Part shown: positions 1-64,000 of the stretch, one piece after another
How positions within the stretch are numbered: position 1 is the first letter of the stretch
How the letters are laid out: each line of letters starts with the position of its first letter
Assembly: GCA_009777795.1 (NCBI GenBank)
Contig: WRLC01000001.1
Coordinates: 61,509-125,508 of the forward strand
DNA length: 64,000 nt
Source: Candidatus Saccharimonadota bacterium
GTDB lineage: Bacteria; Patescibacteriota; Saccharimonadia; Saccharimonadales; Saccharimonadaceae
Reading direction: 5' to 3'
The notes under the pieces: generated by a model
Told to the model about the DNA's origin: nothing
What the model saw: the letters and a program-made list of their open reading frames with translations, nothing else
The model's database searches: none
Made by a program: the position numbers and the translations under genes

Positions 1-2991
1 CCAAACGAAGGGGGTGGGACAGGCAAGGGCAGCTCAGAATCTAACCGAGAGCAGTGCGTAAAGGTGTTGACGGACCCTAACGATTGGATGCTGAATGGGA
101 CAACCGAGATAAGGCCTTGTGGTGGGGCGTGGGGGACTTCGGATATTCAAGTGGCGCCAAATGGTTGCGCCGAGTGGAGGCACACCTTGACCAAGGTCGG
201 TGCGGTGGCCTTTCCGGGGCAGGTGAATTTCGAGCAGCGACGGACCGAGGGCAATGATTATAGTGGGCGGCAGTCGGGCAGCCGGACGGGGCTACCGGCA
301 ACCAATCCATTTGCGATACCGCTAGGCAGTACGGGCAGCTTTTCGTACAACGTGCCGGAAGGGCAGCGGATCTGCCAAAACTTGGGCTGGACAGTGCCGG
401 CGGACGCGGAGAAGAACGGCCAGACAGCGCGTTTGTGCGCGACGACGTTAGTAGTTGGCTCGTCGACGGAGTATTTGAGCCGGCTGAGAGCTTGTGCGGT
501 GAAGGTGAGGAGTATCGCGGGCAATACGGTTGAGAATTGTACGCCTTGGGTAGACTTGAATAACACGCCGCAAGAGGCGCCGGTGAACTTTGCCAAGACG
601 CAGGACATGCTCTATTTCCGCTACAATTTGGAAAAGATTGCGCAATACCAAAGCCGCCGAAGTGTGAATTATCGGCCGCTGTCGGTTTTGCAGTCGCTGA
701 ATGACCCGCGGACGATTTGCGCAACCAACCCAACCGAGGCGAAGGATTGTATACCGCTAGGGCCGAATTTGACTTACACGCCGCCAACAACGCCGGGCGG
801 TTCGGGTACGTTGAACCCGAGTTGGCTAGCAACACCGATGGAGCCATGGAACCGGGCAGCGGATAATTGTGTGTTAACGCCGCGGCCGGGCTCTCTAAAG
901 TCAAGCTTTAACTGGACAACCTTGGCGCCTTCAAGTTGTACGAGTACGGAGACTCAATTATCGGGTGGGAGCAACTTTGAATATCGCGGCACTGGGCATA
1001 AGGTAGTGAACGCCGACCTAGGCGTCGTGAAGGCGGATTTGACGCAGAAGATTTCGCTCAAGGATGCCAAGATTGTAGTCCACCAAAATAACGATACGCA
1101 CCAATATAAATACAGGTATAAGAAAAAGAATTCGGGAACTTGCGCGAGCGCTAGCTGGTGCTCGGGCGGGTGTGCATCTTGTACGCCACCGATACCTTGT
1201 AGTCCCGGGTCTTGTAACAGCTACACGGTGAACTATTTCGGAGCGGGGTCGGTATCCGGTACCTCTTGTAGGTATGGCTGTACGGGGGTTGATGGTACTC
1301 AGGATGCGGACGGCACGTTTGATGAGAACCAACATACATGGATTGAGGTGATGCCGGACGGGCCGATTGAGGCGACGGCGAGTTTCGCGGTTCCGTACAA
1401 CTATAATATTGTGCCGCAGCTGAACTTCCTACCGGCGAATGCGCAGAGGATCCAGATTGGTGGTACGAACTTGAGCTTCTCGGCGTCGTTTGCGGTGCAG
1501 CCGCGGACAAATACGGAGCTAAACGAGACCTACGCAACGGCGACTCGGCCGGGCACGAGATGGCAGATTACAGAGTTCTATTTGGCACCGAATGTGTCGA
1601 ACCCAAATTGGGCGGATACGCTTAGTTATAACGGAACGGCGTTGCCTTGCTCGGCTTATAGCGGAGCGGCGTTTGACTGCAATATCACGGGCGGTACTGG
1701 ACAGCTGAACACGCAGAGCGAATCAAGTATCGCAAATTTGCAGGGGGGGTCAACGTTTAGCGTGGGTTTGACGAGCCGGGTGGTCAAGGACTTGGAGATC
1801 GGGACGAAATTCTGCGTTAGCGCGGCGGTGATGGACGACAGCAGCCATACGAGCGGTGCTACGGGCTATGTCAGTGGTAATGGCTACACCGATACAATGC
1901 GGGGCGAGTGGAAGATGACCAAGCCAGAGTGCGTGGTGGTCGGCAAAATGCCAATGGCGAATGTGATAGCGGGCGGTTTGTACAGCGACGGGATGATTGA
2001 GGGAGCGATTTTTGAAAAACAGCCGCAACCGCAGACCGGCATCACCAACTCGACTAGCCCTTGCCCGGTAGGGACGGGCAGTATGTGCGCGTTTGGCTCG
2101 TGGGGCGAGTACGAGGTAGTGTCGAACAGCGCGGTTTACACCTTTGCTTCGGGCGCGGCGCTGGGCGTGGGCGCGGGTGGTGTGCCGTTTGGCCTAACTA
2201 CCGCTACAACCTTGCTTTCAGGCAATCTAATGACCGGCTCCTGCCAGATTGCGCTCTTGACCTTTGCCAACTCCGGCTGCTCGCCGACCAGCACGACGGC
2301 GCCGCTGGGCAATATGGGTGGGGCGGACACTGCACATGGCATGGCGCGAAATATCCGCCATCGCTACTCGAACTACAACGACAGCTACACTGCCGCCGAG
2401 CGCGCAGCAAGGGGCATTCAAGTTGTGGACGGCTTTGGTGGCGGGTCGATTAGCAACTATAACCAGAGGATGAACTACCTAAAGTCGAGCGGTAGTATTA
2501 CGATTGAGGCCAGCACGATCCAGCCCGGCAGGACGGTAGTTATCGATACGCCGGGTACGGTGACGATTAATGGCAATATTACGTTAAGCAATGGGCCATA
2601 CACCGATATCTCGCAGATTCCGCAAGTGTTGATTTTCGCGGGGAGCATCAATATTAACTCCAATGTGAGCCAAGTTGATGCGTGGCTGCTGGCAGGGCTA
2701 AATGGCGGTAGCGGGTCGATTAATACCTGTGCCGGTGCGTCAGGGGTGTCCAGCGTGGCGGCTTTGGACGGCAGCAAGTGTACGACGCGTCTGGCGGTGA
2801 ACGGGCCGGTGATGGCCAGCCGAGTGGCATTACACCGCACACATGGGGCAGGAATCGGTATGCCAGCGTCAGCGCGCCCGGCGGAAGTCTTCTACCTCTC
2901 GCCGGCAACATACCTATGGGCCTATAACCAATCATCGAACCTAAGTCAAGCGTACTTGACTTACGCACGAGAAGTGGCACCTAGGTTTTAG
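1..2991 (+). CDS. Large secreted/cell-surface protein, 5' end outside window
   Basis: Frame 1 has no stop from nt 1 to TAG 2989-2991; the track ORF 64..2991 starts at an internal GTG. The protein is T/S/G/N-rich with a Cys cluster CASASWCSGGCASCTPPIPCSPGSC. C-terminal repeats ITIEAS / VTINGNITLSN / ININSNVS look beta-helix-like. No family recognised by eye. Confidence 0.5.
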   Translation, partial: PNEGGGTGKGSSESNREQCVKVLTDPNDWMLNGTTEIRPCGGAWGTSDIQVAPNGCAEWRHTLTKVGAVAFPGQVNFEQRRTEGNDYSGRQSGSRTGLPATNPFAIPLGSTGSFSYNVPEGQRICQNLGWTVPADAEKNGQTARLCATTLVVGSSTEYLSRLRACAVKVRSIAGNTVENCTPWVDLNNTPQEAPVNFAKTQDMLYFRYNLEKIAQYQSRRSVNYRPLSVLQSLNDPRTICATNPTEAKDCIPLGPNLTYTPPTTPGGSGTLNPSWLATPMEPWNRAADNCVLTPRPGSLKSSFNWTTLAPSSCTSTETQLSGGSNFEYRGTGHKVVNADLGVVKADLTQKISLKDAKIVVHQNNDTHQYKYRYKKKNSGTCASASWCSGGCASCTPPIPCSPGSCNSYTVNYFGAGSVSGTSCRYGCTGVDGTQDADGTFDENQHTWIEVMPDGPIEATASFAVPYNYNIVPQLNFLPANAQRIQIGGTNLSFSASFAVQPRTNTELNETYATATRPGTRWQITEFYLAPNVSNPNWADTLSYNGTALPCSAYSGAAFDCNITGGTGQLNTQSESSIANLQGGSTFSVGLTSRVVKDLEIGTKFCVSAAVMDDSSHTSGATGYVSGNGYTDTMRGEWKMTKPECVVVGKMPMANVIAGGLYSDGMIEGAIFEKQPQPQTGITNSTSPCPVGTGSMCAFGSWGEYEVVSNSAVYTFASGAALGVGAGGVPFGLTTATTLLSGNLMTGSCQIALLTFANSGCSPTSTTAPLGNMGGADTAHGMARNIRHRYSNYNDSYTAAERAARGIQVVDGFGGGSISNYNQRMNYLKSSGSITIEASTIQPGRTVVIDTPGTVTINGNITLSNGPYTDISQIPQVLIFAGSININSNVSQVDAWLLAGLNGGSGSINTCAGASGVSSVAALDGSKCTTRLAVNGPVMASRVALHRTHGAGIGMPASARPAEVFYLSPATYLWAYNQSSNLSQAYLTYAREVAPRF

Positions 2992-3630
2992 ATGAAGAAG
3001 GTGGGAAAAGAGTGTTTGCGGGTAGTGTTTTATTTTCTGGCGTTTGGGATTTTGGGGTTTGTGGTGGAGACTTTGACGATTCGGTTGACGACGGGCACAT
3101 GGATGGCGCGAGGGTATTGGTTTACACCCGGTCATTATCCATTGGCAGGTTTTAAGTACATTGGGATGCCTTTGATACCGCTCTATGGGTTTGGCGGGCT
3201 GCTGGCGGTCTATGCGGTGAGGCCGCTTCGGAAACACCCAATCTTAGTATTCTTGGTCGGGATGGTGGCTTTGACGGCGCTAGAGTTTGTGGTGGGGTAT
3301 TTGCTGCTAGAGGTAGACAATGTGCGGCTGTGGTCGTATCCGCCGGGACTGGCTTATGCTTGGGGGATACTAGATGTATGGACGACGGTGGCTTGGGGAG
3401 CGCTAGCGGTGGGGTTGGTTTATATAGTTATACCGCCGCTTGAGAAATTATTTAGCCGCTTAGTTAAGCGGCGTTGGGCGCAGATATTGCTAATTGTGCT
3501 ACTGGTATTGGTGCTACTCTGTTCGTTGCATCGGGATGTGGGATTTTTGGCTGGGGCGCAGGGATTCGAACCCCGGAATGCTGGGACCAGAACCCAGTGC
3601 CTTACCGCTTGGCGACGCCCCAACTCCTAG
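2992..3630 (+). CDS. Integral membrane protein (about 5-6 TM helices), function unknown
   Basis: ATG lies directly after the upstream stop. Hydrophobic helices run throughout (FYFLAFGILGFVV, LVFLVGMVALTALEFVVGYLLL, ILLIVLLVLVLLC). The last ~28 codons are antisense to tRNA-Gln. Confidence 0.5.
   Translation: MKKVGKECLRVVFYFLAFGILGFVVETLTIRLTTGTWMARGYWFTPGHYPLAGFKYIGMPLIPLYGFGGLLAVYAVRPLRKHPILVFLVGMVALTALEFVVGYLLLEVDNVRLWSYPPGLAYAWGILDVWTTVAWGALAVGLVYIVIPPLEKLFSRLVKRRWAQILLIVLLVLVLLCSLHRDVGFLAGAQGFEPRNAGTRTQCLTAWRRPNS
3548..3622 (-). tRNA. tRNA-Gln (anticodon CTG), CCA encoded
   Basis: Reverse complement reads TGGGGCGTCGCCAAGCGGTAAGGCACTGGGTTCTGGTCCCAGCATTCCGGGGTTCGAATCCCTGCGCCCCAGCCA. Cloverleaf has acceptor TGGGGCG/CGCCCCA and anticodon loop TTCTGGT. 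Closely resembles bacterial tRNA-Gln. Confidence 0.9.
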
Positions 3631-3651
3631 ACATTAGTATAGCAAAAATAC

Positions 3652-3680
3652 TTGTAAATTACAAGTAATTAAGGTATGAT
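3652..3680 (+). promoter_or_regulatory. Candidate sigma70-type promoter for rpmF-nusB operon, overlapped by a 19-bp palindrome
   Basis: TTGTAA (3652-3657), 17-nt spacer, TATGAT (3675-3680). The palindrome TACTTGTAA-A-TTACAAGTA spans 3649-3667. Confidence 0.3.
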
Positions 3681-3703
3681 AGAGACAAGTATAAAGGAGC
3701 AGT

Positions 3704-3877
3704 ATGCCAGAACCAAAAAAACAAAGTAGCCCGAGAAAGACGGGCTTGAGAAGGAGCCATCTGCGGTTGGACCTCGCTAAGAAGGTGAACTCGAAATCAC
3801 CAGTCAAGGCGTTTCAAACGAAAAAGCAGACACCAAACTTAAAGTGTGCGGTGCCAAGCAAGAAAAAGGGAAAATAG
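3704..3877 (+). CDS. rpmF: 50S ribosomal protein L32 (57 aa, below ORF-track cutoff)
   Basis: AAAGGAG Shine-Dalgarno (SD) precedes ATG 3704. Product is MPEPKKQSSPRKTGLRRSHLRLDLAKKV...; the N-terminal basic PKK..S....RRSH.L pattern is typical of L32. Confidence 0.55.
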   Translation: MPEPKKQSSPRKTGLRRSHLRLDLAKKVNSKSPVKAFQTKKQTPNLKCAVPSKKKGK

Positions 3878-3886
3878 GAGATATAG

Positions 3887-4411
3887 GTGGGTAGTAATCG
3901 ACACCTAGGAAGAATAATCGCTCTCCAAACGTTGTACGAGTACGACATGCGGACACAAGCGAAGGATCCATTGGCGACGATGGATGGGATTATGATGAAA
4001 AACATGATCCCCTATGACGCGGGAGTGAAAGACCGGCCATTTATCCGTGAGCTGGTTGAGGGCGTGGAGCAAAATATGGATAAAATCAACGAGATTTTGA
4101 CGCCACTGGCGCCAGAACGGCCGATAAAAGAGCTTTCGGCGATTGACCGGGCGGTTCTGCAGCTGGCGACCTATGAGGTGCTTTGGCGACAGGCACAAGT
4201 GCCGGCCAGTGTGGCGATTAACGAGGCGGTAGAGCTGGCGAAGACCTTCGGCGGCGACAACAGTGGCAAATTTATTAATGGCGTGCTCGGTGCAGTCTGG
4301 CGAACGCATGTAGAGGAGAAGGATGAAGGAAAAGATACCAAACAGGACAATGATAAGCCGAGTCGTGCGCGAGCCGACGGCGGGGGCGGTGATAGTACGA
4401 AAGGGCCATGA
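3887..4411 (+). CDS. nusB: Transcription antitermination factor NusB
   Basis: GTG start after AGGAG. Contains [12 protein letters not shown] and [16 protein letters not shown]...[27 protein letters not shown], typical NusB helices. Carries a C-terminal charged tail. Confidence 0.85.
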
Positions 4412-4781
4412 TTTTGGCCTGCAGGTTTTATTAATCCAAGACGCAAAGGACCGCTGGACTATCCCAAAGGGTCATATCGAGGATGGCGAAGACGCCAAGG
4501 CGACGGCAATCCGGGAGATTGGCGAGGAAACCGGCCTGACCAATGTCAGGGTGCTAGGTTATATGGGGCAGGTGGATTTCAAATTCCAGCGCGATGATGC
4601 GCTAGTGTTGATGACAACTCAGGTTTATTTGATGGAGGCTGTGGGAGACGAAGATGTGCAGAAAGAGGAGTGGATGAACGGCATCCATTGGTTTGACTTG
4701 AAAGATGCGCTAGAAATGGTAGAATATGATGATGTGCGGAAGCTGATTGACGAAGCGCAGGAGAAAGTGAGGGGAAAATGA
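4350..4781 (+). CDS. NUDIX hydrolase
   Basis: Nudix box [23 protein letters not shown] (GX5EX7REUXEEXGU). The track ORF starts at 4323 inside nusB; ATG 4350 is also possible and the start is uncertain. Confidence 0.8.
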
Positions 4782-5506
4782 AATCAATAAGTAAAGAAAC
4801 AGAAGAACGATATGAGGCTTTTGCAGCGGAGCGAATCGGCTATAAGTTTAATGACTTGGAGTTGTTGATAACGGCGATGACCCATCGCAGCTATGTGAAC
4901 GAACACCGGTCGAGCACACACCGGCATAATGAACGGTTGGAGTTCTTGGGAGACGCGATTCTCGAGATGGCGATTACAGACTATCTATTTAAGAACACTT
5001 CGGACGCCGAAGGTAAACTAACGGCTTACCGGGCGGCGCTGGTGAAGACGGACTCGATTGCTGACGCTGGGGCGAAATTAGGTTTTGCGGAATACTTGCG
5101 GGTGAGCAAGGGTGAGCGGCAAAATAATGGCCCACGGGCTATGAAAGTGTTTGTGGCCGACGCTTTTGAGGCAGTGATTGGCGCGATATACTTGGATGGG
5201 GGCTATGAACCGGCTTCGGACTTTATTTACCGAAATATCGTGCCAAAATACGAAAAGATTATGGAACAGGGCAGTTGGTACGATCCAAAATCGCATTTGC
5301 AGGAGTGGGCGCAGGGGGAGTTAGGACAACAGCCGAAGTATCGGGTGCTGGACGAGAGTGGGCCAGATCACGATAAGTGGTTTCGGGTTGAGGCCAAGGT
5401 GAATAATAAGCGGGCAGGCGTAGGTGAGGCGTCAAGCAAGCAGGAAGCAGAGCGTCAAGCCGCGAAAGCAGCATTGCGAGCATTAAAGGTGGACAAGAAT
5501 AATTAG
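4778..5506 (+). CDS. rnc: Ribonuclease III
   Basis: RNase III signature ERLEFLGDAILE plus a C-terminal dsRBD (KSHLQEWAQ...FRVEAKV..GEASSKQEAERQAAKAAL). ATGA overlap with the upstream gene. Confidence 0.9.
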   Translation: MKSISKETEERYEAFAAERIGYKFNDLELLITAMTHRSYVNEHRSSTHRHNERLEFLGDAILEMAITDYLFKNTSDAEGKLTAYRAALVKTDSIADAGAKLGFAEYLRVSKGERQNNGPRAMKVFVADAFEAVIGAIYLDGGYEPASDFIYRNIVPKYEKIMEQGSWYDPKSHLQEWAQGELGQQPKYRVLDESGPDHDKWFRVEAKVNNKRAGVGEASSKQEAERQAAKAALRALKVDKNN

Positions 5507-5919
5507 TTGTCGCTGATTCTGACAATGTTCCAGTAGATGACATCGCCGTTTTTGGTGTCGATTTGGTCGGCTGGGCGGTCAGTAATGCGTTCGCCGTTGA
5601 GCCAGATGGCCCACTCGAAGCCGGAAGCGGCCTCTGTGCCTTCAATAATCGAGACAACGGTGCCGAAATCATGCAATTCGTTAAGACCAACTTGGTAGTC
5701 GCGGGTGAGAATCTGAAGCGCGTTCTCGCCGTCGCCACCGAAGTAGCGGGCATAGGCGCCTTGCCAAGCGACGCGTTTATTGGCCTCGTGTTGGGCCTTG
5801 CCGGCGACAATTATGACACCTGTGACGACCACACATAAGAGCACTACGCATGCGATGCAAGTGGTGATAATACTTTGTCTATTTTCGACTTTCTCTTTTT
5901 GGCTATTTTTCTTTGCCAT
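5503..5919 (-). CDS. Membrane-anchored DUF4430-like protein
   Basis: AAGGAG SD precedes ATG at 5919; the track start 5937 is less likely. One N-terminal TM helix. The C-terminal FEWAIWLNGERI...GDVIYWNI resembles DUF4430 (transcobalamin-like fold). Confidence 0.45.
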   Translation of the reverse strand: MAKKNSQKEKVENRQSIITTCIACVVLLCVVVTGVIIVAGKAQHEANKRVAWQGAYARYFGGDGENALQILTRDYQVGLNELHDFGTVVSIIEGTEAASGFEWAIWLNGERITDRPADQIDTKNGDVIYWNIVRISDN

Positions 5920-5981
5920 AATATACTCCTTTTGCATACATTATAGCATAAGCGTTTTGTAGGTCAAGTCTAAACTTGGGC

Positions 5982-6010
5982 TTGTCGCCACACCTTACAT
6001 GTGGTAGTAT
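5982..6010 (+). promoter_or_regulatory. secA promoter (-35 plus extended -10), almost leaderless
   Basis: TTGTCG (5982-5987), 17 nt, then TGgTAGTAT (6002-6010). ATG at 6020 with no SD. Confidence 0.4.
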
Positions 6011-6019
6011 ATTATATAT

Positions 6020-8689
6020 ATGGGAAAAGAGAATAAACCGAGCGACAAGCTGGCGGACAGAGGGCAGCTGCTGAAGATTTTGGAGCGGGTGTTTGGCGAT
6101 GCGCAGAAAAAGATTATCAAACAGTATCTGAAGGCCGTGGCAGAGGTGAACAGCCTAGAGCCAAAGTATGAGAAAATGACCAAAAAAGAATTGCAGGCGC
6201 AGACAGAGGTGCTCAAAACACGACTGGAGAAGAAAAAGGGCGACTTAAAGGCGATTTTGCCGGACGCTTTTGCGTTGGTGCGGGAGGCGAGCCGGCGAGT
6301 TCTGGGTATGCGGCACTTTGATGTGCAGATTCTGGGCGGCATGGTGCTAAATGACGGCAATATTGCAGAGATGAAGACGGGCGAGGGCAAGACATTGGTG
6401 GCGACGTTGCCACTTTACCTGAACGCTCTCTCGGGTGAGGGTGCGCATTTAGTGACTGTGAACGACTATTTGGTGCAGCGCGACGGTGGTTGGATGGGCG
6501 AGCTATATAACTTCTTGGGCTTGAGTGTGGGGGTGATTATTCAGGATTCGAGCTTTATTTACGATCCGAAATATGAAAACGAAACCCACACTGACCCGCG
6601 GATGAAGCACCTGAAGCCGGCGACTAGGCGAGAAGCTTATGAGGCTGACTTGACTTATGCGACAAATAATGAGCTGGGCTTTGACTACTTGCGAGATAAT
6701 ATGGTGAAGGATGCGAGGATGTTGCGTCAGCGCGGGCTGAATTTTGCGATTGTGGATGAGGCGGACAGTATTTTGATTGACGAGGCGAGGACACCGCTGA
6801 TTATTTCGGCACCGGCGGCGGAAAATCCGGCGGCTTACTATGAGTTCGCGAAGATTATTAAGAAAATCGGCGACGAAGACTTTATTCTGGACGAAAAACG
6901 GCGCAGCGTGACTTTGACCGACAGCGGAATTGAAAAAATTGAGCGAGCGCTGGGTTTGAAGGAACTTTACTCGGCGAGTAATGTACGGGCAATTTACCAT
7001 GTGGACCAAGCTTTAAGGGCGGAGAAGCTGTTTCGGCGCGACAAAGACTATGTGGTGACTAACGACGGCGAGGTGATTATTGTTGACGAGCATACCGGGC
7101 GTTTGATGCACGGGCGGCGCTATTCGGAGGGCTTGCACCAAGCGATTGAGGCGAAAGAGTTGGTGGCGGTGCAGCAGGAGTCGATGACGCTGGCGACAAT
7201 TTCGTTCCAGAACTTCTTTAGATTGTATAAAAAATTGTCGGGAATGACGGGTACGGCGTTTACCGAGGCAGAGGAGTTCCAGCAGATTTACGGTTTGGGC
7301 GTGGTGCAGATTCCGCCGAACAAGCCGTTGGTGCGGCTAGACTTGGATGATTTGATTTACCGGACGGAAAGTGCGAAGTTTGACGCGATTGTCGAAGAGG
7401 TGAAGAAGTATCACAAGGCCGGGCGGCCGGTGTTGATTGGCTCGGCGTCGATTGTGAAGAATGAGTTGTTGGCAAATCGGCTGGACAAAGCGGGGCTGAA
7501 GTTCGAGCTTTTGAACGCGAAAAATAACGAACGCGAGGCAGATATTGTGGCGCGGGCGGGAGAAAAAGGCGCGATTACGCTGGCGACAAATATGGCGGGC
7601 CGTGGTACCGACATTAAGCTGGGTGAGGGGATTGCCGAGATGGGGGGCTTGGTGGTGATTGGGTCAGAGCGGCATGAGAGCCGGCGAATTGACAACCAGC
7701 TACGCGGTCGCGGTGGTCGGCAGGGCGACAAGGGTACGACGCAGTTCTTTGTCTCGACGGAAGATGATTTGATGCGAATCTTCCAAGGCGAACGGCTGGG
7801 GTCGATGTTGTCGCGACTGGGAGTTTCAGACGACCAGCCGATTCAGGCGAAGATGATTTCACGGAGTTTGGAGGGCGCGCAGAAGCGGGTGGAGGGCTTC
7901 CACTTTGATTCGCGAAAGAATGTGGTGCAATATGACAATGTGATTGCCCGGCATCGCAACAAAGTCTATGCGATACGGCGGCAGATTTTGGAGGGCGCGG
8001 ACCTGCGGAAAGATATTGAGAAATTGATGCGCGAGGCGGTAGACGAGTTAACGTTGGTGCCGGCGCGCTATAACAAGAAGTTTGCCGAGAACTTCCAGTC
8101 GGTGTTCTTTGGCGCGGACGAGGTGGAGGTCGGGCGAATTGGTAAGATTAAGAAGGAAGCGGAGCGGCAAAAGGCGGCGCGCGAATATATCATGACGCTG
8201 TACGATGCGCAAGAGAAGAAGATTGCGCCGGATCTACTAAGGCGGATTGAGCGGGAAGTTTATCTGAGTTTGCTCGACACGCTTTGGATGCAGCATTTGG
8301 AAAATATGCAGCATTTGCGTGAGGGGATTCACTGGCGAAGTGTGGGGCAGCGCGATCCACTCGTAGAATATCGAAGCGAGAGCCAGAAGTTATTTGAGGA
8401 TTTGGAGCGGACGCTGCGCGAGACGGTGATTAAATTGGTGTTGTCGGCGGAGATTCAGGACGCGCCAGCGAGCGAGAATGAATATCAGTCGGAATTGACC
8501 CGGATGGCGGCAGGGCAGGAAAAGGGCGTGCATGAAGTGATGAGTGCGAAGAAGTTAAAATCGGATGACTTCGGTGGCGAGAAGCCAAAGGCGAAAAAAC
8601 CAGCGGCTGGCGCGAAATCGGGCGGCAAGACAAAGGCAAAAAGCAGCCGCAATAAGCAGAAGAAGACATCGGGTAAGCGAAAAAGGTGA
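6020..8689 (+). CDS. secA: Preprotein translocase ATPase SecA
   Basis: 889 aa. Contains MKTGEGKTLVATLP Walker A, DEADSILIDEARTPLIIS DEAD motif and TNMAGRGTDIKLG. The C-terminal tail is Lys-rich without the usual Cys zinc finger. Confidence 0.95.
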   Translation: MGKENKPSDKLADRGQLLKILERVFGDAQKKIIKQYLKAVAEVNSLEPKYEKMTKKELQAQTEVLKTRLEKKKGDLKAILPDAFALVREASRRVLGMRHFDVQILGGMVLNDGNIAEMKTGEGKTLVATLPLYLNALSGEGAHLVTVNDYLVQRDGGWMGELYNFLGLSVGVIIQDSSFIYDPKYENETHTDPRMKHLKPATRREAYEADLTYATNNELGFDYLRDNMVKDARMLRQRGLNFAIVDEADSILIDEARTPLIISAPAAENPAAYYEFAKIIKKIGDEDFILDEKRRSVTLTDSGIEKIERALGLKELYSASNVRAIYHVDQALRAEKLFRRDKDYVVTNDGEVIIVDEHTGRLMHGRRYSEGLHQAIEAKELVAVQQESMTLATISFQNFFRLYKKLSGMTGTAFTEAEEFQQIYGLGVVQIPPNKPLVRLDLDDLIYRTESAKFDAIVEEVKKYHKAGRPVLIGSASIVKNELLANRLDKAGLKFELLNAKNNEREADIVARAGEKGAITLATNMAGRGTDIKLGEGIAEMGGLVVIGSERHESRRIDNQLRGRGGRQGDKGTTQFFVSTEDDLMRIFQGERLGSMLSRLGVSDDQPIQAKMISRSLEGAQKRVEGFHFDSRKNVVQYDNVIARHRNKVYAIRRQILEGADLRKDIEKLMREAVDELTLVPARYNKKFAENFQSVFFGADEVEVGRIGKIKKEAERQKAAREYIMTLYDAQEKKIAPDLLRRIEREVYLSLLDTLWMQHLENMQHLREGIHWRSVGQRDPLVEYRSESQKLFEDLERTLRETVIKLVLSAEIQDAPASENEYQSELTRMAAGQEKGVHEVMSAKKLKSDDFGGEKPKAKKPAAGAKSGGKTKAKSSRNKQKKTSGKRKR

Positions 8690-8692
8690 TAG

Positions 8693-10138
8693 ATGGCGAC
8701 ATTAGAAGATTTTCGAAATGAACGACTAAGGAAGCTGGAGGAGTTGAAGCAGTTGGGGGTAGATACTTACCCGGCAAATACGGCGCGCGATACGGAAATT
8801 GGGCGGGTGAGCGCGGACTTTGATGCGCTCGCGGGTAAAAAAGTCGTGGTGGCGGGGCGGATTATGGCGATTCGGACGTTTGGCAAGGTGGCGTTTTTGA
8901 AGTTGCGCGATTATTCGGGCGAGGTGCAGATATTTTGGCAGGGCGAGACGGCGGGTTTGAAACTGGAGCAGATCCACTTGCTAGATACCGGCGACTTCGT
9001 GGAGGCGGCGGGCGAGGTAGGCAAGACGAAGACGGGCGAGACTTCGGTGATGGCGGAAAGTGTGCGGCTGTTAACCAAGACTCTTCGGCCGCTGCCGGGG
9101 CGAGATGGTTTTACGAACAAGGAAGAGCGTTATCGCCGGCGCTATGTGGATTTGAATGTGAATTTGGATGTGCGGGAGCGTTTTGTGCGTAAGAGCAATT
9201 TCTGGACGGCGACGCGAGAGTTCTTGAATGCGAATGGCTTTATTGAGATGGATTTGCCGATTTTGGAAAAGACGACAGGCGGGGCGGACGCGACGCCGTT
9301 TATGACGCACATGGAGGCGTTGGATCAAGATTTTTATTTGAGAATCTCGCATGAATTGCCGTTGAAGCGGTTAGTCGGGGGCGGGTATGAGAGAGTTTAT
9401 AGCATCGGCGCGCGATTTCGTAATGAGGGGATGGATGACGAGCATTTGCCGGAGCATGTGGCGATGGAGTGGTATGCGGCGTACTGGGATTGGGAGCAAG
9501 GTATGGAGTTTACTGAGAAGATGGTGCGGTTTATCGCCGACATGACTTGGGGCAAGCGAGAATTTGCATTGCCGAATGGCCGGACAATTAACTTGGGGCA
9601 GGATGGCGAGGCGTATCCGCGGCTGAGTTTTGTGGGGTTGATGCGGGAGAAGTTCGGGATTGATGTGTTTAACACGACGCTGGAGCAAGTGAAGGCAAAA
9701 TGTAAGGAAAATGGGATTAAAATTGAGGATGCGGATAATGTGGGGCGGGGGGTAGACAGACTGTGGAAGAAAATCCGGGGTGAGATTGTGGGGCCGGCGT
9801 TTTTGGTTGATATTCCGGTCTTTTTGCAGCCGCTGGCGAAGCGAAGTGAGAAGGATCCGCGGCTGACTGAGCAATTTAATTTGTTGCTAGATGGGACGGA
9901 GGCTTGCAAGGCTTATTCGGAGCTGAACGATCCGCTGGACCAGCTAGAGCGGTTTAACGAGCAGCAGGCGTTGCGGGATGCGGGCGATGACGAGGCGATG
10001 ATGTTGGATTTGGATTTTGTCGAGATGTTGGAATATGGGATGCCGCCGACCTGTGGCTATGGGCACTCGGAGCGGTTGTTTTGGTTGCTTGAGGGGGTGT
10101 CGGCACGGGAGGGCTCACTCTTCCCGCCGATGAGATAA
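8693..10138 (+). CDS. lysS: Lysyl-tRNA synthetase, class II
   Basis: N-terminal OB fold (VVVAGRIMAIRTFGKVAFLKLRD) and class II motifs (YLRISHELPLKRL, FRNEGMD, GYGHSERL). Confidence 0.9.
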   Translation: MATLEDFRNERLRKLEELKQLGVDTYPANTARDTEIGRVSADFDALAGKKVVVAGRIMAIRTFGKVAFLKLRDYSGEVQIFWQGETAGLKLEQIHLLDTGDFVEAAGEVGKTKTGETSVMAESVRLLTKTLRPLPGRDGFTNKEERYRRRYVDLNVNLDVRERFVRKSNFWTATREFLNANGFIEMDLPILEKTTGGADATPFMTHMEALDQDFYLRISHELPLKRLVGGGYERVYSIGARFRNEGMDDEHLPEHVAMEWYAAYWDWEQGMEFTEKMVRFIADMTWGKREFALPNGRTINLGQDGEAYPRLSFVGLMREKFGIDVFNTTLEQVKAKCKENGIKIEDADNVGRGVDRLWKKIRGEIVGPAFLVDIPVFLQPLAKRSEKDPRLTEQFNLLLDGTEACKAYSELNDPLDQLERFNEQQALRDAGDDEAMMLDLDFVEMLEYGMPPTCGYGHSERLFWLLEGVSAREGSLFPPMR

Positions 10139-10264
10139 TTTCCAATTCTTCAGCGAACTGCTACGTCAAACTCTCCGCGTCGCGCTCTCCGTATGCTAGA
10201 TACGGTTCGCTTGGTGCTCGAGTTTTCCTTGCATTTCATCTGAATAATTGAAAATTAGGGGATA

Positions 10265-10273
10265 TGTTATAAT
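10265..10273 (+). promoter_or_regulatory. Extended -10 promoter element
   Basis: TGtTATAAT ends 8 nt before ATG 10282. No SD. Confidence 0.4.
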
Positions 10274-10281
10274 GTTAACGT

Positions 10282-10839
10282 ATGCAGACGAAGATTATTG
10301 CGATTGTGGGGATGAGTGGCTCGGGGAAGAGCGAGGCGATTGGGTATATTAAAGAGCGCGGAGTGCCGGACATTTATTTTGGTGGGATGCTCTATCGGGA
10401 GATGGATAGGCGGGGCGAGGAAAAGACGCCGGAGAACCAGCAGGTGTACCGCAAAAAATTGCGCGATGAGTTGGGGGCGGAATTTATTGCGAAGTTAGCG
10501 GCAGAGGACGCGAAGAATTTGATTGAGGCTGGGCAGAAGCGTATCTTATTTGACGGGCTTTACTCTTGGAGTGAGTTTCGCTATTTGAAGCATGAGTTCC
10601 CGGGAGCGCTGACGGTGGTGGCGGTGGTGGCGCCGCGGGAGTTGCGCTATCGGCGGCTAGCGAATCGGCCGGAGCGGCCGTTTACGAAAGAGCAAGCTTT
10701 CCGGCGCGACGTGTCGGAAATCGAGGAGATTGAAAAGGGCGGCCCGATTGCGATGGCGGATTACTATGTGCTAAACGACGGTAGCTTGGAGAATATGCAA
10801 GAGCAGCTAAAGAAGATTCTGATTGAAATCGACTTCTAA
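10282..10839 (+). CDS. P-loop nucleotide kinase (dephospho-CoA kinase / dNMP kinase-like)
   Basis: Walker A IVGMSGSGKSE at the N-terminus and small size (185 aa). Exact substrate not inferable. Confidence 0.45.
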   Translation: MQTKIIAIVGMSGSGKSEAIGYIKERGVPDIYFGGMLYREMDRRGEEKTPENQQVYRKKLRDELGAEFIAKLAAEDAKNLIEAGQKRILFDGLYSWSEFRYLKHEFPGALTVVAVVAPRELRYRRLANRPERPFTKEQAFRRDVSEIEEIEKGGPIAMADYYVLNDGSLENMQEQLKKILIEIDF

Positions 10840-10853
10840 TAAGCTTATGGTTT

Positions 10854-10862
10854 TGGTATAAT
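10854..10862 (+). promoter_or_regulatory. Extended -10 promoter element
   Basis: TGgTATAAT ends 9 nt before ATG 10872. No SD. Confidence 0.4.
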
Positions 10863-10871
10863 GTGTAGTAT

Positions 10872-13319
10872 ATGGATTTCTACGATTTGACGGTGGAGGC
10901 GGCGGCGAGCGCGGTTAAGGTGGATTTGGAGCGGGGGCTGTCGGAGGCGGAGGTGTTGAAGCGGCAGAAAGGTCATGGCAAGAATGAGCTAAAAATCAGG
11001 GTTGAGCCGTGGTGGCGGAAGGTAATCGAGCCGTTTTTGGATGTCTTTATGGGGGTGTTGGCGCTGGCGCTGGCAATCTCGATATGGCATGGCGACATGA
11101 TTGAGGCGGTTTTGATTGGGGCGATTATCTTAATCAACGCGATAATTTATTATGTGCAGCGGTTTTCGACGGAGCGGATTGTGCGGGGGTTGAAGAAGCA
11201 GACGATTGATGATATTTTTGTTTTTCGTAGCGGTAAATGGGCGGAGGTGCCCAGCACCGAGCTGGTGGTGGGCGATATTGTGCGCTTTACCGAGGGTGAA
11301 AAAATTGCGGCCGACTGCCGGGTGCTGGCGGAAAAGAGTGCGTTGGTCGACGAGTCGATTTTGACGGGCGAGAGTGAGCGGGTGCGGAAGAAGTCGAAGG
11401 CTTTGCCGGATGGCTTGGAAGTTTACGACCAGAACAACATGTTGTTTTCGGGTTCGTTTTTGGTGGCGGGCGAGATAACGGCGCTGGTGGTGCGGATTGG
11501 CAATGCTACGGAATTTGGCCAGATTGCGGCGCTGGCGGCGAGCAGCAAGAAGCACCAAAGTCCGGTGCAGACGAAGATTAACCAACTGATTAAGGTGATT
11601 GCGATTATCGTAGGGGTGATGAGCGCGTTGGTGCTGGGCTTGCAGCTACTTAGAGGGGTTGGCTTTGTGGAGGCGACGCAGTTTGTCTTGGCGATGGCGG
11701 TCTCGGCGGTGCCGGAAGGCTTGCCGGTAGCGATTGCGGTGATTTTGGCGCTGGGTATCCAGCGGATGGCGAAGAAAAAAGCGTTGGTGACCAACATGCG
11801 GGCGATTGAGACGATTGGGGCGATTACGGCCATAGCGACGGACAAGACGGGGACGTTGACGGAGAACCGCTTGACGGTGCAGGATGTTTGGAGTTTGGGG
11901 AATGACCGGCGGTTTGCGAAATTGTACGGGGCTTTGGCGAGCGCGGTGGTGCTGGAAAGCCCGGATCCGCTGGACGGGGCGTTTTTGGCGAACTTGAGTT
12001 TAGTCAAGGCCGATTTGCCGAAAAGTGAGCCGGCGAGGGTGTTCCCGTTTGAGCAGGGCTTGACGATGAGTGGTAATTTGTGGTACGAGGGGTCGGGATT
12101 TCGGCTGGTGGTGAAGGGGGCGCCGGAGCGGTTGATTGGACTGGCGGATTTGACGGCGCGCGAGACGGAAGATGTGGAGGAGCAGCTACTAAATTGGACA
12201 CGGCAGGGCTACCGGGTGCTGGCGGTGGCCGAGAGGAAGCTGGCGACGAATGTCCGGACACTCAAGGCGGCGATAACAGGGGTCGCGGCGGGTGATGGTA
12301 AGGTGAAATTGATTGGTTTGGTGGCGGTGGCCGACCAAATCAGGAGGGAAAGCAAGAGCTCGATTAAGGCGGCGCGGGCAGCGGGGGTGCGGGTTTGCAT
12401 GATTACGGGCGACCACGCTGAGACGGCGCTGGCGGTGGGGCGGCAGTTGGGGTTGGCGGAGGAAGATATTTTCGCGCGAGTGACGCCGGAGGAGAAACTG
12501 GAGATTTTGGCGGAGCTGGAGAAAAGTAATATCACGGCGATGACGGGCGACGGCGTGAATGATGTGCCGGCGTTGGCGCAGGCGCATATTGGGATTGCGA
12601 TGGGCGATAGCACGCCGGTGGTGAAGGATGCGGGCGACATGATTTTGTTGGACAATAATTTCAAGAATATTGTGGAGGCGATGCGCGAGGGCCGGGCGAT
12701 TGTGGCGAATGTGCGGCGGATGTTGATTTACTTGTTGTCGACCAACGCAGGCGAGGTGCTGGTGATACTCGGGGCATTGCTAATGGGGGTGCCGGTGCCG
12801 CTTTTGCCGCTGCAAATTCTGTGGATTAACTTGGTGACCGACTCGTGTTTGGTGATTCCGCTGGGGTTGGAAAAGCCGGAGCGGAATGTGATGGAGGAGA
12901 AGCCGCAGAGGTTCGATGCGCCGCTGCTTAGTCGGGGGCAGGTGATGCGGATTGTGGTGGCGGCGTTGTTTATGGCGGCGTTGGCGCTGGGCGTTTATTT
13001 GATTTTCGCTTATCGATATAGTTTTGCGGTGGGGGCGACGTTGGCCTTTCAGACGTTGGTGGTGGTGCAATGGGCGCGGGCGATAAGCATGAGGAGTTTC
13101 AGCGAGCCGGCTTGGAAGCGGATACGAGTGCGTTCGCGGCCGTTTGTGATTGGACTAATGGCAGCGATTTTGGCGCAGATTTTGGCTTTGACAACGCCGC
13201 TAGCGACAGCGCTAGGGGTGAATCAGGTGCCGCTCTATGCGTTAATTGGGGTGTCGGTAATAACATTTACGTTAATGCTAATAGTAGTTGAATTACAGAA
13301 GAAATTTGCTAAAATATGA
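10872..13319 (+). CDS. P-type (P2-like) cation-transporting ATPase
   Basis: Contains DKTGTLT phosphorylation site, PEGLP ion-path motif, TGDHAETA and MTGDGVNDVPAL hinge, plus about 10 TM helices. Confidence 0.9.
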   Translation: MDFYDLTVEAAASAVKVDLERGLSEAEVLKRQKGHGKNELKIRVEPWWRKVIEPFLDVFMGVLALALAISIWHGDMIEAVLIGAIILINAIIYYVQRFSTERIVRGLKKQTIDDIFVFRSGKWAEVPSTELVVGDIVRFTEGEKIAADCRVLAEKSALVDESILTGESERVRKKSKALPDGLEVYDQNNMLFSGSFLVAGEITALVVRIGNATEFGQIAALAASSKKHQSPVQTKINQLIKVIAIIVGVMSALVLGLQLLRGVGFVEATQFVLAMAVSAVPEGLPVAIAVILALGIQRMAKKKALVTNMRAIETIGAITAIATDKTGTLTENRLTVQDVWSLGNDRRFAKLYGALASAVVLESPDPLDGAFLANLSLVKADLPKSEPARVFPFEQGLTMSGNLWYEGSGFRLVVKGAPERLIGLADLTARETEDVEEQLLNWTRQGYRVLAVAERKLATNVRTLKAAITGVAAGDGKVKLIGLVAVADQIRRESKSSIKAARAAGVRVCMITGDHAETALAVGRQLGLAEEDIFARVTPEEKLEILAELEKSNITAMTGDGVNDVPALAQAHIGIAMGDSTPVVKDAGDMILLDNNFKNIVEAMREGRAIVANVRRMLIYLLSTNAGEVLVILGALLMGVPVPLLPLQILWINLVTDSCLVIPLGLEKPERNVMEEKPQRFDAPLLSRGQVMRIVVAALFMAALALGVYLIFAYRYSFAVGATLAFQTLVVVQWARAISMRSFSEPAWKRIRVRSRPFVIGLMAAILAQILALTTPLATALGVNQVPLYALIGVSVITFTLMLIVVELQKKFAKI

Positions 13320-14311
13320 GTATGAGGACGGTGGGCGAGGTACAACTAGAAATTGATTACTCGGACTATTTGAGTGTGGCGCAGATTTATTTGCAGGATA
13401 ATTTTGATTTGGCGCGACCCTTGAGGGCGGCGGACATCAAGCCGCGGCTACTGGGCCACTGGGGAACTTGCCATGGGATTAGCGCGGCGCGGGCGAATTT
13501 GCGGGATTTTGAGTCGGTGTTTGCCGAGCGGCTGGGGATTAGTGATTTTCGATTTGTGGTGGGTGTGGGGCATGGCTTTGCGGCGGTGCAGGCGGATTTT
13601 TGGTTGGATGGGACGCTGGAGGCAGTGCACGGGGGTGAAATTAGTTTGGCGACTTTGTGCAAGCAGTTTTCATGGCCGCATGGCTATCCGTCGCACACCA
13701 ATCCGCTGACGCCGAAGACGATTTTGGAGGGCGGGGAGCTGGGTTATTCGCTGAGTGTGGCCTATGGGGCGGCGCTGGACGCGCCGGAGCGGATGTGCGC
13801 GGTGATAATTGGCGATGGCGAGATGGAGACGGGGACGATTTTGGCGAGCATGAATTTGAATAAGCTACTGAATATGCGAGATAATGGGATTGTGCTGCCG
13901 ATTTTGCATTTGAATGGCTATAAGATTTCGCAGCCGTCGATTTATGCAAGGATAAGCGAAAAGGAATTGTCGGATTTGATTAGTGGGTTTGGTTATGCAC
14001 CTCTATTTGTGGACGGAGACAAGGTGGAGGAGTGGCGAGAGGTACTTGATAAATGCGTGAAAATGTGGTATAATGAGCGTCAGGGGCAAAATGGGCGGAT
14101 GCCGTTTATCGTGATGAAGACGCCAAAGGGTGAGGGGACGCCGAGGGCGGCGAATGGTCAGGAGATTGCAGGGACGGCGAGGAGCCATCAGGTGCCGTTT
14201 GGGCGGGCGAAGACGGACGAGGAAGATTTGAAGTTGCTCGAAAAATGGTTGAAATCGTATAAGTTTACGCCGGCGAAATGCGAGAAATTACGAAAGGCAC
14301 TACGTGGATAG
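13316..14311 (+). CDS. xfp: Phosphoketolase, N-terminal (PP-domain) part of a split gene
   Basis: Contains YLSVAQIYLQDN...IKPRLLGHWGT, GDGEMETG ThDP motif and LPILHLNGYKISQPS, which is the canonical Xfp N-terminal third. Ends at TAG 14309-14311. Confidence 0.8.
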   Translation: MSMRTVGEVQLEIDYSDYLSVAQIYLQDNFDLARPLRAADIKPRLLGHWGTCHGISAARANLRDFESVFAERLGISDFRFVVGVGHGFAAVQADFWLDGTLEAVHGGEISLATLCKQFSWPHGYPSHTNPLTPKTILEGGELGYSLSVAYGAALDAPERMCAVIIGDGEMETGTILASMNLNKLLNMRDNGIVLPILHLNGYKISQPSIYARISEKELSDLISGFGYAPLFVDGDKVEEWREVLDKCVKMWYNERQGQNGRMPFIVMKTPKGEGTPRAANGQEIAGTARSHQVPFGRAKTDEEDLKLLEKWLKSYKFTPAKCEKLRKALRG

Positions 14312-15581
14312 GGTGGATGAGGTCTATGAGATTGGGCGGGAGAAGTTTTCGAGCGCGGTGAGGATTGGCGAGTGGCTGCGGAATTTGATGGCCGAGCGGG
14401 CGCCGATGCGGGATGTGCGGCTGTTTAGCCCGGACGAGACGGAGAGCAATAAGTTGGACGCGGTGTTTGCGAGCACGCGGCGGGCGTGGCAGCGGGAGAT
14501 TTTGGCGACGGACGAAAACTTGGCGCCGAATGGTCGGGTGGTGGAGCTCTTGAGCGAAAATACTTTGTTCGGCTTGGCGATGGGCTATTCGCTAACGGGG
14601 CGGAAGGCATTTATGACGAGTTATGAGGCGTTTTTGCCGATTATTGCGAGCCAAGCAGACCAGTATATGAAGTTTTTGGCTGGCGCAAAGATGGAGAATG
14701 CGCCGGTGGCGGCGGAGGTCCGACCGCTCGAGGCCCTGCAGGATTTTCCGGCTATCACGATACTGTCGACGAGTGTGGGTTGGCGGCAGGATCATAATGG
14801 TTATAGCCATCAGAACCCGAGTTTTATGGCGAGTTTGCTGGTGAAGCCGAGTCGGAAGGCGAATTGTTATTTTCCGGTGGATGATGTGGCGGCGATAGCG
14901 GCGATGGAGGACGCGGTGCGGCAGACGAACAAGATAAATTTGTTGACTTATGATAAAAATGAGAATCCGCGTTGGATTGACAGCAATCATGCGGAGTTTC
15001 AGCTGCGAAATGGCGGGTTGTCGGTGTTTGAGTTTGCGAGTAGCCGGCAGGCGCCGGAGATTGTTTGCGCGGGGTGCGGTGATATTATGAGCCGCGAGAT
15101 GTTGTATGCGATGCAGATTGTGCGGCAATATTTTCCGAAGTTGGCGCTGCGGTTTGTGGGGATTGGGGCGCTTAGCCACGGGGCGTTTGGGACGGTCGAA
15201 CGCCCGGCAAGTCAGGAATTGTTTGACGAGTATTTTGGCCAGAAAACGCCGATTGTGGCGGCGTTTCATGGTTATGCGGAGACGTTGGCGGCGATTTTTG
15301 GGCGATATACGAATCCGCGGCGAGTGCTGCTTCGGGGTTATGAGGAAAAGGGGTCGACGACAACGCCGCTGGACATGTTGATGCTGAACCGGGCGAGCCG
15401 CTATGATTTGGCGCTTGACATCTTGAAAGTTGGGCTGTTCTACGGTATAGTGGATAGAGAGGTGGCGGCGGAGGCGGCGCGTGAGCTTTTGCGCGAGCGA
15501 GAACTAGCCGGACAATATATAATTAAGCACGGCAAAGATCGTGAGAAAGATGTAAAATGGCAATACAAAATTCAATCTTAG
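14304..15581 (+). CDS. xfp: Phosphoketolase, middle and C-terminal part of a split gene
   Basis: GTG start overlaps the upstream stop (GTGGATAG). Contains RLFSPDETESNKLDAVF, WRQDHNGYSHQNPSF and a C-terminal domain, matching Xfp residues from about 380 onward. Confidence 0.8.
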   Translation: MDRVDEVYEIGREKFSSAVRIGEWLRNLMAERAPMRDVRLFSPDETESNKLDAVFASTRRAWQREILATDENLAPNGRVVELLSENTLFGLAMGYSLTGRKAFMTSYEAFLPIIASQADQYMKFLAGAKMENAPVAAEVRPLEALQDFPAITILSTSVGWRQDHNGYSHQNPSFMASLLVKPSRKANCYFPVDDVAAIAAMEDAVRQTNKINLLTYDKNENPRWIDSNHAEFQLRNGGLSVFEFASSRQAPEIVCAGCGDIMSREMLYAMQIVRQYFPKLALRFVGIGALSHGAFGTVERPASQELFDEYFGQKTPIVAAFHGYAETLAAIFGRYTNPRRVLLRGYEEKGSTTTPLDMLMLNRASRYDLALDILKVGLFYGIVDREVAAEAARELLRERELAGQYIIKHGKDREKDVKWQYKIQS

Positions 15582-16777
15582 TGTTAAATCCGGGCAGTTC
15601 GAGCCGGAAATATGCGTATTATGAGGATGGGGCGGAGGTGTTGACGCTGCATTTTGAGCCGGAGGGGGACCAATTTGTCTGTACGATGGAGAGAAACGGC
15701 GAAAAGACGAAAAAGGTGGTCGGCGCGATGTGCGGCGATTGCAAAATGAAGGAAATTCGGCAGGCGATTGAGTTGGTGCCGGAGATTTTGGCAGAATATG
15801 GGGTACAGTTAGACGAAGACCCGGAGAAAAAGGGTGTGCAGGCGGCGGGCGATTTTATAATTGCGGTGCGGTTGGTCGGGCCGACGGATTATTTTGCGGA
15901 AAATCATTTGGTGGATGATGAGTTTATGGAGAAATTGGCGCAGGTGGCGGAGCTGGCGCCGCTACATGTGCCGGTAGTCTTGGCAGAAATTGAAGACGCG
16001 CGGAAGATTTTCAAGGGGTCGAGGATGCTGGCGATTTCGGATAGCCGGTTCCACCGGACGCAGCCGGAGGTGCAGGAATACTATGCGATTAGCCGGAAAC
16101 TGGCGGACGAATTTGGTGTGAAGCGGTTTGGCTACCATGGTATCTCGGTGTCGGCGGCGGTGCGAAAATTGCAAAACGAGGACAAGTTGAAGCCGCGGAT
16201 GGCGATTTGCCATTTGGGGTCGGGGGCGTCGATTACGGCGGTGAAGGATGGCAAAAGTTGGGGCAACTCGATGGGCGTGACGCCGCTGGATGGGCTGATG
16301 ATGGCGACGCGGGCGGGGTCGATTGATCCGTCGGCACTATTGGTGCTACAGCGGGCGCTGGAGCTAAAAAGTTTGGATTTTGAGAAGTATTTGAATAAGG
16401 AATGTGGTTTCCGCGGAGTGGCGGGCGATGACGATATGCGAAATGTTGAGCGAGCGGCGGACGAGGGCGACAAGGAGGCGATTTTTGCGTTGGATTTGTA
16501 CCGACAAAAAGTGGTCGAGGGCGTGGCAAAAGCGGCAGCGGCGATGGGCGGGCTGGATGCGGTGGTCTTTACGGCGACGGTTGGTGAGCGCGGGGCAGAA
16601 GCGCGAGCGGGGATTGTTGAGGGACTAGAGTTTCTAGGCTTTGAGCTTGACGAAGAGAAAAACGGGCGCGGTTTGGATGGGGCGCAGTTAGCGAATGTGG
16701 CGAAAGGCCGCAAGCCGATTTATATCGTGAAGACGAATGAGGCGACGGAGATTGCCTTGCAGGCGAGCCTGATGTGA
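15557..16777 (+). CDS. ackA: Acetate kinase
   Basis: Contains VLNPGSSSRKY, FGYHGISV and HLGSGASITAVKDGKSWGNSMGVTPLDGLMMATRAGSIDP. Confidence 0.9.
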   Translation: MAIQNSILVLNPGSSSRKYAYYEDGAEVLTLHFEPEGDQFVCTMERNGEKTKKVVGAMCGDCKMKEIRQAIELVPEILAEYGVQLDEDPEKKGVQAAGDFIIAVRLVGPTDYFAENHLVDDEFMEKLAQVAELAPLHVPVVLAEIEDARKIFKGSRMLAISDSRFHRTQPEVQEYYAISRKLADEFGVKRFGYHGISVSAAVRKLQNEDKLKPRMAICHLGSGASITAVKDGKSWGNSMGVTPLDGLMMATRAGSIDPSALLVLQRALELKSLDFEKYLNKECGFRGVAGDDDMRNVERAADEGDKEAIFALDLYRQKVVEGVAKAAAAMGGLDAVVFTATVGERGAEARAGIVEGLEFLGFELDEEKNGRGLDGAQLANVAKGRKPIYIVKTNEATEIALQASLM

Positions 16778-17109
16778 TTTTGTATCTGGATACGCTAGGG
16801 GCGGAGGCGAAGATTTGGTTGGAGGATGAGCCGAAAGTCCGGACTTTGGGGCGGAAGATGAGCGATGAGCTGCTGGGTTTTGTGATGGATACGTTGAATG
16901 GGGAGGAGCCGAGTGGAATTGTGGTGCATCGCGATAAAGGGAGTTTCACGGGGGCGCGTTTGGGAATGGCGCTGGCGAATACTTTGGCGGAGCTATATAA
17001 AATACCGATTGTGGGAGCGAGTGGTGAGGGCGAGGATTGGCGGGCGGTGGGGCGCGAGCGGTTGGTGGCGGGAGAAAATGACGGTATGGTGGAGCCGGAG
17101 TATGATTAG
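16774..17109 (+). CDS. Short TsaB/YeaZ-like protein (t6A pathway), truncated relative to typical homologs
   Basis: ILYLDTLGAEAKIWL and GSFTGARLGMALANTLA resemble the TsaB N-terminal half. Only 111 aa. Confidence 0.4.
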   Translation: MILYLDTLGAEAKIWLEDEPKVRTLGRKMSDELLGFVMDTLNGEEPSGIVVHRDKGSFTGARLGMALANTLAELYKIPIVGASGEGEDWRAVGRERLVAGENDGMVEPEYD

Positions 17110-17129
17110 CTTGCCTTCGATTTTGCTTA

Positions 17130-17138
17130 TGATATAAT
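17130..17138 (+). promoter_or_regulatory. Extended -10 promoter element
   Basis: TGaTATAAT ends 6 nt before ATG 17145. No SD, so a leaderless transcript is predicted. Confidence 0.4.
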
Positions 17139-17144
17139 TAGGGC

Positions 17145-17624
17145 ATGGAGCAGAAGAAAATTATTGTGATTGAGGATGACGTGGCGTTGGCGGAGATTTA
17201 TGCGGTGAAGCTACGGGCGGGCGGCCAGAATAATGTTTTGGTGGCGCATGATGGCGATGCGGGGCTGTCGTTAATCCAGCGGGAGAAGCCGGATTTGGTA
17301 ATCTCGGATGTGATGATGCCGAAGATGAGTGGTTTTGATATGTTGGATATTTTGCGATCGAGCCCGGACACGGCAGAGACGCGGGTGATTTTGATGACGG
17401 CGCTGTCGGGCGAGGCGGAAAAGGCGCGCGGTGAGGGTTTGAAGGCGGACAAATATTTTGTGAAGTCAGCGGCGACGATTGATGATTTGGTGTCGGCGGC
17501 TTTTGAGTTGTTGGTGCAGTTGGCGCCGACGACAGCGACGCCAGCAATGACACCGCCGCCAACGCAGGCGGTGGTTTCGAGTGCGACGGTGGGAGAACAG
17601 CCGGTTTTCAATGCGCCTAAATAA
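17145..17624 (+). CDS. Stand-alone response regulator receiver (CheY-like) with Pro/Thr-rich tail
   Basis: Contains KIIVIEDD, phospho-acceptor context DLVISDVMMPKMSG, and K in ADKYFVKS. Confidence 0.8.
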   Translation: MEQKKIIVIEDDVALAEIYAVKLRAGGQNNVLVAHDGDAGLSLIQREKPDLVISDVMMPKMSGFDMLDILRSSPDTAETRVILMTALSGEAEKARGEGLKADKYFVKSAATIDDLVSAAFELLVQLAPTTATPAMTPPPTQAVVSSATVGEQPVFNAPK

Positions 17625-18309
17625 GTTTTTGGCGGAGAACCTAGGGGTGTCGAGGAGGAAGGCGGATGACCTAATCGCGGCCGGCCGTGTGCGAGTGTCC
17701 GGACACTCAGAACAGAGGGAAAATGGCAGTGCCGGGCGTTCGGCGGTGCTGGGAGAGCGGGTAAATGAGGGCGATGAGGTTTGGTTAGATGGCAAAAAAG
17801 TTGAGGCGGTGGCGGCGAAAACTTATTTGGCGATGAACAAGCCGGTGGGTTATGCGAGCAGCCGGCGGGCGCAAAATGGCAAGACGCTTTATGAGTTGTT
17901 GCCGGAAAAATATCGCAGTTTGAAGACGGTGGGGCGGCTGGATAAGGAGAGTTCGGGGCTGATTTTGTTGACCGATGACGGGGATTTTAATTTTCGGATG
18001 ACGCACCCGAGTTTTGGCAAGGTGAAGGTTTATGAGGTGGAGCTGGAGCGGGCGCTGGAGCCGTTGCACCAGCAGATGATTAGCGATTTTGGGATTGATT
18101 TGCCGGACGGAAAGAGTAAATTGGGGCTAACAAGGATGGGTGAGGGACGGAAGCGCTGGCGGGTGGAGATGAGCGAGGGGCGGAATCGGCAGATTCGGCG
18201 GACTTTTGGGGCGTTGGGCTATACGGTGGTGAAGCTGGAGCGGACGCAGTTTGGCAAATACCAGCTGGGTGTGCTAAAGCCGGGCGAATATGATATAATT
18301 GAGCTATGA
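17611..18309 (+). CDS. Pseudouridine synthase, RsuA/RluB family
   Basis: S4 domain RLNKFLAENLGVSRRKADDLIAAGRVRV and catalytic GRLDKESSGLILLTDDG. ATG 17611 preferred over track start 17581. Confidence 0.8.
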   Translation: MRLNKFLAENLGVSRRKADDLIAAGRVRVSGHSEQRENGSAGRSAVLGERVNEGDEVWLDGKKVEAVAAKTYLAMNKPVGYASSRRAQNGKTLYELLPEKYRSLKTVGRLDKESSGLILLTDDGDFNFRMTHPSFGKVKVYEVELERALEPLHQQMISDFGIDLPDGKSKLGLTRMGEGRKRWRVEMSEGRNRQIRRTFGALGYTVVKLERTQFGKYQLGVLKPGEYDIIEL

Positions 18310-19031
18310 AAGACGAGATTACAGAACGCCAAAGGGCGATTTTGTTTGCGGTGATTGAGCAGTATGCGGAAGTGGCGGTGCCGGTGGGGAGCGTGATGCT
18401 GGCGAAATTATTTGATGTGAGTAGTGCGACGGTGCGGGCGGAGATGGCGCGGCTAGAGGAGTTGGGGCTGCTGAAGACGTTGCATACGTCGTCGGGGCGG
18501 ATTCCGACGGACGCGGGGTATCGGTTATATGTCAATGCGTTGGCGGAAGATGCGGCGGAGGGGGAGCTGGAGCGGGATTTGGCGCGGGCGCGACACGCGT
18601 TGATTTCGCGGGTGGAGGGGCAGAATAAGGCGGATGCGGCGATTCGACAGGCGGTGGAGACGTTGGTCGATTTGACGGGCAATTTGGGGTTGGCGACGAT
18701 TGATGGGCGGCTTTATATGGCGGGGTTGTCGTCGCTGTTTTCGCAGCCGGAGTTTTTGACGAGTGAGCGGACTTTGAGTGTGGCGCGGTTGCTGGATAAC
18801 ATCGAGCCGTGGCTACGCGAGGCGGAGCCGAACGAGCCGGTGAATATTTATATCGGGCGGGAGAATCCGATTGGTCGCACGAGTGAGGCGTCGTTGATCG
18901 TGTCGCGGTTTCGGTCGCCGTTTTCGGACAAGACGTACATCGGGGTGCTGGGGCCGACGCGGCAGAGTTATTCGCGGGTGATATATTTGGTGCAAACAGC
19001 TGGCCAAATGTTAGAAAAGGTATTAAATTAG
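18306..19031 (+). CDS. hrcA: Heat-inducible transcription repressor HrcA (short form)
   Basis: ERQRAIL..VPVGSVMLAKLFDVSSATVRAEMARLEELGLL..LHTSSGRIPTDAGYRLYV matches the HrcA winged-helix N-terminus. 241 aa is shorter than usual. Confidence 0.75.
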   Translation: MKDEITERQRAILFAVIEQYAEVAVPVGSVMLAKLFDVSSATVRAEMARLEELGLLKTLHTSSGRIPTDAGYRLYVNALAEDAAEGELERDLARARHALISRVEGQNKADAAIRQAVETLVDLTGNLGLATIDGRLYMAGLSSLFSQPEFLTSERTLSVARLLDNIEPWLREAEPNEPVNIYIGRENPIGRTSEASLIVSRFRSPFSDKTYIGVLGPTRQSYSRVIYLVQTAGQMLEKVLN

Positions 19032-19038
19032 GAGGATT

Positions 19039-19386
19039 ATGAAGACACAAGTGAAAATGGTTTGTAAGAAAGTGCGGAAGAACGGCTTTTTTGAGTTTAT
19101 GAGCGAGCAGGGGATAATCGGCTTGGCGGTTGGTTTGGTTTTAGGTACGGCGGCGGCGACGTTGGCGAATTCGTTTATTAATAATATTGTGATGCCGCCG
19201 GTCGGTTTGTTGCTGGGTTCAACGGACGGGCTGCGCGGGGTGGTGTGGGAGATTTCGACGCGGCAGGGCGATGTGGTGTCGATTCAGTACGGGGCATTCT
19301 TGAATGATTTAGTTAACTTTATGGTGATTTTGCTGGTGATTTATGTAATTGTGCGGTCGCTACATATTGAAGTGAAGAAGAGATAG
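19039..19386 (+). CDS. mscL: Large-conductance mechanosensitive channel
   Basis: AGGAGG SD. FFEFMSEQGIIGLAVGLVLGTAAATLANSFINNIVMPPVGLLLG matches the MscL TM1 and periplasmic loop. Confidence 0.8.
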   Translation: MKTQVKMVCKKVRKNGFFEFMSEQGIIGLAVGLVLGTAAATLANSFINNIVMPPVGLLLGSTDGLRGVVWEISTRQGDVVSIQYGAFLNDLVNFMVILLVIYVIVRSLHIEVKKR

Positions 19387-19447
19387 GTTTATAATATTAA
19401 TATAGGACGGTGGGAGGACTTTCAAATCTTCTAAAGGAGGTAATGCG

Positions 19448-20056
19448 ATGGAGGCTAATTTTATGTATTGCACGTTCAAGGGGCGTAAGTCGGTGTGTCC
19501 GATTCTGCTTAGCAAGGAGCAGGCGTTGGAGGGCATCCGCAGGTTGGCGCGACAGATTGCGGCTGATTATGCGAGGGCAGCAATACACCTAGTAATTGCT
19601 TTGAAGGGCGCAAAGACGACAGCCGGTTATTTGGCGAAGGAGCTGGATGAGCTGGGGATGACTTTTCAGGTGGACGGAGTGCGGGTCAAGAGCTATGCGG
19701 GCACGGAAAGTACGGGTAAGTTAAATTGGCTGCAGGAGTTGGCAGAGCCGGATTTGGCAGGGAAACATGTTTTGGTGGTGGAGGACATTATCGACAGCGG
19801 GTATACTTTGTCGGAGTTGCTGAAGGTGCTGAAGTTTCGTTATGGGAAGCCGGCGAGTATCAGGACAGTGGCTTTGCTGGATAAACCATCGCGCCGCCGG
19901 CCAGAGCTGAAGGGATTCAAAGCCGATTATACAGGTTTTGAAATTCAAGATGTGTTTGTGGTCGGTTTTGGCTTGGATTGGGACGAGGAAGGCCGCGAAC
20001 TACCAAATATTGTTTACATTAATCCGGAAGATTTCATAAATCCGTCAACTAATTAG
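19448..20056 (+). CDS. hpt: Hypoxanthine(-guanine) phosphoribosyltransferase
   Basis: AGGAGG SD. PRPP-binding loop VLVVEDIIDSGYTL and the FVVGFGLDW...R.LP motif. Confidence 0.8.
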   Translation: MEANFMYCTFKGRKSVCPILLSKEQALEGIRRLARQIAADYARAAIHLVIALKGAKTTAGYLAKELDELGMTFQVDGVRVKSYAGTESTGKLNWLQELAEPDLAGKHVLVVEDIIDSGYTLSELLKVLKFRYGKPASIRTVALLDKPSRRRPELKGFKADYTGFEIQDVFVVGFGLDWDEEGRELPNIVYINPEDFINPSTN

Positions 20057-20066
20057 TTGGCGGATT

Positions 20067-20142
20067 TGGGGTGGATGACGGGATTTGAACCCGCGACAGC
20101 TGGAACCACAACCCAGAGCTCTACCGCTGAGCTACATCCACC
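20067..20142 (-). tRNA. tRNA-His (GTG) with encoded G-1 and CCA
   Basis: Reverse complement reads G-GTGGATGTAGCTCAGCGGTAGAGCTCTGGGTTGTGGTTCCAGCTGTCGCGGGTTCAAATCCCGTCATCCAC-C-CCA. Anticodon loop is TTGTGGT. Confidence 0.9.
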
Positions 20143-20231
20143 AAGTCTGGTAGAAATTTATTTTGTAAATTTCTTCCACACGTCGTCGGTCTGTAAAAGT
20201 GAGCAAGCTCCCTTTTCCATCCCTCCTAGTA

Positions 20232-20306
20232 TGGTGATCCCACCGGGAATCGAACCCGGGTTTTCAGGATGAGAACCTGATGTCCTAACCGCTAGACGAT
20301 GGGACC
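20232..20306 (-). tRNA. tRNA-Glu (CTC), CCA encoded
   Basis: Reverse complement reads GGTCCCATCGTCTAGCGGTTAGGACATCAGGTTCTCATCCTGAAAACCCGGGTTCGATTCCCGGTGGGATCACCA. Confidence 0.9.
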
Positions 20307-20324
20307 GTGTTATTAATGTGGTAC

Positions 20325-20399
20325 TGGTGATCCCACCGGGAGTCGAACCCGGGTTGCCAGGATGAAAACCTGGTGTCCTAACCGCTAGACGATGGGACC
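20325..20399 (-). tRNA. tRNA-Glu (TTC), CCA encoded
   Basis: Reverse complement reads GGTCCCATCGTCTAGCGGTTAGGACACCAGGTTTTCATCCTGGCAACCCGGGTTCGACTCCCGGTGGGATCACCA. It differs from the adjacent Glu-CTC gene at 5 positions. Confidence 0.9.
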
Positions 20400-20449
20400 G
20401 TGTTGCAAGTATAGCATACAAAGGGGATTTTTGCAAGCTAGAGGTGGGC

Positions 20450-21448
20450 TTAGTAGGTGGAGAAAAATTGCGACCAGTAGGTGCGATATTGCGAGTTGAT
20501 GTCGAAGTGGAAGCCGACGGCGAGGCGGGTAAAGCGGGCGTCGAGGATGTTGGCGCGGTGCGAGGGGGAGTTCATCCACGAGGCAACGACGGTGCGGGGG
20601 GAGACGGCGGTGTTGCCGGCGGCGAGGTTCTCGCCAGCGGCGCCGCCAGAGCCGGGGATAGGGCAGGCGGTTTGCCAAGAGGTGCCATTAGGGCGGGTGT
20701 GGCTGTAGGATTCGACGATTTCGCGGGCGCGAGTTGTAGCGGCGTTGCTGCAGCCTTCGCCCCAAGCGAGAGATTTGAGTCCGACTTTGGCGCGCTCAAC
20801 GTTGACGAGGCGGAGGACTTCGCGGCGCCATTCGTCGATTGGTGGCATGACGACGCGGACGGTTAGGGTGTCGCGGCGGGAGCCGTCGGTGGTGCCGGCG
20901 GTGATGACGGTGGTGCCGGGGCCGACGATTTTGGGGTAGCGGCAGCGGTCGTTGCTGTAGCCAAGTCGGGTGCGGGCGTTAGCATAGAAGCTGTCGATGA
21001 CGCTGGTGTTGCTGGTTTGCCAGTACATGTCGCCGAGGTTGGAGAGGGAGCTGTCGACGCAGATGTCGATGTCGGCGGTCATGAAAATGGTGATTTCGTT
21101 CATAGCCCAGAGCTCGCCGCGGGCGACACCGCCACCGCTGGTTTCCTCGCCAGCGGGGTCAGCGCCGTTGCCGCCGCTGGGACTTTGGGGATTGTTGGGG
21201 TTGCTTCCGCCACCGGAGGAGCCGCCTTGGCCGTTGTGTTCGCCGCTTTCGGGGTCAAGGAGGTCAGGGCTGTAGCCGCCGTCATTGGCTGTGGTGTCGT
21301 CGCGTTCGCTGACGACGCGGAATTCTGGATTCATACCGATGGCGCGGGCAATCAAAATGCCGGCGATGATAATCGCGACGGCGTTAAGCGAGAGGAGGAT
21401 GGTCATGCGAGTTTGCTTGAGGATTTTGGCGGCGGCCGCGGCGCTCAT
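20450..21448 (-). CDS. Membrane-anchored CAP/SCP (YkwD-like) domain protein
   Basis: N-terminal TM helix and a Gly/Ser/Asn/Pro low-complexity linker. The C-terminal CAP domain reads LVNVERAKVGLKSLAW...HTRPNG...GENLAAG...ASWMNSPSHRANILDARFTRLAVG. Confidence 0.75.
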   Translation of the reverse strand: MSAAAAAKILKQTRMTILLSLNAVAIIIAGILIARAIGMNPEFRVVSERDDTTANDGGYSPDLLDPESGEHNGQGGSSGGGSNPNNPQSPSGGNGADPAGEETSGGGVARGELWAMNEITIFMTADIDICVDSSLSNLGDMYWQTSNTSVIDSFYANARTRLGYSNDRCRYPKIVGPGTTVITAGTTDGSRRDTLTVRVVMPPIDEWRREVLRLVNVERAKVGLKSLAWGEGCSNAATTRAREIVESYSHTRPNGTSWQTACPIPGSGGAAGENLAAGNTAVSPRTVVASWMNSPSHRANILDARFTRLAVGFHFDINSQYRTYWSQFFSTY

Positions 21449-22909
21449 CTAGCCTCCTGAGATCTTCTTGGCTTCACTTTCGGGGACACCGCAGACTTTT
21501 TGGCCGTTGACGTTGATACAAACTTTTTTCTCGCCGGAGTCGACGATGGCGGCGACGAGGTTGACGATACTCTCGACTTGGGTGAGGTCGCGTTGGGCGA
21601 ACTCGATTTCGCCGAGTGGCCGACCAATTAGGATGTGGCCGAAGACTTGGCCGCGGGCGTTTCGCATCTGGGCGACGGCGGCGAGGTTGGAGCGCTCGAA
21701 GACGGGCTTCAAGGCGTCGTCGACGTAGAGCCAGATGTAGTTGGTGGAGTGTTTCATTTTGGAGATGAGGACGAGCTCGTTATCGGCGAGGTCGATTTTT
21801 TCCGAGCCCCAGAGGCGGCCGTCGATGAGGAAGCCGACGTAGTCAAAGTGCATGCGGTCGGCGAGGAATTCGGCGAGGTTCTTGAGGTCGACTTTTTGCC
21901 CGGCGAGGCGGTTGATGCGTTTGATAATATAAACCATGTCGACGCTGCGGACGAAAATCATCGATTTGATGGCGGCGCCGACTTCGCTGATGACGGGCAG
22001 GAGGAGGAGGACGATGGCGACCATGACGACGTTAAGGGCGAGGACGCTCATGGATGGGTTAGGGATTTTGAAGAGAGCGGTGAAGACGACGAAGAAGAGG
22101 ACCATATAGGCCATGGTGGCGAGGATGAAAATCATGGCGTAGGAGACGATGGCGAGCCAGTTGGAGCGGAGGATGAGGAGGCGGTAGCGGAGGAGGGAGA
22201 AGTAGACGGTGAGCAGAACGATACCCATGGAGAGTGGCCCGACCCATGAGAGGCTGTAGTCGTGGGCGAAGACGGGGAGAATCATGGCAAAGACGGAAAC
22301 GATAATGCCGTTGACGAGCCAGCCGACGAAAGAAACGGTGAGGCCGTTCTTAAGATTTTTGTTAGCAGCCCTTTTGATTTGGAAGGCGAGAGCGATGAGG
22401 TAGGCCGTGATGGATGCGCCGATAAAGCCAAAGTAGGCGTAGACGAACCAAGAGTCGGCGTTGGTGAGGTTATTGTTAGTAGAGGCGCTTAGAGTCATGT
22501 TAGAGTAGAGGAGTGATGGCTCGAGGTTGAACTTGATGGCGAAGGCAGTGGCGATGGCTAGGACGAGGAGAGAGGCGACTTTGCCGGCGCGGTTAACCCA
22601 GCAGTTGTAGCCGAAGACGCCGGCGGTGATAATGAGGGCGGCGGTGTAGGTGATGTGGATGTAGAGGTCGGCGATGGCTTCCTCGCCCGGTCGGGCCATG
22701 AAGAAGAGCGACATGGTAGTGCACCAAGTGGTGATACCGATGCCGGCGAGCAAGAACCATAAGGCGCGCGTCCGCTCACTGCGACCGACACCAAGAACCA
22801 CGACGACGCCTGACATCAAGGCCATTGCGGCGACAAGGAACATTAGAATATTGACTAACTGCATACGTACCAACCTCCGTTTAGTATAATTATATATTAG
22901 CACAGGCAA
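21449..22909 (-). CDS. Polytopic membrane protein (about 9-10 TM) with C-terminal soluble domain, possible sensor
   Basis: GGAGG SD. Hydrophobic helices cover the first ~300 aa, followed by a ~170-aa soluble tail. Abuts the CAP-domain gene, so an operon is likely. Confidence 0.55.
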   Translation of the reverse strand: MPVLIYNYTKRRLVRMQLVNILMFLVAAMALMSGVVVVLGVGRSERTRALWFLLAGIGITTWCTTMSLFFMARPGEEAIADLYIHITYTAALIITAGVFGYNCWVNRAGKVASLLVLAIATAFAIKFNLEPSLLYSNMTLSASTNNNLTNADSWFVYAYFGFIGASITAYLIALAFQIKRAANKNLKNGLTVSFVGWLVNGIIVSVFAMILPVFAHDYSLSWVGPLSMGIVLLTVYFSLLRYRLLILRSNWLAIVSYAMIFILATMAYMVLFFVVFTALFKIPNPSMSVLALNVVMVAIVLLLLPVISEVGAAIKSMIFVRSVDMVYIIKRINRLAGQKVDLKNLAEFLADRMHFDYVGFLIDGRLWGSEKIDLADNELVLISKMKHSTNYIWLYVDDALKPVFERSNLAAVAQMRNARGQVFGHILIGRPLGEIEFAQRDLTQVESIVNLVAAIVDSGEKKVCINVNGQKVCGVPESEAKKISGG

Positions 22910-22915
22910 TTTGCA

Positions 22916-22955
22916 AGCCCCCGATCACACGAATAATGTGGTTGCGGGGGCTTTT
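22916..22955 (-). terminator. GC hairpin between AMP-ligase gene and downstream membrane-protein gene
   Basis: AGCCCCCG (22916-22923) pairs with CGGGGGCT (22945-22952). The T-run is on the + side only, so function on the minus strand is uncertain. Confidence 0.25.
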
Positions 22956-22982
22956 GGAGGAACATAGTGGGTAATCTTGCCG

Positions 22983-24707
22983 TTAGTGAAAGGAATTTTG
23001 GCTGTTGACCCCGTAGCCGTCAAGGTCGTCGGGTAGGTCGCTGATGCGGCGTTTGCCGGTCTCGGTGTCAATCTCGAAGCTGGCACGGAACTTGATGTCT
23101 TTGGGGCGCAGAACCTCGGGTAAGGACTGACAGGCGGCCATAATGGCATCGTAGGCTTCGACTTGATCGGCGCCTTTCTTGAGTACCACTTGGCCAACCA
23201 CGGTGTGCTGACTGAGGTTAAGTCTGACTGGTTGCGCTTCGGTCACGTCGGGGCATTCGCAGAGTGCGTCGCGGAGCGGGTACATAAAATAGCGCTCATC
23301 GTCGATAACAAAGCTGTTGCCGAAGCGGTCGGGGATGCGATAGAGGTTGCTGCCGGTGCAGTCTTTGCCTACCTCGCGCATCAAATCGTGCGGGGTGTAG
23401 TAGCCGTCGTCGGCGTAGGTCTCGTCGTCGAGGTCGGGGCGATTGAGATAGCCCAAGAAAGCGTAAGGGCCGCGCTCCATTTCGAGCTGGCCGAGCTGGC
23501 CGTACTCGACGGGGCCGCCGTCTTCGTCAGCGATGCGGAAGCAGAAGTCGCCAAGCGGGACTAAATCGAGCAAGCCGGTGTTAGGCTGACAGCTGGAAAC
23601 GAAAATCTGGGGCAGACCCTCACTTGAGCCATAGCCGAGGACGAAGCGAGTACCGAAATATTCCGCGATGGCTTCAAGCCGAGGAGCGGTGCTTTCGGGA
23701 ACGGGCGAGCCGCCGATTTGGAAGTAGGCGATGTGCGAGAGCGCGCCGCGCTCTAGCCCGCAATCTTGTAGGGCAAAGGCGAACTCGGGGGCGACGACTA
23801 GGCCGGAGCCTTGCCGCAGGTTCAGAATATCCTTCAGGAAGCTCTCAACACCGTAAGCGGGCTGCATATAGAGGCAGCGCCCGGATAAGAGTTGGGACTG
23901 GACAGCGTACTTGCGGGACGTCTCGTGGTGGCCGGGGATGGTGACGTAGTAGTCAGAATCGGCCGGCATGTTGGAAAGCACGGGATGAGGCAGGAACGAG
24001 TTGTAGGCATAGGCGGCGCGGCCATGGGGTATCATGACACCCTTGGGTTTGCCGGTAGTGCCGGATGTGAAGGCGACTGACGAAACGTTGGTGCTCGAGT
24101 TAATCGAACTGCCTTTGCCGTCGTCGTACTGCAGGATGTCGCTGGTGGTGAGGACGCGCTTGTCGGGGAAGAGGCTGGCGAAAGCTGAAGCGTCCTTGTG
24201 CTGGGCTGGGGTGTAGTCGGCCGGTGATGTGATGATGACGAACCGGACACCGGAGCGGTTGATTTGCTCAAGTAAAGCTGCCGCCGCGGGCGTCTTGAGT
24301 GCGATGTCGGGCATGAGCAGAATCTTGGCGTTGCCAGCGTCAACCAACTCGGCGCCGCGCTTAGCAAGTTGCATGTGCGTGACGGTGAAGTCGGTGAGAC
24401 CAATCTTGGAGCAAGCCAGCTCTTGGGCAAAGACGGTGCTCGGGACGTAGACAGGGAAGCCGGACATTAGCTTAGGGTCATCAACCCTCCCAACGAGGGG
24501 CAGATTGATGTGCTCGACCCAGAAGTTGCTAAGCGCATTGGCCCAGCGCTTACCCATGGTCTTGGTTTCGGCGAAGTTGAACTCGACACCTGCCGCCGGG
24601 AACTTAATGGCTGGTAGGTCGGCGTAGGATTCGGTCATTTCGTCGAAGAGGTCGAAGAACGGTAAGCCCATTTTCGCCTCGGGGATGGGGGTTCTGGTAG
24701 TTTGCAT
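22983..24707 (-). CDS. AMP-dependent synthetase/ligase (adenylate-forming enzyme)
   Basis: AMP-binding motif AFTSGTTGKPKGVMIPH and GYGSSEG core motif. AGGAGG SD. Substrate unknown. Confidence 0.8.
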   Translation of the reverse strand: MQTTRTPIPEAKMGLPFFDLFDEMTESYADLPAIKFPAAGVEFNFAETKTMGKRWANALSNFWVEHINLPLVGRVDDPKLMSGFPVYVPSTVFAQELACSKIGLTDFTVTHMQLAKRGAELVDAGNAKILLMPDIALKTPAAAALLEQINRSGVRFVIITSPADYTPAQHKDASAFASLFPDKRVLTTSDILQYDDGKGSSINSSTNVSSVAFTSGTTGKPKGVMIPHGRAAYAYNSFLPHPVLSNMPADSDYYVTIPGHHETSRKYAVQSQLLSGRCLYMQPAYGVESFLKDILNLRQGSGLVVAPEFAFALQDCGLERGALSHIAYFQIGGSPVPESTAPRLEAIAEYFGTRFVLGYGSSEGLPQIFVSSCQPNTGLLDLVPLGDFCFRIADEDGGPVEYGQLGQLEMERGPYAFLGYLNRPDLDDETYADDGYYTPHDLMREVGKDCTGSNLYRIPDRFGNSFVIDDERYFMYPLRDALCECPDVTEAQPVRLNLSQHTVVGQVVLKKGADQVEAYDAIMAACQSLPEVLRPKDIKFRASFEIDTETGKRRISDLPDDLDGYGVNSQNSFH

Positions 24708-24786
24708 ACATTTTCCTCCTTTTTATTAAGGTTTACTGAGATAAAGGGGCGTTTTCTCGCCCCACCGTACCGCAGTAGTATAGCAC

Positions 24787-24815
24787 TTGACAGTAGAAAA
24801 TGCAAGATGTATAGT
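24787..24815 (+). promoter_or_regulatory. Consensus-like sigma70 promoter for the fibro-slime gene
   Basis: TTGACA (24787-24792), 17 nt, TATAGT (24810-24815). An AGGAAG SD precedes ATG 24846. Confidence 0.5.
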
Positions 24816-24845
24816 ATATATAGATAAGCATAATTAGGAAGAAAT

Positions 24846-26522
24846 ATGGCGAAGATGACGAAAAAAGAGAAGGAATTCCGGCATAAGGTGCAGGTGGTTT
24901 CGCGGGTCGTGATGCTAATCTCGTTTGGGTTGCTGGTGTTGTTTGCGATTACGCAAACGGCGCGAATGCTAACGACGGTGGAGCTGGAGCATGAGCACGG
25001 TGTGCCGAAGGGCTGGGCGCGTCTGCTGTCGGACTCGAATCCGGAGACTATCACGGTGCCGATAACTTATTACGATCAGAGGTCGGATGCTTGTAATTTG
25101 CCAGCGTCGCAGCGACAATTTGAGTACACGAGGTGTAATATTACGGGTGTGATGGTGCAGGGGCTGGTGCAGGACAGGCTAGGGGCGGACGGTAAGCCAG
25201 TGCCGACTTTTGCGACGGCGGCGCAGGCGGCAGGCCAGCGGCCAGAGAATCGTGGCGTTTGGGGAGATAATTTCAACCGTTGGTTTAATGAAGTGGCGGG
25301 CAAAAGTGAGCGGGTGGATAGGACAATCACTTTCAATCGCGTAGGCGACTCGAATACCTATACTTACGGTGGCGGGCAGGTCTTTCCATTAAACGGCTAT
25401 CCGTTTTCGGATGGCGATTATACGACGACGCCGGGGTTGAACTTCCACTTTACGGCGATGACGTCATTCCCATTTGAGGTGCAGCTGTCGGGCAATGAGC
25501 GCTGGGAATTCGAGGGCGACGACGACGTGTGGGTATTTATCAACAACCAGTTAGTGCTGGACATCGGCGGGTTGCATACGGCGATTCAGGGACATTTTGT
25601 GATAAATCAGGATGGGTCGGTAACGGCGACGGTGAATGGCCAGAGCCGGCAAGTGGATCTAGGGCTAAAAGAGGGTGAGATAGCGCACTTGAGCTTCTTT
25701 TACGCGGAGCGGAGCACGTCGCACGCGAATTGTTTGATTACGATTCGGGACATGGTCTGGCCAATCCGGGCTGATGCGACGATTGAGGCCGAGACGGTGG
25801 AAAATAAATTGATTCGCTACACGTCAAGCATTACGAACCGCGACCCGGCGAATGCGCTGGATATAACCCATATTGCTTCATTTATCAACGTGGGCGAGGA
25901 ATTTGATGAGGATGGTCTAGGCTTCTTGCCGCTAGAGAGTGGCAATCTGTATTATACGTTTACGCCGGACGATGAAAATTCGTGGAGCCCGATGGTGATA
26001 AATGTGCCGCATTCGTCGAACAATGGGTCGCGCTTGGGGGCGCCGGTGCGCTTGGCGCCGAATGGGAAAAAGGGCGATACAGCGTATTTCTCATACTATG
26101 TGGCGCCGGACCGAAAAGAGGGGTCATACTACAATACAATTACCTATAAGACGAGCATGAATGGGGCGGAGAGCTTGGCGCGGGCGGCGGACTTTGCGGG
26201 GTTTGAAGATATGGTTGTAATCCCGCCGACCGATAACCCGGGTGGGGATGATGTGCCGACACCGCCAACTGACGAGGATGGGACGGTAAGTGTGGACACG
26301 CCACGCCCAGATGATGGTGATGCTGGCTACTTGGACCCGTTGGGTGAGTCGAGTGAGGTCAACGCGAAGAATGCGCAGAACAGCCACCCGGGCGGTTTGT
26401 TTGCACCGGATGCGGGAATTGCATCAGTGGCGGCAATCGTTTTGTCGCAGTGGTTTTTGCTGGGCACATTGCTAATCTTTGGTGCGTCATTTGCGATATA
26501 CTATCCTAACAGGAATTATTGA
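24846..26522 (+). CDS. Secreted PA14/fibro-slime domain protein with C-terminal membrane anchor
   Basis: N-terminal signal-anchor. FNFHFTAMTSFPFEV...WEFEGDDDVWVFINNQLVLDIGGLH matches the fibro-slime/PA14 core. C-terminal hydrophobic helix FLLGTLLIFGASFAIYY. Confidence 0.7.
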   Translation: MAKMTKKEKEFRHKVQVVSRVVMLISFGLLVLFAITQTARMLTTVELEHEHGVPKGWARLLSDSNPETITVPITYYDQRSDACNLPASQRQFEYTRCNITGVMVQGLVQDRLGADGKPVPTFATAAQAAGQRPENRGVWGDNFNRWFNEVAGKSERVDRTITFNRVGDSNTYTYGGGQVFPLNGYPFSDGDYTTTPGLNFHFTAMTSFPFEVQLSGNERWEFEGDDDVWVFINNQLVLDIGGLHTAIQGHFVINQDGSVTATVNGQSRQVDLGLKEGEIAHLSFFYAERSTSHANCLITIRDMVWPIRADATIEAETVENKLIRYTSSITNRDPANALDITHIASFINVGEEFDEDGLGFLPLESGNLYYTFTPDDENSWSPMVINVPHSSNNGSRLGAPVRLAPNGKKGDTAYFSYYVAPDRKEGSYYNTITYKTSMNGAESLARAADFAGFEDMVVIPPTDNPGGDDVPTPPTDEDGTVSVDTPRPDDGDAGYLDPLGESSEVNAKNAQNSHPGGLFAPDAGIASVAAIVLSQWFLLGTLLIFGASFAIYYPNRNY

Positions 26523-27214
26523 TGGATAGGATTTGGTGGATTAAGGAGTGGTTGCGGAAAGGCTCAATCAATATTTTCGGTGTGCCGTTTGCGGGCAAGG
26601 ATACGGTGGGGCGACAGGTGGCGCAGGTGCTGGAAGCGAAGTTTGTGAGCAGTGGGGAGATTTTGCGGGAGTATGAGCGGACGAACCCGGGGAGCGATTT
26701 GACGCGAGCGGGGCGGTGGACGCCGACAGAATCGTTTAAGCGGATTGTTTTGCCGCACTTGGGCGACCCGAGGTATGAGGACGAGGCGCTGATTTTGGGC
26801 GGGATTGGCCGCTGGGATGGCGAGGAAGAATATGTCGAGGAGGCATTGCAGGAAGCCGGGCACCCGTTGCAGGCGGTGATACTTTTAAACTTGTCGGAAC
26901 AGGAAATCCGCAATCGCTGGGAAGTGGCGCAGGTGGGCGGCGACCAAATCGAGACGGCGGCGCAGGGTGTACAGGGCGGACTGAATGCGGCGGCGGTGGA
27001 GTTGAAGCGCGAGGTGCGGGTGGACGACGAAGACTGGCGCAAAGTTGAGAGTCGGATAGACGAGTTTCGGAATAAGACTTGGCCGATAATTGATTATTAC
27101 CGGGCAATGGGGATGCTGATAACGGTGAATGGCCGGCAGACACGGGAGAAAGTGTTGCTGGAGACGGTGAATAAACTATACGATTATGCGGTGCTGCATC
27201 CGCATGAGTTCTAG
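26519..27214 (+). CDS. Adenylate-kinase-like nucleoside monophosphate kinase (divergent P-loop)
   Basis: FGVPFAGKDT (variant of GxPGxGKGT), SSGEILRE, GGIGRWDGE, and a LID-like R..VDDED...R..EFR segment. Overall Adk architecture. Confidence 0.5.
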   Translation: MMDRIWWIKEWLRKGSINIFGVPFAGKDTVGRQVAQVLEAKFVSSGEILREYERTNPGSDLTRAGRWTPTESFKRIVLPHLGDPRYEDEALILGGIGRWDGEEEYVEEALQEAGHPLQAVILLNLSEQEIRNRWEVAQVGGDQIETAAQGVQGGLNAAAVELKREVRVDDEDWRKVESRIDEFRNKTWPIIDYYRAMGMLITVNGRQTREKVLLETVNKLYDYAVLHPHEF

Positions 27215-27228
27215 GTAGGCGACGCCTG

Positions 27229-27237
27229 TGGTATAAT
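27229..27237 (+). promoter_or_regulatory. Extended -10 promoter element
   Basis: TGgTATAAT ends 8 nt before ATG 27246. No SD. Confidence 0.4.
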
Positions 27238-27245
27238 AGGGCATA

Positions 27246-27968
27246 ATGCGTGTTTCGGTGATTGGGCTGGGAGCAGTGGTGGCGGTGGCGGGCTTTTTGG
27301 CGGTGTCAGAAGTTTTAGCGACGGGTGAGGCGGAGGAAGTGGAGCGGCGGACGGTGGTGATATACGACGGCGGGCAGAAGCGGGTAGTGAAGACGGATGC
27401 GCGGACGGTGGGTGAGTTGCTGGAGAGGATTGATACGAGCCTAGCGATTGGTGATAAGGTGGCGCCGGAGGAAGATGTGGCGATTGATAGTAATACATAT
27501 TATGTGAATATTTTCCGGGCGACGCCTTACCGGATTTTAGAGTGGGCGGATGCGCGGACGGCGCGGTTATATGGCGAGGGCGACGGGCCGATTAGCCCGC
27601 ATTTGTATGATGTGGTGCAGGGCGAGGAGGAAGAGGCGTCGGCGGGTCAGAGCCCGGATATGACGAAGCGGCCGCCGACAATAAACTTGACGCCACTAAA
27701 AATCCAATGGATGAGTGCGGCCGGGATTCCGGAGGCGGACTGGGCGTATGTGGATCATATTGTGTTTCGGGAGAGCTCATGGAACCCGAATGCGGTAAAT
27801 CGGTCGAGTGGGGCGTGCGGTTTGGCGCAGGCGTTTCCGTGTTCGAAAGTGCCGGGCAATCCGTTTGACCCGGTGGATAGTTTGAAGTGGCAATATGGTT
27901 ATGTGAAGGCGCGTTATGGTGGATATGCGGGGGCGTATGCTTTTTGGCAGCGGAACCGCTGGTATTAA
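27246..27968 (+). CDS. Secreted DUF348-like plus Apf/transglycosylase-like cell-wall protein
   Basis: Signal-anchor and a DUF348-like module (VVIYDGGQKRVVKTDARTVGELL). The C-terminal FRESSWNPNAVNRSSGACGLAQ...YGGYAGAYAFWQRNRWY resembles aggregation-promoting-factor/SLT-like domains. Confidence 0.55.
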   Translation: MRVSVIGLGAVVAVAGFLAVSEVLATGEAEEVERRTVVIYDGGQKRVVKTDARTVGELLERIDTSLAIGDKVAPEEDVAIDSNTYYVNIFRATPYRILEWADARTARLYGEGDGPISPHLYDVVQGEEEEASAGQSPDMTKRPPTINLTPLKIQWMSAAGIPEADWAYVDHIVFRESSWNPNAVNRSSGACGLAQAFPCSKVPGNPFDPVDSLKWQYGYVKARYGGYAGAYAFWQRNRWY

Positions 27969-28041
27969 TGGAATAAGTATAGTATAATAGAGGGGCAGTT
28001 GGGCGAACATTCAAATCATATAGTTAGAAGGAGGAACACCT

Positions 28042-29517
28042 ATGAGACAGATTATTATCCTTGCAACGTCAGCAACGCTGGCAGACTATCAGAGAACTCT
28101 AATGGGGGGGGGCGTTTACAGGCTGCTGCCTGAAGACTTTCAGAACGCTGACCTTGTAATCCCGGCAGAGGACCTACCGCGCTACTCGACTTTGGCGCGC
28201 GGGCACAATACGCGCGAGACGACCAGTTGGGAAGCTGAACGCGAGCACAACGCGCGGAAGATTTTGCAACACATTAACGCCACAGACGTCTATTTTGACG
28301 ACGGGGGCGAGCATGACAATATCGGCACCAGCGCAATTTATGGAGCTGGGCTGACGTTGTCGATTGTAAAGACGGACAAAGCGTTGGCTTTGGATTGCCC
28401 GAGCGGCTCGGAGCGAGCGGCGCTTGGCGTCGCCTTGGAGTTGAAAGAGTTCTTCAAGGGTAGACGTGAAGTTTTGGTGGCGTATTGCGACCGGTTTGAC
28501 CGCTTAATCCAGATGTTTTGTAAAAAACACGGGTTGGAGTGCGTCAATATACCGCAACCGCGGTTTGCCAGCCGCTATCAAGGAGCGACGGAGGCATTTT
28601 GCGACGTTGATACATTTGAGCAGGCTGGCAATCAAGGCGACTGGAAAATCCCGCTGGATAAAATCACGATTTGGGACGAACAGGCGGAGGCGATGCGGCC
28701 GATTGGCAAGATGACGAGGAACGAGTACTTGTTGCTACAGAATGCGAACCGGCCGAAATCGACGCTTTTGGGTCGATTCAATGGCGAGATGGTTGAGGCG
28801 ATTCTCCAGCCGGTGAGAGTGTTTGGCGTGATGCCTATGGGCGTGCGACAGAAATTCATGATAGACGCGCTGACGAACGAACCGAAAAACCGAGTGGTAA
28901 TTGTTGAAGGCTTGGCGGGAGTAGGCAAGACATTGCTCGCGGCGGCTGCGGCCTATCAATTGGTACAGGATGGTGAATTCGCGCGGATTATATATCTGAA
29001 GAACAACACGGAAGTGTCGGACAAAGAGGGCTTTTTGCCCGGCACACAGGAACAGAAGTGCGACCATTATTTCCGGGCGATTTATCAGGCAATTGCGCGG
29101 GTGGCAGAGATTCGAAACAAAGATGAAGGCTTTAAGAAAGCGATGTCGGCCAGCCCGGTGGAAATTGGGCGGACGCTAGCAAGGCAGCAAGGCAGTCAAT
29201 TTGAGATGACAGTTGACACCATCAATGATGAGCGCGGGACGACGTACGATAATTCAGTGCTGATTATTGATGAGGCGCAGAACTTTTCGCCAAATCAGTT
29301 GAGGACAGTGATTAGCCGTTCGGGTCGGGATTCATTGACGATTGTTCTGGGTGATATTTCCCAGATTGACGGCGAGGCGAATGGGTACCACAATGGCTTG
29401 ACGCAGGCGATGAACCGATTGCGTGGGGCGGAGAATGTTTATGTGCTTCGTTTGCTGGATCCGCAGGCAGTGCAGCGCGGCACGATTGCGCGGACGGTGG
29501 CCGAACTCTGGCCGTAA
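28042..29517 (+). CDS. PhoH-like P-loop ATPase with unknown ~250-aa N-terminal domain
   Basis: Strong AAGGAGG SD. Walker A VEGLAGVGKTLLA and Walker B VLIIDEAQN. The C-terminal half is PhoH/YlaK-like. Contains a G9 tract at 28104-28112. Confidence 0.65.
   Translation: MRQIIILATSATLADYQRTLMGGGVYRLLPEDFQNADLVIPAEDLPRYSTLARGHNTRETTSWEAEREHNARKILQHINATDVYFDDGGEHDNIGTSAIYGAGLTLSIVKTDKALALDCPSGSERAALGVALELKEFFKGRREVLVAYCDRFDRLIQMFCKKHGLECVNIPQPRFASRYQGATEAFCDVDTFEQAGNQGDWKIPLDKITIWDEQAEAMRPIGKMTRNEYLLLQNANRPKSTLLGRFNGEMVEAILQPVRVFGVMPMGVRQKFMIDALTNEPKNRVVIVEGLAGVGKTLLAAAAAYQLVQDGEFARIIYLKNNTEVSDKEGFLPGTQEQKCDHYFRAIYQAIARVAEIRNKDEGFKKAMSASPVEIGRTLARQQGSQFEMTVDTINDERGTTYDNSVLIIDEAQNFSPNQLRTVISRSGRDSLTIVLGDISQIDGEANGYHNGLTQAMNRLRGAENVYVLRLLDPQAVQRGTIARTVAELWP
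28104..28112 (+). repeat. Homopolymeric G9 tract inside the PhoH-like CDS (codons 21-24)
   Basis: Sequence ctaatGGGGGGGGGcgtt read directly. Confidence 0.9.
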
Positions 29518-29526
29518 AACTATATG

Positions 29527-29563
29527 CAAAAACTAGCCAAGAGTGAATATTGGCTAGTTTTTT
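29527..29563. terminator. Bidirectional intrinsic terminator between convergent PhoH-like and yebC genes
   Basis: AAAAA-CTAGCCAA-gagtgaata-TTGGCTAG-TTTTTT: an 8-bp stem flanked by A- and T-runs. Confidence 0.6.
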
Positions 29564-29582
29564 ATTGTTTAACTTAAAAAAA

Positions 29583-30125
29583 TTAGGCGAGGTTGGTGTG
29601 GAGGTTTTGGACGTCGTCGTGGTCGTCGAGTGTGTCAAGGAGGGTGTCGGCGGCTGCGGCGTCGGCTTCGGATAGGTCAATGGGGAAATTGGGGACGTAT
29701 TGCAGTTCGCCGTCTTCGGTTTGTTTGGTAAATTGGTAGAGGACGGCGGCGACGTCGACGAGAGTAGCGCCGTTTTTAGCGAGGATGGATTTGATTTCGG
29801 GGAGGGTGCGGTTGCGGTTATCGGTAGCGACTTGGATGAGGATAGCGAGGCCGCCGGGGCCGTAGGCGGCGTAGAGTTCCTCGGTGAGGGCGGCGGCGGA
29901 TTTGTCAGCGGCGCGTTCGATGGCGCGTTTGATATTATCATTTGGCATATTGGCGGCCTTGGCTTTGTCGATAGCGAGAGCGAGGGCGGGGTTGGTGGTG
30001 GGATCGGAGCCGTTTCTAGCGGCAATGGCAATCATGTTGCCGATTTTGGTGAAGATTTTGCCGCGTTTAGCGTCAACGACGGCCTTTTGTCTTTTAGTCG
30101 TCGCCCATTTACTATGTCCTGCCAT
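29583..30125 (-). CDS. yebC: YebC/PmpR-family transcriptional regulator (short, 180 aa)
   Basis: The real start is MAGHSKWATTKRQKAVVDAKRGKIFTK at 30125. The track ORF extends to 30266 without support. Confidence 0.8.
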   Translation of the reverse strand: MAGHSKWATTKRQKAVVDAKRGKIFTKIGNMIAIAARNGSDPTTNPALALAIDKAKAANMPNDNIKRAIERAADKSAAALTEELYAAYGPGGLAILIQVATDNRNRTLPEIKSILAKNGATLVDVAAVLYQFTKQTEDGELQYVPNFPIDLSEADAAAADTLLDTLDDHDDVQNLHTNLA

Positions 30126-30237
30126 AAAAAGAGTATAGCATATTTTGGCGAGATATGATATACTGGGAGGGTAATGGAGGCAGATCTGGTTGCCTGAAAC
30201 AGACGGGCTACTTAATTTGCTTCCAGAAAGGAAGAAA

Positions 30238-32352
30238 ATGATTAAAAATCCTAACGGTAAGGACATTATTAGCGTGAAGACCGAGTGGTTGGGGCGGGAG
30301 TTAAGCTTAGAGGTAAACCGAGTGGGGTTTCGTTCGACGGCATCGGTTTTGGTGCGTTATGGTGATACGGTGGTGCTAGGGACGGCGCAAGTTGGCCGGC
30401 AGGTGGAGCAGGACTTTTTCCCGCTGTCGGTGGATTATGAAGAAAAGTTTTATGCGGCAGGCAAGATTTCAGGCTCGCGCTTTATCAAGCGTGAGGGTAG
30501 GCCGAGCGATGAGGCGGTGTTGATTGGGCGCTTGATTGACCGGCCAATTCGGCCGCTCTTTCCGAAGGGCTATCGGCAAGAAGTACAGGTGGTGGCAACG
30601 GTATTGTCGATGGATCCCAACTTCCGTCCAGATATGATAGGGATGATTGCGGCGTCGAGCGCGTTGATGCTGACAGGCACACCGTTTGACGGGCCGGTGG
30701 CGGGTTTGCGCTTGGGCCGAGTGAAGGGCGAGTTCAAGGCATTTTTGAGCCCCGAAGAGCGGGCGGAGAGCGACCTTGATTTGGTAGTGGCCGGTGTGGA
30801 AAAAGGCATTACGATGGTGGAATCGGCGGCGCGCGAGGTGAGCGAAGAAGAAGTTGTAAAGGGTCTGGTGTGGGCTTACGAAAACTACCAGCCGGTGATT
30901 AAATTGCAGCAAGAGCTGGCGAAAAAGGTGGCGCCGGAAGCACAGGAATATGAGTTGGTTTTGCCAAACGAGGATATTCAGAAGGCGGTTGACTCGTGGA
31001 TTGAGGATAAGCTGGGTGTGGAGTCGCACAAGCCATATCCGGAGCGGAATGAATTTATCAAGAAGCTACGTGAGCAGATGCGGACGGAATTGTTTGAGAA
31101 TATGGGTGTGGATGAGGACGACGAGAAGCGCAACGAATATGAAGAGGCGTTTACTTTGGCGGTACATAAAGACGTGCGGCGAGGGATTGTTGAAGACAAC
31201 GAACGCCCGGACGGTCGGAAGTTGGATGAAATCCGCGAATTGTCGAGTGAGGTTGGATTCTTGCCACGAGCGCATGGATCGAGCTTGTTTACTCGTGGAA
31301 TTACTCAGGCGATGAACATTGTGACTTTGGCGCCACTGAGTTTCGCGCAGATTGTGGACACGATGGAAGTAACGGATGGCGAGCGGCGATATATGCACCA
31401 TTATAATGCGCCAAAATATACGGTGGGCGAAGTTGGGCGGCTGGGTTCGCCGGGCCGACGAGAGATTGGACACGGCTACTTGGCGGAGCGGGCGTTGCTC
31501 GCGGTACTGCCAACGACGGAAGATTTCCCCTATGCGATTCGCAGCGTGACGGAAATCATGAGCCAGAACGGTTCGACGTCGCAAGCGGCGGTTTGCTCGA
31601 GCTGTATGGCGTTGATGGATGCGGGTGTGCCGATTAAGGGCGCGGTGTCGGGAATTGCGATGGGGCTAATGATGGACGGCGAGAAGCCGTATGTGCTAAG
31701 CGACATTGCCGACGCGGAAGATTTTGCGGGTGATATGGACTTCAAGGTGGCGGGAACGGCGAAGGGTATTACGGCTTTGCAGATGGATATGAAAGTACAT
31801 GGTCTGCCGGTGAAAGTGCTGGAGCAGGCGATTATGCAAAGTAAGTCCGGGCGTTTGGCAATCTTAGAGCATATGGTGTCAGTGATTAAGACGCCGCGGG
31901 CGAAGATTAGCGATTATGCGCCGAAAATTGAAAAAGTGAAGATTAACCCAGAGAAGATTGGTACGGTAATCGGCAAGGGCGGTGAGACGATTAACAAGAT
32001 TACGGCCGAGACGGGCGCGCAGATTGACATTGCGGACGACGGCTTGGTGACGATTGCGGGAGTAGACCCGGCGTCGATTGCGAAAGCAGTGGAGTGGGTG
32101 AAGGGCTTGGTTGAAGAGCCGGAAGTTGGCAAGATCTACAAGGGTCAGGTGGTCGGTATCAAGGAATTTGGCGCGTTTGTGAACATTTTGCCGGGTGTTG
32201 ATGGGATGCTACATATCTCGCGGATTAGCGACAAACGGCTGGATAAGGTGGAAGATGCGCTGAAGATGGGGCAGGAAGTCTACGTGTTGCTAGAAGCGAT
32301 TGACGATCGAGGGCGACTGAGCTTGACGATGAAAAACGTGCCGCAGGTATGA
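30238..32352 (+). CDS. pnp: Polyribonucleotide nucleotidyltransferase (PNPase)
   Basis: AGGAAG SD precedes ATG 30238. Two RNase PH domains, a KH domain (IGKGGETINKI) and an S1 domain (GQVVGIKEFGAFVNILPGVDGMLHIS). Confidence 0.9.
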   Translation: MIKNPNGKDIISVKTEWLGRELSLEVNRVGFRSTASVLVRYGDTVVLGTAQVGRQVEQDFFPLSVDYEEKFYAAGKISGSRFIKREGRPSDEAVLIGRLIDRPIRPLFPKGYRQEVQVVATVLSMDPNFRPDMIGMIAASSALMLTGTPFDGPVAGLRLGRVKGEFKAFLSPEERAESDLDLVVAGVEKGITMVESAAREVSEEEVVKGLVWAYENYQPVIKLQQELAKKVAPEAQEYELVLPNEDIQKAVDSWIEDKLGVESHKPYPERNEFIKKLREQMRTELFENMGVDEDDEKRNEYEEAFTLAVHKDVRRGIVEDNERPDGRKLDEIRELSSEVGFLPRAHGSSLFTRGITQAMNIVTLAPLSFAQIVDTMEVTDGERRYMHHYNAPKYTVGEVGRLGSPGRREIGHGYLAERALLAVLPTTEDFPYAIRSVTEIMSQNGSTSQAAVCSSCMALMDAGVPIKGAVSGIAMGLMMDGEKPYVLSDIADAEDFAGDMDFKVAGTAKGITALQMDMKVHGLPVKVLEQAIMQSKSGRLAILEHMVSVIKTPRAKISDYAPKIEKVKINPEKIGTVIGKGGETINKITAETGAQIDIADDGLVTIAGVDPASIAKAVEWVKGLVEEPEVGKIYKGQVVGIKEFGAFVNILPGVDGMLHISRISDKRLDKVEDALKMGQEVYVLLEAIDDRGRLSLTMKNVPQV

Positions 32353-32810
32353 AGCTAGAGACCGAGGGCTTTGAGTGGCCATTCCAGCGGGCTCTGGAAT
32401 GGTCGCTGATGCGGCCGCGTTCGGCGAAGGAGCTGGATGACTACTTGGGGAGGAAAACTTGGAAAATGGCCGACAAGGTTAGAGAGCGGTTGCTGGAAAG
32501 AGGTTATGTTAACGATGAGAAATTTACGCGTTGGTTTGTGGAGACGCGGCGGCAGCGCAAGGGCGTGAGTCGGCGGCGGCTGCTTTTGGAGCTACACCAA
32601 AAGGGTATCAGGCAAGCGATGGCGGAAAGGGTGATGGAAGAGCTAGCGACGGACGGCTTAGGGCGGGACGACAAGGCCGAAATCGAGAAAGTAATTGCCA
32701 AAAAGCGGGCGAAATATAATGATGCGGAGTTGGTGCAGTATTTGATGCGGCAGGGGTTTGGCTATTCGGACGCGGTAGACGCAGTGGCAGGAAGAGCGGA
32801 TTTGGCGTAG
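32349..32810 (+). CDS. recX: RecX-like regulatory protein
   Basis: RSAKELDDYL, LLERGYVNDEKFTRWFVETRRQRKGVSRRRLLLELHQKGI and repeated three-helix modules. Confidence 0.65.
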   Translation: MKLETEGFEWPFQRALEWSLMRPRSAKELDDYLGRKTWKMADKVRERLLERGYVNDEKFTRWFVETRRQRKGVSRRRLLLELHQKGIRQAMAERVMEELATDGLGRDDKAEIEKVIAKKRAKYNDAELVQYLMRQGFGYSDAVDAVAGRADLA

Positions 32811-33298
32811 GCGTCGGCGACGATAAGTTGGCGATTGGTGAGCTCGAGAATTTGTTGGCGGTTGATGGCGAGCTCGGGCAAGAAGCCGGAAAAGAGGCCG
32901 CGTTTGACAACAATTTGGAAGACAGCAAAGGAAGTGTCGTCGATGACGAAATCTTCGACGGAGCCGAGTTTTTGCGAGGCGAGTTTTTTGGCGCCTTGGG
33001 TGCGGACGGGGAGCTTAAGGAGCTCGAAGCCGAGATCGACGACTTCTTGTAGGCGTGGTAGCTCGGATAGTTTGGAGATGGCGTCGGTGTCGGTGAAGAA
33101 AATGCCGTGGCGGAGGTTGATTTCGTCAATACTGGTGCTGACCATGTAGCTGCTCTCTTTCTCAGCGGTGGTGAGGCGGAGGGCGGCGAGGGTGAAAGAG
33201 CGGGGGTCGATGATGAGCTTTTCGACGATGGCGAGAGTTTCGCCGCTGCGGGCTTCGCGAACGGGCAAACCGATGAGGCCGGAGTTATAATATAACAT
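32762..33298 (-). CDS. Tandem PRC-barrel-like domain protein
   Basis: LIGLPVREARSGETLAIVEKLIIDP and KLGSVEDFVIDD repeats resemble PRC-barrel modules. 49-nt convergent overlap with recX. Confidence 0.4.
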   Translation of the reverse strand: MLYYNSGLIGLPVREARSGETLAIVEKLIIDPRSFTLAALRLTTAEKESSYMVSTSIDEINLRHGIFFTDTDAISKLSELPRLQEVVDLGFELLKLPVRTQGAKKLASQKLGSVEDFVIDDTSFAVFQIVVKRGLFSGFLPELAINRQQILELTNRQLIVADAYAKSALPATASTASE

Positions 33299-33323
33299 GG
33301 CTTTATTATATCATACTACAAAG

Positions 33324-34598
33324 CTAGAGCGGTTTAACTTGGTAGGTCTGGCTTTGGACCTCTTGGTCGCCGATGACGGCGACGTTTTTGGCGCCGGACT
33401 TGTTGGCGTATTCCATTTTTTTGCTAAGTGAGCGGTCGGCAAAGAGGATGTCGGTGGTTTGGCCGCTGGCTTGGGCGAGCTTGGCGGAAGCGATGGCGAA
33501 GGCCGAGGCGGCTTGGTAGGCGGCTGGGTCATCGCCGATGGGGAGAAAGAGGAGGTCGACGCCGAGGCGGGTTTGGGCTTCGGGCTGGATGAGGCCGAGT
33601 TCGACGAGGACTTGGTAGAGGCGAGAGAGGCCGATGCTGGCGCCGACGCCCTCGAACTTTTCGCTAGAGTAGTTGGAGACGAGGTTGTCATAGCGGCCGC
33701 CGCTCATGATGCTGCCGTAGGATTCGGAGCCTTTGATGTTGGTTTCAAAGACGGTACCGGTGTAGTAGTCGAGGCCGCGGACGATGGCGAGGTCGAGGAT
33801 GACGTTTTTGACTTGGCGGGTTTGGAGGTTGCTGGTAAGAGTCTTGAGCTCGGCGATGCCGGTTAGGAAGTCAGGGGTGGTGATGTCTAGTTGGTCGAGC
33901 TTGGCGAAGACAGAATCGGCGTCGCCTCGTAGCTCGATGAAATTTTTGATTTGGTCGAATTGCCCGGCGCTGACGCCGTATTTTTGCAGCTCGGCTTGGA
34001 AGTCGGCGGCGGAGATTTTCTCGGCGTCGTCGATGACTTTACGGACTTTGAGGGCGCTTTCGCCGAGGCCGAGGCTCTCGAGAAAGCCGGTGAGAAGTTT
34101 GCGATTGGCGAGACGGATGACGAACTCGGCCCGCCCGGCGAAAAGTTGGCTGTAGATGGTGTCGACAAGGGCGATGCATTCGGCGTCGTACTCGAGCGGC
34201 AGGGTGCCGCGGGCGATGACGTCGGCGTCGCATTGGTAGAATTCGCGGAGGCGGCCTTTGCCGGTTTTTTCGCCGCGGTAGACTTTGTTAATCTGGGAGA
34301 TTTTGAGCGGGAAGGCGAGTTCGCGTTGGTTGCCTGCGACAAAGAGGGCGAGTGGGACGGTCAAGTCGAAGCGAAGGGCGAGCTTGGCGTCGCCTTTTTC
34401 GAGCTGGTAGACTTGTTTGTCGGTCTCGCCACCGGATTTGGCGAGCAAGGCATCGGCGCGATAAATGAGTGGCGCGTCGTAGGTGCGGAAACCGCTTTGG
34501 AGGTGAGCAGCTTGAATCAGATGTTTGATGCGGTCGAATTCGGTTTGTTGATTGGGCCTAAGGCTTAAAAAGCCGGCTAGTTCTTGATATTGTTTCAT
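33324..34598 (-). CDS. hisS: Histidyl-tRNA synthetase
   Basis: Contains RFDLTVPLA, FYQCDADV, RGLDYYTGTVFE, GGRYDNL and a C-terminal anticodon-binding domain. Confidence 0.85.
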   Translation of the reverse strand: MKQYQELAGFLSLRPNQQTEFDRIKHLIQAAHLQSGFRTYDAPLIYRADALLAKSGGETDKQVYQLEKGDAKLALRFDLTVPLALFVAGNQRELAFPLKISQINKVYRGEKTGKGRLREFYQCDADVIARGTLPLEYDAECIALVDTIYSQLFAGRAEFVIRLANRKLLTGFLESLGLGESALKVRKVIDDAEKISAADFQAELQKYGVSAGQFDQIKNFIELRGDADSVFAKLDQLDITTPDFLTGIAELKTLTSNLQTRQVKNVILDLAIVRGLDYYTGTVFETNIKGSESYGSIMSGGRYDNLVSNYSSEKFEGVGASIGLSRLYQVLVELGLIQPEAQTRLGVDLLFLPIGDDPAAYQAASAFAIASAKLAQASGQTTDILFADRSLSKKMEYANKSGAKNVAVIGDQEVQSQTYQVKPL

Positions 34599-34607
34599 AG
34601 CTCTCCT

Positions 34608-34970
34608 TTAATATATTATAACATAGTCTTGAACGGTGAAGCTACCATTGACGTAAGCGGCGGCGAGGAGGGGTTGGAGGCGGGCAAATTGGGGGCGTTG
34701 CTGCAAGAAGAACTCGGCGGCGCGGTGCATTTGGTGGAGTTTGGCAGGGGTGATGGCGGCGAGGCCGTCGCCAAAGTCCGGACTCTGGCGCATTTTGACC
34801 TCTGTGAAGTAGATCTCGGTGGTGCCGGATTGGTTGGGGGCGAGAGAGATGAGGTCGATCTCGCAAGTTTTAGTGCGCCAGTTTCTGGCAATGATTTGGT
34901 GATGGCGCTTGGCAAGCCAAGTGGCGACCGCGGCTTCGGCGCGCTGGCCGATGGCGGTGGTGTTTTTCAT
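34608..34970 (-). CDS. YraN-family (UPF0102) endonuclease-like protein
   Basis: GQRAEAAVATWLAKRHHQIIARNWR..CEIDLI....FTEVKMR follows the YraN pattern. Confidence 0.6.
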   Translation of the reverse strand: MKNTTAIGQRAEAAVATWLAKRHHQIIARNWRTKTCEIDLISLAPNQSGTTEIYFTEVKMRQSPDFGDGLAAITPAKLHQMHRAAEFFLQQRPQFARLQPLLAAAYVNGSFTVQDYVIIY

Positions 34971-35476
34971 TACTCGGTGGATTCGGTGGCTTCTTCGGTA
35001 GGGCCGGATGCTTCCTCGGCCTTGGTTTCGGGGGAGTTTTCTTCGCTTTCGAGGACGGCTTCGGCTTCGCTGTTGGCCTCGGCGGCTTCAGTAGGGGTTT
35101 CGCCGATGAGCTCGTTAGCGGCGGCGCGGTCGAATTGGGTGGCGGTGAGGCGGGTGGATTTGCCGACGCGCTTACGCATGTAGGTCAAGAAATTGCGGCG
35201 GACTTTGCCGCGAGCGGTGATTTCGATTTTGGTGATGAGCGGGCTGTGGAGGAGGAAGCTCTTTTCAACCCCGATGCCGCTAGAGATTTTGCGGACGGTG
35301 AAGCTGGCGGTGTGGGAGCCGAGGTTCTTGGTGTTGATGACGGTGCCCTGAAACATCTGGACGCGTTCTTTCTCGCCCTCTTTGATTTTCTGGTAGACTT
35401 TGACGGTGTCGCCAGTTTGAAGGGCGATTACGGCGCGCTTCTGGCTGTCGCCAACTTGCTTAATTAATTCACTCAT
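34970..35476 (-). CDS. rplS: 50S ribosomal protein L19 with acidic C-terminal extension
   Basis: LQTGDTVKVYQKIKEGEKERVQMFQGTVI and FTVRKISSGIGVEKSFLLHSPLITKIEI. About 50 extra E/A/T-rich residues at the C-terminus. Confidence 0.85.
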   Translation of the reverse strand: MSELIKQVGDSQKRAVIALQTGDTVKVYQKIKEGEKERVQMFQGTVINTKNLGSHTASFTVRKISSGIGVEKSFLLHSPLITKIEITARGKVRRNFLTYMRKRVGKSTRLTATQFDRAAANELIGETPTEAAEANSEAEAVLESEENSPETKAEEASGPTEEATESTE

Positions 35477-35532
35477 GTTGCTATTTTATCACAGATGTGG
35501 AGAAAATGCAAGAGGAGAAATGGGGAAAAGTG

Positions 35533-35541
35533 TGATACAAT
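35533..35541 (+). promoter_or_regulatory. Extended -10 promoter element
   Basis: TGaTACAAT ends 6 nt before ATG 35548. No SD. Confidence 0.4.
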
Positions 35542-35547
35542 GTATAT

Positions 35548-36054
35548 ATGAAATTTCGGAAGACGAGTGGCTGGTTTTTAGGTTTGGCGGCGGTTGGCGT
35601 GGCGGCGGTGCTGCTGGCGGTGGGGGCGCTGAACGCCCGGGCGGACGATAACTCGGGGACGTGCGATGATTTGAAACAGACGGCGAAAAACCAGCTGGAA
35701 AAGGACGCGGCGTTGCAGTCGGCGCTGTGGCAGCGGTATGACCATATGCTCAGTGGCCTGATGCGGCCGATGAATGCGCGGTTGATTTTGAATGGGCGGT
35801 CGATTGGCGAGCTAGCGAAAATTACGGACGACTATGCGGGCGAGCTGATGAATTTTGGTGCGACGTTTGCGAATTATCGGGATGCGGTGGACGAGTTTCT
35901 GACGACAAAATGTGATGAAAATGCGCCGGACACAGCGAGGGAGATTGGCAGTTTGCGGGAGAATATGGTGTCGTCAAAAACGCGGCTGGATGGGTTGCTG
36001 GAGTCGTATCGTGATTGGATAGTGACGGAAAGTGAGCAGTTCCAATGGAAGTAG
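35548..36054 (+). CDS. Secreted hypothetical protein
   Basis: Signal peptide WFLGLAAVGVAAVLLAVGALNARA followed by helical content. No family recognised. Confidence 0.45.
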   Translation: MKFRKTSGWFLGLAAVGVAAVLLAVGALNARADDNSGTCDDLKQTAKNQLEKDAALQSALWQRYDHMLSGLMRPMNARLILNGRSIGELAKITDDYAGELMNFGATFANYRDAVDEFLTTKCDENAPDTAREIGSLRENMVSSKTRLDGLLESYRDWIVTESEQFQWK

Positions 36055-36326
36055 ACGAGGGGATGAGCGGTGGCAGGCGGTTGACGCTGGTGGTGTTTGG
36101 GGCGATTGCGGTGGGGATTGGGATGGTGGCGGTGTCGCTGGCAATCTACTATCGGTCGGGGGCGTATTTGGCGGATTCGTCGCGCGTGGGAGCGGAGAGG
36201 CAGTTGCCGGTGGGCGATGATTGGGAGTTTGAAGCCGTCGGTCCACTTGACAAAGATACGTTTTCATTGTTTATTGACCACTTTGACGTCAACTTCAAGG
36301 CCGTGATACGGCATAATTTTGACTAA
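36045..36326 (+). CDS. Small single-pass membrane protein, hypothetical
   Basis: 10-nt overlap with the upstream ORF. TM helix LTLVVFGAIAVGIGMVAVSLAIYY. Confidence 0.35.
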   Translation: MEVDEGMSGGRRLTLVVFGAIAVGIGMVAVSLAIYYRSGAYLADSSRVGAERQLPVGDDWEFEAVGPLDKDTFSLFIDHFDVNFKAVIRHNFD

Positions 36327-38767
36327 ATAATTTTGGCGAGGTGGGCGGCGAAGCGTTCGTCGTTTTTGATGATGAGTTGGGCGCGGGATTGGATGGCGGG
36401 CTCGGCGATGGCGATTTCGCGGGCGATGTCGGGTTGCTTGGCGAGGGGTTTGAAGAAGTCTTTGAATTCGCCGAGCTCGGGAATGGTGCGGAGGGTGCGG
36501 CCGAGCAAGCGAGGGTAATAGGCGAGGTCGTGGCCGCGGAAAAGTTGGTCGAGAGCGGGCCAATTGGCGCGAATCCAGTCGAAGGTGAGTGTCCGGCCAT
36601 TGGGATTATTTAGCAAATTACAGATGAAAGAGAGAACGTCTTGTGTCCGGACACTCGCGGGGTCGAGTAATTTAGAGAGGATGAGGGTGATGAGCTCGGG
36701 GTGCTGGGTGGAGGAAACGGCGGTGGCGATGTCGTCCTTAAGGTCGGGCGCGGTGCTGGCGGTGTACTGGGCGAGGAGGTTATCGACATTGGCGCCGGAG
36801 TCGAAGCGGACGTGAGCGGCGAGGACGGTGGAGCGGATGTTGGCGTCGATGGACTGGGGTTGGTTGATGTCGATTTGGAGCAGACGGCCGATGACGTCGG
36901 GGTTTTCGGAGTAGGCCATGAGGCGGACGATTTGGGCGCGGAGGGTGATGTCGTGGAAAGTGTCGCTGGAGACGGGGTCGAGCCCGAGACCGACGTAGCA
37001 TTTGAGGGCGACACGGCCGACGAGGGTTTTGAATTGTTGCTCTTGGAGGGTGCCGGGTGTGAGGAAGATGCGGAGGAAGTTAATCAGGTAGGCGGCGGCG
37101 GACCAGACGAGGTAGTCGGTCTCGTTTTCGAGCTTGGCGATGAGGTCGAGGGCGAGCTCGACGGACAAGTCGCCGGCTTCGGCGAGCAGCCGGGCGTCGG
37201 TGAGGAGGCGGGCGCGTTCCTCGGGGGTGGCGAGGGTGAAGTGCTGGAGCTTTTCGGGTGTGATGGGGAGGAGGTAGTAGCCGGAGAGGTCGGATTTGAT
37301 GGCGGGGAGGGGGAATTTGGAGGTGCGGCCGATGCCTTTGAGGCTAAAAGTGCGTTGTTTGGCGCCGTCGACGTAAGGGTAGCCGGTGTGGTTGAGCCAA
37401 TAGTCCATTAGTGGTTTAGCGCCGGGCAGTTCGGCCCAGAGATCGTCGGCAGTGGTACTTTTGAAAGCATGCTTGGTAAAATAATTTTTGAGGCCGGCGT
37501 AGAAGGTGTCTTGGCCGATTTCGGAGACGAGCTGGGCGAGGAGGCAGGCGCCCTTGGCGTAGACGATGGCGCCGTCGAAGAGGGTTTGGATTTCGTCGGG
37601 GCTGTGGACATCTTGGCGGATGGGCTGGACGCCGGGCAAGAGGTCGCGTTGCATGGCGTAGGCGCGTTCGTCGAGGTAGAAGTCTTGCATGATTTTCCAC
37701 TCGGGGAAGAGGGCGTCGACACAGACGTATTCGATGTAGGTGGCGAAGGATTCGTTGAGCCAGAGGTCGTCCCACCAGCGCATGGTGACGAGATTGCCGA
37801 ACCATTGGTGGGAGATTTCGTGGGCGATGACAAGGGCGATGCGTTTTTTGGTTTCGAGGCTGGCGTCGGGGGAGGCGAGGAGGAGGCTTTCGCGGTAGGT
37901 GATGAGGCCCCAGTTTTCCATGGCGCCGGCCTCGAAGTCGGGGAGGGCGATTTGGTCAAGCTTGGTGAGGGGGTAGCGGACTTGGAATTTGTCGACGAAG
38001 AAGTCGAGGGCGCGGACGGCGACGTCGCTAGCGAAGGCGAGGTGGGCGACCGGGTGGTTGGCGGTGGTGTAGGTGGTGATTTTGGTTTGGTGCTTGGAGG
38101 TGGCCGAGACGGAGTGGAAGCTGCCGATGACAAAGGCGAGGAGGTAGGTGCTCATGGGCGGGGTTTTGTGGAAGGCGGTGCGGACGCGCTCGTTTTCGAG
38201 CTGGAGGCGGGTGATGACGGGGGTGTTGCCAAAGGCGCTCATGAGAGGGCTGTGGATGAGGACGAGGTGGAACTCGGCCTTGGCCTCGGGCTCGTCGACG
38301 CAGGGGAAGACATTGCGGGCATAGTGGCTTTCAAACTGGGTGGCGACGATTTCGCGAGCGGGGCCGGTGGCGGTTTGGTCGGGGGCGTTGTAGGTAGAGA
38401 GGTAGGCGCCGGTCATTTTGCTGGAGATGGGGCAGGACCAAGCGAGGCTTAGGGTAATCGAGTCGGGGCTGGCGCCGAGTTTGTCGTCGCGGTCGGCGAT
38501 TTTGGCGTCTTGGTCTTTTTGGCTGCTAGGGGGCGAGGTGTCGTGGATGGTGAGGATGTCGCCGGATTGGGTGAATCGGAGCTTGCGTTTGTTTTGGCCG
38601 ACTTCGATGATTTTGAGGCCATTGGCATGAAGTTTGACGGTGGACTGGCTGGGCGATGCCGGAATGCCGACGACGACCATCTGGCCGGTGATTTGGCGCG
38701 ATTCGGTCTGGACGTCGAGGACGAGTTGGTAAGAAACAGGTTTGAATTGGTTATATAAGCGCTCCAT
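36323..38767 (-). CDS. pepN: Aminopeptidase N (M1 family)
   Basis: GAMENWGLITYRE exopeptidase motif and HEISHQWFGNLVTMRWWDDLWLNESFA (HExxH-18-E). Confidence 0.9.
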   Translation of the reverse strand: MERLYNQFKPVSYQLVLDVQTESRQITGQMVVVGIPASPSQSTVKLHANGLKIIEVGQNKRKLRFTQSGDILTIHDTSPPSSQKDQDAKIADRDDKLGASPDSITLSLAWSCPISSKMTGAYLSTYNAPDQTATGPAREIVATQFESHYARNVFPCVDEPEAKAEFHLVLIHSPLMSAFGNTPVITRLQLENERVRTAFHKTPPMSTYLLAFVIGSFHSVSATSKHQTKITTYTTANHPVAHLAFASDVAVRALDFFVDKFQVRYPLTKLDQIALPDFEAGAMENWGLITYRESLLLASPDASLETKKRIALVIAHEISHQWFGNLVTMRWWDDLWLNESFATYIEYVCVDALFPEWKIMQDFYLDERAYAMQRDLLPGVQPIRQDVHSPDEIQTLFDGAIVYAKGACLLAQLVSEIGQDTFYAGLKNYFTKHAFKSTTADDLWAELPGAKPLMDYWLNHTGYPYVDGAKQRTFSLKGIGRTSKFPLPAIKSDLSGYYLLPITPEKLQHFTLATPEERARLLTDARLLAEAGDLSVELALDLIAKLENETDYLVWSAAAYLINFLRIFLTPGTLQEQQFKTLVGRVALKCYVGLGLDPVSSDTFHDITLRAQIVRLMAYSENPDVIGRLLQIDINQPQSIDANIRSTVLAAHVRFDSGANVDNLLAQYTASTAPDLKDDIATAVSSTQHPELITLILSKLLDPASVRTQDVLSFICNLLNNPNGRTLTFDWIRANWPALDQLFRGHDLAYYPRLLGRTLRTIPELGEFKDFFKPLAKQPDIAREIAIAEPAIQSRAQLIIKNDERFAAHLAKII

Positions 38768-38802
38768 AGGTAAATTATATCATAACAAAACTCTTATTGG
38801 TT

Positions 38803-38889
38803 TGGCGGAAGCGATAGGATTCGAACCTACGAGGCTATTAACCTACACGATTTCCAATCGTGCGCCTTCAACCACTCGGCCACGCTTCC
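38803..38889 (-). tRNA. tRNA-Ser (GGA), long variable arm, CCA encoded
   Basis: Reverse complement reads GGAAGCGTGGCCGAGTGGTTGAAGGCGCACGATTGGAAATCGTGTAGGTTAATAGCCTCGTAGGTTCGAATCCTATCGCTTCCGCCA. Confidence 0.9.
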
Positions 38890-38949
38890 ACCTCTCCATT
38901 CTACCATACCTCCCCCTAAAAACTCCAGTTTTTTGATTTTTGCGAAATG

Positions 38950-38958
38950 TGGTAGTAT
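38950..38958 (+). promoter_or_regulatory. Extended -10 promoter element (same ATGTGGTAGTATAT core as the secA promoter)
   Basis: TGgTAGTAT lies 13 nt before ATG 38972. No SD. Confidence 0.35.
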
Positions 38959-38971
38959 ATATTATATACAT

Positions 38972-40255
38972 ATGAAACACACGGTTAAGGAGGTTAAGCT
39001 CAAAAACGGCGCCCGCGGGCTTTTTGTCCACGTTCCGGACGCCACTGTTATGAACTTCCAATTCCTCTTCCGCGCTGGTTTCCGTTTCGCCCGACCCGAA
39101 GTCTACGAAGTCGCCCACTTGCTCGAACACATGGCCTTTGGCGCCAACGCCCGGCACAAAAACCAAACCGAATTTGAAAATGACTTCACCCAAAACGGCG
39201 CCTACCACAACGCCTATACCTCCGACAACCTCGTCTGCTACTCTGCCGAATGCGCCGATTTCGAATGGGAACGCATCCTTGACCTCCAGCTGCTTTCCAT
39301 CGCCGAGCCCAAATTCAACCACACCGAGCTCCAAGCCGAGCTTGGCAACATCAAGAGCGAGCTCACCGGCTATCTCAACGACTACATGCGTCTGCTCTGG
39401 CCCGAGGTCCAAATTCGCGTCGGCGAGCCTGTCCTCACCCTGCAAGACCGCCTCGCCACCCTCGCTAACGTCCGGCTCGATGACGTCTGGGCCCACTACA
39501 ACCAAACCCACACCGCCAAAAACCTCCGCTTTGTCATTTCGGGCAATTTCGCCTCTCGCACCGCCCGCCTGCTCGAACTACTCGAAAGCGCCAAATTCGA
39601 CCCCGGCCTCGAGCTACCTTTCCCCGTCGATAGCTACCATAGCAACACTCCCGAGCTCATCGCCAAGGCCGACGCCAGCAACATTTCCTTTGGTTTTTCC
39701 TTCGTCCTGCCTCGCCGCCTCGAAAATAAAGAAATCGACGCCATCGGCGGCCTCAACCACTTGCTCTGCGGCACCATGTCTAGCCGCATTTTTGGCGAAG
39801 CTCGCCGCCGCGGCCTCGCTTACGGCGTCTTTGCCGAGACTCAACTCGGCCAGCAAAGCGCCAGCTGGGATTTCGGCGGCGAAGCCAACCCCGAAACTAT
39901 CGAGAAGCTCTTTTCTATCATCACCCGCGAGCTAAAAAGCGTCGCTGCCGGCGAAATTACTAAAAACGAAGTCGCCGCCGGCCACAGCTATGCTCTCGGC
40001 CGCCTCCAAATGCAGGGCCAGACCGTCGCCCAGACTGCCAATTTCTACACCGGCCGCTATGTCAACTACGGCGAAATCGACGATTACTCCCGCATGGAAG
40101 AGCGCATCCATGCCATTTCCCAGCGCGGCATGCAAGCCATCGCTCAGGAATTCCTCGCCGAGGGCCAGCTCGCCCTTGTCGCCGTCGGCAAAAAGCGCGA
40201 CCAGAAACTCACCCAAGACCTCGGCGCCAAGCTGGAGGCACTTCGTGGACAGTAA
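38972..40255 (+). CDS. M16-family (insulinase-like) zinc peptidase
   Basis: HLLEHMAF (HxxEH inverted zinc motif) near the N-terminus and a two-domain size of 427 aa. ATG 38972 preferred over track start 38933. Confidence 0.75.
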   Translation: MKHTVKEVKLKNGARGLFVHVPDATVMNFQFLFRAGFRFARPEVYEVAHLLEHMAFGANARHKNQTEFENDFTQNGAYHNAYTSDNLVCYSAECADFEWERILDLQLLSIAEPKFNHTELQAELGNIKSELTGYLNDYMRLLWPEVQIRVGEPVLTLQDRLATLANVRLDDVWAHYNQTHTAKNLRFVISGNFASRTARLLELLESAKFDPGLELPFPVDSYHSNTPELIAKADASNISFGFSFVLPRRLENKEIDAIGGLNHLLCGTMSSRIFGEARRRGLAYGVFAETQLGQQSASWDFGGEANPETIEKLFSIITRELKSVAAGEITKNEVAAGHSYALGRLQMQGQTVAQTANFYTGRYVNYGEIDDYSRMEERIHAISQRGMQAIAQEFLAEGQLALVAVGKKRDQKLTQDLGAKLEALRGQ

Positions 40256-41192
40256 ACTCTTTTTTCAAAACTGCCCAGCCGCTATCATCGCCATTGCTGG
40301 CTACGCCAACACTACCACCGCCGCCATGCTGGCCGAGATTTTCCAGACCTATTTCGCTACCACCGACCTCGGCGACCGCGTCCGCCTCGTCGCCGCCGCT
40401 GCCGACCCCAAGCACAACATCACCCGCGATCTCGACACCCTCGGCGACATCAGCAATATCGACATCGTGCTCTACCTCCTCTCTGACGAGCAACTCGAGC
40501 ATCTCGCCGTTAACCTCCCTTATCTTGTCATTGGCCAGACTACCGACCCTAATACCAACCTCGCCGCCATCAGAAGCACCAATCTCCACGCCCGCGCCAC
40601 CTTTTTCCTCGGCCGCGATCTCAATTCCTATGCCCTAGCTAACCGCACCCTCGCCCCCACCAAACTCGCCTTTCCCGATGACCTGCCTTTCCCCCTGCCC
40701 GAGCTCCAAGTTGTCGGTGATTGGCAACGCGAATGCGCCGACGCTGCCGCCCTCGTTGCAGCGGAATTCAAACTGCCACCCGAGCTAATCCAAAACGCCC
40801 TCCACCAATTTAACGAGCTGCCTCACCACCTCGATTTTATCCGCGAGGTCGGCGGCGTCAAATATTACGACGACGGCATCTCCGACTCTCCCGAGCTGGC
40901 CACGGTCTCGATCAAAACTTTCGACCGGCCTATCATCATTTCCACCCAAGAGTTCCCCGATTCTCTCGTCAAGCGCCAAATCATCATCCCCGTCGTCCCT
41001 ACCGAGTTCGCCACCGAGTTCAAAACCCGAGAATCCATGGTCGGCGACCCCTTAGTTGAGCGCGCCGACTCGCTCGCCGACGCCACCCAACTGGCTAGTA
41101 TCTTTGCCGTCCCCGGCGACACCGTCCTCTACGTCCCCGCCGCGCCCGGACTTTCCAGTGAAGCCTTTGTTATCGAGGTCAACAAATTATGA
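40245..41192 (+). CDS. Mur-ligase-like (MurD-like) protein lacking the N-terminal domain and P-loop lysine
   Basis: IIAIAGYANTTTAAML occupies the place of the GxNGK[ST]T motif. HHLDFIREVGGVKYYDDGISDSPELA resembles MurD H-R-x-E...NDSKATN. Proposed GTG start at 40245; the part of track ORF 39990.. upstream of it overlaps the M16 gene. Confidence 0.4.
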   Translation: MDSKLFFQNCPAAIIAIAGYANTTTAAMLAEIFQTYFATTDLGDRVRLVAAAADPKHNITRDLDTLGDISNIDIVLYLLSDEQLEHLAVNLPYLVIGQTTDPNTNLAAIRSTNLHARATFFLGRDLNSYALANRTLAPTKLAFPDDLPFPLPELQVVGDWQRECADAAALVAAEFKLPPELIQNALHQFNELPHHLDFIREVGGVKYYDDGISDSPELATVSIKTFDRPIIISTQEFPDSLVKRQIIIPVVPTEFATEFKTRESMVGDPLVERADSLADATQLASIFAVPGDTVLYVPAAPGLSSEAFVIEVNKL

Positions 41193-42277
41193 AAACCATC
41201 CAAGAATTAGCTGCCGAAATCACTAGCGCTCTCGCCACTCTCAACATTGCCGACAAACAACGCCAACTCTCCGACATCGAGCAGACCATGGCCCGCCCGG
41301 ACTTTTGGCAAAATCAAGAATCCGCCCAAAGCACCGTCGCCGAGCTCTCCGCCCTCAAAAAAATCGTCGAGCCTTGGATCGAGCTCGACCAAAAAGCCCG
41401 CGACCTCGCCGAGCTCGAAATCCTCCTCGCCGACAACGCCAGCGACGCCGAAAAGCAAGAACTAGCTAGTGAATTCGCCGCCGCCCTAGCTACTTTCCAC
41501 GAGCTCAAAAAACACCTCCTCTACCGCGACCAATACGATGCTGGCAACGCCATCCTCCGCATCACCGCTGGCGTTGGCGGCACTGAAGCCATGGATTTTG
41601 CCGCCATGCTCGAGCGCATGTATTTACGCTTTGCCGAGCAAAATGACTTCCAAGCCAGCCAAATCGAGCGCCTCGCTGGCGAGGAAGCCGGCCTCAAAAC
41701 CAGCGTCCTCGAAATCGCCGGCCCTTATGCCTATGGCCAACTCAAAGGCGATCACGGCACCCACCGCCTCGTCCGCCTCTCGCCCTTTAACGCCGACAAC
41801 CTCCGCCAAACCAGCTTCGCCCTCGTCGAAGTCCTACCAATTATCGACAGCCCCGAAACCATTATTGACCCCAAAGACCTCCGCATCGACATCTATCGCG
41901 CCGGCGGCCACGGCGGCCAGTCAGTTAATACTACCGATAGCGCCGTTCGCATCACTCACTTGCCAACCAATACCGTCGTCGCCATCCAAAACGAGCGTTC
42001 CCAGCTTAAAAATAAAGAACTAGCTCTCAAAATCCTCGCCGCTAAGCTCGAGCAACTCCGCCGCGAGCAACACGCCGAGAGTTTGAATAGCCTCCGCGCC
42101 GGTAAATCCGCCGACTGGGGCTCGCAAATCCGCAACTACGTCCTCCACCCCTACACGTTGGTCAAAGACACCCGTACCAAATACGAAGAGACCGACGCCG
42201 AAAAGGTCCTTGACGGCGCCATCTCCAACTTCTCCAACGCCTATCTCGAGTGGCTGGCCGCCAAGGCTCAAATATAA
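41189..42277 (+). CDS. prfB: Peptide chain release factor 2 (single ORF, no programmed frameshift)
   Basis: SPF tripeptide (RLSPFNA) and GGQ motif (GGHGGQSVNTTDSAVRITHLPT). Confidence 0.9.
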   Translation: MKTIQELAAEITSALATLNIADKQRQLSDIEQTMARPDFWQNQESAQSTVAELSALKKIVEPWIELDQKARDLAELEILLADNASDAEKQELASEFAAALATFHELKKHLLYRDQYDAGNAILRITAGVGGTEAMDFAAMLERMYLRFAEQNDFQASQIERLAGEEAGLKTSVLEIAGPYAYGQLKGDHGTHRLVRLSPFNADNLRQTSFALVEVLPIIDSPETIIDPKDLRIDIYRAGGHGGQSVNTTDSAVRITHLPTNTVVAIQNERSQLKNKELALKILAAKLEQLRREQHAESLNSLRAGKSADWGSQIRNYVLHPYTLVKDTRTKYEETDAEKVLDGAISNFSNAYLEWLAAKAQI

Positions 42278-44343
42278 TTCGTTGCAATTAAGACAATCGG
42301 CGTCCGGCCCGTCGCGTCAAACAAAATGTGCGACACGTCCTCTTTTAGTTCGGTCTTTAGTGCATCGAGCTTGTTCATGTTCACGCCCTTTTCCGTCTTC
42401 GCGCGAATATAATGCCGCACCTTGCCGATCAGTTCTTCCGAGTCATCAATATAGACAAACGCCCGGCTAATCACGTCCGGCGATTTAATCAACTTGCCGG
42501 TTTTCCGTGAGAAAGTCAGCACCACCACAAAGATACCCTCGGTCGAGATGTGGATTCTGTCCTTCACCACCGCTTCTGAAACCATATGCCCGGCGTCATC
42601 CCATAGCTCACTCGCCACTGGCATCCGCCCGGCCTTTTTCAGCCGCTTGTCCGGCCCCAGCTCCACAATATCGCCGTCGTCAACTACCAAAATCCGATCT
42701 TTTGCTATGCCACAGATGTTTTCTGCCATCTCTGCATTATGCTCCAGCATATAAAATTCCCCGTGATTTGGCAAATAATTCAGCGGCTTCAACGTTTGCA
42801 CCAGCTTCACATGGTCGTCAAAGTAGGCGTGCCCCGAAATGTGCAACGGCCCCAACCCGTGGATATGCCCCTTACCATTCTGGATTACCTCCGCCCCCTC
42901 ACGCATCAGCCCCGACACCGTCGCCGTCACATGCGGCTCATTGCCCGGGATTGGGTTCGACGAAAATATAATCGTATCTGTCGCCTTGATTTTGATGTGC
43001 TTGTGCTCGCCCGAAACCATCCGGTTCAGAACCGCGTTTAATTCGCCCTGCGAACCCGTACAAACCACCACCGCCTTATCGTCCGCGATTTTCACGATGT
43101 CTTCCATCTTCATCACCGTGTCTTTCGGCACCCGGATTTGCCGGCTCCTTAGCGCCACTTCCACGTTATTAATCATCGAGAATCCAGCAAACGCCACCTT
43201 TTTGCCACGCTTGGCTGCCTCGTCCAGAATCAGCTGCATTCGCACCACTTGCGACGAAAAGCACGATATAATCAGTCGCCCATTGGCCCGGTCCATCGCC
43301 CGGCCCATGTTTTCCGCAATATCAAACTCCGAAAACGGATGCGTCCCCGGGCTATCAATATTCGTCGACTCATTAACCATAAGCGCGATACCCTCTTTTT
43401 TCGAGATTTCTTCCAGTCGCGGCATGTCAAACTGTTTCGCCACCGGATTATTTTCAAACCGCCAGTCGCCCATATAAAGCACCACGCCGTTTGGCGTCCG
43501 GATTACCAGCGACGCGCTACCCGGAATCGAGTGCAGCACATGCACAAACTCGACCGACAAATTGGCCGACAGCTTGATTTCTTTATGCGCGAACGGGTCG
43601 ACCACCTGATAATTCGTGTCCGGCGGCTCCGCCAACTCGCTCATTTGCTTTTTTATCATATTTATGGTGAATTCCGTCGCATAGACTGGCGTCATCGGGT
43701 TAAACCGCGGCAAAATATGCCGCGTCCCACCGATGTGGTCCAAGTGCGCGTGCGTAAACAAAATCGCCTTCACCTTGTCCATATTGTTTTCCAAATATTT
43801 CGTGCTTGGTGTCAAATAATTCACCCCGGGGTAATCGTCATTAGCGAACAGAACCCCCATATCAATCACAATAATTTCATCTTTATACTCGATCAGCGTC
43901 ATGTTTTTGCCAATCCCAATCTCACCGTGTCCGCCCAGCGGAATCACCCGCACTGCGTCCGGATTCTTCGGCGCGTTTTTCACCAGCTGTGGCGGCAACT
44001 GCCGGCCATCTGTACCGTTATAACGCGACTTGTTTACCGGCACCCCAATATGGTGCTGGCTCGCCTGCGCCACTACGTCCTGACTTTTCATTCTCTGCGC
44101 CCGATTGACCTCACCCGCCCGGCTCGAAACGCCCAGCATCCGTCGCCGTTCCTCGTTCTTTAGCCGCGCCTGCTCGTTTTGCTGCTTTAGCTGCTGGTAG
44201 CGGTTTTTGCCACCGCCACTGCGCCCGCCATTCCGGCCTCCGGCTGCTTGCACCTCTTTCATTTGGCGCTTTTTCGCCGCCTGCCGCAGGCGTTCCTGCC
44301 GCAATTTTTGCATCCTTTGTCTTCTTTCTTTATCGTTTTCCAT
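42268..44343 (-). CDS. rnj: Ribonuclease J with ~130-aa basic low-complexity N-terminal extension
   Basis: Metallo-beta-lactamase HAHLDHIGG, beta-CASP and C-terminal domains. The N-terminus reads KERRQRMQKLRQERLRQAAKKRQ.... Confidence 0.85.
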   Translation of the reverse strand: MENDKERRQRMQKLRQERLRQAAKKRQMKEVQAAGGRNGGRSGGGKNRYQQLKQQNEQARLKNEERRRMLGVSSRAGEVNRAQRMKSQDVVAQASQHHIGVPVNKSRYNGTDGRQLPPQLVKNAPKNPDAVRVIPLGGHGEIGIGKNMTLIEYKDEIIVIDMGVLFANDDYPGVNYLTPSTKYLENNMDKVKAILFTHAHLDHIGGTRHILPRFNPMTPVYATEFTINMIKKQMSELAEPPDTNYQVVDPFAHKEIKLSANLSVEFVHVLHSIPGSASLVIRTPNGVVLYMGDWRFENNPVAKQFDMPRLEEISKKEGIALMVNESTNIDSPGTHPFSEFDIAENMGRAMDRANGRLIISCFSSQVVRMQLILDEAAKRGKKVAFAGFSMINNVEVALRSRQIRVPKDTVMKMEDIVKIADDKAVVVCTGSQGELNAVLNRMVSGEHKHIKIKATDTIIFSSNPIPGNEPHVTATVSGLMREGAEVIQNGKGHIHGLGPLHISGHAYFDDHVKLVQTLKPLNYLPNHGEFYMLEHNAEMAENICGIAKDRILVVDDGDIVELGPDKRLKKAGRMPVASELWDDAGHMVSEAVVKDRIHISTEGIFVVVLTFSRKTGKLIKSPDVISRAFVYIDDSEELIGKVRHYIRAKTEKGVNMNKLDALKTELKEDVSHILFDATGRTPIVLIATNYI

Positions 44344-44494
44344 TTTTCTCCTGTTTTACACTGATAGGCAACACCTACTGCTACCTCCAAAGATTTCTTC
44401 TTACCCCTATTATATCAAAAAGTTCGCCAAAAGTCAATAGTTTTGCAAAAAACCAGCCAATTAACCACTAGAACTTTACTTTTGCTTATCTGTG

Positions 44495-44503
44495 TGATAG
44501 AAT
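44495..44503 (+). promoter_or_regulatory. Extended -10 promoter element ahead of a ~115-nt structured leader
   Basis: TGaTAGAAT. The next start codon is at 44625. Confidence 0.35.
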
Positions 44504-44624
44504 GGCCCTACAGACGCGGTCAGCTGCCCACCCTCTCATTAGAAGACGCTGACCGGCGTACTTTTAATGAAAGGCCCAGATTTTCTGGGAAGGTGGGCCC
44601 CGGTTGGGACAAAAGGTGAAAACC

Positions 44625-44969
44625 ATGTCTAACTATGTAGCCAATTTTGGCGCAGCAGTCAGTCGAGTCAGCAACGGAGGCAGTAGTGGCGGCAGTGGTC
44701 TTAGTGGCCGCGGCAGCAACAATGTTATCGTCTCTCAGCCAACTTGGTGGCAGCGGGCATTCGGTGGCGTTGATGCAGTGGTCAAACACAGCCCCAATCA
44801 ACCTCCGCCCAAAGCTGACCGCGTCGTCCGCGTGCGTGATGGCAACGCTTCCGTTGGCCAGCAGATTACCGGTTCCGACGCCGTCCATGTCCGTGTCTAC
44901 CAAGGTGGCGGCGAAAGCTTCATCAAAAAGATTGGTCACGGCGTAATGGACATTATCATGAACTCGTAG
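44625..44969 (+). CDS. Small hypothetical protein (114 aa), Gly/Ser-rich N-terminus
   Basis: AAAAGGTGA SD-like sequence precedes ATG 44625, and a strong terminator follows. Competing antisense ORFs (44520..44939) have no such signals. Confidence 0.4.
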   Translation: MSNYVANFGAAVSRVSNGGSSGGSGLSGRGSNNVIVSQPTWWQRAFGGVDAVVKHSPNQPPPKADRVVRVRDGNASVGQQITGSDAVHVRVYQGGGESFIKKIGHGVMDIIMNS

Positions 44970-45009
44970 GATGGTCTACCTCCTACCATCCATCACTGAT
45001 GATGTCCAG

Positions 45010-45042
45010 CCCCGACACTGAAAACTAGGTGTCGGGGTTTTT
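45010..45042 (+). terminator. Intrinsic terminator
   Basis: CCCCGACAC-tgaaaactag-GTGTCGGGG-TTTTT: a 9-bp stem plus a T-run. Confidence 0.7.
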
Positions 45043-45047
45043 CATTG

Positions 45048-45056
45048 TGCTATAAT
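45048..45056 (+). promoter_or_regulatory. Extended -10 promoter element
   Basis: TGcTATAAT ends 7 nt before ATG 45064. No SD. Confidence 0.4.
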
Positions 45057-45063
45057 ATACTAT

Positions 45064-46017
45064 ATGTTCTGGGACCAATTCAAAGCGCCATTCTCGATCC
45101 TCGCCCCCATGGAGGGCGTCACCGACCTTGTCTTTCGCCAAGTCGTCGCCAAGGCCGGCCGGCCCGACATCTTTTTCACCGAATTCACCAACATTTATAG
45201 CTACGCCAACCAACTCGGCCGCCAAAACGCCCTCGAACGCCTCCAATTCCTCCCCAGCGAGCAGCCCATCGTCGCCCAAATTTGGGGCAAAACCCCAGAG
45301 AACTTCGCTCTCATGAGCGCCGGGCTCAAAGACCTCGGCTATCAAGCTGTCGACATCAACACCGGCTGCCCCGATAAAAACGTCGTCGCCACCGGTGGCG
45401 GCTCCGCCCTCATCCGCACCCCCGAGCTCGCCGCCGAAATCATCCAAGCCACCAAGTCATCCGGCCTCGCCGTCAGTGTCAAAACCCGCCTCGGCTACAG
45501 CCAAGTTGACGAATACCAAACTTGGCTTCCCCACCTATTCAAGCAAGACATCCAAGCCCTCACCGTCCACCTCCGCACCAAAAAGGAGATGAGCAAAGTC
45601 CCCGCCCACTTCGAGCTCATCCCCGCCATCGTCCAGATGCGAAATGACCTCGCACCCCACACCAAGCTCATCATCAACGGCGACATCCTCGATATCCAAA
45701 CTGGCTTCCAGATGGCCCACGAACACGGCTTCGACGGCGTCATGATCGGCCGCGGCGTCTTCCATAACCCCTTCTGCTTCACCCACCATACCCCCACCCA
45801 AACAGAATTACTTGAGCTTTTACATTATCACTTAGACCTTTGGGAAAACTATCATTATGGGCAACTGGCCGACAGGACCCCGAGCATGGAGCCGCTCAAA
45901 AGATTTTTCAAAGTCTACATCCATGGCGTTCGCGGCGCCCACGACCTCCGCGCCAAACTGATGGATTGCCACAACCTCGATCAAGTTCGTAAAGTATTAA
46001 AAAAGGAGAATTTATGA
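45064..46017 (+). CDS. tRNA-dihydrouridine synthase
   Basis: ILAPMEGVTDLVFRQV, DINTGCP (catalytic Cys) and FDGVMIGRG. Confidence 0.85.
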   Translation: MFWDQFKAPFSILAPMEGVTDLVFRQVVAKAGRPDIFFTEFTNIYSYANQLGRQNALERLQFLPSEQPIVAQIWGKTPENFALMSAGLKDLGYQAVDINTGCPDKNVVATGGGSALIRTPELAAEIIQATKSSGLAVSVKTRLGYSQVDEYQTWLPHLFKQDIQALTVHLRTKKEMSKVPAHFELIPAIVQMRNDLAPHTKLIINGDILDIQTGFQMAHEHGFDGVMIGRGVFHNPFCFTHHTPTQTELLELLHYHLDLWENYHYGQLADRTPSMEPLKRFFKVYIHGVRGAHDLRAKLMDCHNLDQVRKVLKKENL

Positions 46018-46250
46018 ATAAAGTTATTGTCTACAGCGCCGACTGGTGCGGCTACTGCCACGCCCTAATGGACTGGCTCACCGACAGCGGCATTGCCTAC
46101 GAGGAAAAAAATGGCGAAAAGGAGTCTTGGATTACCGGCTATCCCACCACCGAAATTGTCAACCAAGACGGCAAACGCCTTGCCCTCATCGAGGGCTTTG
46201 ACCGCCAAAAAATCCTCGCCGCCATCAAAGGACCTGATGCCAAAAAATAA
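46014..46250 (+). CDS. Glutaredoxin/NrdH-like thioredoxin-fold protein
   Basis: VIVYSADWCGYCHALMDWL contains a CxxC active site. 78 aa. Confidence 0.65.
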   Translation: MNKVIVYSADWCGYCHALMDWLTDSGIAYEEKNGEKESWITGYPTTEIVNQDGKRLALIEGFDRQKILAAIKGPDAKK

Positions 46251-46686
46251 CATCGAAAACCGCCGCGCCCACTTTGACTATGCGCTAAACGACAAAATTC
46301 TTGCCGGCCTCGTTTTGTCCGGCGCCAAAGTCCGGGCGCTCCGCGACGGCCGCGCCCACCTCAAAGGCGCCTATGTCGCTATCCGCCATAACGAACTCTG
46401 GCTCCAAAACGCCAGCTTCCACCTCAAGGGCAGCGGCCCCTCCGACGCTCCGATCATCGACACCAGCCCCGTCAAACTCCTCGTCAAAAAACGCCAACTC
46501 GCCACCCTCCAACGCGCTAAGCAAGACGGCTACAGCATCATCCCCACCAAAATCATCACCGGCAGCCGCTTCATCAAGCTCGAAATCGCCCTCGGCCGCG
46601 GCAAAAAATTATATGACAAACGCGAAACCCTCAAACGCCGCGACAGCGCCCGCGAAGCCGACCGCCTCATCAAAGGAGCCAGATGA
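46237..46686 (+). CDS. smpB: SsrA-binding protein SmpB
   Basis: NRRAHFDYALNDKILAGLVLSGAKVRALRDGRAHLKGAYV and a C-terminal basic tail. ATG 46237 preferred over track start 46093. Confidence 0.85.
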   Translation: MPKNNIENRRAHFDYALNDKILAGLVLSGAKVRALRDGRAHLKGAYVAIRHNELWLQNASFHLKGSGPSDAPIIDTSPVKLLVKKRQLATLQRAKQDGYSIIPTKIITGSRFIKLEIALGRGKKLYDKRETLKRRDSAREADRLIKGAR

Positions 46687-47483
46687 ACGCCCGGGTGTTT
46701 AGCTGGAACGTCAACGGCCTCCGCGCCGTCATCAACCGCGGCGCCCTCCAAGAATTCATCGCCCAATTTTCGCCCGACATCCTCGCCCTCCAAGAAACTA
46801 AACTCCAAGAATCCCAACTCGCCGCCCTCAAACTCGACCAACTCTTCCCCGACTACCAAATGTTCTGGTCCTTCGCCACCCGCAAAGGCTACTCCGGCAC
46901 TGCCATCTGGGTCAAAAAAACTCTCCCCGCGCATAAAGTCATCTTAGAAAAAAACCTTGAGCTAAGCGACAAATACGGCTGCGCTTGCGAAGAGGGCCGC
47001 CTTACTGCTGTTGAGCTGGCCAAAACTCTGGTTGTCAGCCTCTATGCACCAAACGGCAAAGAAGATCTCAGCCGTATCCCTTTGCGTGTTAAATATGATG
47101 CTCACATCAACAGCCTGCTAAAACCCTACAAAAAAGTCCTCCTCCTCGGCGATTTCAACGTCGCCAACGAACCCATCGACGTCGCCAACCCCGACAACAA
47201 AAAAGGCAAACACGGCTTCACCGACGAAGAACGCACCGGCTTCAAAAACTACCTCAAGTCCGGCTTCCACGACGTCTGGCGCGAAGAAAACCCCGACAAA
47301 ATCGCCTACACTTGGTGGAGCTTCCGCGTCCGCAATTACGACCCCAGCAAACCCAAACCCGGCTGGCGTATCGACTACGCCCTCGCCAAAGGCCTCCAAA
47401 CTGGCGACGCTGACATCCACCCAAGCGTCCACGGCTCCGATCACTGCCCGATTAGTCTGGAAATTCAGGAATCAACATTATGA
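46683..47483 (+). CDS. xth: Exodeoxyribonuclease III (AP endonuclease)
   Basis: FSWNVNGLRA, DILALQETK, GDFNVA and SDHCPI. Confidence 0.85.
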   Translation: MNARVFSWNVNGLRAVINRGALQEFIAQFSPDILALQETKLQESQLAALKLDQLFPDYQMFWSFATRKGYSGTAIWVKKTLPAHKVILEKNLELSDKYGCACEEGRLTAVELAKTLVVSLYAPNGKEDLSRIPLRVKYDAHINSLLKPYKKVLLLGDFNVANEPIDVANPDNKKGKHGFTDEERTGFKNYLKSGFHDVWREENPDKIAYTWWSFRVRNYDPSKPKPGWRIDYALAKGLQTGDADIHPSVHGSDHCPISLEIQESTL

Positions 47484-48274
47484 ATTTCACTATCCAAGAA
47501 GTCGACCAACCACTTTTTCCTGACACCCTCTTGCCGCCCGAACGCCGCGACCTCCGCGGCAAAATCCTCATCATCGGCGGCAGCTCGGCCGGCTTCGCCG
47601 GTGTCAATTACGCCTACACCAAGGCCCTCGCCCTCGGCGCCGGCGAGGTCAAGGTCCTCCTCCCCAAATACCTCGAAAAACTCCTACCCCAAAGTCCGGA
47701 CTTTGTCTTTGCCGGCGACCCCAAAGCCCTCGGCCTTAGCACTGCCGCCCAGCCCGACCTCCAATCCCTCACCAACTGGGCCGACGGCATCCTCCTCATC
47801 GGCGACTTCGGCAAAAACTCCCAAACTCAGCAGCTCCTCTCCCACTTTCTCTCCCAAAATCAAAAACCACTCCTCGCCACTCGCGACGCCATCGACTTAA
47901 CTCTAAGCGACCTCCCGCTCGAGGACAAAAACCTCTGCCTCTTCCTCACCTTCCCCCAGCTCCAAAAACTCCTCAAAACCGCCCTCTACCCCAAGATCCT
48001 CACCCACTCCACCCCTTTACCCCAAATCGCCGACGCCCTCCACAAGTTCACCATCACCTACCCCTGCCGCCTCGCCACCTTCGCCAACCCCAACTTCCTC
48101 GTCGCCGCCAGCGGCCAAGTCATCGCCACCCCACTCTATGACTCCCAATCCATCCCCCTCACCAAATACAACCCCCTCACCCTCTGGGCCGGCGAGCCAG
48201 CCGTCAAAGCCCTCCTCCTCTCACTCTGGTCGCCCAAACCCCCGATTGCCAGCATTGCAGAAAGTATTTTATGA
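47480..48274 (+). CDS. YjeF-C/NAD(P)H-hydrate dehydratase-like carbohydrate kinase fold protein
   Basis: LRGKILIIGGSSAGFAGVNYAYTKALALGAGEVKVLLP resembles the YjeF_C N-terminal motif. Weak call. Confidence 0.35.
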   Translation: MNFTIQEVDQPLFPDTLLPPERRDLRGKILIIGGSSAGFAGVNYAYTKALALGAGEVKVLLPKYLEKLLPQSPDFVFAGDPKALGLSTAAQPDLQSLTNWADGILLIGDFGKNSQTQQLLSHFLSQNQKPLLATRDAIDLTLSDLPLEDKNLCLFLTFPQLQKLLKTALYPKILTHSTPLPQIADALHKFTITYPCRLATFANPNFLVAASGQVIATPLYDSQSIPLTKYNPLTLWAGEPAVKALLLSLWSPKPPIASIAESIL

Positions 48275-48786
48275 TTTCGCTTGCTTTGTGGAATCTTCGA
48301 AGCATCGCCAACGTCGCCTCCATCCTTCGCACCGCCGACTGCCTCGGCATCCAAACCGTTTATTTTATCGGCACCACGCCCCACCCCAGCCTGCCCGGCG
48401 ACCCCCGCCTCCCCCACGTCCGCGCCCTACTCGACCAAAAGTTCGCCAAGACCTCTCTCGGCGCCGAAAAGTCCCTCAATCTCGCCTACTTCCCCGATTT
48501 TACCGAGCTCCAAGACCACCTCAACCGAGCCTCCAGCCCCAAATCACCCCAACCCCAAATCCTCGCCCTCGAGCAAGCCCCCGGCTCCTACCACCTACCT
48601 GACTTACCCCAGCTCCAAGACCACATCCTCCTCATCGTCGGCGAGGAACGCCACGGCCTACCGCCCGACCTCCTCGCAAAATGCAACGCCACCCTCGAAA
48701 TCCCCATGCTAGGCCAAAAAGAATCCCTCAACGTCGCCGTCGCCACCGGCATCGCCCTCTACGCCCTCGAGCAACAAATGATATAA
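48271..48786 (+). CDS. SpoU/TrmH-family RNA 2'-O-methyltransferase
   Basis: NLRSIANVASILRTADCLG, LIVGEERHGLP and EIPMLGQKESLNVAVATGIALY. Confidence 0.75.
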   Translation: MISLALWNLRSIANVASILRTADCLGIQTVYFIGTTPHPSLPGDPRLPHVRALLDQKFAKTSLGAEKSLNLAYFPDFTELQDHLNRASSPKSPQPQILALEQAPGSYHLPDLPQLQDHILLIVGEERHGLPPDLLAKCNATLEIPMLGQKESLNVAVATGIALYALEQQMI

Positions 48787-48894
48787 TTTCTCGAGGTTTT
48801 TATATAAAAACTAAAATTAACTGTTGCAAAGTGCGGCGCTAATGCTTATACTAAATATAAGCATGAAGGAGAGAAAGATGCGGAGGTATAGTTT

Positions 48895-49746
48895 ATGAGT
48901 TTACCGGGTTCGAAATTAAGCGCAAGCAGGAACGCGGCGGCTAAATCGATAGTAAAGGATGGTGCATCGGCGAAGAGGGCAAATTCAAGTGATTTGTTGC
49001 CGATAACAGTTCTTAGCAAGCCGACGAAAGTGGTGGTGCCAGCGCCGAAGATTACCACATTTGCGGCGCCAAATGCGGTGGTAGTGTCGCGCTCGGTGAA
49101 AAAGCCAGTTAAGGTGAGTGCTACGGCCAGTCAAGTCAATGGTTTTAAGCGCCCGGCTAGCCTGCCGCGGCCTGTGGAAAAGCCTGTGCAGAAGCCAGCG
49201 CAAAAATCTGTGGAAAAACCAGTGGAAATCCCGATTAGCACCTCAGTGATGCTAGACATGGAAACGAGCGCCAAGCCGGTGAAGAAATACGCGATTGCCA
49301 AGCGGAAAGTTTGGGCAGGTCTAGCGTTTGCCGGGTTTGCTCTGGCGATAACGGGTTTCTTGGTATATCTCAATTTGCCGGATATTTCGGTGCGGGTGCG
49401 GGCGACGGAGCTTGGCATCTCGACCAACTTACCAGCTTTTAAGCCGGACGGTTATAGCGTGCAGGGGATTGCCGAGATTGAAAATGACGTATTGACAGTG
49501 CGCTACGCTTCAAGTGATGACAGCTATGTGTTTACGGCGCGCAAATCGGCGCTTGATCCGTATCAGATGGCGGACTACGCAAAAAGCATCCTGCCGGAGG
49601 CCGAGAGTGTATTTGGTAATGGTTTGACGGTCTATATACAAGGGTCGGATGCGGTTTGGGCAAATGGTGGAGTATTGTACACGATTACTGGGTCGAGCTT
49701 GCTGGAACATGGGCAAATCGTAAAAATCGCGATTGCGACGGAATAG
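48895..49746 (+). CDS. Single-pass membrane protein, hypothetical (basic/Pro-rich cytoplasmic N-terminus, extracellular C-terminal domain)
   Basis: GGAGG SD and TM helix VWAGLAFAGFALAITGFLVYL. No family recognised. Confidence 0.4.
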   Translation: MSLPGSKLSASRNAAAKSIVKDGASAKRANSSDLLPITVLSKPTKVVVPAPKITTFAAPNAVVVSRSVKKPVKVSATASQVNGFKRPASLPRPVEKPVQKPAQKSVEKPVEIPISTSVMLDMETSAKPVKKYAIAKRKVWAGLAFAGFALAITGFLVYLNLPDISVRVRATELGISTNLPAFKPDGYSVQGIAEIENDVLTVRYASSDDSYVFTARKSALDPYQMADYAKSILPEAESVFGNGLTVYIQGSDAVWANGGVLYTITGSSLLEHGQIVKIAIATE

Positions 49747-51520
49747 GGCGGGAACGACGGTGGCTTGGGCGGGCAAAACAAACAGTAGCGGACGGAGTAT
49801 CTCGCAGGATGAGGTGGATTTGCGATTGAGCGCCGAGCGGCCTTATACATATTTTACGATGGAGCTTTATGACCAGAAAAACGGGATTCGCGGTGGCGGT
49901 GGGCTGGGGGTGCTGGCGGCGGATACGCGGCGGGTGGCCGAGCAACTGGATGTGCCGTTTGTTCTTTTGACGCCATTTTATCCAATTGAGATGCATCAGG
50001 TTCCGGTCGCGGGCTCGGTGGCGGATTTTGAGCTGGAGAATGTGGCGCTGAATGTGCATCCGAGCAACAATGGTTTTGAGCTGATCGGCGAGACTTATAT
50101 TGCGACCAAATTCGACCCGCAGATTAAAATTGAGGTCTGGCAAAAACAACTGGGTTCGACAAGGCTACTAACGGTTTACGACCCGAATTTTCGGGAGCTC
50201 TATGCGGACGAGGGTAGCTCGAACCACCGGCTCTATCAGGAAGTGGTGCTGGGTTTTGCGGGGATGCAGGCTTTGAAGTTGGCGGGGCTGAAATCGAATG
50301 TCATCCAGCTGAATGAAACAGCTTGCTTTTTTGCGGCGTTAGCCCGGCTTGATGATTTGGTGCAAAATGGGATGCATATTTTCGAGGCGCTAAAATATGT
50401 GCGCGACCATACTTTATATACTAACCACACGCTGGTGCAGGCGGCGGAGGCGAGTTTTTCGCGGGCGCAATTTGCCGAGTTTGTCTTGCCGAATTTGCAA
50501 AGCAAGTCAGTGGCGCGCTGGACGATGGCGCAATTTCCGGACAGTGAGGGGCATGTTAAGTACGCCGACGCACATCGCTTGGCGGACAACACCGATGCTC
50601 CACTTAGGTTGTCGGACATCACGCTGGAGTTGGCGGGCCAGAAGTCTGGCGTGTCAAAGCTGCATGCGAAGGTGGCGAACTACCATGATTTAGACGGTAA
50701 TCGGATTCATTTTGATGCGGTGACGAACGGGATTGACGTGGAGACATGGGTGCTGCCGTCGACGGTGAAGATGTTTCGCGAGCTGGATTTGTTGACGAAA
50801 TATAATTTGCCGACACATGATTTTAGAGAGAAATTGGTTGGTTTGACCGGCGAAAAGATTTGGGCCCAGAAGCGTGGGGGCCGGGCGCTACTGGTGAAGG
50901 CGCTAGGTGAGCGCGGTATTCAGATACCGGAGGGCGCGATTGTCTTTAACTTCAAGCGGCGATTTGTCGATTATAAGCGGCCGTGGATGGCTTTTAGCGA
51001 TCCGGAGCGATTGGCGAAGATTTTGGTTGAGGCGGACGCATACTATATTTTGGCCGGTCGGGTGCACACAGGGGATGATAATATGATGCGGCATTTGGAG
51101 ACGATTGTGGCGGCGGTCGAGGCTAACCCGGAGCTAAAAAAACGGGTGCACTATCTGGCTGATTACGACGAGAAAACGGCTTATGCGTTGAGCGTAGGGT
51201 CGGATGCGGCAATCAACAACCCGATTGTTGGGCTGGAAGCTTGCGGGACTTCGTGGGAAAAGGATATTATGAATTTGCAGATTTTGATTAGTACGGAAGA
51301 TGGCGGCGTGGCGGATATCACGCCGGCGGCCTACCTGAAAATTGAGGGAGAGAACGAGGCGGACGAGGTGGAGAGCTTGTACCAGCAGATGGAGCGGGCT
51401 TGCCAGTTGTTGCGCTCGGAGGAGTTGGCGGACTTTTTGCAGGGGCAGGTGAGGGCGTATTTGCCGACGATTTCGGGGGCGCGGATGCTGGGTGATTATT
51501 TGCGATTGCTGGCGCGGTAA
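49733..51520 (+). CDS. Alpha-glucan phosphorylase-like (GT35, short type)
   Basis: GGGGLGVLAADTRR (compare GGLGxLAGD) and YTNHTLVQAAEASF (compare TTHTPVPAG). The start is uncertain; GTG 49814 and ATG 49859 are alternatives. Confidence 0.65.
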   Translation: MRRNRAGTTVAWAGKTNSSGRSISQDEVDLRLSAERPYTYFTMELYDQKNGIRGGGGLGVLAADTRRVAEQLDVPFVLLTPFYPIEMHQVPVAGSVADFELENVALNVHPSNNGFELIGETYIATKFDPQIKIEVWQKQLGSTRLLTVYDPNFRELYADEGSSNHRLYQEVVLGFAGMQALKLAGLKSNVIQLNETACFFAALARLDDLVQNGMHIFEALKYVRDHTLYTNHTLVQAAEASFSRAQFAEFVLPNLQSKSVARWTMAQFPDSEGHVKYADAHRLADNTDAPLRLSDITLELAGQKSGVSKLHAKVANYHDLDGNRIHFDAVTNGIDVETWVLPSTVKMFRELDLLTKYNLPTHDFREKLVGLTGEKIWAQKRGGRALLVKALGERGIQIPEGAIVFNFKRRFVDYKRPWMAFSDPERLAKILVEADAYYILAGRVHTGDDNMMRHLETIVAAVEANPELKKRVHYLADYDEKTAYALSVGSDAAINNPIVGLEACGTSWEKDIMNLQILISTEDGGVADITPAAYLKIEGENEADEVESLYQQMERACQLLRSEELADFLQGQVRAYLPTISGARMLGDYLRLLAR

Positions 51521-51527
51521 GCTGGCG

Positions 51528-51875
51528 TTAGGAGAGGTCAGAAAGCGGGTTTTCGGGATTCTCGGCCTCGAGTAGTCGGCCGATTTGGTGGATTTGCCCG
51601 AGCGAGACAGCAGAGACTTGGCCGGGCTGGGAATCGCCGGACAAATAGGAGCCGAAAAGGGACTTGAGCTCGCGCAGGCAGCGATTGCGGGTACGGGCCA
51701 GCGGATCGCGCGAGCGGCGGACTTGGCGCAGGGCGATGGTGGAGGGCCGTTCGCCTAATATTTCGGTGGCTCGAGTTAGCTCGTCGATGATTTGGCTGTA
51801 CTCTTGGCCCATGGCATGGAGGTTGGGACGGGCGACATGTCGTCTAACCACAAGCGTTTTAACACATTTACCCAT
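51528..51875 (-). CDS. Hypothetical protein
   Basis: The only long ORF in this interval, and it fills the gap between neighbours. No motif recognised. Confidence 0.3.
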   Translation of the reverse strand: MGKCVKTLVVRRHVARPNLHAMGQEYSQIIDELTRATEILGERPSTIALRQVRRSRDPLARTRNRCLRELKSLFGSYLSGDSQPGQVSAVSLGQIHQIGRLLEAENPENPLSDLS

Positions 51876-51918
51876 AATTTACAACAATTATATCACGTAT
51901 TTGTGTGTTTGCAAACTG

Positions 51919-51927
51919 TGATATAAT
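51919..51927 (+). promoter_or_regulatory. Extended -10 promoter element
   Basis: TGaTATAAT ends 10 nt before ATG 51938. No SD. Confidence 0.4.
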
Positions 51928-51937
51928 TATATAGTAT

Positions 51938-52369
51938 ATGACAAAGAAGAATGATGAGAAGTTGGCGGAGTTGACGGCTGATTTGCAGCGGACGCGAGCG
52001 GATTTCGAGAATTATCGAAAGAATGTCGAGCGCGACAAGGCATTTTTGGCGGCGGCAACCGAGCGCCGGGCGTTGATGAAGTTCTTGCCGGTGTTGGATG
52101 ACATCGAGCGGGCGGCGGCGCATCTGCCGGAGGAGCTGGCGGATAACCCGTGGGCTAACGGGATAGTGGGCCTAACGAAAAAGTTGGAGGCGACACTGGA
52201 GAGTGTGGGTATTCGGAAAATCGCGGCAGAGCCGGGCGCCAAATTCGACCCGAACTTGCACGAGGCAGTGGCGAGCGGCGAAAATGGTGAAAAGATTGCC
52301 GAGGAGCTAAGGGCCGGCTATATGCTGGGCGACGAAGTGCTACGACCGACGATGGTTAATGTTGACTAA
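51938..52369 (+). CDS. grpE: Nucleotide exchange factor GrpE
   Basis: RTRADFENYRKNVERDK, LPVLDDIERA and KFDPNLHEAV. Confidence 0.85.
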   Translation: MTKKNDEKLAELTADLQRTRADFENYRKNVERDKAFLAAATERRALMKFLPVLDDIERAAAHLPEELADNPWANGIVGLTKKLEATLESVGIRKIAAEPGAKFDPNLHEAVASGENGEKIAEELRAGYMLGDEVLRPTMVNVD

Positions 52370-52370
52370 C

Positions 52371-52400
52371 TTGACAGAGCATATTTTTATATGATATTAT
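52371..52400 (+). promoter_or_regulatory. Promoter (-35 plus extended -10) for the CHAP hydrolase gene
   Basis: TTGACA (52371-52376), 18 nt, then TGaTATTAT ending at 52400. ATG at 52407 with no SD. Confidence 0.45.
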
Positions 52401-52406
52401 AAAAAT

Positions 52407-53648
52407 ATGAGCATAAGCGAAAACAAATTTTTGCGCGGCGTGGTGGTATTTGCAACTTGCGCTACGGCCTTTGTGCTAGCAGTGCAGATGACGACAATCC
52501 CGGTGGGCAACGCGCGGACGATTTCGGAGTTGGACCGAGAAATCGCGGCGATGAACGCGAAGATTCGCGAGTACCAGCGGCAAATATCGCAATATCGGGA
52601 GCAAGCGGACAGTCTGGCAGCACAAGTGGGGATTTTGCGGGCGCAGGAGGCGGCAATTCAGGCAGAGATTGATTTGTCGGAGCTGCAAAAACAGCAGTTG
52701 GAGGACCAAATCGAAAACACCGAGCAGCGGATTGTGGACACACAAGAGCGGCTGGGTGATGTGATTGTTGATGTGCATTTGGCGCGTGATTTGTCGCCGC
52801 TGGAGCGGGCGTTGTCGTCGCGTGATATCGCGGAGTTTATCGACCGCGAGATGGCGATGAGCATCGTGTCGAACAGCTTACGGCAGGCGGCGCGGGAGCT
52901 GCAACTCTTGAAGAGCCAGTTGGACGAGGACAAGGTTGGGGTGGAGAAGATTTTGAACGAGCAGACGACGCAGCGGAATAATTTGGCGGCAACAAGGGCG
53001 CAACAGCAGTATCTGCTGACGGTGACGCGGGGTACGGAACAGGGCTACCAAAACATGAAAAACGCGGCCGAGACCGAGCTAGTGGCGCTGAACGCCGAGC
53101 GAATCCGCTTGTGGCAGGAAGTGAATGGTGGGTCGAATAACATCAATCGCCAGCCGGGGCAAAAGGCGGCGCGGAATTATTCGGGGCTTTTAGGTTGCGC
53201 GGGTTCGGGGTCGGGCTATCCGAACCACGGGGCTGGGCTCTGGAACTCCCGCTATGGTTGTAATTATGCTTATGGCAGCGGTTGGGATGCGTGGGGGATG
53301 AGCAACCGGCACTGCACGAGCTATGTGGCGTGGGCGCTTTGGAATCGATTTGGCAAGCATGTCGCGCCTTTCGGTGGAGCGGGTAATGCCAAGCAATGGC
53401 CGGACACGGCGCCGCGTTTAATGGGTGCGGTGGCAAACAATACGCCAGCGGTCGGGTCGGCGGCGGTGTGGGACTATGGCACGCCGGATTCGGTGTCGCG
53501 CTGGGGCCATGTGATGTTGGTCGAGGCAATCTATAACGACGGCTGGTTGCGCGTGTCGCATTTTAACTACGGAACGCGGGGCGGCGAGTTCTCGATTATG
53601 GATATCCCGGCGGATAGCGCGGTTTATGTGCATTTCCGCAACCGATAA
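52407..53648 (+). CDS. PcsB-like secreted peptidoglycan hydrolase (coiled coil plus CHAP domain)
   Basis: Signal-anchor and a ~230-aa heptad-rich coiled coil. The C-terminal CHAP domain has Cys in NRHCTSYVAWAL and His in WGHVMLVEA. Confidence 0.75.
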   Translation: MSISENKFLRGVVVFATCATAFVLAVQMTTIPVGNARTISELDREIAAMNAKIREYQRQISQYREQADSLAAQVGILRAQEAAIQAEIDLSELQKQQLEDQIENTEQRIVDTQERLGDVIVDVHLARDLSPLERALSSRDIAEFIDREMAMSIVSNSLRQAARELQLLKSQLDEDKVGVEKILNEQTTQRNNLAATRAQQQYLLTVTRGTEQGYQNMKNAAETELVALNAERIRLWQEVNGGSNNINRQPGQKAARNYSGLLGCAGSGSGYPNHGAGLWNSRYGCNYAYGSGWDAWGMSNRHCTSYVAWALWNRFGKHVAPFGGAGNAKQWPDTAPRLMGAVANNTPAVGSAAVWDYGTPDSVSRWGHVMLVEAIYNDGWLRVSHFNYGTRGGEFSIMDIPADSAVYVHFRNR

Positions 53649-53680
53649 TCTTGATTATCCTTGTATAATATTATAGATTA

Positions 53681-53689
53681 TGCTACAAT
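53681..53689 (+). promoter_or_regulatory. Extended -10 promoter element for tRNA-Val
   Basis: TGcTACAAT ends 11 nt before the tRNA 5' end. Confidence 0.35.
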
Positions 53690-53700
53690 TTGTGATGTGG

Positions 53701-53777
53701 GGGCGGTTAGCTCAGCTGGCTAGAGCGCGTCTTTGACGTAGACGAGGTCATAGGTTCGACTCCTATATCGCCCACCA
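53701..53777 (+). tRNA. tRNA-Val (GAC), CCA encoded
   Basis: GGGCGGTTAGCTCAGCTGGCTAGAGCGCGTCTTTGACGTAGACGAGGTCATAGGTTCGACTCCTATATCGCCCACCA. Anticodon loop is TTGACGT. Confidence 0.9.
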
Positions 53778-53813
53778 AGACATTCGATAAAAATATAATA
53801 ACTAAAGGAAAGT

Positions 53814-55910
53814 ATGGCGGAAAAGCAGGTTGCATTAGAAAAATTCAGAAATGTGGGTATTATTGCTCATATTGACGCGGGCAAAACCACGACGACGGAG
53901 GGGATTTTGTACCGGACGGGTATTAACCACAAGATTGGTACGGTGCGGGGTGATGACGGTGGCGCGACGACCGACTGGATGGATCAGGAAAAGGAGCGTG
54001 GTATCACGATTACGTCGGCGGCGGTGACGTGTTTCTGGAAAGATCACAAAATCAATATTATCGACACGCCGGGGCATATTGACTTTACGGCGGAGGTGGA
54101 GCGGTCGCTTCGGGTGCTGGACGGTGCGGTGACGGTCTTTGACGGAAAAATGGGGGTCGAGGCGCAGAGCGAGACAGTCTGGCGTCAGGCCAATAAATAC
54201 GGTGTGCCGCGAGTTTGCTTCATCAATAAAATCAATCAAATTGGCGGTGATTTCTATAAGTCGCTCGAGAGCATTCACCGGCGATTGTCGCGCAATGCCC
54301 TGCCAATTCACCTGCCGATTGGGTTTGAAAAAACCATTAACGGTGTGGTCGACTTGATTGACATGAAGGCCTATACTTATAACGAATTCCATGATCGCGA
54401 GCTAGTGCAGGGCGAAATCCCGGCCGATATGCTGGAGAAGGCGCAAAATGCGCGCAGTTTGTTGGTGGAAAACGCAGTCGAGGCGGAAGAAGAGCTGATG
54501 AATAAGTTCTTTGAAGGCGGCGAGGAAGCCATCACGGTTGAGGAGTTGAAGCGGGGCCTACGCAAGCGAGTGCTAGCGGGCGATTTCTACTTGGTGACTG
54601 GTGGCGACGGGCGCGGCGTAATCGTGGAGAAAGTGCTGGACTTGATGGTCGACTACTTGCCAAGCCCGCTGGATGTGCCGGCAATCTGGGGGACTGACCC
54701 AAAGAATGGCGAGGCGATTGAGCGTAAGCCGAGCGAGCAGGAGCCGATGAGCGCGCTGGCATTTAAGCTGGCGACGGACCCATTTGTCGGTAAGCTGGTG
54801 TTTGTGCGAGTTTATAGCGGCAAGATTAGCGCTGGGTCGCATGTGCTGAACGCGACGACGGGTGAAAAGGAGCGAATCGGCCGTTTGGTGCGGATGCATG
54901 CCGACAAACGGGAAGAAATCTCGGAAATTGGCGCCGGCGACATCGCGGCGGTGGTGGGGCTGAAAAACGCGACCACCGGAACGACCTTGTGCGACGTGGC
55001 GAAGCCAATTATTTTGGAGAGCATCGACTTTCCGGAGCCGCCGGTGTCGATTGCAGTGGAGCCAAAGACCAAAGCCGACCAAGAAAAGATGGGCATTGGC
55101 CTAGGCCGCTTGGCCGAGGAAGACCCGACTTTCCGGATACATACGGATGAAGACACAGGGCAGACGATTCTTTCGGGCATGGGTGAGCTGCACTTGGAGA
55201 TTATCATTGACCGCTTGAAGCGAGAATTTAATGTCGAGGCGAATACGGGCGAGCCACAAGTGGCCTTCCGCGAGACGATTCGCGGCACGGCCGAGGCGCA
55301 GGGCAAGCACATCAAGCAGTCGGGTGGTCGGGGCCAGTATGGCGATGTTTGGGTCAAATTTGAGCCGAACGAGCCGGGCAAGGGCTTTGAGTTTATCGAC
55401 ACGATTAAGGGTGGCGTGGTGCCACAAGAATACCGCAAGCCGACGATGGAGGGCATCCGCGAGACACTCGAGGGCGGGATTATCGCTGGCTACCCAGTGG
55501 TCGACGTGAAGGCGACGCTCTATGACGGGTCGTACCACGATGTTGACTCGAGTGAGCTAGCGTTCCACTTGGCGGGCGTGATGGCAACGCGGGAAGGCAT
55601 CAAGAACGCGCGGCCAGTGCTGCTTGAGCCAGTGATGAAACTGGAGGCGACAACGCCGGAGGAATTCATGGGCGACGTGATTGGCGACCTCAACTCGAGG
55701 CGAGGGCGAATTGACGCGATGGAAGATTTGCAGGGCGGGGCGAAATTGATTCGGGCCTTTGTGCCACTAGCGAATTTGTTTGGCTATACGTCGGACCTAC
55801 GTTCGATGTCGCAGGGCCGGGCCGCTTCGACGATGGAGATTTACGCTTACGAGGAGGTGCCACCAAATGTCGCAGCCGAAATCATCGAAAAACGTTCCAG
55901 CAAAAAATAA
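53814..55910 (+). CDS. fusA: Elongation factor G
   Basis: Contains [25 protein letters not shown] and all five EF-G domains. 698 aa. Confidence 0.95.
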
Positions 55911-56379
55911 GTCTGGCGTGTTTCGGGTCAAGACGGATACGGTGTGGGGCTGGGGGGCGTGGCTTAGAGACGCGCCGGGCATCCGCGAGCTGATGGAGCG
56001 AAAGAGCCGGGGGCTCGAGGACAAGAAAGTTTTTGCGCTGGTGCTGGGTTGGCAGGACTTGACTTCTGGCAGATATGTGGTGCTAGATGATTTTGCGCGG
56101 GAGCTGGTGGAGAAATACCGAGAGGCGCCCTTGACTTTGGTGCTACCAAAGAGCGCGGAGTTTAGGCATTGGTATTATGATAACTTTCCGGAAATTGGGG
56201 TGAGATTGCCAAGTACGGAAAATTTGCGGGCGATGGCGGCGAAGGGGCCGTTCTTGCTGACGAGCGCAAACGCGCGGGGCGGCGAGCCGGAGCCGATTGC
56301 CGGGCCGCCGACGACGGTGGCGCGAGTGGCGGCTGGCAGGGTTGAAATCTTGCGGCAGGGTGAAATTGAACTGAAATAA
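55867..56379 (+). CDS. YrdC/TsaC-like threonylcarbamoyl-AMP synthase domain protein
   Basis: [22 protein letters not shown] and [12 protein letters not shown] follow the YrdC pattern. The start is ambiguous: ATG 55867 overlaps fusA, and GTG 55918 is an alternative. Confidence 0.55.
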
Positions 56380-56408
56380 TTTTCTATAAAAATAAATCGT
56401 GATTTGGC

Positions 56409-56438
56409 TTGACGCGGCATAGAAACGTGTGTTAGAAT
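56409..56438 (+). promoter_or_regulatory. Promoter (-35 plus extended -10) at the head of the DGR-target leader region
   Basis: TTGACG (56409-56414), 18 nt, then TGtTAGAAT ending at 56438. Confidence 0.4.
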
Positions 56439-56476
56439 AAGCGTATATGAATATGAGAGAGGTAAGGGGGGCAAAG

Positions 56477-56563
56477 ATGCTCAAAGAAAATATATCCACC
56501 GTGTGGCCAATGTCGCACAATCTAGAGTCGGGGGGGGGGGCCTTTAGATGTGCGGTTAGTTGA
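56477..56563 (+). other. Candidate 28-codon leader ORF containing the G11 tract
   Basis: AAGGGGGG SD-like sequence precedes ATG 56477. Product is MLKENISTVWPMSHNLESGGGAFRCAVS*. Coding status unproven. Confidence 0.15.
56530..56540 (+). repeat. Homopolymeric G11 tract
   Basis: gagtcGGGGGGGGGGGcct read directly. It lies 218 nt upstream of the DGR target start codon. Confidence 0.9.
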
Positions 56564-56586
56564 CTAAACCCCCTCTCTTTTTGGTT

Positions 56587-56615
56587 CGCGGGCGAAAGCT
56601 CGCGCTTTTTATTTT
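56587..56615 (+). terminator. Terminator/attenuator-like hairpin inside the DGR-target leader
   Basis: CGCGGGC-GAAA-GCTCGCG (7-bp stem with one G-U pair and a GNRA loop) followed by CTTTTTATTTT. Confidence 0.45.
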
Positions 56616-56757
56616 CGCGCCTCTGTGGACTCTGGAGGCGGATACATTCTAGCTGGGAGTGCTCCGGAGGCGTCTCTTTACGCCGGTACGGGGCACTTTT
56701 AGCTCAAAGAGAGTTCGAGTCAAAGGTAAATATAAAGGTAAGGTAAGGGAGAAAAAA

Positions 56758-58527
56758 ATGACAAAAGTAATTAAACGAGTAGCAAGTGCAACGTGTGCGG
56801 CAGCAGCATTTGGCGTGCTAGCAGGGATAGTAGCAAATAACTTCCAAGGAAGCCATGCGGATGGGTCGATGGATATTATTACGCTAGCAGAGACGGGGTC
56901 GTTAACGATTACGGCGAGCAGTGATACGACCTGTGCCAACTATGATGACGTCAATGGTGAGCTGTCGATTCTAGTACGGCCGGGGGCGATTGCGGCAGAC
57001 TGTATAACAATCAACGCCGAGACCGATAGCGCGTGGGGCTATACTTTGACTATCGACGGCCCAGATACCGGCAACCTAGCTCACGAGGGCAACTCGTCGT
57101 TTATTAATGCAACGACGGGGACGATGACGGCGCCGAGCACGTTTGGCGCGCAGACAACGGCGGGGGCATGGGGCTTTGGTATCCCACTAGGGCAGATCCA
57201 AGGCAATACGGAATTAGGGTTGGGCTTTGATGCATCATACACGGTGTTGGAAGCAAATAACACAACAAACACCGCTAGGTATGCTGCGGTGCCGACAAGC
57301 CCAGCCATCTTTTCCGTCACGAGCGAAGCCTCGTCGGATGACTACAACATCTTCTTTGCGATGTCGCTAGGTGGCTTGATTCCAACTGGTGCCTACAGCG
57401 GGCAGGTGGTGATTTCGGGCTTGATGAACGTGGCGGTGCCGCCGGAGCCAACGGTGTCGGCGATTGCGCCAAATAACGGTACAGTGTTAGGCGGCACAGC
57501 GGTGACGATTACTGGGGATAACTTCATGATGGATAGCGGTAGCTTGGTGGTATCAGTGATGATCGGTACCTTCCCATGCGACAGTATTAATGTGTCCAGC
57601 AACACCACACTGACTTGTACGACCTCGGCTGGTAGCGTGGGGGCGCAGGATGTGATAGTAAATACAATGGGCGGCACAGCGACGCTTACGGGTGGCTTTA
57701 CTTATAACGCAGCAGGTGTGGCAACGGGTGATAATATCCAAACCGTCACCGCCGCTAACTGTCCAACAACGCGAACTCGAGTAGTTGACGCCAGAGACAA
57801 CAGCAGCTACTGGATACGTAAAGTAGGCGACCTCTGCTGGATGGAGACTAACCTTGCCTACAAAGGCGGTGGTACCAACACTTACGGCGATACCATGACT
57901 ATCACCGCAGGTACAAGTAGCGCTGGCACAGTAAACGCTAACTCCACCGGCTCCTCCGCGGTCTGCTACGGCTCTAACGCCTCCATGAATACTAACGGCC
58001 AAGGCTGCTTCTGGGAGCCAACTGGTAGCAATATCACAGCAGGTGCAACCGACCCTTCAACCAGTACCTCAGGTACAGGTCAATACGGGGTACTCTATAA
58101 CTGGTGCGCCGCAATGGGCAACCAATCAGCTGCCTGCCAGACAGGCGCAGCAACTCAACCAAACCAATCAGTGAACGGTGGCACAGGAGCAGGCGCCACG
58201 GGCACTACGATCTATAACGTCTGCCCAAGCGGTTGGAGGCTCCCTACAGGTGAAGCTACAACTGGCGAGTTTACACTACTTAACAACACGCTTAACAGCG
58301 GCTCAACTTCTAGCCCTACAGGCCTCTTCACCAACGGCCTCTATATGTACGCCGGCTACTTCGCCAATGGCTCGTTCATCTATCAGGGCTCAGACGGCGG
58401 CTATTGGTCTTCTACCGTTGTCAGTGCCGCCAGTGCCTTCAGACTGGCCTTCTTCAGCTCCAATGTCTATCCTGCGAACTCGAGCAATAAGGGCTACGGC
58501 CTCTCTGTTCGCTGTGTTGCGCCCTAA
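56758..58527 (+). CDS. DGR target: secreted protein with IPT/TIG domain and C-terminal Fib_succ_major (C-type-lectin-fold) domain carrying the VR
   Basis: AAGGGAG SD precedes ATG 56758. Signal peptide MTKVIKRVASATCAAAAFGVLAGIVANNFQGSHA. The IPT/TIG domain reads PTVSAIAPNNGTVLGGTAVTITGDNF...GGFTY. Fib_succ_major-like motifs are DARDNSSYWIRKVGDLCWMETNL, YGVLYNW, CPSGWRLPT, YWSST and GLSVRCV. Confidence 0.85.
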   Translation: MTKVIKRVASATCAAAAFGVLAGIVANNFQGSHADGSMDIITLAETGSLTITASSDTTCANYDDVNGELSILVRPGAIAADCITINAETDSAWGYTLTIDGPDTGNLAHEGNSSFINATTGTMTAPSTFGAQTTAGAWGFGIPLGQIQGNTELGLGFDASYTVLEANNTTNTARYAAVPTSPAIFSVTSEASSDDYNIFFAMSLGGLIPTGAYSGQVVISGLMNVAVPPEPTVSAIAPNNGTVLGGTAVTITGDNFMMDSGSLVVSVMIGTFPCDSINVSSNTTLTCTTSAGSVGAQDVIVNTMGGTATLTGGFTYNAAGVATGDNIQTVTAANCPTTRTRVVDARDNSSYWIRKVGDLCWMETNLAYKGGGTNTYGDTMTITAGTSSAGTVNANSTGSSAVCYGSNASMNTNGQGCFWEPTGSNITAGATDPSTSTSGTGQYGVLYNWCAAMGNQSAACQTGAATQPNQSVNGGTGAGATGTTIYNVCPSGWRLPTGEATTGEFTLLNNTLNSGSTSSPTGLFTNGLYMYAGYFANGSFIYQGSDGGYWSSTVVSAASAFRLAFFSSNVYPANSSNKGYGLSVRCVAP

Positions 58528-58531
58528 CTAG
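58348..58531 (+). repeat. DGR variable region (VR)
   Basis: Covers the last 59 codons, the stop codon and 4 nt beyond. It is 162/184 identical to the reverse complement of 60637-60820, and every mismatch is at a TR adenine. Confidence 0.9.
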
Positions 58532-58545
58532 ATTTGCAGAAAGAA

Positions 58546-58604
58546 GCCTCTAGGTGAGGGGGTCAGGCGGACGCAGGAGATGAAGGGCCTTTAGGCCCGG
58601 AGGC
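58546..58604 (+). other. GC-rich nested hairpin just downstream of the VR (candidate homing-associated structure)
   Basis: Outer pairing is GCCTC (58546-58550) with GAGGC (58600-58604). Inner pairing is GGGCC-TTTA-GGCCC (58585-58598). Confidence 0.3.
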
Positions 58605-58690
58605 GACCGCGGCCAGCCCGAACCCCGAACCAAGGCCTGTGGAAAACTCGATTAAAAAACTATATTAATAATAAGAAGAAAGGATACAAA

Positions 58691-59416
58691 ATGGGTAATA
58701 CAGCGGTGGGCGCTGACAAAGAGAAGAGCTACATGAAGATGAAGACTCAGACCGAACAATTGCGCTATGAATTCACTAACCAAGATACAATAGTACTGAG
58801 GAAGAACGGTGTGTTCCACAAGGCGATGGGCAACTCGGCGATAATCCTCAAGAGTATGGGGGTCGAGACAAAGGTGCGGACTGGTTTTAGCCAAGCTATC
58901 AAGCAGGAAACCTTTGAGTTGTCGGTGCACATGGGACAGATTGAGGAGCTAAAGCGACAACTGAGAGAAAAGTGTAAGGAAGTGCTAAGAGAGGATGGGG
59001 ACTTTTTCATCATCCGGCTGAAAGAGCCGATTCCGGCTGAGAAGCTAAAGCAAATGAAAAAGAGCGCGATTGTAAAGATCGAAGCCACAGAGAGTATCTT
59101 GATGCGAAAGCGGAAAGAAACACCGCTGGCGAAAGAGGTACGGGATTTGTTTAGCGAGGCGACCTACTTAGCAAGGGCGCTACATGGGGTGGACGGGCAG
59201 TGCTTGGCGCGGATGATTTTGGAGCAGATACTGGCGTTGCAACGAGCGGTGCGAGCCCTGATGCGAGAGGAAGGGTCGGACGCGGCCAGACAAGCGGTAC
59301 TGGATGCAGCAGACGACGTGCAGGGCCTGTTGCTCTTGGTGGTTAGTTTTACGGAGCAGGCAGACCGGCTGGCCCGGATGGGTCGGGGTTTGAACAGGAT
59401 TATCAGCCGTGTCTAG
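58691..59416 (+). CDS. Avd-like DGR accessory protein with an extra ~130-aa N-terminal domain
   Basis: Lies between the target and the RT, and its stop overlaps the RT start (GTGTCTAG). The C-terminal ~100 aa are helical and Arg/Ala/Leu-rich, consistent with an Avd four-helix bundle. The N-terminal half is unassigned. Confidence 0.5.
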   Translation: MGNTAVGADKEKSYMKMKTQTEQLRYEFTNQDTIVLRKNGVFHKAMGNSAIILKSMGVETKVRTGFSQAIKQETFELSVHMGQIEELKRQLREKCKEVLREDGDFFIIRLKEPIPAEKLKQMKKSAIVKIEATESILMRKRKETPLAKEVRDLFSEATYLARALHGVDGQCLARMILEQILALQRAVRALMREEGSDAARQAVLDAADDVQGLLLLVVSFTEQADRLARMGRGLNRIISRV

Positions 59417-60590
59417 GCTGGAACCCGAGACTGAAGTCGCGTTGATGAACGAGGAACTGAAGGGGGCGGGCGAAGATACGCTTTGGCAGTGGTTAGCCGG
59501 GCGCTTTTATTTGGCCTTTGCTGAGGCGAGGAAAGGCAAATTGAAGACGATTAACGAACAGCAGTTCGAAGAGGACCGCGACCGTAATTTGGCGGATTTG
59601 GCTTACCAAGTAATCCGGCGCGATTATGAGCCAAAGCGGGGAGTGGCATTTATTATCACCGAGCCGGTACCGCGGGAGATCTTTGCGGCGAGCTTTTGTG
59701 ATAGGATGGTGCACCATTTTTTAATCCAGATGACAGGCAGTTTTTGGGACAAGAGATTATCGCCCCGGAGTTTTAGTTGTCGCGAGGGCAAGGGGACGCT
59801 CTATGGGGTGAAGCAGCTAGAAAAGGATTTGGCCAAGGCGACGCAGAACTGGGCGAACGAGGTATGGATAATGAAAATTGATTTTGAAGGGTATTTTATG
59901 AGTTTGCCGCGGCAGTATCTGTTTGAGCGGGTGGAGTGGGGGCTCTCGCGTCAGTTTCCGACCGGTGGCCCGGTCTATGAGACCTGCCATTACTTATGGA
60001 GTAAGGTGCTGTTTGACGACCCGACGGATGGCGTGAGGATTAAGGGCTCGGCCAAGAACTGGAACACTTTGCCGCGGTCCAAGAGTTTGTTTTTCGCGCC
60101 GAAAGGCCGGGGGATAGTGATTGGCAACTTGACGTCGCAGTGGGTGAGCAATATGGCGCTTGACCCGTTTGACCGCTATGTGCAGTTTGAGCTGGGTTGC
60201 AAATATTATGGCCGTTATGTGGATGATGCTTATTTTATCGCCGAGAGCAAGGAGGAATTGCTGGAGATGAGGACCAAGATAACCGAGTTTGTAGAAAAGT
60301 TGGGACTAAAGATTCACCCGCGGAAGTTCTACCTGCAGCCGGCATCAAAGGGCGTCTCGTTTTTGGGGGCGGTAGTCTACCCGGGGCGGACGGTGCTAGC
60401 GGCGCGGTTCCGGAAGAATCTAAGGCGGCTAAAAGTAGCGATAGCGTGGCAGGGGCTGACGCAAGATAACTTAACCAGCCTAATCGCCTATAAGGGGCTG
60501 GCGCAACATTATAATTATAGTAAGACTTTTCGGAATATCTTTGGCAACAATGTATTAAAGGACATGAAAAAGTGGCAAGACCTAGCCTAG
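59409..60590 (+). CDS. DGR reverse transcriptase
   Basis: RT motifs 1-7 are PREIFAASFCDRMVHHFL, CREGKGTLYG, MKIDFEGYFMSL, GIVIGNLTSQWVSNMALD (the DGR-type GxxxSQ), YGRYVDDAYFI (YxDD) and LKIHPRK...GVSFLGAVV. ATG 59445 is an alternative start. Confidence 0.9.
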   Translation: MSRLEPETEVALMNEELKGAGEDTLWQWLAGRFYLAFAEARKGKLKTINEQQFEEDRDRNLADLAYQVIRRDYEPKRGVAFIITEPVPREIFAASFCDRMVHHFLIQMTGSFWDKRLSPRSFSCREGKGTLYGVKQLEKDLAKATQNWANEVWIMKIDFEGYFMSLPRQYLFERVEWGLSRQFPTGGPVYETCHYLWSKVLFDDPTDGVRIKGSAKNWNTLPRSKSLFFAPKGRGIVIGNLTSQWVSNMALDPFDRYVQFELGCKYYGRYVDDAYFIAESKEELLEMRTKITEFVEKLGLKIHPRKFYLQPASKGVSFLGAVVYPGRTVLAARFRKNLRRLKVAIAWQGLTQDNLTSLIAYKGLAQHYNYSKTFRNIFGNNVLKDMKKWQDLA

Positions 60591-60604
60591 GGTAAAGACC
60601 CTAG
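60587..60604. other. Hairpin spanning the RT stop codon, between RT and TR
   Basis: CTAGGG-taaaga-CCCTAG. It could terminate RT transcription or belong to the minus-strand TR RNA 3' region. Confidence 0.3.
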
Positions 60605-60636
60605 AGCCAAGTCATGGCGGCTAATGCATTTCAACG

Positions 60637-60820
60637 CTAGTTAGGGCGCAACACAGCGAACAGAGTTGCCGTTGCCCTTATTGTTCGTGTTCGCAGGATT
60701 GACATTGGAGCTGTTGAAGTTCAGTCTGAAGGCATTGGTGGCACTGTTAACGGTAGAAGACCAATAGTTGCCGTTTGAGCCCTGATTGTTGAACGAGCCA
60801 TTGTTGAAGTTGCCGGCGTA
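60637..60820 (-). repeat. DGR template repeat (TR), sense strand is the minus strand
   Basis: The reverse complement encodes YAGNFNNGSFNNQGSNGNYWSSTVNSATNAFRLNFNSSNVNPANTNNKGNGNSVRCVAP*. It has 18 AAY codons and lies in a 513-nt ORF-free gap. Confidence 0.9.
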
Positions 60821-61103
60821 GGCCGTAAGTCAACCTCCGTAGAGCAATCCTTGGAAGGACGCAACCGTACGAAACGTGATGAAGATTCAGCTTGTTCTTG
60901 CTGCTCGAACCTTAGTAAGAGTAGAAGCCCTGTGCGTTAAAAGCGCCGCGATGATCTCAACAGGGGAGGACTAATTATAAAATAATCAGTGCTGAATCGG
61001 ATTTGAAAATCAAACGAGAAAAAGCAACTCAGGGTAAGCTTGGAAGCTATCCTAACTAGGCTTATTATCGCTGTACTTGGCAAAGGTCTTACCACTAGCA
61101 TGA

Positions 61104-63062
61104 TTATATCATATGTTGCTCGAGCGCGCGAATTTGGTCGCGGAGTTGCCCGGCATCTTCGAAACGGAGCTCGGCGGCGGCGAGCTGCATTTGGCCGGTC
61201 AGTTCGTGAATTAGCTCTTTGACTTCGCTTTTCGGGACCTTCCTGAGGTCGAGTTTGGTTGGTTGGTCCTTTTTGGGGGCGATGGCGCGGAGGCCTTCGG
61301 TGATGTTTTTCTGGATGCCTTCGGGGGTGATGCCGTGGGTTTGGTTGTATTCTTGCTGGACGGCGCGGCGGGCTTCGGTCTCGCCAATGGCGCGGGCCAT
61401 GCTGTCGGTGATGTTGTCGGCGTACATGATGACTTGGCCGTTTAAGTGCCGGGCGGCGCGGCCGATGGTTTGGATGAGGGCGGACTCGCTCCGGAGGAAG
61501 CCCTCTTTGTCGGCGTCAAGGATGGCGACGAGCGAAACTTCCGGCAAGTCGAGGCCTTCACGCAGTAAATTGATGCCAACGAGGACGTCATAGACGCCGC
61601 TACGGAGGTCGCGGAGGATGTCGGAGCGCTCTAAGGTGGGGATGTCGGAATGGAGGTAGGCAGTTTTGATTTTCAGTTCTTGCAAGTAGATGGAGAGGTC
61701 TTCGGCCATTTTTTTGGTTAGGGTGGTAATGAGGACGCGTTGGCCGAGCTTGACGCGTTGGTCGATCTCTTCGACGAGGTCGTCGACTTGGTGTTTGACG
61801 GGGCGGACGATGATTTCGGGGTCTAAGAGGCCAGTGGGGCGGACGACTTGGCGGACAGGGTCGGGCGAGACGCCAAGCTCAAATTCGCTCGGTGTGGCGG
61901 AGACGAAGATGACGCGGTGGATTTTGTGGTAGAATTCGTCGAATTTGAGGGGGCGGTTGTCGAGGGCGGAGGGGAGGCGAAAGCCGTAGTCGACGAGGTT
62001 TTGCTTGCGGGCGCGGTCGCCGTTATACATGCCGCGGACTTGGGGGATGGTGATGTGGCTCTCGTCGACAAAAAGCAGGAAGTCGTCGGGGAAGTAGTCG
62101 ATGAGAGTGCTGGGCGGGGCGCCCTCCTCGCGGCCGGAAAGGTGGCGCGAGTAATTTTCGATGCCTTTGACAAAGCCGGTGGCCTCGAGCATTTCGAGGT
62201 CGTATTTGGTGCGCTGGGAGAGGCGCTCGGCCTCGAGATGGCGGCCGCGCTCTAAGAAATAGGCGTGGCGGTCTTTGAACTCGGCGCGGATGCCTTGGAT
62301 AGCGGCGGTGATCTTGTCTTTGGGGGTGGCGTAGTGGGAGGCGGGGAAGAGGAAAATCTCGGAGAGCTCCTGAAGTGTGTTGCCGGTCAAGGGGTCAATG
62401 AGTTTGAGTTTTTCGACTTGGTCGAAGGCGAGCTCGATACGGATGGCGTGCTCACCACCGGCAGGATAAATATCAATGGTGTCGCCCTTGACGCGGAAGG
62501 TACCGCGCTTGAAGTCAATGTCGTTTCGGTGGTAGAGGATGTTGGTGAGGAAGCGGGTCAGCCACTGGACAGGGTGGGAATCGCCAACTTTGAGCAGGAG
62601 CGACATGTCTTGGTAGTCGCTGGGGTCGCCGATGCCGTAGATACAGGAGACGCTGGCGATGACAATGACGTCTTGGCGGGTGAGTAAGGCGGCGGTGGCG
62701 GCGTGGCGCATTTTTTCGATTTCGTCGTTGATGGCACTGTCTTTTTCAATGTAGGTATCGGAGGCGGCGATGTAGGCCTCGGGCTGGTAGTAGTCGAAGT
62801 AGGAGACAAAGTAGTGGACGGCGTTATCGGGAAAAAATTGCTTGAACTCGGCGAAGAGTTGGGCGGCGAGGGTTTTATTGTGGGCGAGGATGAGGGCCGG
62901 GCGGCCGTAGTTTTGGATGACGTTGGCCATGGTGAAGGTCTTGCCCGAGCCGGTGACGCCAAGTAGAGTTTGCTCGCGTTGGCGGGTGAGCCCTTGACCG
63001 AGAGCTTTGATAGCCTTAGGTTGGTCGCCGGCCGGTTGATAAGGGCTTTGGAGGTTAAACAT
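61104..63062 (-). CDS. uvrB: Excinuclease ABC subunit B
   Basis: GVTGSGKTFTMANVI Walker A, DESH box, helicase motifs and a C-terminal UVR domain (AAAELRFEDAGQLRDQI). Confidence 0.95.
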   Translation of the reverse strand: MFNLQSPYQPAGDQPKAIKALGQGLTRQREQTLLGVTGSGKTFTMANVIQNYGRPALILAHNKTLAAQLFAEFKQFFPDNAVHYFVSYFDYYQPEAYIAASDTYIEKDSAINDEIEKMRHAATAALLTRQDVIVIASVSCIYGIGDPSDYQDMSLLLKVGDSHPVQWLTRFLTNILYHRNDIDFKRGTFRVKGDTIDIYPAGGEHAIRIELAFDQVEKLKLIDPLTGNTLQELSEIFLFPASHYATPKDKITAAIQGIRAEFKDRHAYFLERGRHLEAERLSQRTKYDLEMLEATGFVKGIENYSRHLSGREEGAPPSTLIDYFPDDFLLFVDESHITIPQVRGMYNGDRARKQNLVDYGFRLPSALDNRPLKFDEFYHKIHRVIFVSATPSEFELGVSPDPVRQVVRPTGLLDPEIIVRPVKHQVDDLVEEIDQRVKLGQRVLITTLTKKMAEDLSIYLQELKIKTAYLHSDIPTLERSDILRDLRSGVYDVLVGINLLREGLDLPEVSLVAILDADKEGFLRSESALIQTIGRAARHLNGQVIMYADNITDSMARAIGETEARRAVQQEYNQTHGITPEGIQKNITEGLRAIAPKKDQPTKLDLRKVPKSEVKELIHELTGQMQLAAAELRFEDAGQLRDQIRALEQHMI

Positions 63063-63492
63063 CTTGGCAGACTAGCTTGACGGCGACGTCAACATCAGTG
63101 GCGCCGTAAGGTTCGCGGGGGATGATTTGGGCGACGGTGTTTTGGGCATCGCAACCAGAGCGGTCGATAAAGCGGGCTTTGAGGTCGGTTTTGTCAGCAT
63201 TTTTGCCGATAAAGATACGATCAAGGGGAACAACTAGGCCGCCGGTCTCTTCGATGTGGCGGAGGGCGGTGGTGGCGGCTTCAACGCCGCTTTCGGCGAT
63301 GATGCGCTCACGGTAGTCGGCAAAGTAATTGTGGGCGAGGTCGCTCATTTTGCGGGTCAGATAGGCTTCGTTATAGAACCACCAGCCATTACGATGCGCC
63401 AAGTACCAAGTACAGCTGGCGGCGAGTAAGAGGACAGCCAGAATAATACACCATATCCGCAGTGCTTTTGTATGTTTTTGTCGTCGTTTCAT
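63055..63492 (-). CDS. Membrane-anchored hypothetical protein upstream of uvrB
   Basis: Internal start MKRRQKHTKALRIWCIILAVLLLAAS at 63492 with an AAAGGTG SD-like sequence. 8-nt overlap with the uvrB start. The track ORF extension to 63774 is antisense to the next gene. Confidence 0.45.
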   Translation of the reverse strand: MKRRQKHTKALRIWCIILAVLLLAASCTWYLAHRNGWWFYNEAYLTRKMSDLAHNYFADYRERIIAESGVEAATTALRHIEETGGLVVPLDRIFIGKNADKTDLKARFIDRSGCDAQNTVAQIIPREPYGATDVDVAVKLVCQDV

Positions 63493-63541
63493 ATGCTTTA
63501 CACCTTTCCCGCCTCTATTTACTTTTATTTTAGCATGAGCG

Positions 63542-63550
63542 TGATATAAT
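63542..63550 (+). promoter_or_regulatory. Extended -10 promoter element
   Basis: TGaTATAAT ends 6 nt before ATG 63557. No SD. Confidence 0.4.
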
Positions 63551-63556
63551 AGCAAT

Positions 63557-64000
63557 ATGAATTTGTTTGAAAAAATAAAAAAGGTGATGACTACCCCAAT
63601 TGGTGGCTCGGGCGCGAAGGCGCAGCAGGCGGCCGGGGCGCCGACGGAAGCGACCAAGCCAATCCCAGCGGCGAGTACGGTGGTGAGCGGGGCGGGCGGG
63701 GCGCCGTTGATTCCGGCGAGCTCGGTTATCAACGCCCTGACTGACGGAGTGATGGCATTAGATAGGTTTGGCAATATCCGGCTGGTTAACCCGGCGGCTT
63801 TGCGGTTGACTGGTTTTGCGCTGGCGAACGATGCGGTGGGGCTGAATTATTCGAGCGTGGTGGCGCTGTTTGACGCGGCGGATAATGCAGTGCCGGACAA
63901 TGATAACCCGATTCGGGCGGCGTTGTCGAAGAGTACAAATTATACGAGCCGGACGCTAAAGATTTTCAACCAAGAGCAGAAAACGAAGATTCCGGTGGTG
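63557..64000 (+). CDS. PAS-domain sensor protein (probable histidine kinase), 3' end outside window
   Basis: The frame is open from ATG 63557 to the window end; it is absent from the track because no stop is reached. INALTDGVMALDRFGNIRLVNPAALRLTGF is a typical PAS N-terminal cap. Confidence 0.55.
   Translation, partial: MNLFEKIKKVMTTPIGGSGAKAQQAAGAPTEATKPIPAASTVVSGAGGAPLIPASSVINALTDGVMALDRFGNIRLVNPAALRLTGFALANDAVGLNYSSVVALFDAADNAVPDNDNPIRAALSKSTNYTSRTLKIFNQEQKTKIPVV

Follow-up and report, generated by a model that had tools for sequence, protein, structure and literature searches.

A diversity-generating retroelement of Candidatus Saccharibacteria with a predicted two-domain accessory protein and a putative structured template RNA

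Results

The window, a 64-kb stretch of DNA, contains a target gene, an accessory gene and a reverse transcriptase (RT) gene in the same orientation, followed by an inverted template repeat (TR) that is embedded in a longer predicted RNA (Table 1). The target protein combines a hydrophobic N-terminal signal or anchor with an IPT/TIG domain and a C-terminal FISUMP/Fib_succ_major domain that bears the variable repeat (VR; Pfam: TIG 8.4e-13, Fib_succ_major 1.9e-12; NCBIfam: TIGR02145, 1.9e-18). NCBI names it IPT/TIG domain-containing protein, Candidatus Saccharibacteria. The element is a diversity-generating retroelement (DGR) that rewrites the tip of a Saccharibacteria surface protein.

Table 1. 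Features of the DGR locus (positions in the window)
Feature	Position	Strand	Remark
Target (variable-protein) gene, 589 aa	56758..58527	+	ORF
Variable repeat (VR)	58348..58531	+	last 59 codons of target, stop codon, 4 nt
VR-flank element	58528..58650	+	CTAGATTTGCAGAA motif at homology boundary, then long imperfect GC-rich hairpin
Accessory protein, 241 aa	58691..59416	+	between target gene and RT
DGR reverse transcriptase, 393 aa	59409..60590	+	YVDD catalytic box, IGNLTSQ motif
Complete template RNA of the DGR, about 530 nt	60566..61096	-	both ends inferred
RNA 3' segment ("S")	60566..60637	-	abuts TR
Template repeat (TR)	60637..60820	-	sense on minus strand; 52 A, 18 AAY codons
5' structured domain	60880..61007	-	conserved UUUCAAAUCCG, helices P1-P4
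P3 loop ("L" strand)	60934..60954	-	H1 strand UCAUCGCGGC 60954-60945; H2 strand UUUUAACGC 60942-60934
Extended -10 promoter element TGATATAAT	61103..61111	-	overlaps uvrB stop codon

An inverted-repeat search returned arms at 58348-58536 and 60632-60820 (189 nt, 87% complementary). In an ungapped alignment of the VR with the reverse complement of the TR, 162 of 184 nucleotides are identical, and all 22 mismatches fall where the TR sense strand carries A (A>T 10, A>G 9, A>C 3; hypergeometric p = 1.7e-14 given the 52 adenines of the TR). Homology ends abruptly beyond these limits. Sixteen codons are changed, none of them synonymously, and 14 belong to the 18 AAY codons of the TR. The mutated adenines occupy codon positions 1 and 2 only, and the 3'-terminal 29 nt of the TR are free of change. 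The initial annotation had reached the same repeat pair, mismatch and codon counts and TR and VR peptides by hand; computation reproduced every one of them, with no mismatch at a non-adenine position. No second VR was found in the window.

The RT starts with GTG, such that its gene overlaps the accessory stop by 8 nt, and contains both motifs previously read from this ORF. It matches Pfam RVT_1 (3.5e-13), and by far its closest solved relative is the Bordetella DGR enzyme bRT (8ub7_A, E = 3.6e-27), which aligns with two separate parts of the query (residues 36-176 and 229-366). The corresponding E-value for a group II intron RT structure is 1.6e-5, and the NCBIfam models for group II intron, retron and DRT enzymes all remain far under their cut-offs (69 vs 300 bits for group II intron, 39 vs 235 for retron). 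As judged by these sequence comparisons, the protein belongs with the DGR RTs, in agreement with the initial annotation.

The accessory protein found no match in sequence searches of Pfam, NCBIfam or the PDB. An AF2 model of the whole protein (pLDDT 85.5) places in its C-terminal half (residues about 125-241) a fold that resembles the Avd chains 8ub7_E, 4dwl_B and 2rld (prob 0.93-0.99, TM 0.60-0.63). The N-terminal domain (about residues 1-120), modelled separately with a pLDDT of 91.8, has low-rmsd structural matches to MutS only (1nne_B, 1ewq, 7oto, 5yk4), with 1nne_B superposing at 3.5 A over 72 columns (prob 0.99). The Foldseek E-values behind both assignments lie between 0.05 and 0.65, and hhalign of the protein against an approximate E. 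coli MutS sequence was not significant. The models thus show a predicted MutS-domain-I-like alpha/beta fold fused to an Avd-like helical bundle. About 112 diverged clusters at 50% identity share this architecture, nearly all at full length, and the gene adjoins the RT gene in every relative. PF22296 (bAvd) is the sole Pfam family matched by several relatives (3/48, best E 0.0056); Pfam MutS_I was not matched. We found no description of this family in the literature searched. The cassette has no separate avd gene. The earlier designation "Avd-like ORF" therefore holds for the predicted fold of the C-terminal half, but not for the protein as a plain Avd: with 241 aa it is about twice the size of Avd, appears to be a two-domain fusion and lacks any Pfam or NCBIfam match.

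On the minus strand, the TR appears to be part of a template RNA that consists, in order, of a terminal helix, the 5' structured domain, a linker, the TR and the 3' segment. This unit is convergent with the RT gene, and its 3' end overlaps that gene. In the window and in L001, L002, L006, L010, L011, L013-18, L019 and L023, the RNA 5' helix is preceded by a TGnTATAAT-like box at a constant distance. A two-hexamer sigma-70 scan did not call this minus-strand promoter because it requires a -35 match and no good -35 is present. We infer that the template RNA is transcribed separately from its own promoter. Duplex energies cannot tell one strand from the other, and the strand was assigned from the adenine pattern together with the promoter box and the U-run.

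The terminal helix would join the first nucleotides of the RNA to the antisense of the last RT codons through P0a (61096-61084 with 60583-60571) and P0b (61081-61075 with 60612-60606). When cognate and non-cognate duplex energies were compared across 11 lineages, 0 of 20,000 permutations were as good as the cognate pairing, and in L013, L023, L026 and L024 the helix sequences are wholly different yet complementary. In L002, where an insertion has displaced the TR unit, a duplicated RT 3' end travels along.

The 5' structured domain is closed by helix P1 (60998-60991/60891-60884) and contains the hairpins P2 (60990-60970), P3 (60966-60960/60933-60928) and P4 (60924-60901). RNAalifold predicts P1-P4 from 13 sequences, with compensatory changes in 22 of 26 pairs. 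Pairing is found in 91% of cells as compared to 30-46% with slid partners, and 0 of 500 shuffles reached the observed values. The single-sequence fold also recovers P1-P4 (z -2.8). A covariance model finds one match per locus, with 109.5 bits for the match in the window and no second one there. An Rfam search with this domain returned no match even at E<=10, and the literature searched contains no description of the template RNA. The pairing and shuffle values indicate that the RNA structure flanking the TR is under purifying selection with compensatory change. The inverted repeat noted at the outset is thus confirmed as a TR but not as a bare repeat; it lies within a large, conserved and apparently structured RNA with a promoter of its own.

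The 3' segment begins with an H2 strand (GCGUUGAAA, 60637-60629) that abuts the TR, followed by an H1 strand (GCCGCCAUGA, 60621-60612), a stem-loop CUAGGGU-CUUU-ACCCUAG (60604-60587) that spans the RT stop codon, the 3' strand of P0a and the U-run. The part of the segment at and below 60590, where the RT stop codon lies, is antisense to the final codons of the RT gene. The P3 loop pairs with the bases directly 3' of the TR in a covarying two-part duplex (H1 and H2). H1 exists in eight distinct sequence versions, each complementary to its own partner, and permuting cognate against non-cognate partners gave p = 0.0005 with the conserved H2 strand excluded. The minimum free energy fold of the window RNA recovers both P0 and this long-range duplex. 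The end of TR/VR homology and the start of H2 lie at most 1 nt apart in six of seven scored lineages, while in L010 homology ends 4 nt before H2. An alignment of L019 by eye shows the same junction.

Downstream of the VR, the motif CTAGATTTGCAGAA is followed by a hairpin with its apex GGGCC-TTTA-GGCCC at 58585-58598. The motif together with a 25-35 bp hairpin is also present in L001, L010, L011, L013-15, L019 and L021/22. As DNA, the hairpin of the window is weakly better than shuffles (z -1.6) and of marginal stability. We consider motif and hairpin a candidate target-recognition (IMH/hairpin-like) element.

Contig L030, from another sample, is 99.9% identical to the window, with four differences in 4569 nt. 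Three of these fall into the last 42 nt of the VR (58495, 58496, 58501), all at sites where the TR has A. Since three of the four differences are VR changes at TR adenines, we conclude that the DGR is recently active, the between-sample evidence at this exact locus consisting of three bases of a single truncated contig. Two independent contigs, L029 and L030, have the same TR region as the window, and each of them breaks at the VR. VR variation between the samples is thus confined to TR adenines while the TR stays invariant, the pattern for which the initial annotation had proposed to test. In a pair of relatives with the same layout (L031 and L033), all 27 VR differences lie at TR-A sites and the TR is identical. 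The VR of assembly P0136 is identical to that of the window. The order target, accessory, RT and inverted TR recurs in all relatives with enough sequence. L019 has a mirror arrangement (RNA unit, accessory, RT, inverted target), and in L028, a contig of 2.9 kb with coverage 0.76, a VR-bearing target gene is joined directly to the 3' RNA segment beside the RT.

Discussion

We think it very probable that this locus is a complete and currently active DGR of Candidatus Saccharibacteria with a template RNA of about 530 nt that functions as outlined here. Completeness, as claimed at first reading, is borne out by the adenine-specific TR/VR pair, the kinship of the RT to bRT, the position of the VR at the 3' end of a FISUMP surface-protein gene and the accessory gene between target and RT. 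The DGR class is already known. What appears to be new is the fused MutS-like/Avd helper and the putatively separate, structured template RNA, and the initial annotation was right to seek novelty in the cassette and its layout, not in the mechanism.

In the proposed mechanism, the template RNA would be transcribed alone from the minus strand and bind the RT and the accessory protein, the Avd-like bundle of which may take the role that Avd has for Bordetella bRT. H2 would be the template:primer duplex, and cDNA synthesis would be cis-primed, probably by a 2'-OH at the 3' terminus of the strand in the P3 loop. If so, the primer strand would be found on the 5' side of the template, where retrons have it, whereas Bordetella Sp is on the 3' side. 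The RT would then copy the TR, misincorporating opposite A, and the cDNA would replace the VR. Guidance would come from the 29 nt of unmutated 3' homology, from the conserved TAGATTTGCAGAA flank and from the long hairpin. In the most speculative step, the MutS-domain-I-like module may engage the cDNA:VR heteroduplex with its many mismatches.

It is possible, if rather doubtful, that the element is instead a canonical DGR primed in the Bordetella manner by RNA 3' of the TR (60566-60636 or further into the RT antisense). The 5' domain would then do no more than scaffold protein binding or act in processivity or as a stop, and the duplex with the P3 loop would just hold the RNA together. In Bordetella, the only biochemically studied system, the primer strand does lie downstream of the TR. 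In addition, the 7-bp tetraloop stem-loop in the 3' segment resembles stem-loops that bind Avd and have been reported for 207 DGRs, likewise downstream of the TR, and P0 resembles the roughly 13-bp "cPRT Stop" duplexes described between upstream and downstream sequence. However, the helix abutting the TR 3' boundary has its partner strand in the 5' domain in every lineage, and the polarity of H2 is right for extension into the TR. We saw no covarying fold-back from the 3' segment to the TR 3' end, and this short segment (about 70 nt) is mostly occupied by H1, H2, the stem-loop and P0.

That the adenine pattern records past activity of a now fossil DGR seems very improbable. The identical VR in P0136 and the single VR in the window would fit such a history, but every ORF is intact with catalytic motifs, the TR retains its 18 AAY codons, and the flanking RNA structure appears to be maintained by purifying selection. 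Moreover, L030 differs from the window at three TR-A sites of the VR as compared to one site across the other ~4.5 kb, and two other assemblies break at the VR. We give similarly little credence to the idea that the inverted repeats serve mainly for homologous inversion of the accessory-RT segment, as a switch instead of or besides retrohoming. The mirror arrangement of L019 and the junction in L028, the expected product of a TR x VR inversion, speak for it, but inversion cannot generate adenine-only differences. L019 keeps the 3' segment with the TR and is therefore not a simple TR x VR inversion isomer, and L028, at its length and coverage, could be a misassembly across the repeat. Finally, a chance or duplicative inverted repeat (a target pseudogene fragment) beside an unrelated group II intron or retron RT, as the weak NCBIfam matches might suggest, is refuted by the adenine-only mismatches, by NCBIfam scores far under cut-off and by the match to bRT; Rfam also finds no intron or retron RNA.

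Comparison with known systems

The DGR of Bordetella phage BPP-1 (mtd-avd-TR-brt; RNP PDB 8ub7 series) shares with this element adenine-specific transfer from TR to VR, an RT of the same clade with an SQ motif, a VR at the 3' end of a gene for a ligand-binding protein, and an Avd-like helical bundle. Its RNA requires flanks that pair as a template:primer duplex and as a further duplex that links the two sides of the TR, and its cDNA synthesis is cis-primed from a 2'-OH (bioRxiv 10.1101/2023.10.23.563531). Here too, the TR appears to lie inside a longer RNA with flanks that pair across it and one duplex at its 3' end. In contrast to Bordetella, where all parts share one strand, with the TR placed between avd and brt, the TR RNA would form a separate convergent unit overlapping the RT 3' end; there is precedent for a TR and an RT on different strands (PMC5758913). 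Sp is located 3' of the TR, but here the large structured domain and the strand that pairs at the TR 3' boundary are found on the 5' side. The boundary duplex is located just outside TR/VR homology, whereas its templated side lies inside homology in Bordetella, so the analogy is not exact. The Avd-like domain is, unlike Bordetella Avd, predicted to be fused to a MutS-I-like domain, and the hairpin downstream of the VR measures 25-35 bp instead of 8 bp.

MutS-like (MSL) DGR proteins (Wu et al. 2018, PMC5758913; Bacteroides Msl, bioRxiv 10.1101/2024.11.15.621889) are likewise small, DGR-linked and similar in fold to the mismatch-recognition domain I of MutS. In sequence, the accessory motif G-x-[FY]-[HY]-K-A-x-G-N-S-A appears to align where MutS has GDFYELFxxDA, with an invariant lysine at the position of the MutS glutamate. 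In published cases, MSL is encoded by an ORF of its own alongside a separate avd, whereas both modules are predicted here in one polypeptide.

DGRs of CPR/Patescibacteria (clade 2, Roux et al. 2021, PMC8144416; architecture B3, Wu et al. 2018) share the host phylum, the chromosomal location and C-type-lectin-like variable domains. TR-(avd)-RT, in which avd is encoded on the other strand, has been reported as the dominant CPR architecture. In this element the order is target, fused accessory, RT and (TR), and it is the TR that lies on the other strand. CPR/Patescibacteria DGRs are reportedly also the subject of Paul et al. 2017.

The likeness to retron msr-msd RNA is purely topological: the template is preceded by the putative primer strand, a duplex with the sequence just 3' of the template would set the start site, and the RNA ends pair. 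The RT does not belong to the retron RTs, and the template carries protein-coding sequence, which is homed into a target gene.

TR/VR Pair and Target Gene

A repeat search of the window, which belongs to a Candidatus Saccharibacteria MAG, returned inverted-repeat arms at 58348–58536 and 60632–60820. An ungapped comparison of the VR with the reverse complement of the TR (coordinates in the table) confirmed that this repeat is real: 184 nt align with 22 mismatches, and identity collapses directly beyond these limits. All 22 mismatches fall on A of the TR sense (minus) strand (A>T 10, A>G 9, A>C 3), for which the hypergeometric p is 1.7e-14 given 52 A in the TR. Sixteen codons differ, all of them non-synonymously, and 14 of these correspond to AAY codons of the TR, which has 18. 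The hand alignment of the initial annotation, which had mismatches only at TR adenines and the same codon counts, is thus reproduced by computation. The changed A's are confined to codon positions 1 and 2, and the 3'-terminal 29 nt of the repeat, a candidate IMH-like block, are free of changes. The VR makes up the last 59 codons of the target ORF, at its 3' end; a search for a second VR in the window found none. A conserved motif, TAGATTTGCAGAA, and a 25–35 bp GC-rich hairpin lie 3' of every VR in the window and its relatives. As DNA, the window's own hairpin at this position is barely above shuffles (z −1.6).

Features of the cassette and of the putative template RNA (window coordinates; RNA features are read on the minus strand)
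Feature	Position	Strand	Remarks
Target gene	56758–58527	+	Hydrophobic N-terminus, IPT/TIG domain, C-terminal FISUMP/Fib_succ_major domain with VR (Pfam, NCBIfam)
VR	58348–58531	+	
Hairpin apex downstream of VR	58585–58598		
Accessory gene	58691–59416		
RT gene	59409–60590		
Candidate extended −10 box, TGATATAAT	61111–61103	−	Overlaps uvrB stop codon
P0a	61096–61084 / 60583–60571	−	3' strand is antisense of last RT codons
P0b	61081–61075 / 60612–60606	−	
5' domain	61007–60880	−	Invariant UUUCAAAUCCG and four helices P1–P4
Long-range duplex	P3 loop 60954–60934 with segment right after TR	−	
TR	60637–60820	−	
H2	UUUUAACGC with GCGUUGAAA (60637–60629)	−	
H1	UCAUCGCGGC with GCCGCCAUGA (60621–60612)	−	
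Stem-loop	60604–60587	−	7-bp stem, tetraloop; between H1 and P0a

Two JGI contigs carry the same locus as the window. One of them (L029) starts 19 nt past the VR and, from 58550 on, matches the window at 100% identity. The other (L030) starts inside the VR and is 99.9% identical over 4569 nt; three of its four differences, at 58495, 58496 and 58501, are its VR differences, and all three are TR-A positions. The TR of both contigs is identical to that of the window. In a related pair of loci (L031 and L033), 27 of 27 VR differences lie on TR adenines, with no change in the TR. The 90% cluster of the target protein holds one other member, from a second assembly, with a VR identical to the window's. 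In this population evidence, which consists of assemblies, the VR differs between samples at TR-A sites.

Reverse Transcriptase

The RT contains the catalytic YVDD box and IGNLTSQ as its version of the [ILV]GxxxSQ motif. In a PDB sequence search, its best solved relative was the Bordetella DGR RT (bRT, 8ub7_A) with E 3.6e-27 over query residues 36–176 and 229–366, whereas group II intron RTs reached E 1.6e-5 at best. We could reject a group II intron because the corresponding NCBIfam RT model (TIGR04416) scored 69 bits against a cut-off of 300 and Rfam detected no intron RNA domains. A retron was rejected on the same grounds (RT model 39 bits, cut-off 235; no Rfam retron match), and the RT also stayed far below the cut-offs of the DRT models of NCBIfam. 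The initial annotation had named both motifs and assigned the RT to DGRs. With the adenine pattern, the position of the VR in the target gene and its differences between samples, the DGR-type RT supports this reading of the cassette as a complete DGR, a known class that includes CPR members, as was also noted there (PMC5758913; PMC8144416). The GTG start of the RT overlaps the accessory stop by 8 nt (59409–59416), which suggests translational coupling of the two genes.

Accessory Protein

The accessory ORF codes for 241 aa. Neither the single sequence nor profiles of 14 and 48 members found a match in Pfam, NCBIfam or PDB sequences, where the family profiles met designed helical proteins only; fold comparison was the one informative approach. 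An AlphaFold model built with 14 homologues comprises two domains (pLDDT 85.5). In a fold search with this model, the C-terminal half (pI 9.0) matched the Avd chains 8ub7_E, 8ube_D, 4dwl_B and 2rld with probabilities of 0.93–0.99, a TM (target) of 0.60–0.63 and an rmsd of 3.1–4.1 Å over ~106 columns. This half is therefore predicted to adopt the four-helix Avd fold. The N-terminal domain modelled alone reached a pLDDT of 91.8, and its only low-rmsd, high-probability Foldseek matches were MutS structures (prob 0.93–0.99, E 0.05–0.3), such as 1nne_B (prob 0.99, 3.5 Å over 72 columns), 1ewq, 7oto and 5yk4. Since the E-values are weak (0.05–0.65), we infer the Avd-like and MutS-like assignments at the level of fold only. 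The earlier designation of this gene as an Avd-like ORF holds for the modelled C-terminal half; it does not hold for an Avd of ~110–130 aa recognizable by family profile, as the protein is longer, matches no Pfam or NCBIfam family and, in the model, contains a second domain of predicted MutS-like fold.

Sequence comparisons added a little to this picture. PF22296 (bAvd) was the sole Pfam family with matches in several of the 48 diverged relatives (3/48, best E 0.0056). Pfam MutS_I matched neither the accessory protein nor its relatives, and an hhalign comparison of the N-terminal domain with residues 1–139 of E. coli MutS was not significant; a short stretch of that comparison coincides with the expected first helix, which is a hint only. 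In our own reading of the alignment, the conserved stretch G-x-[FY]-[HY]-K-A-x-G-N-S-A sits at GDFYELFxxDA of MutS domain I. The PF22296 matches and this stretch provide modest sequence-level support for the two assignments.

An exhaustive profile search enlarged the family to 112 clusters at 50% identity, whereas a re-run of the word-indexed homologue search with a broader alignment did not enlarge it. The predicted MutS-like/Avd fusion is the conserved architecture of this family, because nearly all of the 112 clusters (nearly all 230–320 aa) align over both domains. Both modules lie on a single continuous ORF in about 100 cluster representatives as well as in the window, and the window cassette contains no other small helical ORF. 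Published MSL genes, in contrast, are separate ORFs beside a separate avd (PMC5758913), and the Bacteroides Msl is a separate ORF too (bioRxiv 10.1101/2024.11.15.621889); here, one polypeptide appears to carry both modules. The literature that we searched describes no fused MutS-like/Avd form.

Predicted Template RNA

Conservation across lineages extends to the flanks of the TR, whose comparison supports a covarying RNA architecture around the TR. TGnTATAAT-like boxes occur at equal distance in other lineages, and a mirror-form locus (L019, labelled Nomurabacteria) adds TTGACT as a −35 element. A two-hexamer promoter scan did not call the minus-strand template-RNA promoter, and the case for this candidate rests on the conservation of the extended −10 box.

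The terminal helix (P0a and P0b) stays complementary with entirely different sequences, for example GGTACTACTCAAG / CTTGAGTAGTACC in one related locus (L013). Pairing of a 5' strand with its cognate 3' strand is far more stable than with non-cognate strands, and none of 20,000 permutations was as good. The four helices of the 5' domain were predicted unaided by RNAalifold, with compensatory changes in 22 of 26 pairs. Ninety-one percent of the cells are paired, compared to 30–46% with slid partners, and none of 500 shuffles reached the observed covariation. The single window sequence gives the same fold (z −2.8). A covariance model of this domain found exactly one copy per locus, including one in the window (109.5 bits), and Rfam returned no match in the cassette at the gathering threshold or at E ≤ 10.

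A two-part duplex is predicted to connect the P3 loop to the bases 3' of the TR. H1 occurs in eight sequence versions, and in each of them the two strands complement one another (L006, a related locus, is ambiguous), and the permutation test of cognate against non-cognate long-range pairs gave p = 0.0005 with the conserved H2 strand excluded. Automated extraction of H1 and H2 mis-picked the H2 strand of the window; the window duplex was taken from other analyses. TR/VR homology ends at most 1 nt from the start of H2 in six of seven scored lineages and 4 nt before H2 in the remaining one (L010); in L019 it ends at the same junction, as judged by eye. This boundary holds even where homology extends 20–60 nt beyond the target stop codon. 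At the junction the TR reads YTAG/CGUUGAAA and the VR YTAG/AUUUGMA, with the slash marking the end of homology.

Assignment of the RNA strand by duplex energy was undiscriminating (sense versus antisense: −421 versus −400 for the long-range duplex, −468 versus −507 for the terminal helix). The idea that G-U wobbles decide the strand is withdrawn.

In most lineages the terminal helix and the 5' domain flank a further conserved stretch, GGAUUAGC – short hairpin – (C)AUACCCU (window 61031–61074, minus strand). The RT ORF shares its final ~25 nt, stop codon included (60566–60590), with the 3' end of the putative convergent template RNA, and the C-terminal RT codons and the terminal helix would therefore restrict each other's sequence. 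Where the helix is AGUGGCAAGAC, the RT ends in a conserved KWQDLA; the lineage with a different helix has RWYYSS.

Related Loci

We fetched 33 related loci. Wherever the sequence suffices, the order is target gene with VR, accessory gene, RT and inverted TR just 3' of the RT, and TR/VR mismatches are T-only on the RT strand. The same layout recurs in a Saccharibacteria DGR with an RT of only 47% identity (L031–L033). TR and RT on different strands are on record as an occasional arrangement (PMC5758913). The mirror-form locus L019 (3400–8108, RT 56% identical) has its target gene inverted downstream of accessory-RT; its RNA unit, with promoter, 5' domain, TR, 3' segment and terminator-like hairpin, lies upstream of accessory-RT in the same orientation. 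TR/VR homology of this locus extends 64 nt beyond the stop codon. We considered and rejected the idea that the window cassette and L019 are inversion isomers produced by TR × VR recombination, as each of them keeps its 3' RNA segment with the TR. What sets the two apart is how the accessory-RT module is oriented.

Several loci depart from the common layout. In L028 (1–2914, RT 656–1828) an intact minus-strand target gene (1873–2913) stands beside the RT, and its adenine-depleted VR-like repeat runs directly into a TR-type 3' RNA segment (CCTAGCGTTGAAAC...), at a position expected to hold the TR with the 5' domain. This could be the product expected of a TR × VR inversion of the accessory-RT segment, or else a misassembly across the repeat (coverage 0.76). 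L010 (6546–7038), like L009 and L016, has two tandem TR units that follow a single 5' domain. Each unit is accompanied by a 3' segment of its own and by a copy of the helix strand that resembles the RT 3' end. The first TR of L010 matches the adjacent VR with 18 T-only mismatches; the second reaches 82% identity, with mismatches of mixed type, and its VR may lie outside the contig.

In L002 (2036–2560) two inserted short ORFs, the second with a weak Polbeta (nucleotidyltransferase) Pfam match, separate the TR unit from the RT stop. A duplicate of the final ~20 nt of the RT gene adjoins the TR unit beyond the insertion. A separate NTP_transf_2/Polbeta and HepT-like pair of toxin-antitoxin type lies further downstream (4464–5122). 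The MAG contigs L004 (6709 onward) and L005 (934 onward) contain target and accessory genes with no RT after them; their homology to the full cassette of L014 ends with the accessory gene, and the L005 sequence then runs on into a copy of the stretch that precedes the target. L031 (6652–7458, minus strand) carries two tandem ~400-nt non-coding copies, rich in GC hairpins and 75% identical, between the template RNA and an RNase Y gene; Rfam matched neither copy. The window itself contains three minus-strand tRNA genes within 330 nt (20070–20399), an ordinary genomic context, and single tRNAs at 3551, 38806 and 53701.

Discussion

To our knowledge, DGRs are the only natural targeted protein hypermutation system in prokaryotes, and almost all that we know of their mechanism comes from one phage element. 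They are under development as tools for directed evolution. We regard as new the predicted family of fused MutS-like/Avd accessory proteins, a convergent and apparently independently transcribed template RNA with a structured 5' domain, and a covarying duplex from a loop of this domain to the TR boundary. The differences between samples point to ongoing diversification of a surface TIG/FISUMP protein in an episymbiotic, small-genome Saccharibacteria lineage to whose lifestyle host attachment is central.

In the Bordetella RNP, the TR 3' end is paired with the Sp region in a template:primer duplex; Sp forms another duplex with RNA that lies upstream of the TR, and the 2'-OH of Sp A56 primes the cDNA (bioRxiv 10.1101/2023.10.23.563531). 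By analogy, the minus-strand RNA would be made from its own promoter and would bind the fused accessory protein together with the RT. H2 would serve as the template:primer duplex, the polarity of the loop strand being suited to extension into the TR, and A-mutagenized cDNA would replace the VR. Our tentative proposal, to which we give somewhat less than an even chance, is that the template RNA of such Saccharibacteria DGRs is permuted and retron-like, an antisense RNA with its own transcription. Its primer strand would lie in the hairpin loop of the 5' domain and be clamped just 3' of the TR by the covarying two-part duplex, and the RNP would be built on a single polypeptide that is MutS-mismatch-domain-like and Avd-like. 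Alternatively, the short 3' segment could supply the primer and the 5' domain could act as a scaffold only, which we consider rather unlikely.

On this proposal, the fused polypeptide would physically couple cDNA synthesis to the handling of the mismatched cDNA:VR heteroduplex. The natural, if predicted, MutS-like/Avd fusion argues that the poorly understood MSL factor works together with Avd and the RT in one complex, a point that is relevant because host MutS reportedly lowers retrohoming 5–10 fold in Bacteroides (bioRxiv 10.1101/2024.11.15.621889). For the same reason we speculate that the MutS-like module may handle or shield mismatched heteroduplex.

The covariation lends good support to a second DGR RNA design, with a putative primer-side domain upstream of the template and an RNA convergent to the RT, and makes the universality of the Bordetella RNP features directly testable. 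On the reading proposed here, the Bordetella RNP would be one of at least two RNA topologies for cis-priming in DGRs: there, the primer-side domain lies 3' of the template, whereas in the window it would lie 5' of the template, as it does in retrons.

Follow-up and report, generated by a model that had tools for sequence, protein, structure and literature searches.

The 64,000-nt stretch of DNA analysed here, hereafter the window, carries the cassette of a diversity-generating retroelement (DGR), in which a target gene, an avd-like ORF and an RT gene follow one another on the plus strand, succeeded by uvrB on the minus strand. The template repeat (TR) lies between the RT gene and uvrB. The cassette and its neighbour comprise the following features.

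56659–58527, plus strand: DGR target gene, a mechanical ORF whose true start is probably further downstream; the variable repeat (VR) lies at its C-terminus
58348–58536, plus strand: VR; A-to-N positions span 58357–58502, and identity with TR ends at CTAG (58536)
58585–58598, plus strand: GC-rich inverted repeat GGGCC-TTTA-GGCCC, 49 nt past the end of VR
58691–59416, plus strand: avd-like accessory gene, with an N-terminal alpha/beta domain of ~110 aa and a C-terminal four-helix bundle resembling Avd
59409–60590, plus strand: DGR-type reverse transcriptase, with an RVT_1 match and the motifs VIGNLTSQ and YVDD
60632–60820, minus strand: TR, whose A-bearing sense strand is the minus strand
61104–63062, minus strand: uvrB, a neighbour outside the element, whose last codons lie inside the predicted promoter of the TR RNA

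The target gene product matched the Pfam families TIG and Fib_succ_major, and VR makes up the last 60 codons of the ORF. TR and VR are inverted copies of 189 nt with 87% identity. The minus-strand copy, TR, has A at 22 of the 24 differences, and all 22 of these A-to-N changes fall on codon position 1 or 2 of the target ORF. The near-restriction of differences to adenines of TR is typical of DGRs, as are the placement of VR at the 3′ end of its ORF and the confinement of its changes to the first two codon positions. The remaining two differences are the terminal CG/AT at the 3′ junction. This junction is shared by all close relatives, in which TR/VR identity stops at UAG/CG/UUGAAA in TR and TAG/AT/TTG.A in VR (slashes flank the two junction nucleotides). 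Together with the inverted repeat behind VR, the conserved CG in TR versus AT in VR corresponds to the IMH/IMH* arrangement of DGRs. DGR targets often carry a cruciform-forming repeat at such a position downstream of VR.

These comparisons bear out the first-pass annotation in that TR is inverted relative to VR, that its sense strand is the minus strand, and that avd and RT overlap by 8 nt (58691–59416 and 59409–60590). The claim that this is the only TR copy also holds within the 64 kb window, where no second TR was found and the inverted copy is the sole repeat of VR. The distance of 47 nt given between the RT stop and TR is correct when measured from position 60637, where full identity ends; the homology extends further to 60632, 41 nt from the RT stop. 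The feature at 60591–61103 is thus real and part of a DGR, and an inverted TR as such is already known.

Motif [ILV]GxxxSQ, with YxDD, defines the DGR clade of RTs. VIGNLTSQ and YVDD of the window's RT are invariant in the alignment of its homologues, which places the enzyme in this clade. The 241-aa avd-like ORF had no significant sequence match to Avd in Pfam, NCBIfam or PDB. In the AF2 model of the protein (pLDDT 85.8), the C-terminal helical bundle resembled the Avd-family structures 2RLD, 2GSC, 8UBB_D and 4DWL with TM scores of 0.63–0.73 and probabilities of 0.96–1.0, at weak E-values. The label avd for the C-terminal half of the accessory protein, which rests on this model, is therefore reasonable but unproven. 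The N-terminal alpha/beta domain (58691–59030, plus strand) matched no family or structure. This extra domain of ~110 aa is kept across the clade, where the avd-like proteins are 238–290 aa long. The window's protein is identical to one of a Saccharibacteria MAG.

At E ≤ 1e-20, a search with the RT retrieved 1278 homologues, most of which bear the name Candidatus Saccharibacteria. Genome and metagenome collections supplied 159 loci and exact protein look-up another 12; all were scanned for A-biased repeat pairs. A TR/VR pair was detectable in 82 of the 159 fetched relatives. Among the 70 loci with a pair whose RT is at least 40% identical to that of the window, 65 have TR inverted and just downstream of RT. 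The 12 loci with a pair and an RT below 40% identity include two with an inverted downstream TR and eight with a canonical TR upstream on the same strand. Published surveys, in the parts accessible to us, note that TR and RT may be on separate strands and regard this as rare (PMC3521204; PMC5758913; PMC6602519). The initial description of opposite-strand TRs as a minority architecture is thus correct for these surveys, but in this RT clade the arrangement is the rule. Since 65 of the 70 relatives share the convergent layout, the inversion of TR is a stable feature of the clade as a whole, not an accident of this locus. Our literature search found no description of a clade-wide convergent RT/TR pattern.

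The minus strand from the uvrB stop codon to the last RT codons contains the following elements, some of them predicted.

61103–61111, minus strand: TGATATAAT, predicted extended −10 promoter of the TR RNA, overlapping the uvrB stop codon (61104–61106)
61084–61096, minus strand: H1 5′ strand AGUGGUAAGACCU, the predicted 5′ end of the RNA
61075–61081, minus strand: H2 5′ strand GCCAAGU, pairing with ACUUGGC at 60606–60612
61029–61058, minus strand: conserved internal leader hairpin, with covariation
61003–61008, minus strand: H3 5′ strand UUUCAA, the proposed primer strand, followed by AUCC (60999–61002)
60884–60998, minus strand: core folded domain, closed by P1 and containing P2 and P3, with a covariance model match of 110.9 bits
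60991–60998 with 60884–60891, minus strand: P1, GAUUCAGC with GCUGAAUC, with covariation
60970–60990, minus strand: P2 hairpin, inside the core domain
60960–60965 with 60928–60933, minus strand: P3, inside the core domain
60821–60883, minus strand: linker joining the core domain to TR, variable in length
60629–60639, minus strand: conserved junction UAGCG (60635–60639), in which G60635 is the proposed first template base, and H3 3′ strand UUGAAA (60629–60634), directly 3′ of TR and pairing with UUUCAA
60606–60612, minus strand: H2 3′ strand ACUUGGC, with covariation
60587–60604, minus strand: perfect hairpin CUAGGGU-CUUU-ACCCUAG, spanning the RT stop codon and specific to this window
60566–60583, minus strand: H1 3′ strand AGGUCUUGCCACU (60571–60583), antisense to the KWQDL codons of the RT gene, and a U-run behind it; the RNA probably ends here

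The first-pass annotation saw 283 nt between the uvrB stop codon (61104) and TR, a length that we confirmed, and described them as devoid of a promoter of the TGnTAnAAT type. This proved wrong. The extended −10 motif TGNTANAAT has 29 matches in the 64 kb window where 4.3 are expected, and one of them is TGATATAAT on the minus strand at 61103–61111, with a predicted transcription start near 61097. A scan of the minus strand from uvrB to TR with sigma-70 and terminator consensus sequences gave no match; the sigma-70 scan demands a −35 box and therefore missed the extended −10 sequence. The bare TATAAT noted at 60974–60979 exists, but it falls within the conserved RNA hairpin P2. The promoter TGATATAAT is built from the final uvrB codons ATG ATA TAA plus T, and at 61103–61115 of the minus strand the end of uvrB, CAT ATG ATA TAA, coincides with it. 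In a minus-strand alignment of close relatives, the promoter stands at a fixed spacing from a conserved 5′ block and is followed by several further conserved blocks upstream of TR. It is kept 7–10 nt upstream of the 5′ block, also in relatives without uvrB at this place. Relatives lacking uvrB retain ATATGATATAAT at the same position relative to the leader, so the uvrB reading frame seems to end inside the DGR module.

It had been suggested that the TR RNA arises by read-through from uvrB, which would couple template supply to the DNA-damage response. In agreement with the earlier observation of no convincing terminator, the stretch from the uvrB stop to TR lacks a terminator consensus, and no canonical hairpin followed by a T-run was found there. 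Furthermore, in this genome the overlap of the promoter with the uvrB stop codon means that transcripts of uvrB necessarily extend into the RNA gene, and some contribution by read-through may exist. The dedicated promoter predicted here is, however, conserved where uvrB is absent. A check of synteny, which had been proposed with the question of whether TR always lies behind uvrB, gave a clear answer: uvrB occurs in only 2 of the 171 other loci and in none of them next to a TR, so that uvrB-TR adjacency is found in this window only. Elsewhere, serS, nusB, an integrase or a second target gene lies beyond the leader, and the next ORF is directed away from TR in about half of the relatives. Given this variety of neighbours, read-through from uvrB is not a general source of the RNA. 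Also against it, one relative has the same leader-TR module on the opposite side of the cassette. In this Nomurabacteria locus (L002, 6406–11210), avd-RT is preceded by the module on the plus strand and followed by the target on the minus strand, so that TR module and target have exchanged places relative to the window; the leader-TR module is thus independent of position and orientation. We consider supply by read-through improbable and the association of uvrB with the DGR coincidental, and the tempting link between DGR activity and DNA damage is corrected here as unsupported.

Instead of an empty interval, the 283 nt upstream of TR form a structured RNA leader behind its own predicted promoter; the leader is conserved and accompanies TR in relatives. 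Iterative nhmmer searches detected this leader in 20 close-clade loci (RT 56–100% identical), always immediately 5′ of TR and on the TR strand. L002 is one of these loci. A covariance model of the close clade, R1, had a single match in the window, at 60881–61011 with 110.9 bits. Past TR, close relatives share a conserved tail, UAGCGUUGAAA...GCCGCCAUGACUUGGCU. The alignments contain 11–14 sequences with an effective number of 5.7, so the covariation described below rests on few independent lineages. P1 and the base of P2 were paired in 94.7% of cells, compared with at most 42% for slid partners, with double changes at six pairs. For H2, H3 and the internal hairpin, 84.7% were paired versus at most 47% for slid partners, with double changes at 17 pairs, and none of 500 shuffles reached this value.

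The assessment of H1 used duplex energies and curated anchors in place of an automatic gapless helix finder, which misplaced H1–H3 in several sequences with insertions. The H1 duplex had z from −3.1 to −6.6 in 11 of 11 non-redundant relatives. Its sequence varies by subclade, as in GGUACUACUCAAG:CUUGAGUAGUACC of L117 and the 14-bp AUGGCAAUAUCAAA duplex of L001. Conservation of the H1 3′ strand may be partly due to the protein, given its location in the RT coding sequence. In L002, this strand lies outside any gene and yet GCCACUUUUUUU is retained, which suggests constraint at the RNA level. The 13-bp duplex of 61084–61096 with 60571–60583, which is conserved, also agrees with the earlier proposal that the TR RNA is transcribed convergently to avd-RT and runs antisense into the RT 3′ end.

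Folding of the minus-strand RNA had been proposed as a way to find a priming structure. This was successful in part: when all 534 nt of the RNA were folded, the MFE structure (z = −3.98) contained H1 and H2, and H3 was detected by covariation, but neither H3 nor P1 was recovered in the MFE structure. The G-U pairs in the helices are valid on the minus strand only. On the plus strand, no terminator consensus is present past the RT stop, either in 60591–60631 or elsewhere beyond 60590. The avd-RT mRNA may for this reason run antisense through the template-RNA gene, with potential formation of double-stranded RNA. Several relatives have other palindromes at the place of the hairpin at 60587–60604.

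The leader could in principle be an unrelated element, such as a small RNA, a riboswitch or the UTR of a neighbouring gene, that merely adjoins TR. Its lack of an Rfam family (a scan of 56000–61400 gave no match at E ≤ 1) would suit this explanation. Against it, the leader lies directly 5′ of TR on the TR strand regardless of neighbour or orientation, and three covarying helices link it to the sequence 3′ of TR, which makes an unrelated element very unlikely.

More distant loci pointed to a similar topology in a different sequence. R1 found no leader in the 57 far-clade loci (40–49% clade), nhmmer seeded with a far-clade leader (L091) found only this leader itself, and BLAST among far-clade leaders yielded small clusters only. 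A sequence-unrelated leader family was recognized in six loci (RT 44–47% identical), with the strand order GGAAAG-GC-AAAGAAyyy ... yyyTTCTTT ... TR ... CTTTCC and compensatory changes. Since R1 does not reach the far clade, the likeness of the two leader families is topological only and does not demonstrate homology. In a generic test for a primer-like 6-mer followed within 1–6 nt by an 8-mer with a partner before TR, 32 of 65 loci were positive, compared with 9.0 expected from shuffled leaders.

Some loci depart from the common arrangement. On the minus strand of L085 (6604–7335) and L162 (7217–7977), TR plus tail is tandemly duplicated behind a single leader, and each of the two TRs has its own tail, UAGCGUUGAAA...CUUGG...GCCAC. 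L170 (4128–4639) has an inverted TR and the conserved tail with only ~45 nt from the TGATACAAT promoter to TR, and the long leader was not found there. In L081 (2130–2941), a close relative whose RT is 76% identical, the region downstream of RT is occupied by a small ORF on the minus strand, which has a TGCTATAAT promoter of its own; neither a leader nor a TR was found within 811 nt downstream of RT.

Could the inverted TR be the result of an accidental inversion, or a decaying relic of an inactive element? The rarity of opposite-strand TRs in surveys (PMC6602519; PMC3521204) might be read in this way. It is at odds, however, with the retention of the layout in 65 of 70 relatives, with the strict A-to-N pattern at codon positions 1 and 2 in all 22 changes within the mutagenised stretch, with an RT that retains its catalytic and DGR-type motifs, and with the compensatory changes in the leader; we regard such an origin as highly implausible. 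A further alternative, with the 3′ UTR of the plus-strand avd-RT mRNA as template and mutagenesis at U in place of A, is barely credible: the mRNA may indeed continue through the region past the RT stop, but the promoter is on the minus strand, the G-U pairs of the helices would turn into A-C mismatches if read on the plus strand, the L002 module is A-bearing on the RT strand, and T-type hits in DiGReF occur only as complements of inverted DGRs (PMC3521204).

We therefore favor, with a probability of roughly 0.8, the interpretation that the minus strand at 60566–61111 encodes the DGR template RNA (~530 nt) as an autonomous gene, with its own promoter and probably a permuted BPP-1-like topology. 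The topology used for comparison is that of the RNA of the Bordetella phage BPP-1 DGR, mtd-avd-TR-brt (bioRxiv 10.1101/2023.10.23.563531), in which one contiguous Sp segment makes a template:primer duplex with the TR 3′ end, then, 2 nt further on, a 'stop' duplex with the sequence upstream of TR, and is followed by RT-binding elements. In the reconstituted BPP-1 system, TR RNA, RT and Avd act in trans on targets of either orientation (PMC12875486).

In the window, the RNA would be made from the extended −10 promoter, convergently to the avd-like and RT genes, and would consist of a structured 5′ leader of ~280 nt, TR, and a 3′ tail of ~65 nt ending ~20 nt inside the RT ORF. Comparative evidence establishes the predicted pairing of the 5′ and 3′ RNA ends through H1 and H2 and of UUUCAA with UUGAAA directly 3′ of TR through H3. 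It likewise places the predicted P1 strand 4 nt past UUUCAA, with its partner upstream of TR, so that P1 closes a folded domain of ~110 nt. By analogy with BPP-1, H3 would be the template:primer duplex, with priming from the A at its end and G60635 as the first template base, P1 would be the equivalent of the avd:Sp 'stop' duplex, and the domain enclosed by P1 would be the RT-binding part. Relative to avd-TR-Sp of BPP-1, the order of the parts would then be circularly permuted: the primer side would come before the template, as it does in retron msr-msd RNA, and H1 and H2 would close the new ends of the permuted molecule. The action of the RNA, RT and Avd-like protein on VR, which is 2.1 kb away on the other strand, would take place in trans.

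Whether Saccharibacteria-type DGRs in general use such a circularly permuted, retron-like template RNA seems to us evenly balanced. Such an RNA would have its own promoter, a primer strand, stop-duplex strand and RT-binding domain 5′ of the template, and a 5′:3′ duplex overlapping the last RT codons. What appears to be new is the conserved stand-alone template-RNA gene with a structured 5′ leader and a probable permuted topology across the Saccharibacteria DGR clade; a literature search for 'permuted' together with DGR returned no relevant paper.

Current DGR finders and a recent structural survey seek the RNA elements just downstream of TR and presume co-transcription with RT. If an entire host-associated clade keeps the elements upstream of an independently transcribed inverted TR, such annotation rules and RNA-element searches would miss them. 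The proposed architecture would also mean that the requirements for cis-priming are set by topology and not by linear order, and that promoter, leader, TR and tail form a compact portable unit for engineering targeted mutagenesis.

Among known systems, the 'inverted' DGRs of DiGReF group 4 from Shewanella, Vibrio and Photobacterium resemble the window in that RT and TR are on different strands, for which reason the two are transcribed separately there (PMC3521204). They differ in that TR, VR and target share the strand opposite RT, whereas only the TR module is inverted in the window; the host clade is another one, and a leader RNA is not described for them (PMC3521204). The CPR DGRs of Wu et al., 2018 (B2, avd-RT-TR; B3, TR-(avd)-RT; PMC5758913) likewise belong to CPR hosts and have an Avd-type accessory gene, and the accessible part of that study allows a TR downstream of RT and notes components on different strands. 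The order in the window, target-avd-RT-(TR) with only TR reversed, differs from those given there, and that part of the study does not report a promoter or a leader structure (PMC5758913).

BPP-1 and the window are alike in A-specific transfer from TR to VR, in a DGR-type RT with an accessory protein whose Avd fold is putative in the window, in a VR at the target 3′ end with an inverted repeat downstream, and in a TR that forms a loop between two neighbouring duplexes, both made with a single continuous segment of the RNA. The primer and stop strands are separated by 2 nt in BPP-1, UUUCAA and P1 in the window by 4 nt. In both, the first template base is proposed to be G. Unlike in BPP-1, TR in the window is encoded opposite to RT and VR, behind a predicted promoter of its own. 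Primer, stop and RT-binding elements of the BPP-1 type, located 3′ of TR and co-transcribed with RT, are absent; the proposed primer/stop segment and the folded domain are instead 5′ of TR behind the other-strand promoter, in permuted order. Moreover, the RNA ends in the window are joined by a duplex that overlaps the RT stop, TR/VR identity stops at the proposed initiation site, and the accessory protein, with its additional N-terminal domain, has twice the size of Avd.

In retron msr-msd RNA, the primer side is 5′ of the template, the RNA ends pair (a1/a2), and the primer nucleotide stands at the end of a duplex by the template 3′ end. The retron RNA is co-transcribed with its RT, the product is msDNA, and there is neither adenine mutagenesis nor VR homing. 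The RNA proposed for the window would thus differ from that of retrons in RT family and product, but it would be like it in a priming side 5′ of the template, in paired ends, and in a primer nucleotide beside the template 3′ end.
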